NCBI GenBank assembly: GCA_964016885.1
Contig: CAXHJY010000507.1
Coordinates: 1 to 22,256 of the forward strand
DNA: 22,256 nt
Direction: 5' to 3'
DNA from: Eledone cirrhosa
Lineage: Eukaryota
Part shown: piece after piece, positions 1-22,256 of the stretch
Layout of the letters: every line of letters starts with the position of its first letter
How positions within the stretch are numbered: position 1 is the first letter of the stretch
Notes under the pieces: model-generated
Database searches by the model: none
The model's input: only the letters and a program-made list of their open reading frames with translations
What the model was told of the DNA's origin: nothing
Translations under genes and position numbers: made by a program

Positions 1-1360
1 TTGACCCCCAAACTATGGAATAATTTATACGATACATATAGTATCATTTGATCCACAAACTATGGAATAATTTATACGATATATATAGTATCATTTGACC
101 CCGAAACTATGGAATAATTTATACGATACATATAGTATCATTTGACCACCAAACTATGGAATAATTTATACGATATATATAGTATCATTTGACCCTCAAA
201 CTATGGAATAATTTATACGATATATATAGTATCATTTGACCCCCAAACTATGGAATAATTTATACGATACATATAGTATCATTTGATCCACAAACTATGG
301 AATAATTTATACGATATATATAGTATCATTTGACCCCCAAACTATGGAATAATTTATACGATACATATAGTATCATTTGACCCACAAACTATGAAATAAT
401 TTATACGATATATATAGTATCATTTGACCCCCAAACTATGGAATAATTTATACGATACATATAGTATCATTTGATCCACAAACTATGGAATAATTTATAC
501 GATATATATAGTATCATTTGACCCCAAACTATGGAATAATTTATACGATACATATAGTATCATTTGACCCCCAAACTATGGAATAATTTATACGATATAT
601 ATAGTATCATTTGACCCCCAAACTATGGAATAATTTATACGATATAAAGAAATAATTTATATAATATATGCTATCATTTGACCCAAAGATATATACGATA
701 CATATGCTATTATATGACCCTGAAACAATGGTATAATTTATACGATATATATGCCATAATTTGACCCCCAAACTATGGAATAACTTATACGATATATACA
801 CCATCATACCCACCAAACTATGGAATCATTTATACGATATATGCCATCATTTGACTCAGACGATGAAACAGTTTATACGATATACATATATATCATCATT
901 TGACCCCCAAACTATGGAATAGTTTATACTATATATATATCATAATTTGACCCCCAAACTATCGAATAATTTATATGATATATATGCTATCATTTGACCC
1001 ACCCCCAAACTATGGAAGAATATATACGATATATACCATCATATAACCCCCAAACTATGGAAGATGTATACGATACATCACATGACCCCCCAAACTATGG
1101 AAGAATGTATACGATACATCATATGACCCCCAAACTATGGAAGAATTTATACGATATATATCATCATATGACCCCCAAACTATGGAAGAATGTATACGAT
1201 ACATCATATGACCCCCAAACTATGGAACAATTTATACAATAACGATACATACGCCATCATTTGACCCTGAAACTATGGAATAATTTATACGAATATCGTA
1301 TAAATTTGACCCCCAAACTATGGAAGAATGTATACAATGTATACTATCATATGACCCAAG
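1..1360. repeat. 47-bp minisatellite (TTGACCCCCAAACTATGGAATAATTTATACGATA[C/T]ATATAGTATCAT), about 29 unit-lengths, running off the window start
   Basis: Unit recurs every 46-47 bp. Near-identical to ~645, then increasingly diverged to ~1360. Confidence 0.97.
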
Positions 1361-1373
1361 CCATCAAATAATA

Positions 1374-2160
1374 TTATATTGTCATATATTGAAGATTACC
1401 AGAATAATTAGGGAGAGGAGGACAAGATATACAGGACATTGCTACCGAAGGAAGGATGAACTGATGAGCCTCGCCTCCCCTACTGTTTTGGATACCTAGA
1501 CATGGTGAGACCCTAGTGGGACGACTGAGAATGACCTACATCGATCAGCTGTCTTGACAATGACTAGGGAGCGGAGGAGAGGATATGCTTTGACATCCTT
1601 GCTCCTACCCAAGCAAGGATGTCAAAGATGATTTTTGATGAGCCCCTACTGTTGTGGATGTCTAAACGTGGTAAGACCCAGGTTTGACGACCGGGAAGGA
1701 CCTACATCGATCAGCTGTCTTGACAATGACTAGGGAGCGGAGGAGAGGATATGCTTTGACATCCTTGCTCCTACCCAAGCAAGGATGTCAAAGATGATTT
1801 TTGATGAGCCCCTACTGTTGTGGATGTCTAAACGTGGTAAGACCCAGGTTTGACGACCGGGAAGGACCTACATCGATCAGCTGTCTTGACAATGACTAGG
1901 GAGCGGAGGAGAGGATATGCTTTGACATCCTTGCTCCTACCCAAGCAAGGATGTCAAAGATGATTTTTGATGAGCCCCTACTGTTGTGGATGTCTAAACG
2001 TGGTAAGACCCAGGTTTGACGACCGGGAAGGACCTACATCGATCAGCTGTCTCGGAATGTACAGCTGCTGATTGATAATTATAAAGAATGTCATGGAAGA
2101 TCGTGACCTCTAGAAGAGAAGGGTGGAATTGGTCTGGATAATACAGCAGACCAACTAAAT
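1374..2160 (+). mobile_element. Decayed 3' end of an RTE-clade-like LINE ORF, interrupted by a tandem triplication
   Basis: Manual translation: LYCHILKITRIIRERRTRYTGHCYRRKDELMS (from 1374), frameshift, then LLFWIPRHGETLVGRLRMTYIDQLS. After the array: IKNVMEDRDL*KRRVELV. This matches the recalled RTE C-terminal pattern LYGxLPxIxxxIRxRRxRxAGHCxR..LLWxPxHG..GRP..TYIDQL..MxDRxxW. Confidence 0.8.
1551..2052. repeat. 166-bp tandem repeat x3, derived from RTE-like LINE sequence; each unit has a 16-bp perfect hairpin
   Basis: Units start at 1551, 1717 and 1883, and GTCT recurs at 2049. Stem CTTTGACATCCTTGCT / AGCAAGGATGTCAAAG with an 8-nt loop at 1588-1627, 1754-1793 and 1920-1959. Confidence 0.95.
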
Positions 2161-2330
2161 AATGGTTTCTTATATAGGCACAAGGCAAGCAATTTTGAGG
2201 GAGGCAAAAGTCAATTAAATCGACCCCAGTGCATGACTGGTACTTTATTTTATCGACCCCGTAAGGATGAAAGGCAAAGTTAACCTCGGCAGGATTTGAA
2301 ATCAAATCATAAAGGGCCGTAACTCAATGT
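2161..2330 (-). mobile_element. tRNA-derived SINE copy (octopus-type), lacking the 5' head
   Basis: The reverse complement aligns by eye with the copy at 11101-11290 (CCGAGGTTAACTTTGCCTTTCATCCTTACGGGGTCGATAAAATAAAGTACCAG...CCTTGTGCC). Confidence 0.88.
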
Positions 2331-2469
2331 GACCAAATAAATAATAAAAAATATATGCCATCATTTGACCCAAGCGATCAATTAATTTTTTTTATATAAC
2401 AAAACATTTTTTTTTTTTACAAGAGATAGAGAGATAGAAAGGTCGTGGTAAAGATATATAGAGGAAGAA

Positions 2470-2637
2470 TCAATCCCAGTAATAGACTGCTACTTTTTTT
2501 TTATCAACCTCGAAAGGATGAAAGGCAAAGTTGAACTCAGAGAGCAGAAACGAATACTGCAAAACATTTTATCACACGTTCTAACGACTCTGCCAATTTG
2601 CCGCCTTATACTGTACATTGCCAATTCGCCGCCTTAC
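2470..2637 (-). mobile_element. Diverged copy of the same SINE including the 5' head, with the head end duplicated
   Basis: AAAGGATGAAAGGCAAAGTTGAACTCAGA core. GCCAATT(T/C)GCCGCCTTA occurs twice (~2592-2609 and ~2620-2637). Confidence 0.75.
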
Positions 2638-2970
2638 GTAAACGAAGGTAGTTTCTCTTATTTTAATACCCCCCCCCCCTCCTATGATGATTACATTCAG
2701 CCACCATTTTGTAAAATAAAACACATTGTTTGCACTATCGTCAAATAAAGTTCAAATATCTTCTAGAATCTCCAGTTACTAAATATACTACACCAGCAAT
2801 AAAACAGTAAAAAGTTACTCTTACATTCACTGACAGTAAATCATTCTTCTAAAATTTACCAGGCTTTACTCTATAAGTCTGACTCAGTCAATTGTCAATA
2901 AAAATTAGAATGATTTTTTACATAGGCGTAAGTAAAGCCGCAAATGTTATTATTGTTGTTATTATTATTA

Positions 2971-3246
2971 TCTCTGAGTGTGCGCCTTTAGACTGAAGAG
3001 TGGAAAACTGAGAGAGGGCGCTTGCCCTGGTGGTTAGAGTGGCCGTGGTCTTTTGTGTGGTTTTCGCCACGAGTGACCCTCGGAGGCTTCCACCTTATTG
3101 GGGAATTTTTTGTTGTTTGAATTTTAATTTATTTTACACGTTTCTGTCGTTTATAACCTTTTTACGCGGCCAAAACCCACTTTGTATCGTCCTGTGCCGT
3201 CTGTAATGTTTTTCTTCATGTTAGCCCTTGTGGCCAATAAAGAAAC

Positions 3247-3247
<1 letters not shown>
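2971..3247 (+). mobile_element. Probable 5'-truncated LINE 3' UTR ending in AATAAA, embedded in an (ATT)n microsatellite
   Basis: AATAAA at 3236-3241, followed by (ATT)n from ~3248. A TTA-rich repeat also lies immediately upstream (2946-2970). Resemblance to an octopus LINE 3' UTR is from memory only. Confidence 0.5.
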
Positions 3248-3289
<42 letters not shown>

Positions 3290-3304
3290 GTTATTGTTAT
3301 TATT

Positions 3305-3580
3305 GAAGGGTGTAGTCGATTAAATTGACACCATTGCTCTTTTGAGACATTTTATATATTTCAACTTCGTCAAACCAGGATAACTAAAAGACAGACAAAG
3401 CAAATCTCGGTGAGAACTAAAAAAAAAAAAAAATTGAATAACAATGACGTAACTCAAAAGACGCACTACCGATTCTGTAATCACCGCCCTTACTTATAAA
3501 CATTTCTAAATTGAGCACAAGGCCAGCAATTTTGGAGGAAAGAGAAAGTCAATTATATCGACCCCAGTGCTTGACTTATT
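3305..3580 (-). mobile_element. Two degraded fragments of the same SINE family (3305-3492 and 3500-3580)
   Basis: GCACAAGGCCAGCAATTTT...AGTCAATTATATCGACCCCAGTGC matches 2178-2232. CACCGCCCTTA matches the reverse complement of the head at 11101. Confidence 0.65.
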
Positions 3581-3737
3581 TTTGCACCATATCATTTCTC
3601 ATTTTGCACCATATTATTCTTATTTTCTTTATAAGATGTTTGTTTTTCGAAGGACAGAATTTGTTACTTTTCAATGTCTTTCAAGATTTTGAGTAACATT
3701 TGGTGTCACAACTGTGCTAGTCACAACTCCTGACAGA

Positions 3738-4063
3738 AAATAGATAGATAGATAGATAGAGGTAGAGGTAGGTAGGTAGGTAGGTAGGTAGGTAGGTAGG
3801 TAGGTAGGTAGGTAGGTAGGTAGGTAGGTAGGTAGGTAGATAAGTAGGTAGGTAGATAGATTGATATGTTTCTTTATTAGCCACAGGGGCTCAAAAGAAG
3901 GGGACAAATACAAAGGGGGAAGTTTACATACAATAAAAATGTGTAGATAGATAGAGATAGAAAAATAGATAGATAGTGATAGGTAGATAGATAGGTAGAT
4001 AGATAGGTAGATAAATAGATAGATAGGATAGAAAGGTAGAAAGATAGAGAGAGAGATATCCAG

Positions 4064-4141
<78 letters not shown>
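3738..4141. repeat. Compound microsatellite (AGAT)n/(AGGT)n/(TA)n/(GA)n
   Basis: Directly visible; pure (GA)n at ~4084-4141. Confidence 0.97.
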
Positions 4142-4143
<2 letters not shown>

Positions 4144-4364
4144 CGAAGTCTGGGACGATAGAAAAATATATGAATTGGTTTAAGAAAGAAAATGCAATGT
4201 AAAAAGAAGAAAGAAACTTGAAATTTGAAAAAGTAAGAAATTTTTTTTGAGTAAACGGAATAGAGCGAAGGAATGTCGTGCATAATTTATAGAGACGACG
4301 TTGCATTGACTTACGGCTCATTCAGACGAAAGAAGAGTGGAGGTGGTGGCGGTGGCAGAGGGAA

Positions 4365-5850
4365 GGAGAAAATGGAAAAAGAAACACTGACATAGAGGGG
4401 AGGTGGAAGAAGTAAAAAAAAAGGAGAAAAAATAGGGATAGAGAAAGAGAAATAATAGAAAGAAGATAATAGAAAGAAAAAAAGGAAGAAAAAAGAAGGC
4501 GAGGACAAGAAGAGAAGGAAGAAGAAAATAGAAGAAGAAACACAGACATAGAGGAGAGGTGAAAGAAGTAAAAAAAAAAGAGAAAGAGAAAAAATAGGGA
4601 AAGAGAAAGAGAAATAATAGAAAGAAGATAATAGAAAGAAAAAAAGGAAGAAAAAAGAAGGCGAGGACAAGAAGAGAAGGAAGAAGAAAATAGAAGAAGA
4701 AACATAGACATAGAGGAGAGGTGAAAGAAGTAAAAAAAAAAAGAGAAAGAGAAAAAATAGGGAAAGAGAAAGAGAAATAATAGAAAGAAGATAATAGAAA
4801 GAAAGAAAGAAAGAAAGAAAGAAAGGAAGAAAGAAAGGAAAAAGAAGGCGAGGACAAGAAGAGAAGGAAGAAGATAATAGAAAGAAAGAAAGAAAGAAAA
4901 GAAAAAGAAGGCGAGGACAAGAAGAGAAGGAAGAAGAAAATGGAAAAAGAAACACAGACATAGAGGAGAGGTGGAAGAAGTAAAAAAAAAAGAGAAAGAG
5001 AAAAAAATAGTGAAAGAGAAAGAGAAATAATAGAAAAAAGATAATAGAAAGAAAGGAAGGAAAAAGAAGGCGAGGAGAAGAAGAGAAGGAAGAAGAAAAT
5101 AGAAGAAGAAACACAGACATAGAGGAGAGGTGGAAGAAGTAAAAAAAAAAGAGAAAGAGAAAAAATAGGGAAAGAGAAAGAGAAATAATAGAAAGAAGAT
5201 AATAGAAAGAAAAAAAGGAAGAAAAAAGAAGGCGAGGACAAGAAGAGAAGGAAGAAGAAAATAGAAGAAGAAACATAGACATAGAGGAGAGGTGAAAGAA
5301 GTAAAAAAAAAAAGAGAAAGAGAAAAAATAGGGAAAGAGAAAGAGAAATAATAGAAAGAAGATAATAGAAAGAAAGAAAGAAAGAAAGAAAGAAAGGAAG
5401 AAAGAAAGGAAAAAGAAGGCGAGGACAAGAAGAGAAGGAAGAAGATAATAGAAAGAAAGAAAGAAAGAAAAGAAAAAGAAGGCGAGGACAAGAAGAGAAG
5501 GAAGAAGAAAATGGAAAAAGAAACACAGACATAGAGGAGAGGTGGAAGAAGTAAAAAAAAAAGAGAAAGAGAAAAAAATAGTGAAAGAGAAAGAGAAATA
5601 ATAGAAAAAAGATAATAGAAAGAAAGGAAGGAAAAAGAAGGCGAGGAGAAGAAGAGAAGGAAGAAGAAAATAGAAGAAGAAACACAGACATAGAGGAGAG
5701 GTGGAAGAAGTAAAAAAAAAAGAGAAAAAAAGGGAAAGAGAAAGAGAAATAATAGAAAGAAGATAATAGAAAGAAGAAAAAAAACGAAAGAAAGTAAGAA
5801 AGAAAGAAAGGAAGGAAAAAGAAGGCGAGAGAACAAGAAAAAAATGAGAG
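4365..5850. repeat. Purine-rich complex minisatellite with a ~160/250-bp basic unit and a 571-bp higher-order period
   Basis: The anchor CATAGAGG occurs at 4391, 4547, 4709, 4959, 5118, 5280, 5530 and 5689. Every third anchor is 568-571 bp apart and carries matching variants. Confidence 0.92.
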
Positions 5851-6157
5851 AGAAGGGAGGGGGTGGGGGGAGAAAAAGGAAGACGGAAAGGACAAAGCTA
5901 TTTGTATAAACTTATGAGTCTAGTTTAAATCACCTGGGGTACGACATGTCATTTTGAAAGAGTGTTCAGGACGCGATCATATGCTTCAATACACTCCAGT
6001 TTTTCCGGTCTGTTATTATTATTGTGTAAGATGTTTAGGTTTTTTAGTTTTTCTCTCTCTCTTCAACTTTTGACTGTGGGAATTTCCGTAACAAGTAAAG
6101 AAATTGGAATGAAGTTAAACCCACAGAGAAGTGCAGTTTCTAAATATATGATACTTG

Positions 6158-6199
<42 letters not shown>

Positions 6200-6299
6200 A
6201 TAATAATAATAAATTTGAAGACTAAAATCCAAAGAGGGCTCGATAAGGATAAATATATATCAAATATATAAGAACCGTAGAGCAAATATTTATTAAAAT

Positions 6300-6370
<71 letters not shown>

Positions 6371-6564
6371 TATATATATCCTTTCAAGGATTTACACAAA
6401 TCCAGCCTCCTGTCATTTCATTATAATATTTAACTCCGTAATAGCACCACCAACTACAAAAACAAAGACGGTTGAACTGCTTTACGTTGAGTACTCTCTA
6501 TATTATTGCATTACGATTGACCATACGGAATAGACCAGCTCTATACAGTGGTGAACCTCAAACC

Positions 6565-6609
<45 letters not shown>

Positions 6610-6663
6610 GAATTACGATTTAGCTTCAGGCATAGTTGTAAACAGATATGTATTTGAATTTTG

Positions 6664-6746
<83 letters not shown>

Positions 6747-6751
<5 letters not shown>

Positions 6752-6878
6752 ATTATGAAGAGAGAAGAAACATTTAGATATAATTAGTAATAAGATGTAT
6801 CATACCTAAACTGCTTTAGGTATGATACATCTTATTACTAATTATATCTAAATGTTTCTTCTCTCTTCATAATGTACT
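6747..6878. repeat. Perfect palindrome with 64-bp arms and a 4-nt loop (CTGC)
   Basis: 6747-6810 is the reverse complement of 6815-6878. Confidence 0.95.
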
Positions 6879-7038
6879 TTTAGCTCTGATACTGGTTCAG
6901 TCTAATCCAATCGGATTGGTTAGTCCCAGTTATTCATAGAGCAACATCGGTTAAGGTTGACACCATTAACTCAAGGATGGATGTGGATATATTCATGTAT
7001 ATGTGTGTGTCCGCATGTATCTGTGTGTTTCTCAATAT

Positions 7039-7124
<86 letters not shown>

Positions 7125-7238
7125 TGACTCCAGTTCCCCAGTGAATTAACAACCCAACAAGGAACTGGGCATATCAGAGTATTGACAATATCATACACCT
7201 AAACAACATATGTACTTGTCTATACCATACTAATTCAA

Positions 7239-7293
7239 ACTGCCTGAAGAGGTCACAGCCAAAGATGGCTGTCACTGAAATATATATAGCAGT
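7239..7293 (+). ncRNA. Minimal type I hammerhead ribozyme motif (Penelope-like element type)
   Basis: ACTGC [stem I] CTGAAGA G-GTCACAGCCA AAGA TGGCTGTCAC-T [stem II] GAAA TATATA [palindromic stem III] TA GCAGT [stem I']. AATAAA follows at 7294-7299, then (TA)n. Confidence 0.8.
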
Positions 7294-7337
7294 AATAAAC
7301 GAAGCTAAATTTTAATCATTTGACTTTTATTTAACTT

Positions 7338-7439
<102 letters not shown>

Positions 7440-7480
7440 AAATGAAAATCCGAAATCAGGGTAAAATTCCAATCATTTAA

Positions 7481-7554
7481 TCACGACACATGTTTCAATA
7501 AGAGATAGATCGATTGTGAAGCCATGATCGTTTATCACTGATCTCATCAGGTGA
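7481..7554 (-). ncRNA. Minimal type I hammerhead ribozyme motif
   Basis: The reverse complement reads TCAC CTGATGA [long imperfect stem II] GAAA CATGTG TC GTGA, giving stem I TCAC/GTGA and a GUC cleavage triplet. Confidence 0.72.
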
Positions 7555-7933
7555 AAATGAATTGTCTTCAAATTCTTGAGATGAGGGAGAAAAAATAACG
7601 ATGTTCTCTCACATAATTCATTCCCTCATATGGAGACACACCAGTCAGTCAGAGACAAGGCGACTGCTATTAGCTTTAGTTGAGGTCATAAAAGTTTTCA
7701 GATTTCTATCGCTGCAAAAGACGCTGGACATCAAACAAATCCGTAGGGATACAGTCAGTCACAGTTAGAAGTGAGTGGGTACACACACACTCCACACCCG
7801 CATACATCGGCTCGAGATCAAAGAAAAATAAATACATATATATACACACATCAACACAGTATTAAACCCGTAAAATATCTGTCTTCAAGAAACCACTGGT
7901 AAATGAATGAATTATCTTACGTTGTTTATTACA

Positions 7934-7988
<55 letters not shown>

Positions 7989-8164
7989 AAAAAAGATGAA
8001 ATCAAAAATGCAACTGGAGTATTTTAAAAAAAAATATATTTATTTGGTTCCTTTACCGGTTTCGCAGTTCTTGTGCTTTTCAAAAGTAGAATTGAGATGG
8101 AGAGTTTGTGGTTTTTCTCTCTATATATATATATATATTAAATATAGAAATGGCTTCTACAGGA

Positions 8165-8219
8165 CTAGAACTATTTCATTCGGGAGAAATCATCAGGAAT
8201 CCCTGGGCTTCCTGATGAT
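8165..8219 (-). ncRNA. Degenerate hammerhead-like core overlapping an 11-bp hairpin
   Basis: The reverse complement reads CTGATGA TTTCTCCCGAAT GAAA TAG TT; stem I is not supported. Inverted repeat ATCATCAGGAA (8189-8199) / TTCCTGATGAT (8209-8219). It lies just 3' of the GIY-YIG fragment on the same strand. Confidence 0.4.
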
Positions 8220-8261
8220 GTATTCTGCTATGTATTGAGTACCTCACTTACTGTGGTTTAA

Positions 8262-8544
8262 ACATTTCCACGATACACAAATGACAGATTTTTGAGAAAG
8301 CCATATTTCGGTATGCAGGTGCTTTCGAAATCGTTCCCCAAGATAGTGTATATTTTGTCCTTTAAATTACAAATTAGATGTGAAAGTGAAGTGGAAGATA
8401 TTATCGGACCTATTAAATGTACGTTTGTGGTTGCATCACCGTTCTTTGAATTTTGTAGAAATGGCACGTATATAGTTAAATAGTTGTGTCTCTAGTTTTT
8501 ACTGTGCACTTATAAATTAAGTTTTTGTCTAAGCAATTGTTTTG

Positions 8545-8547
<3 letters not shown>
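8262..8547 (-). pseudogene. Penelope-like element GIY-YIG endonuclease fragment (about 95 codons, 3 frameshifts, 1 stop)
   Basis: Manual translation across frames: LQNNCLDKNLIYKCTVKTRDTT / NYIRAISTKFKER*CNHKRTFNRSDN / SSTSLSHLICNLKDK / YTLSWGTISKAPAYRNMAFSKICHLCIVEMF. It shows LIY..YIG-like (YIR), FKxR..H, STxLS and CxLCxxE motifs in the expected order. Confidence 0.85.
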
Positions 8548-8581
<34 letters not shown>

Positions 8582-8582
8582 T

Positions 8583-8655
<73 letters not shown>

Positions 8656-8910
8656 AGGTGTTTTATAGTTATAAAGGTCGGTCTGTCATTTGATTCACTC
8701 TTTTAATTAATATGTATTTTCCATTTCTTTCGAAATGCTTTTCACTCTAGTGGTTCTCTAGCCCTCGCATTTGAAAACATACCTTTTTGTGTTTTATTCT
8801 CTATATACTCATATTTCTTCTTATCAAGAATAAATAAATAAATAAATAAATAAATTAAATTAAATTAAAATGGTGTAGGCATCACAATACAATAGGAGGA
8901 AACATAATAG

Positions 8911-8954
8911 TAGCACTGATGATGTCTCAGATGTGCGACGAAAGAACTTTGATA
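8911..8954 (+). ncRNA. Degenerate hammerhead-like motif
   Basis: TAGCA CTGATGA T GTC..GAC GAAA GAAC TT TGATA. Stem I pairs 4/5 and there is an extra base before stem II. Confidence 0.35.
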
Positions 8955-9101
8955 AACTATATATGTATATATTTATATCTGTAATTTTAACCGTTGGTCA
9001 ATCAATGATAAACATTGATTGCCAAATAAATTAACTATGGAGATATAAAATATAAAGAAGCGAAAACCAACCCAAACCAAACAGTGAGTGTGTTCTGTTA
9101 T

Positions 9102-9245
9102 TATTTCTGGTAATATTATAATAATATGACCCTCCCCAAGTATAACTATAACTATATATATATATATAATTGTGTGTGTGTGTATGTGTGTGTGTGTATT
9201 GTTATATTTGGGGAGAGTCATGTTGTTATAATATTACCAGAAATA
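9102..9245. repeat. Imperfect inverted repeat with 49-bp arms (44/49) around a (TA)n(TG)n spacer
   Basis: 9102-9150 versus the reverse complement of 9197-9245; 5 mismatches by manual comparison. Confidence 0.9.
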
Positions 9246-9327
9246 TATAAAATATAATATATAACAGTATTTGTTTCATCATACGATTTCATATCAAAGA
9301 CCTTGCAAAACAAATTCATCGCCGTCT

Positions 9328-9376
<49 letters not shown>

Positions 9377-9402
9377 ATGTATGTATGTATTATGTATGTA
9401 TG

Positions 9403-9469
<67 letters not shown>

Positions 9470-9479
<10 letters not shown>

Positions 9480-9769
9480 AACAGATAATGTCTGTCTGAC
9501 TCCCTAAAACTCGAGAACCACCCAAACAAAATATAAATAAACGTAGGCTCGACAGCAGCAAAAAAAAAAGAAAAAAGAGAGGGAACGCAATTACATGCTT
9601 TTGAAAAATCTTATTGGAAAATTATTTGCCTATTCACCCAAGGCGACTTCACTTTTTATTAGGACTTCTGCATCAATTGGTGAACATACGACGAAACTGT
9701 TTCAGAAAGGAGGGATAAACATGCCATTCTATGTTTAGAATCCCGAGCAACGCCGGGCCATTCTGCTAG
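9470..9769 (+). mobile_element. Non-autonomous Helitron-like element (3' end clear, 5' end buried in (TA)n)
   Basis: Subterminal hairpin CCCG-AGCAACGC-CGGG (9742-9757), then CTAG|T at 9766-9770. The 5' region TATA..AATGTCTGTCTG is typical of microsatellite-bearing non-autonomous Helitrons. Confidence 0.7.
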
Positions 9770-9792
9770 TATATATATATATATATATGTAA

Positions 9793-10022
<230 letters not shown>

Positions 10023-10344
10023 ATTATTTCACATTTAAAAAGTTTAGCTGAGTTATTCCCAAGAAGTGATATTGCTAGTATTTGCAATGTACTTACATAA
10101 CAATCTAGTCGTGACTAATTAGAAAAAAATAAGGAATAATTTAGAGCGGCCATGTCAGATTAGTGAAATAATCGCAATCTCACTGCTGAAATTACATTTG
10201 ATGAGCAGAATTTAAAGTGTGGCCTGATTCTTACTTCAGATAATGGACAGAAGCAGTGTTAATATCTATATAAAATTCCCTTGTTAAATCATCGAAAAAG
10301 TGTGTCTCGAGTCCAGAGGCTTATTAAGACAGTACTTATTTTGG

Positions 10345-11070
10345 TTTCTGTGGCGAGGACGCCAGTCCATCGCAGGGTTAAAGTCTGTCTGAAGTCTGGC
10401 GGCTCGGCTGGACAACGCTTATCCTAGGGTCCGTGACGTGAAGCGACTGAGAGTACAAGATACACCCCTCCATCGCAGGGTTAAAGTCTGTCTGAAGTCT
10501 GGCGGCTCGGCTGGACAACGCTTATCCTAGGGTCCGTGACGTGAAGCGACTGAGAGTACAAGATACACCCCTGGATAGGACGACAGTCCATCGCAGGGTT
10601 AAAGTCTGTCTGAAGTCTGGCGGCTCATCTGACCAACGCTTATTCTAGGGTCCGTGACGTGAAACGACGGAGAGTACAAGATACACCCCTGGATAGGACG
10701 ACAGTCCATCGCAGGGTTAAAGTCTGTCTGAAGTCTGGCGGCTCATCTGGCCAACGCTTATCCTAGGGTCCGTGACGTGAAGCGACTGAGAGTACAGATA
10801 CACCCCTGGATAGGACGACAGTCCATCGCAGGGTTAAAGTCTGTCTGAAGTCTGGCGGCTCATCTGACCAACGCTTATCCTAGGGTCCGCTTATCCTAGC
10901 GACTGAGAGTACAAGATACACCCCTGGATAGGACGCCAATCCATCGCAGGGTTAAACCCCCAGCTACTGTTGCTGGTACACATTTTCATCTAAGTATACT
11001 GGAGCAACGTGAAATGAAGTGTCTTTGCCCAACAACACAACACACAACCCAATCCAGGAATTGAACCATG
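10345..11070 (-). mobile_element. SINE with a V-domain-like core, its 3' part tandemly amplified
   Basis: The minus strand has the B-box-like GGTTCAATTCC (~11057-11067), then TTGGGCAAAGACACTT, then CCCTGCGATGGA(C/T)TG(G/T)CGTCCTATCCAGGGGTGTA, which resembles the V-SINE domain as recalled. Confidence 0.7.
10360..10956. repeat. 118-bp tandem repeat x5 derived from the SINE 3' region
   Basis: CCATCGCAGGGTTAAA at 10367, 10470, 10588, 10706, 10823 and 10941 (spacings 103, 118, 118, 117, 118). Confidence 0.95.
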
Positions 11071-11100
11071 TGATGATAATAACGTCCATGATTATTTAGA

Positions 11101-11290
11101 AGGGCGGTGGATTGGCAGTATCGGTGGAAGGTTGGACGCCATGCTTTCCAGCATAGTTACGTCCCTTTACGATCTGAGTTCAATTCCCGCCGAGGTTAAC
11201 TTTGCCTTTCATCCTTACGGGGTCGATAAAATAAAGTACCAGTAATGTACTGGGGTAATTGCTGGCCTTGTGCCAAAAGTAGAAACAATT
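11101..11290 (+). mobile_element. Near full-length tRNA-derived SINE with a 12-bp flanking direct repeat
   Basis: A-box-like TGGCAGTATCGG (11113-11124) and B-box-like GAGTTCAATTCCC (11176-11188). ATTATTTAGAAG at 11091-11102 and 11288-11299 is a candidate TSD. Confidence 0.88.
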
Positions 11291-11640
11291 ATTTAGAAGA
11301 CAACAAATGACAACATCCCAAATACGAATCAAGAACAGTCGGGGTTGGGGGTGATAGATGTAGGGAGGGACCTCTATGAGGTAAACCTACTGGAAATAAC
11401 AGCCACATTTTTCTCAAACCACACCACACTGTCTTAAAAGAAAGACACATTAGATAATGCAGTCCGCGATATACTACTACACCTTCGAAAGACGGGGTAG
11501 AGGTGGGGTGGGGTGTCATGGATCTGCTCAACAACAACAGCAACAACAGCAGCAGCAGCAGCAGCAATGAAGATAAAGATAACTTAAACATCCAACACGA
11601 TCCATAACATAAGACAAAGTATGACTCAGTATGTTGCTGT

Positions 11641-11854
11641 TACTACTACTACTACTACCACTACTACCAACTTCGCCACCACCACCACTACTACTACTAC
11701 TACTACCACCACCACCACCACTACTACCACCACCACCACCACCACCACCACCACCACCACTACTACTACTACTAGTACTACTACTACTACCACCACCACC
11801 ACCACCACTACTACTACCACTACTACTACCACCACCACCACCACCACTACCACC

Positions 11855-11888
<34 letters not shown>

Positions 11889-11958
11889 TTACTACTACTA
11901 CCACTACTACTACTACCACCACCACCACCACCACCACCACTACTACTACTACTAGTAC

Positions 11959-11994
<36 letters not shown>

Positions 11995-12104
11995 CACCAC
12001 CACTACCACCACTACCACCAGTACTACTACTACTACCACCACCACCACTACTACTATTACTACTACTACCACTACTACTAGCACCACCACCACCACCATC
12101 ACCG

Positions 12105-12144
<40 letters not shown>

Positions 12145-12267
12145 CGCCACCACCACCACTATTACCACCACCACCACCATCACCGCCACCATTACTACTA
12201 CTACTACTACCCCACCACCACTACTACTACTATCACCACCACCACCACCACCGCCACTACCACCACC

Positions 12268-12300
<33 letters not shown>
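11641..12300. repeat. Mixed (CTA)n/(CCA)n trinucleotide microsatellite
   Basis: Directly visible; source of the poly-T/P/L/V ORFs. Confidence 0.97.
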
Positions 12301-12564
12301 GCCATCCATCAAAGGCGGGAAAATATAGAAATGACCTGAATAATGAGATAACAAGGAGCCACACAATAAACGACGTTTCATTAAAAGTACGTCTCTACAT
12401 TACATTTACTTTGTGTCGTCTGTTGTTTTTAGAAGCCCCCCCCCCCACCCCCACCCCTCTCTCTCCTTTCTCAGATTAATCTCCCAACACTAATTATAAA
12501 AGCTTGAGAACAAAAATTCAAGATGTCCCCCTCTCACCCTCGGAACTCTTTTCCTGCCCACTTT

Positions 12565-12600
12565 TCTCCTGATGAAGCGCTCATGCCCGAAACGTCGTCC
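12565..12600 (+). ncRNA. Degenerate minimal hammerhead core
   Basis: CTGATGA AGCGC TCAT GCCC GAAA CG TC. Both core boxes and a GUC triplet are present, stem II is mismatched, and the 3' strand of stem I is lost. Confidence 0.45.
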
Positions 12601-12692
12601 CCCAGCCCCCACTCTCAAGCGTGAAACTAATATTAACATTTTCTACTGCCTCTTCGCTTCCACGATGTTGTTTTTTTTTGTTTACAGTTTCA

Positions 12693-12732
<40 letters not shown>

Positions 12733-12806
12733 AAGGATGTGTGGTAAGGAACCAGATGGACCATAACGCACCATAGTACTCAATACTTAGGGTAGTAGAG
12801 TGGGTA

Positions 12807-12941
12807 ATAGGAAAAGGTTTAAACCCGACGGCAGAGCTTAAGCCGTTTCGACGGCTATTTCTGTCCAGAAATAGCCGAACAGTCCAGAAATAACCGTCGA
12901 AACGGTTTGAGCTCTGCCGTCGGGGTTAAACTTTTTCCTAT
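12807..12941. repeat. Imperfect palindrome with 57-bp arms (52/57) and a small internal duplication
   Basis: 12807-12863 versus the reverse complement of 12885-12941. GTCCAGAAATA(G/A)CCG is duplicated at 12863-12877 and 12882-12896. Confidence 0.92.
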
Positions 12942-13529
12942 ATATATATATATATGTAGGAGGTGAGTTTTATTGTAGCACAATAAAGCAATGCAAATAT
13001 CGGATAAGTAGCACTCTACATGCGCATAATAAAATACTTGGAACTCTTTTAACCATCTTTTGATCTTATATTATATTATATATATATATATATATAGTAA
13101 TAAGAATATTTATATTTATATATGTTTAATACAATTATAAATATGGAGGGTAGTTCTCAATACTAGATGGTATGACAAAAGGCTCAATGCAAATTTTCTA
13201 GTGTTTTACAGAGCCGAGATACAAAGTGTTAAAACACTTTGTGTATATATAATTAATTTTGCTTTGATTCTGTTTTAATGTGATTCTGATTTTGAATTTA
13301 AATTGCCATTCAGAAATAATATAATATATGTCACCCCACTGTAGATCAATATATACATATGTATCTGTATGTCTCTTGCGTTGGAAAGGAGGTCATGTAA
13401 GTGTACAAACATTGAAAAATGCTCCGAAGATCCCAAGCCTCGGTTTGGATGAAACAATTGTAAGCGAATAAATGCTTTGAACATAGTTTTGATTCCTGTG
13501 AATTCTCTCTCTCTATATAACGAAGGCAG

Positions 13530-13602
13530 TGGACCATAACGCACCAGAGTACTCAATACTTAGGGTAGTAGAGTGGCTAATAGGAAAATAACATTTTCCT
13601 AT
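13530..13602 (+). repeat. Second copy of 12757-12815 with a collapsed palindrome
   Basis: 59 bp with 2 mismatches. It ends ATAGGAAAA TAACA TTTTCCTAT, followed by (TA)n. Confidence 0.9.
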
Positions 13603-13649
<47 letters not shown>

Positions 13650-13731
13650 AAAGTTTTATTTAAAATTGTTGGGTTACAACAAGTAAATATTTTATAACCG
13701 ATATAAAGCACTCGACAAGTTTTTGGAGTAG

Positions 13732-14108
13732 ATATACGATATTAAACAAATGGAAACTATATTTATAAAACCATATTTATTTCATTATACATATTTCAGG
13801 GATACCATATTAAAAATATGGCATGCCTTCGTCAGATAAAATACAATATATAAACTGTTTTATAAATAATTTTGACGTACCATAAATATAAGCGACCATT
13901 AAGGTAGGAAGCTGGCTTGGTAGTACCAAGCCAGCTTCCTACCTTAATGGTCGCTTATATTTATGGTACGTCAAAATTATTTATAAAACAGTTTATATAT
14001 TGTATTTTATCTGACGAAGGCATGCCATATTTTTAATATGGTATCCCTGAAATATGTATAATGAAATAAATATGGTTTTATAAATATAGTTTCCATTTGT
14101 TTAATATC

Positions 14109-14114
<6 letters not shown>
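13732..14114. repeat. Palindrome with 191-bp arms and a single unpaired central G (13923)
   Basis: The centre is GCTGGCTTGGTA-G-TACCAAGCCAGC. Arm-end coordinates are symmetric and I saw no mismatch by eye. Confidence 0.95.
14005..14062 (+). ncRNA. Hammerhead-like motif in the palindrome arm (mirror copy on the - strand at 13784-13841)
   Basis: CTGACGA AGG-C-ATGCCATATT TTT AATATGGTAT-C-CCT GAAA TATG TA. Stem II is strong and stem I is weak and AT-only. AATAAA follows at 14065-14070, then (TA)n. Confidence 0.65.
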
Positions 14115-14180
<66 letters not shown>

Positions 14181-14189
14181 AGAAAGAGA

Positions 14190-14384
14190 GAATAACAAAA
14201 ACAACAAAAGTAATACTACAAAAACATTACAAAAAACATCACAGAAACGCCTCAATAAACATCTCAAAACCACTCCAAAAAACACCGCAAAAACATCACC
14301 AAAAATACCGCAAAACACCACAAAAGCGCAAAAAAAACCCATTACAAATACATCACAAAAACACTGCAAAAACATTACAAATCA
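14190..14384. repeat. Degenerate CAAAA-rich ~11-12-bp repeat
   Basis: Recurrent AAAACA(T/C)(T/C)(A/G)C units. Confidence 0.7.
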
Positions 14385-14915
14385 CTTAACGTGTCCACAA
14401 GAGTGTCAGCTGCAAAACTTGGCTACATGTGGCTCTACCACAGCTGAACACATTGCTGTCCTTTCTCATTAAACTCTGCCAAGTTCAATGCTATGTAGGG
14501 GTGTTCCAGCAGGGGCCATATCAGGAGGTGCTCCGTAGCCTGCGGTTCGATGCCACAGTCACACAACGTCCCCATCCTTTAAATATCCACATGTCCAGTA
14601 GGGGCCATATCAGGAGGTGCTCCGTAGTCTCTGCTTCGATCACCAGTCACACACAATACCCCCATCCTTTAACTATCCCCATGTCCAGCAGGGGCCATAT
14701 CAGGCGGTGCTCCGTAGTCTCTGCTTCGATACCGCAGTCACACACAACGTCCTGATTTTGCATGATTGACTTTTGCAGGTCCAACACCAGATCTTAGTCT
14801 GTTGAGGCATTTCCACACTGCCTAGTTTGTATCTGCTCGATGAAGAGGGGGGGGGGGGCAGTGCCTCGCTCGCCTTTAAATCCATTGGGGTCAAGATAGG
14901 AGGGTCCACCCCGCA
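14385..14915 (-). mobile_element. Decayed 3' end of an Ingi/Vingi-like LINE with a triplicated zinc-knuckle segment
   Basis: Manual translation: MDLKASEALPP / ADTN*AVWKCLNRLRSGVGPAKVN / GYLKDGTLCDCGIEPQATEHLLIWPLLEHPYIALNLAEFNEKGQQCVQLW*SHM* (stop at 14423-14425). This matches the recalled Vingi pattern ExLPPG..WxxWKxLNRLRxGVG..WGY..CxCG..QTxxHLLxCP. A short 3' UTR contains GGACACG. Confidence 0.8.
14505..14752. repeat. 89-90-bp tandem repeat x~2.8 within the Vingi-like fragment
   Basis: TCCAG(C/T)AGGGGCCATATCAGG at 14505, 14594 and 14684. Confidence 0.93.
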
Positions 14916-15112
14916 GCCCTGGGAGTATTGATGAGATCCACAAAATCAACTAGATTGACAAGATACTGCTAATCCTACCCCCCCCCCCCACCAAGTAACA
15001 GTTATAAGCTACAAAAATACTACAAAAAAATCCCCCCCCCCCCCCCAAAAAAAAACCACCGCAAAAACATGGTAGATGTTGGTTACAGAGAATAACAAGG
15101 TATAGTATAAAC

Positions 15113-16725
15113 CAGGGGCGTGCAACAGGCGGCCCGTGGGCCACAATCCGGCCCGCCAGACCAGTCAGAGTGGCCCGCGATGACCGTTTTTAATTTTTAC
15201 CTTGTAGGTTTATTTAGAATTTTTTTCATAACCGTGATACAATTTTCTGTTAGTTGACCCATACTAAAGGGCTTCACTGATAGGGTTATGTGTGTTATAA
15301 TTTCCCAGTTCCATGTTATGGAAAGAAGTTGGGAATATTTGGAATAATGCTTAATAAATATTAATGGCCCTAAGAGTTGTTCTGATAGGGTTATGTGTGT
15401 TATAATTTCCCAGTTCCATGTTATGGAAAGAAGTTGTGGTGAATCTTTGGAATAGTGCTTAATAAATATTACTGGCCCTAATAGTTGTTCTGATAGGGTT
15501 GTGTGTGTTATAATTTCCCAGTTCCATGTTATGGAAAGAAGTTGTGGTGAATCTTTGGAATAGTGCTTAATAAATATTAATGGCCCTAATAGTTGTTCTG
15601 ATAGGGTTGTGTGTGTTATAATTTCCCAGTTCCATGTTATGGAAAGAAGTTGTGGTGAATCTTTGGAATAGTGCTTAATAAATATTAATGGCCCTAATAG
15701 TTTGTTCTGATAGGGTTGTGTGTGTTATAATTTCCCAGTTCCATGTTATGGAAAGAAGTTGTGGTGAATCTTTGGTATAGTACTTAATAAATATTAATGG
15801 CCCCAATAGTTGTTCTGATAGGGTTGTGTGTGTTATAATTTCCCAGTTCCATGTTATGGAAAGAAGTTGTGGTGAATCTTTGGAATAGTACTTAATAAAT
15901 ATTACTGGCCCTAATAGTTGTTCTGATAGGGTTATGTGTGTTATAATTTCCCAGTTCCATGTTATGGAAAGAAGTTGTGGTGAATCTTTGGAATAGTGCT
16001 TAATAAATATTACTGGCCCTAATAGTTGTTCTGATAGGGTTACGTGTGTTATAATTTCCCAGTTCCATGTTATGGAAAGAAGTTGTGGTGAACCTTTGGA
16101 ATAGTACTTAATAAATATTAATGGCCCTAATAGTTGTTCTGATAGGGTTGTGTGTGTTATAATTTCCCAGTTCCATGTTATGGAAAGAAGTTGTGGTGAA
16201 TCTTTGGAATAGTACTTAATAAATATTACTGGCCCTAATAGTTGTTCTGATAGGGTTGTGTGTGTTATACTTTCCCAGTTCCATGTTATGGAAAGAAGTT
16301 GTGGTGTATCTTTGGAATAGTGCTTAATAAATATTAATGGCCCTAATAGTTGTTCTGATAGGGTTGTGTGTGTTATAATTTCCCAGTTCCATGTTATGGA
16401 AAGAAGTTGTGGTGAATCTTTGGAATAGTGCTTAATAAATATTACTGGCCCTAATAGTTGTTCTGATAGGGTTGTGTGTGTTATAATTTCCCAGTTCCAT
16501 GTTATGGAAAGAAGTTGTGGTGAATCTTTGGAATAGTGCTTAATAAATATTACTGGCCCTAATAGTTGTTCTGATAGGGTTGTGTGTGTTATAATTTCCC
16601 AGTTCCATGTTATGGAAAGAAGTTGTGGTGAATCTTTGGAATAGTACTTAATAAATATTAATGGCCCTAATAGTTGTTCCAATGTTCAAAAGTGGCCCAC
16701 CAATGGAATATGTTGCACACCCCTG
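15113..16725. mobile_element. hAT-superfamily (Charlie/Buster-like) non-autonomous element enclosing a satellite
   Basis: TIRs CAGGGGCGTGCAACA / TGTTGCACACCCCTG (14/15). Perfect 8-bp TSD GTATAAAC at 15105-15112 and 16726-16733. Subterminal GGCCCG motifs. Confidence 0.92.
15277..16679. repeat. 108-bp tandem repeat x~13
   Basis: CTGATAGGGTT at 15277, 15382, 15490, 15598 and onwards; 36-aa periodicity in the spurious ORF. Confidence 0.97.
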
Positions 16726-16824
16726 GTATAAACCATAATTCCTAAGCCGTACTAAAGAGACATTTTCACTTCATTAACAAGCAGCGATTATACTCATTTG
16801 TATATTGACTTCTATCGTATAACC

Positions 16825-16913
16825 CAGGGGTGGACAATATATTCCATTGGCGGGCTACTTTTGAACATTGGAAACACTACAAGGTAAAAATTAAAAACGG
16901 TCATCGCGGGTCA
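16825..16913 (-). mobile_element. Truncated, inverted second copy of the hAT MITE without the satellite
   Basis: The reverse complement joins 15171-15207-like sequence directly to 16677-16725-like sequence. Confidence 0.88.
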
Positions 16914-17112
16914 TTAGGGGGATGGGAGGGGAGATAGGGTTAAAGGGTGAGGTAGAAGGAGGAGAGGGAGATAGGGTTAAAGAGGGAGGAGGAGGGCCCC
17001 TTTTTTTGATGGCTCATGAGTGGTCTGTTTATTATTGTTTCCCAAACATTGGAAAGTTTTGTGAGGAAAATAAGATTAACTGATAGTTGGATGGAGGGGG
17101 CTGGACTTAGTT

Positions 17113-17119
17113 CTCCCTC

Positions 17120-17164
<45 letters not shown>

Positions 17165-17697
17165 TCCTTCTCTCTCCCTCTCTCTCTTTCTCCCCTTCTC
17201 CCCCCTCTCTCTAGACTCTCTCTCTATCTCTGTCTGTCATGTGTTGCTTATAGTTCTGTCTGCCTATCTGCCTATGTGTCTGTCTGTCTGTCACTCTCTC
17301 TCTCATTCTCTCCCTACACTCTCTCTATCTCTCTCTGTCATTTGTTGCTTATAGTTCTGTCTGTTTGTCTGCAACCTCTCTCTCTCTCTTTCTTTCTCCC
17401 GCTCTCTCTGCCCCTCCCTACACACACATACATCCTCTCATTCTCTCTCTCCCTCTCCCTCCCTACATCCTCTCATTATCTCTGTCTCTCTCCCTCTCTC
17501 TCCCTTCACACACACTTACCCTCTCTTTCTCTCTCTCTCTCTTCACATACACACACATATACACCCTCTCATTCTCTCTCTCTCTTCACATACACACACA
17601 TATACACCCTCTCTTTCTCTCTCTCTCTCTCTTCACACACACCCTCTCATTCTCCCTCCCTACACACGCATATAACCTCTCATTCTCTCTGTCTCTC
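17113..17697. repeat. (CT)n/(CA)n-rich low-complexity region with short internal duplications
   Basis: Directly visible; TGTTGCTTATAGTTCTGTCTG and TCTTCACATACACACACATATACACCCTCTC each occur twice. Confidence 0.9.
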
Positions 17698-17775
17698 GTT
17701 TGTTGTGAGAGACATATCGAAATGTTTACATGAATATGAAATTATGCGGGTGACTGATAAGGGAATGAAATATCT

Positions 17776-20700
17776 TCTTAGATGAGGTAGCCAAGCTTCT
17801 CGGAATAATGTGACTATGTCGTCTGCGCCATTTGTCTTTGTGGCGTTCAAATGAAACTGTCTGCCTTTCTTAGATGAAGTAGCCAAGCTTCTCGGAATAA
17901 TGTGGCTATGTCGTCTGAGCCAAGTTGTCTTTGTGGCGTTCAAATGAAACTGTCTGCCTTTCTTAGATGAGGTAGCCAAGCTTCTCGGAATAATGTGGCT
18001 ATGTCGTCTGAGCCAAGTTGTCTTTGTGGCGTTGATATGAAACTGTTTGCCTTTCTTAGATGAAGTAGCCAAGCTTCTCGGAATAATGTGGCTATGTCGT
18101 CTGAGCCAAGTTGTCTTTGTGGCGTTCAAATGAAACTGTCTGCCTTTCTTAGATGAGGTAGCCAAGATTCTCGGAATAATGTGGCTATGTCGTCTGAGCC
18201 AAGTTGTCTTTGTGGCGTTCAAATGAAACTGTCTGCCTTCCTTAGATGAGGTAGCCAAGCTTCTCGGAATAATGTGGCTATGTCGTCTGAGCCTAGTTGT
18301 CTTTGTGGCGTTCAAGTGAAACTGTCTGCCTTTCTTAGATGAGGTAGCCAAGCTTCTCGGAATAATGTGACTATGTCGTCTGAGCCAAGTTGTCTTTGTG
18401 GCGTTCAAATGAAACTGTCTGCCTTTCTTAGATGAGGTAGCCAAGCTTCTCGGAATAATGTGGCTATGTCGTCTGAGCCACTTGTCTTTGTGGCGTTCAA
18501 ATGAAACTGTCTGCCTTTCTTAGATGAGGTAACCAAGCTTCTCGGAATAATGTGGCTATGTCGTCTGAGCCACTTGTCTTTGTGGCGTTCAAATGAAACT
18601 GTCTGCCTTTCTTAGATGAAGTAGCCAAGCTTCTCGGAATAATGTGGCTATGTCGTCTGAGCCAAGTTGTCTTTGTGGCGTTCAAATGAAACTGTCTGCC
18701 TTTCTTAGATGAGGTAGCCAAGCTTCTCGGAATAATGTGACTATATCGTCTGAGCCACTTGTCTTTGTGGCGTTGATATGAAACTGTCTGCCTTTCTTAG
18801 ATGAAGTAGCCAAGATTCTCGGAATAATGTGGGTATGTCGTCTGAGCCAAGTTGTCTTTGTAGCGTTCAAATGAGCCTGTCTGCCTTTCTTAGATGAGGT
18901 AGCCAAGCTTCTCGGAATAATGTGGCTATGTCGTCTGAGCCAAGTTGTCTTTGTGGCGTTCAAATGAGCCTGTCTGCCTTTCTTAGATGAGGTAGCCAAG
19001 CTTCTCGGAATAATGTGGCTATGTCGTCTGAGCCAAGTTGTCTTTGTGGCGTTCAAATGAGCCTGTCTGCCTTTCTTAGATGAGGTAGCCAAGCTTCTCG
19101 TAATAATGTGGCTATGTCGTCTGAGCCACTTGTCTTTGTGGCGTTCAAATGAAACTGTCTGCCTTTCTTAGATGAAGTAGCCAAGCTTCTCGGAATAATG
19201 TGAGGGGGATGTCGTCTGAGCCAAGTTGTCTTTGTGGCGTTCAAATGAAACTGTCTGCCTTTCTTAGATGAAGTAGCCAAGCTTCTCGGAATAATGTGGC
19301 TATGTCGTCTGAGCCAAGTTGTCTTTGTGGCGTTCAAATGAAACTGTCTGCCTTTCTTAGATGAGGTAGCCAAGCTTCTCGGAATAATGTGGCTATGTCG
19401 TCTGAGCCAAGTTGTCTTTGTGGCGTTCAAATGAAACTGTCTGCCTTTCTTAGATGAGGTAGCCAAGATTCTCGGAATAATGTGGCTATGTCGTCTGAGC
19501 CAAGTTGACTTTGTGGCGTTCAAATTAAACTGTCTGCCTTTCTTAGATGAGGTAGCCAAGATTCTCGGAATAATGTGGCTATGTCGTCTGAGCCAAGTTG
19601 TCTTTGTGGCGTTCAAATGAAACTGTCTGCCTTTCTTAGATGAGGTAGCCAAGCTTCTCGGAATAATGTGGCTATGTCGTCTGAGCCAAGTTGTCTTTGT
19701 GGCGTTCAAATGAAACTGTCTGCCTTTCTTAGATGAGGTAGCCAAGATTCTCGGAATAATGTGGCTATGTCGTCTGAGCCAAGTTGTCTTTGTGGCGTTC
19801 AAATGAAACTGTCTACCTTTCTTAGATGAGGTAGCCAAGATTCTCGGAATAATGTGACTATGTCGTCTGAGCCAAGTTGTCTTTGTGGCGTTCAAATGAA
19901 ACTGTCTGCCTTTCTTAGATGAGGTAGCCAAGATTCTCGGAATAATGTGGCTATGTCGTCTGAGCCAAGTTGTCTTTGTGGCGTTCAAATGAAACTGTCT
20001 GCCTTTCTTAGATGAGGTAGCCAAGTTTCTCGGAATAATGTGGCTATGTCGTCTGAGCCAAGTTGTCTTTGTGGCGTTCAAATTAAACTGTCTGCCTTTC
20101 TTAGATGAGGTAGCCAAGATTCTCGGAATAATGTGACTATGTCGTCTGAGCCACTTGTCTTTGTGGCGTTCAAATGAAACTGTCTGCCTTTCTTAGATGA
20201 GGTAGCCAAGCTTCTCGGAATAATGTGACTATGTCGTCTGAGCCAAGTTGTCTTTGTGGCGTTCAAATGAAACTGTCTGCCTTTCTTAGATGAAGTAGCC
20301 AAGATTCTCGGAATAATGTGAGGGGGATGTCGTCTGAGCCATTTGTCTTTGTGGCGTTCAAATGAAACTGTCTGCCTTTCTTAGATGAGGTAGCCAAGCT
20401 TCTCGGAATAATGTGACTATGTCGTCTGAGCCACTTGTCTTTGTGGCGTTCAAATGAAACTGTCTGCCTTTCTTAGATGAGGTAGCCAAGCTTCTCGGAA
20501 TAATGTGACTATGTCGTCTGAGCCAAGTTGTCTTTGTGGCGTTCAAATTAAACTGTCTGCCTTTCTTAGATGAGGTAGCCAAGATTCTCGGAATAATGTG
20601 GCTATGTCGTCTGAGCCAAGTTGTCTTTGTGGCGTTCAAATGAAACTGTCTGCCTTTCTTAGATGAGGTAGCCAAGCTTCTCGGAATAATGTGACTATGT

Positions 20701-21306
20701 CGTCTGAGCCAAGTTGACTTTGTGGCGTTCAAATGAGCCTGTCTGCCTTTCTTAGATGAGGTAGCCAAGCTTCTCGGAATAATGTGGCTATGTCGTCTGA
20801 GCCAAGTTGTCTTTGTGGCGTTCAAATGAAACTGTCTGCCTTTCTTAGATGAGGTAGCCAAGCTTCTCGGAATAATGTGGCTATGTCGTCTGAGCCACTT
20901 GTCTTTGTGGCGTTCAAATGAAACTGTCTGCCTTTCTTAGATGAGGTAGCCAAGATTCTCGGAATAATGTGGCTATGTCGTCTGAGCCAAGTTGTCTTTG
21001 TGGCGTTCAAATGAAACTGTCTGCCTTTCTTAGATGAAGTAGCCAAGCTTCTCGGAATAATGTGACTATGTCGTCTGAGCCACTTGTCTTTGTGGCGTTC
21101 AAATGAAACTGTCTGCCTTTCTTAGATGAGGTAGCCAAGCTTCTCGGAATAATGAGACTATGTCGTCTGAGCCACTTGTCTTTGTGGCGTTCAAATGAAA
21201 CTGTCTGCCTTTCTTAGATGAGGTAGCCAAGATTCTCGGAATAATGTGACTATGTCGTCTGAGCCAAGTTGTCTTTGTGGCGTTCAAATGAAACTGTCTG
21301 TCTTTC
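17776..21306. repeat. 93-bp (92-bp variant) satellite x~38 with a HindIII site in most units
   Basis: Unit TCTTAGATGAGGTAGCCAAGCTTCTCGGAATAATGTGGCTATGTCGTCTGAGCCAAGTTGTCTTTGTGGCGTTCAAATGAAACTGTCTGCCTT; 31-aa periodicity in the spurious ORFs. Confidence 0.98.
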
Positions 21307-21388
21307 CGACAATGGCGGTGGGTGCTTTCTGGATGGAGAGGAAGGGGTCAAGAGGAAGATACTCATGAATTGTTTAACTACACCAACT

Positions 21389-21550
21389 ATGGTGATGGTG
21401 GTGGTGGTGGTGTTGGTTGTAATGGTGGTGGTTGTGGTGGTTGTGGTGGTGGTGGTGGTGGTGGTGGTGGTGGTGGTTGTGGTGGTGATAATGTTGCTGT
21501 TTGTGGTGACAGAGGTGGTGAGGTGGTGATGAAAGTGTTGTTGGTGGTGA
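21389..21550. repeat. (GGT)n microsatellite, imperfect
   Basis: Directly visible. Confidence 0.95.
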
Positions 21551-21619
21551 AGTAGTAAAGACAAAGTGACAATGTGTTATTGAAGGATGAAAAGACTTTA
21601 ACTCTTTAAATCTACGACT

Positions 21620-22256
21620 GAGCAGCAGTAGCAGCAGCAACGACGACAGCAGCAGTAGCAGCAGTAGCAACGACGACAGCAGCAGTAGCAGTAGCAACGA
21701 CGACAGCAGTAGTAGCAGTAGCAACGACGACAGCAGCAGTAGCAGCAGTAGCAGCAACAACAGCAGCACCAGCAGTAGCAGCAACAAAGACAACAACAAC
21801 AGTAGCAGCAGTAGCAGCAGTAGCAGCAACAACGACAACAACAACAGTAGCAGTAGCAACAACAACAGCAGCAGCAGTAGCAGCAACAAAAGCAACAACA
21901 ACAACAACAGCAGCAGAAGCAGTAGCAGCAACAACAGCAACAACAACAACAACAGCAGCAGCAGTAGCAGCAACAAAGACAACAACAACAACAGCAGCAG
22001 CAGTAGCAGCAGCAGTAGCAGCAACAACAGCAACAACAACAACGACAACAACAGCAGTAGCAGCAACAAAGACAACAACAACAGCAGCAGCAGTATCAGC
22101 AACAACGACAACAACAACAACAACAGCAGCAGCAACAGTTGCAGTAGCAGTAGCAGCAACAAAGACAACAGCAACAGCAGCAGCAACGACGACGACAATG
22201 ACAACAACAACAGTAGCAGCAACAACAACAACAACAACAACAACAACGACAACAAC
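21620..22256. repeat. Mixed (CAG/CAA/TAG/CGA)n trinucleotide repeat running to the window end
   Basis: Directly visible; in-frame TAG stops interrupt the poly-Q frame. Confidence 0.95.

What the first reader, a model, noticed from the sequence alone, without database searches (positions are those of the whole stretch)
13732..14114. 383-bp near-loopless palindrome carrying mirror-image hammerheads
Seen: 191-bp arms, a 1-nt centre, and an HHR-like motif plus AATAAA pointing outward on each strand; the right end runs into (TA)n. Established: spacerless palindromes this long are unstable, and PLEs can produce inverted terminal duplications. Inference: a recent head-to-head PLE-end duplication. 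If transcribed it would form a ~190-bp dsRNA, a potential ADAR or siRNA substrate.
Basis: partly seen in the sequence, partly recalled or inferred. Interest (0 to 1): 0.7.

Follow-up and report, generated by a model that had tools for sequence, protein, structure and literature searches.

The report
Twin-copied Penelope retrotransposon leader stub
This DNA palindrome is a short back-to-back insertion of the front end of a common Penelope-like jumping gene, a layout already known for this class; its halves are equal likely because the element's RNA was copied twice, from two fixed start points, to the same front end.

Summary
The palindrome is real: 191 of 191 pairs, 1-nt centre. The insertion is larger than flagged (13647-14114): the left arm carries 85 further bases, a one-sided 'tail', and both ends sit in (TA)n. 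The arm is the pLTR of a Penelope-like family (RT + C-terminal GIY-YIG, Hydra-clade motifs) with 2,594 untailed and 1,269 tailed ends by exact match in this 3.0-Gb genome. Head-to-head copies with one tail are the published PLE layout (PMC8557442, PMC3846280). Of 43 head-to-head pairs, 42 have exactly one tail. 32% of copies that reach one base (A of TCACT, Inr-like) stop there, against 6% over the next two bases; this likely is the RNA 5' end and explains equal arms. The hammerhead fits the PLE minimal type; activity untested. AATAAA is chance-level. No read spans the centre (inconclusive); dsRNA and editing could not be tested. The scan already reported this layout and reading on other DNA of this genome. 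Ordinary: new member of a known kind.

The parts
13600..13646 (.). (TA)n microsatellite, left part of the likely target site
   Evidence: tailed copies elsewhere also end in (AT)n
13647..13731 (-). 85-bp one-sided 'tail' of the PLE; in tandem copies it runs on into the 5' UTR, with the ORF's ATG about 50 bases further
   Evidence: L027/L039, L040, L106; 1,269 exact tailed ends
13732..13922 (-). left arm: inverted pLTR copy (tailed arm)
13778..13843 (-). predicted minimal type I hammerhead, left arm (mirror of 14003-14068)
13922..13924 (.). junction: left arm reaches the family's 5' hotspot base (A of TCACT), right arm starts 2 bases inside it; one base fits either arm
13924..14114 (+). right arm: pLTR copy ending at the untailed end
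   Evidence: 2,594 exact untailed ends
14003..14068 (+). predicted minimal type I hammerhead: stem I, CUGACGA 14011-14017, long stem II 14018-14048, GAAA 14049-14052, self-complementary helix III 14052-14059, predicted cut after 14060
14110..14147 (.). (TA)n microsatellite, right part of the likely target site, then (AG)n to 14191

Best explanation
It is one insertion of a Penelope-like retrotransposon of the Hydra type into a (TA)n run, made of two head-to-head copies of the element's hammerhead-bearing leader (pLTR), one with and one without an 85-base tail, likely laid down by two reverse transcriptions that both ran to the RNA's 5' end. Shown: family identity, autonomous RT-endonuclease copies, (TA)n flanks, the one-tail rule, a sharp 5' stop point, and that the two arms of a locus resemble each other more than other copies. 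Inferred: the element's GIY-YIG nicks both strands of the AT-rich target; each freed 3' end primes RT at one of two internal start sites (both at a TATAT stretch, 85 bases apart, giving the tailed and untailed ends); both cDNAs run off at the transcription start; their 3' ends are joined (1-nt microhomology or an RT template jump), which leaves no loop. The stub has no ORF and lacks the sequence upstream of the stop point, so it is likely inert unless read through; read-through RNA would fold into a 190-bp hairpin that would mask its own hammerhead.
For: Arm matches 49 places at up to 100% among 40 scored of 891 candidates. Copy L040 holds a 750-aa ORF with YRDD, DKT, RWR and a C-terminal NIIY..YVG endonuclease motif; ESM Atlas neighbours score 0.96-0.99 and carry HTH_animal, GIY-YIG, RVT_1 on part of their members. 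43 distinct head-to-head pairs from 133 loci: 40 tail+short, 2 tail+untailed AT-rich end, 1 tail+tail, 0 short+short. 184 copies hold the motif starting at the hotspot A, 125 keep the 2 bases before it, 117 the next 2; 9 of 30 sampled arms stop exactly there. A second perfect palindrome with both arms ending at that base and no loop lies on C1 (L060/L112). Arms within a locus differ by 2.3 of 140 bases, between loci by 6.0 (32 of the 43 pairs; sum 74, lowest of 20,000 permutations 129). Either the tailed or the untailed arm can be the longer. In vitro, the anole PLE nicks and extends both strands and starts RT at two internal sites that define the tail (PMC11167929, parts 1-2 of 4 read).
Against: The stop point is called a transcription start only from the TCACT motif; the TATA-like stretch at about -26 is missing in one of the two upstream variants, and no RNA data were seen. 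Several inverted junctions lie elsewhere (3851, 3859, 3879, 3887, 3899, 3916 in L040-based numbering) and some have short palindromic overlaps, as self-priming would give. Like arms within a locus are also expected from fold-back copying or gene conversion. PMC3846280 prefers self-priming on an antisense template (Discussion read). In the anole PLE priming is not homology-guided, whereas both ends here sit on TATAT. Pfam and PDB sequence searches did not name the ORF. No tree was built for clade placement. No read or contig spans this locus's centre.
Confidence: 0.6

Rival explanations
1. Same PLE insertion, but the second arm arises by fold-back: one cDNA (or an antisense RNA) primes on itself and copies back to the other internal TATAT site.
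For: Arms within a locus share variants; some junctions carry short palindromic overlaps or extra inverted filler (L041, L043, L068, L075, L088, L104); proposed in PMC3846280.
Against: Loops of 0-1 nt with both arms reaching the same template base (window; L060) cannot be the direct product of a hairpin turn, which needs about 3 nt (established); either end type can be the longer arm.
Confidence: 0.3
2. A non-autonomous palindromic mini-element (MITE- or retrozyme-like) that moves as a unit.
For: Short palindromic copies are common (24 of 43 pairs span 400 bases or less between the anchors).
Against: The exact centre occurs once in the genome; the 4 loci with a near-closed centre at this spot all differ; junctions differ from locus to locus; arms grade continuously into ORF-bearing copies.
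Confidence: 0.05
3. Assembly or library artefact (fold-back chimera) on a 22-kb unplaced contig.
For: The window is a whole small contig (C534); no record spans the centre in 4 runs.
Against: A fold-back read mirrors its flank; here mirroring stops exactly at the family's untailed end and the flanks differ. The same one-tail layout recurs on contigs of 45-440 Mb. The short-read contigs are shallow at this locus (depth 3-4 on the right flank).
Confidence: 0.04

Closest known systems
Hydra clade of C-terminal EN+ Penelope-like elements (Craig et al. 2021, PMC8557442; passages and section 11 read)
   Same: Single ORF, RT + C-terminal GIY-YIG, DKT, CxCX5C linker, CxxC and CxH in the EN, no CCHH, hammerhead in the pLTR, (TA)n targets.
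   Different: RWR in place of RWK; body about 4.1 kb against 'generally <3 kb'; not placed on a tree here.
Typical EN+ PLE insertion unit: inverted 5'-truncated pLTR at the 5' end with a tail on one side (PMC8557442 Fig. 2 legend; Adineta Pen families, PMC3846280, passages and Discussion read)
   Same: Head-to-head inverted copies, palindrome at the junction, one-sided tail, TCACT Inr-like motif.
   Different: Tail 85 bp against 30-40 bp; here both copies are cut down to the leader, so the whole insertion is a palindrome.
Poseidon PLE of Anolis (PAc) in vitro (PMC11167929)
   Same: Two internal RT start sites bounding the tail; AT-rich target; both strands nicked and extended; hammerhead upstream of the start sites.
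   Different: PAc starts lie inside the ORF and are not homologous to the target; here both ends lie before the ORF on TATAT stretches. No in vitro data for this family.
Minimal PLE hammerheads (Cervera and de la Pena 2014, PMC4209133; passages read)
   Same: Type I, long helix II, extra base after A9, tiny self-complementary helix III suited to dimers.
   Different: Closing pair of stem II is mostly G-U (or A-U in the other register), not G-C; the two ribozymes here are on opposite strands, so they cannot form the tandem dimer in one RNA.
L1 twin priming (recalled, no call)
   Same: Two primers from the two target ends, inverted 5' segment.
   Different: L1 inverted parts do not overlap in sequence; here both primers start near the same end, so the copies overlap and form a long palindrome.

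Membership tests
EN+ Penelope-like element | Single ORF with PLE RT and GIY-YIG endonuclease in autonomous copies | tested here: met
   750-aa ORF in L040; Atlas neighbours with GIY-YIG/HTH_animal/RVT_1. Pfam scan itself gave no such family.
EN+ Penelope-like element | pLTRs from partial tandem copies | tested here: met
   Tail runs into the ORF leader in L027/L039, L040, L106
EN+ Penelope-like element | Inverted 5'-truncated copy with tail at one end | tested here: met
   42 of 43 pairs have one tail; tail 85 bp, longer than published 30-40 bp
EN+ Penelope-like element | RT groups with PLE RTs in a phylogeny | not tested
   No reference PLE proteins were fetched; no tree built
Hydra clade | DKG changed to DKT; RWK motif | tested here: met
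   DKT at 126; RWR (R for K) at 45
Hydra clade | CxCX5C linker | tested here: met
   Present in 6 of 7 distinct natural copies; L040 has Y for the first C (the motif search on L040 alone was blank)
Hydra clade | No CCHH in the EN; CxxC and CxH near the conserved E and N | tested here: met
   Only CxxC is CDLC at 707, CRH at 734, none between NIIY 627 and YVG 643
Hydra clade | Insertion into (TA)n | tested here: met
Hydra clade | Length generally under 3 kb | tested here: not met
   About 4.1 kb in L040; the paper says 'generally', so not a strict criterion
Hammerhead ribozyme (minimal type I) | Core CUGANGA / GAAA / UH with three helices | tested here: met
Hammerhead ribozyme (minimal type I) | G10.1-C11.1 pair | tested here: inconclusive
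   Base before GAAA is U in 104, C in 25, A in 8 of 137: G-U/G-C if the first A is the extra base, A-U otherwise
Hammerhead ribozyme (minimal type I) | Self-cleavage | not testable with these tools
   Needs an assay; Rfam models gave no match

The most novel reading that the evidence does not exclude
Inverted PLE insertions are made by two target-primed reverse transcriptions on RNA of one source, started at two TATAT sites that pair with the (TA)n target, and closed when RT runs off the RNA 5' end and jumps to the other cDNA. Loopless palindromes then mark the element's transcription start, and thousands of such hairpins could feed the host's small-RNA response to the family.
Probability: 0.4. 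Interest if true: 0.5.

Novelty: new member of a known kind. Interest (0 to 1): 0.22.

Why it matters
As a locus it is ordinary: one of thousands of stubs of a young PLE family. Its use is as a footprint of an unsettled mechanism. How PLEs make inverted copies and tails is still open in the papers read (PMC8557442, PMC11167929, PMC3846280); the one-tail rule and the sharp 5' stop give a simple prediction (RNA 5' end at one base; two primers) that CAGE and an in vitro assay can test. Searches for this two-primer, run-off model in print found nothing beyond those papers, in a library that lacks most subscription journals.

Tried and rejected
Rfam: no hammerhead match; miRNA-family hits are low-complexity. 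Pfam and PDB sequence searches of the ORF: nothing useful. ORF listing of the window: only repeat-derived frames. Sequencing runs: no RNA holder listed, so expression, editing and small RNAs were not examined. Laying reads on the centre at 100% likeness: no contig or read shown to span it in 4 runs; unique flank depth is 3-4, contigs collapse repeats, the other runs are reduced-representation libraries: inconclusive. Search for an allelic or empty copy of the locus with both flanks: only the window itself matched in full, among 40 scored of 4,673 and of 1,041 candidates; no target-site duplication can be read in (TA)n. AATAAA as a poly(A) signal: rejected as chance-level. First guess of Nematis/Neptune clade: dropped for Hydra after section 11 of PMC8557442. 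Splice acceptor at the stop point: no AG there. A first pair count (58 rows) and hammerhead count (185) were not de-duplicated; one search replaces them. Arms too short to hold the 20-nt anchor (tail-only partners such as L006, L054, L058, L111) are not in the 43 pairs; 11 of 43 were left out of the arm-identity test for short overlap. The retrozyme preprint (10.64898/2026.07.22.740005) was seen as abstract only. No supplements were read; those of PMC8557442 hold Hydra sequences that bear on clade placement.

Full report
Observation. The inverted repeat is exact: 191 of 191 pairs around G13923, first mismatch at pair 192. A hammerhead-type core, CTGACGA...GAAA with a long hairpin between, lies in each arm on opposite strands. 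AATAAA is there but arises in 24% of shuffled arms. Both sides, not only the right, end in (TA)n: 13600-13646 and 14110-14147. The window is a whole 22-kb contig of a 3.0-Gb genome rich in microsatellites and satellites.

The arm is a repeat. Searching the own genome with one arm gave 49 matches, the best 41 at 99-100% over 190-191 bases, from 40 scored of 891 candidates. The fetched loci show two kinds of outer end: the arm runs straight into (AT)n, or it continues for 85 bases and then runs into (AT)n. The window has one of each, so the insertion is 13647-14114. Exact-match counts are 2,594 untailed and 1,269 tailed ends, controls 0; these count ends, not insertions, and miss diverged copies. 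Raw reads of other animals also show the untailed end followed by (AT)n (5,891 and 6,792 reads).

The family is a Penelope-like element. Walking inward from the arm leads to a 4.1-kb body; copy L040 has an open frame of 750 residues. Pfam and PDB sequence searches did not name it, but the ESM Atlas placed it at 0.96-0.99 among clusters with HTH_animal, GIY-YIG and RVT_1 on part of their members. Its motifs fit the Hydra clade as defined in PMC8557442 section 11: RWR, DKT, no CCHH, CxxC and CxH late in the endonuclease, CxCX5C in 6 of 7 distinct copies, (TA)n targets. It is longer than the '<3 kb' given there, and no tree was built. In tandem copies the tail continues into the 5' UTR and the ORF, so the arm plus tail is the element's leader, present again at the 3' end as the pLTR.

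The layout is the published one. PMC8557442 describes an inverted 5'-truncated copy adjacent at the 5' end and a 30-40-bp tail usually at one end; PMC3846280 reports head-to-head repeats with palindromes at the junction. Here, of 43 distinct head-to-head pairs from 133 loci, 40 are tail+short, 2 tail+untailed AT-rich end, 1 tail+tail, none short+short. The loci were chosen by likeness to this arm, by one end type or by the hotspot motif, so the partner type was free but the sample is not random. Either arm type may be the longer, and loops run from 0 to about 4 kb.

Why this one has no loop. 5' truncation is not random. 184 places hold a motif starting at the A of TCACT; 125 keep the two bases before it; 117 keep two more: 59 of 184 lost in the first step, 8 of 125 in the second. 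Of the first 30 such arms, 9 stop exactly at that A and 21 continue. The window's left arm reaches that base and the right arm starts two bases inside it. Another locus has both arms ending there with no loop (L060), and 4 loci including the window have a near-closed centre at this spot, each with a different junction. TCACT is the motif PMC3846280 calls Inr-like in a rotifer pLTR. That this base is the RNA's 5' end is inferred; the TATA-like stretch upstream is not kept in all variants.

Mechanism. PMC11167929 showed in vitro that a PLE protein nicks and extends both strands of AT-rich DNA and starts at two internal sites whose spacing is the tail. Carrying this over (inference): two target ends prime at the two sites, both cDNAs run to the 5' end, and are joined. 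Arms of one locus are more alike than arms of different loci (2.3 against 6.0 differences in 140 bases; 32 of 43 pairs; observed sum 74, lowest of 20,000 permutations 129), so both come from one source, which fits this model and also fold-back copying or conversion. Fold-back is the main rival: some junctions have short palindromic overlaps and the rotifer paper favours self-priming, but it does not directly give 0-1-nt loops at a shared template end. I put 0.6 on two primers with run-off, 0.3 on fold-back; the PLE identity itself is about 0.95.

Hammerhead. It has the features of PLE minimal ribozymes in PMC4209133: long stem II, an extra base after A9, a small self-complementary helix III (self-duplex -4.2 kcal/mol). 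In 137 distinct copies the free position N7 varies in 46, other core bases in at most 3, and one stem I pair shows G-C for A-U in 8 (the search limited core changes and copies share descent). Rfam did not match it. The mirror ribozymes follow from the inversion: one RNA would carry one sense copy, paired into a 190-bp hairpin (-304.5 kcal/mol), so it would not be expected to cut.

Artefact check. No record spans the centre, but the data were too shallow or sparse to test it. The asymmetry at the family's own two ends and the recurrence on large contigs argue against a fold-back chimera.

Earlier scan notes report the same layout and the same start-site reading for other palindromes in this genome; my start-site idea was noted before, the Hydra lead and one paper came from them and were checked. 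They are not independent support.

Verdict. A young, ORF-less stub of a Hydra-type PLE in its usual inverted form; new member of a known kind; interest 0.22.

Noticed in passing
window 13253-13520: End of a second abundant repeat family (4,673 candidates, 40 scored, 92-98%), often in inverted pairs with tailed and untailed ends, carrying a variant hammerhead core (CCGAAGA for CUGANGA) and a palindromic helix III; likely another PLE pLTR.
   Followed up: partly
window 7244-7280: Another hammerhead-like core (CTGAAGA, hairpin, GAAA, TATATATA) on the + strand next to (TA)n tracts.
   Followed up: no
window 6747-6878: Perfect 64-bp-arm palindrome with a 4-nt loop directly after a (TA)n run; possibly a stub of another PLE family.
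   Followed up: no
window 12758-12941 and 13531-13600: Two copies of a very abundant repeat end; the first continues into an imperfect 57-bp-arm palindrome, both close on a short inverted end and (TA)n.
   Followed up: no
window 9102-9245: Imperfect inverted repeat (53-bp arms) around a TA/TG microsatellite, MITE-like.
   Followed up: no
window 1-1357, 1477-2052, 10366-10956, 15277-16679, 17775-21306: Tandem arrays of 47, 166, 103-118, 108 and 93 bp; the 93-bp array has 38 copies at 95% and is itself part of a larger repeated block.
   Followed up: no
L075, L100, L104, L109, L110 (junctions): A subfamily whose inverted junctions carry extra short inverted filler not in reference copy L040, some nested palindromes; may be a variant leader with its own stop point.
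   Followed up: no
L066/L069: Inverted pairs of a diverged subfamily with longer stems (204 and over 400 bp) and internal sequence unlike L040.
   Followed up: no
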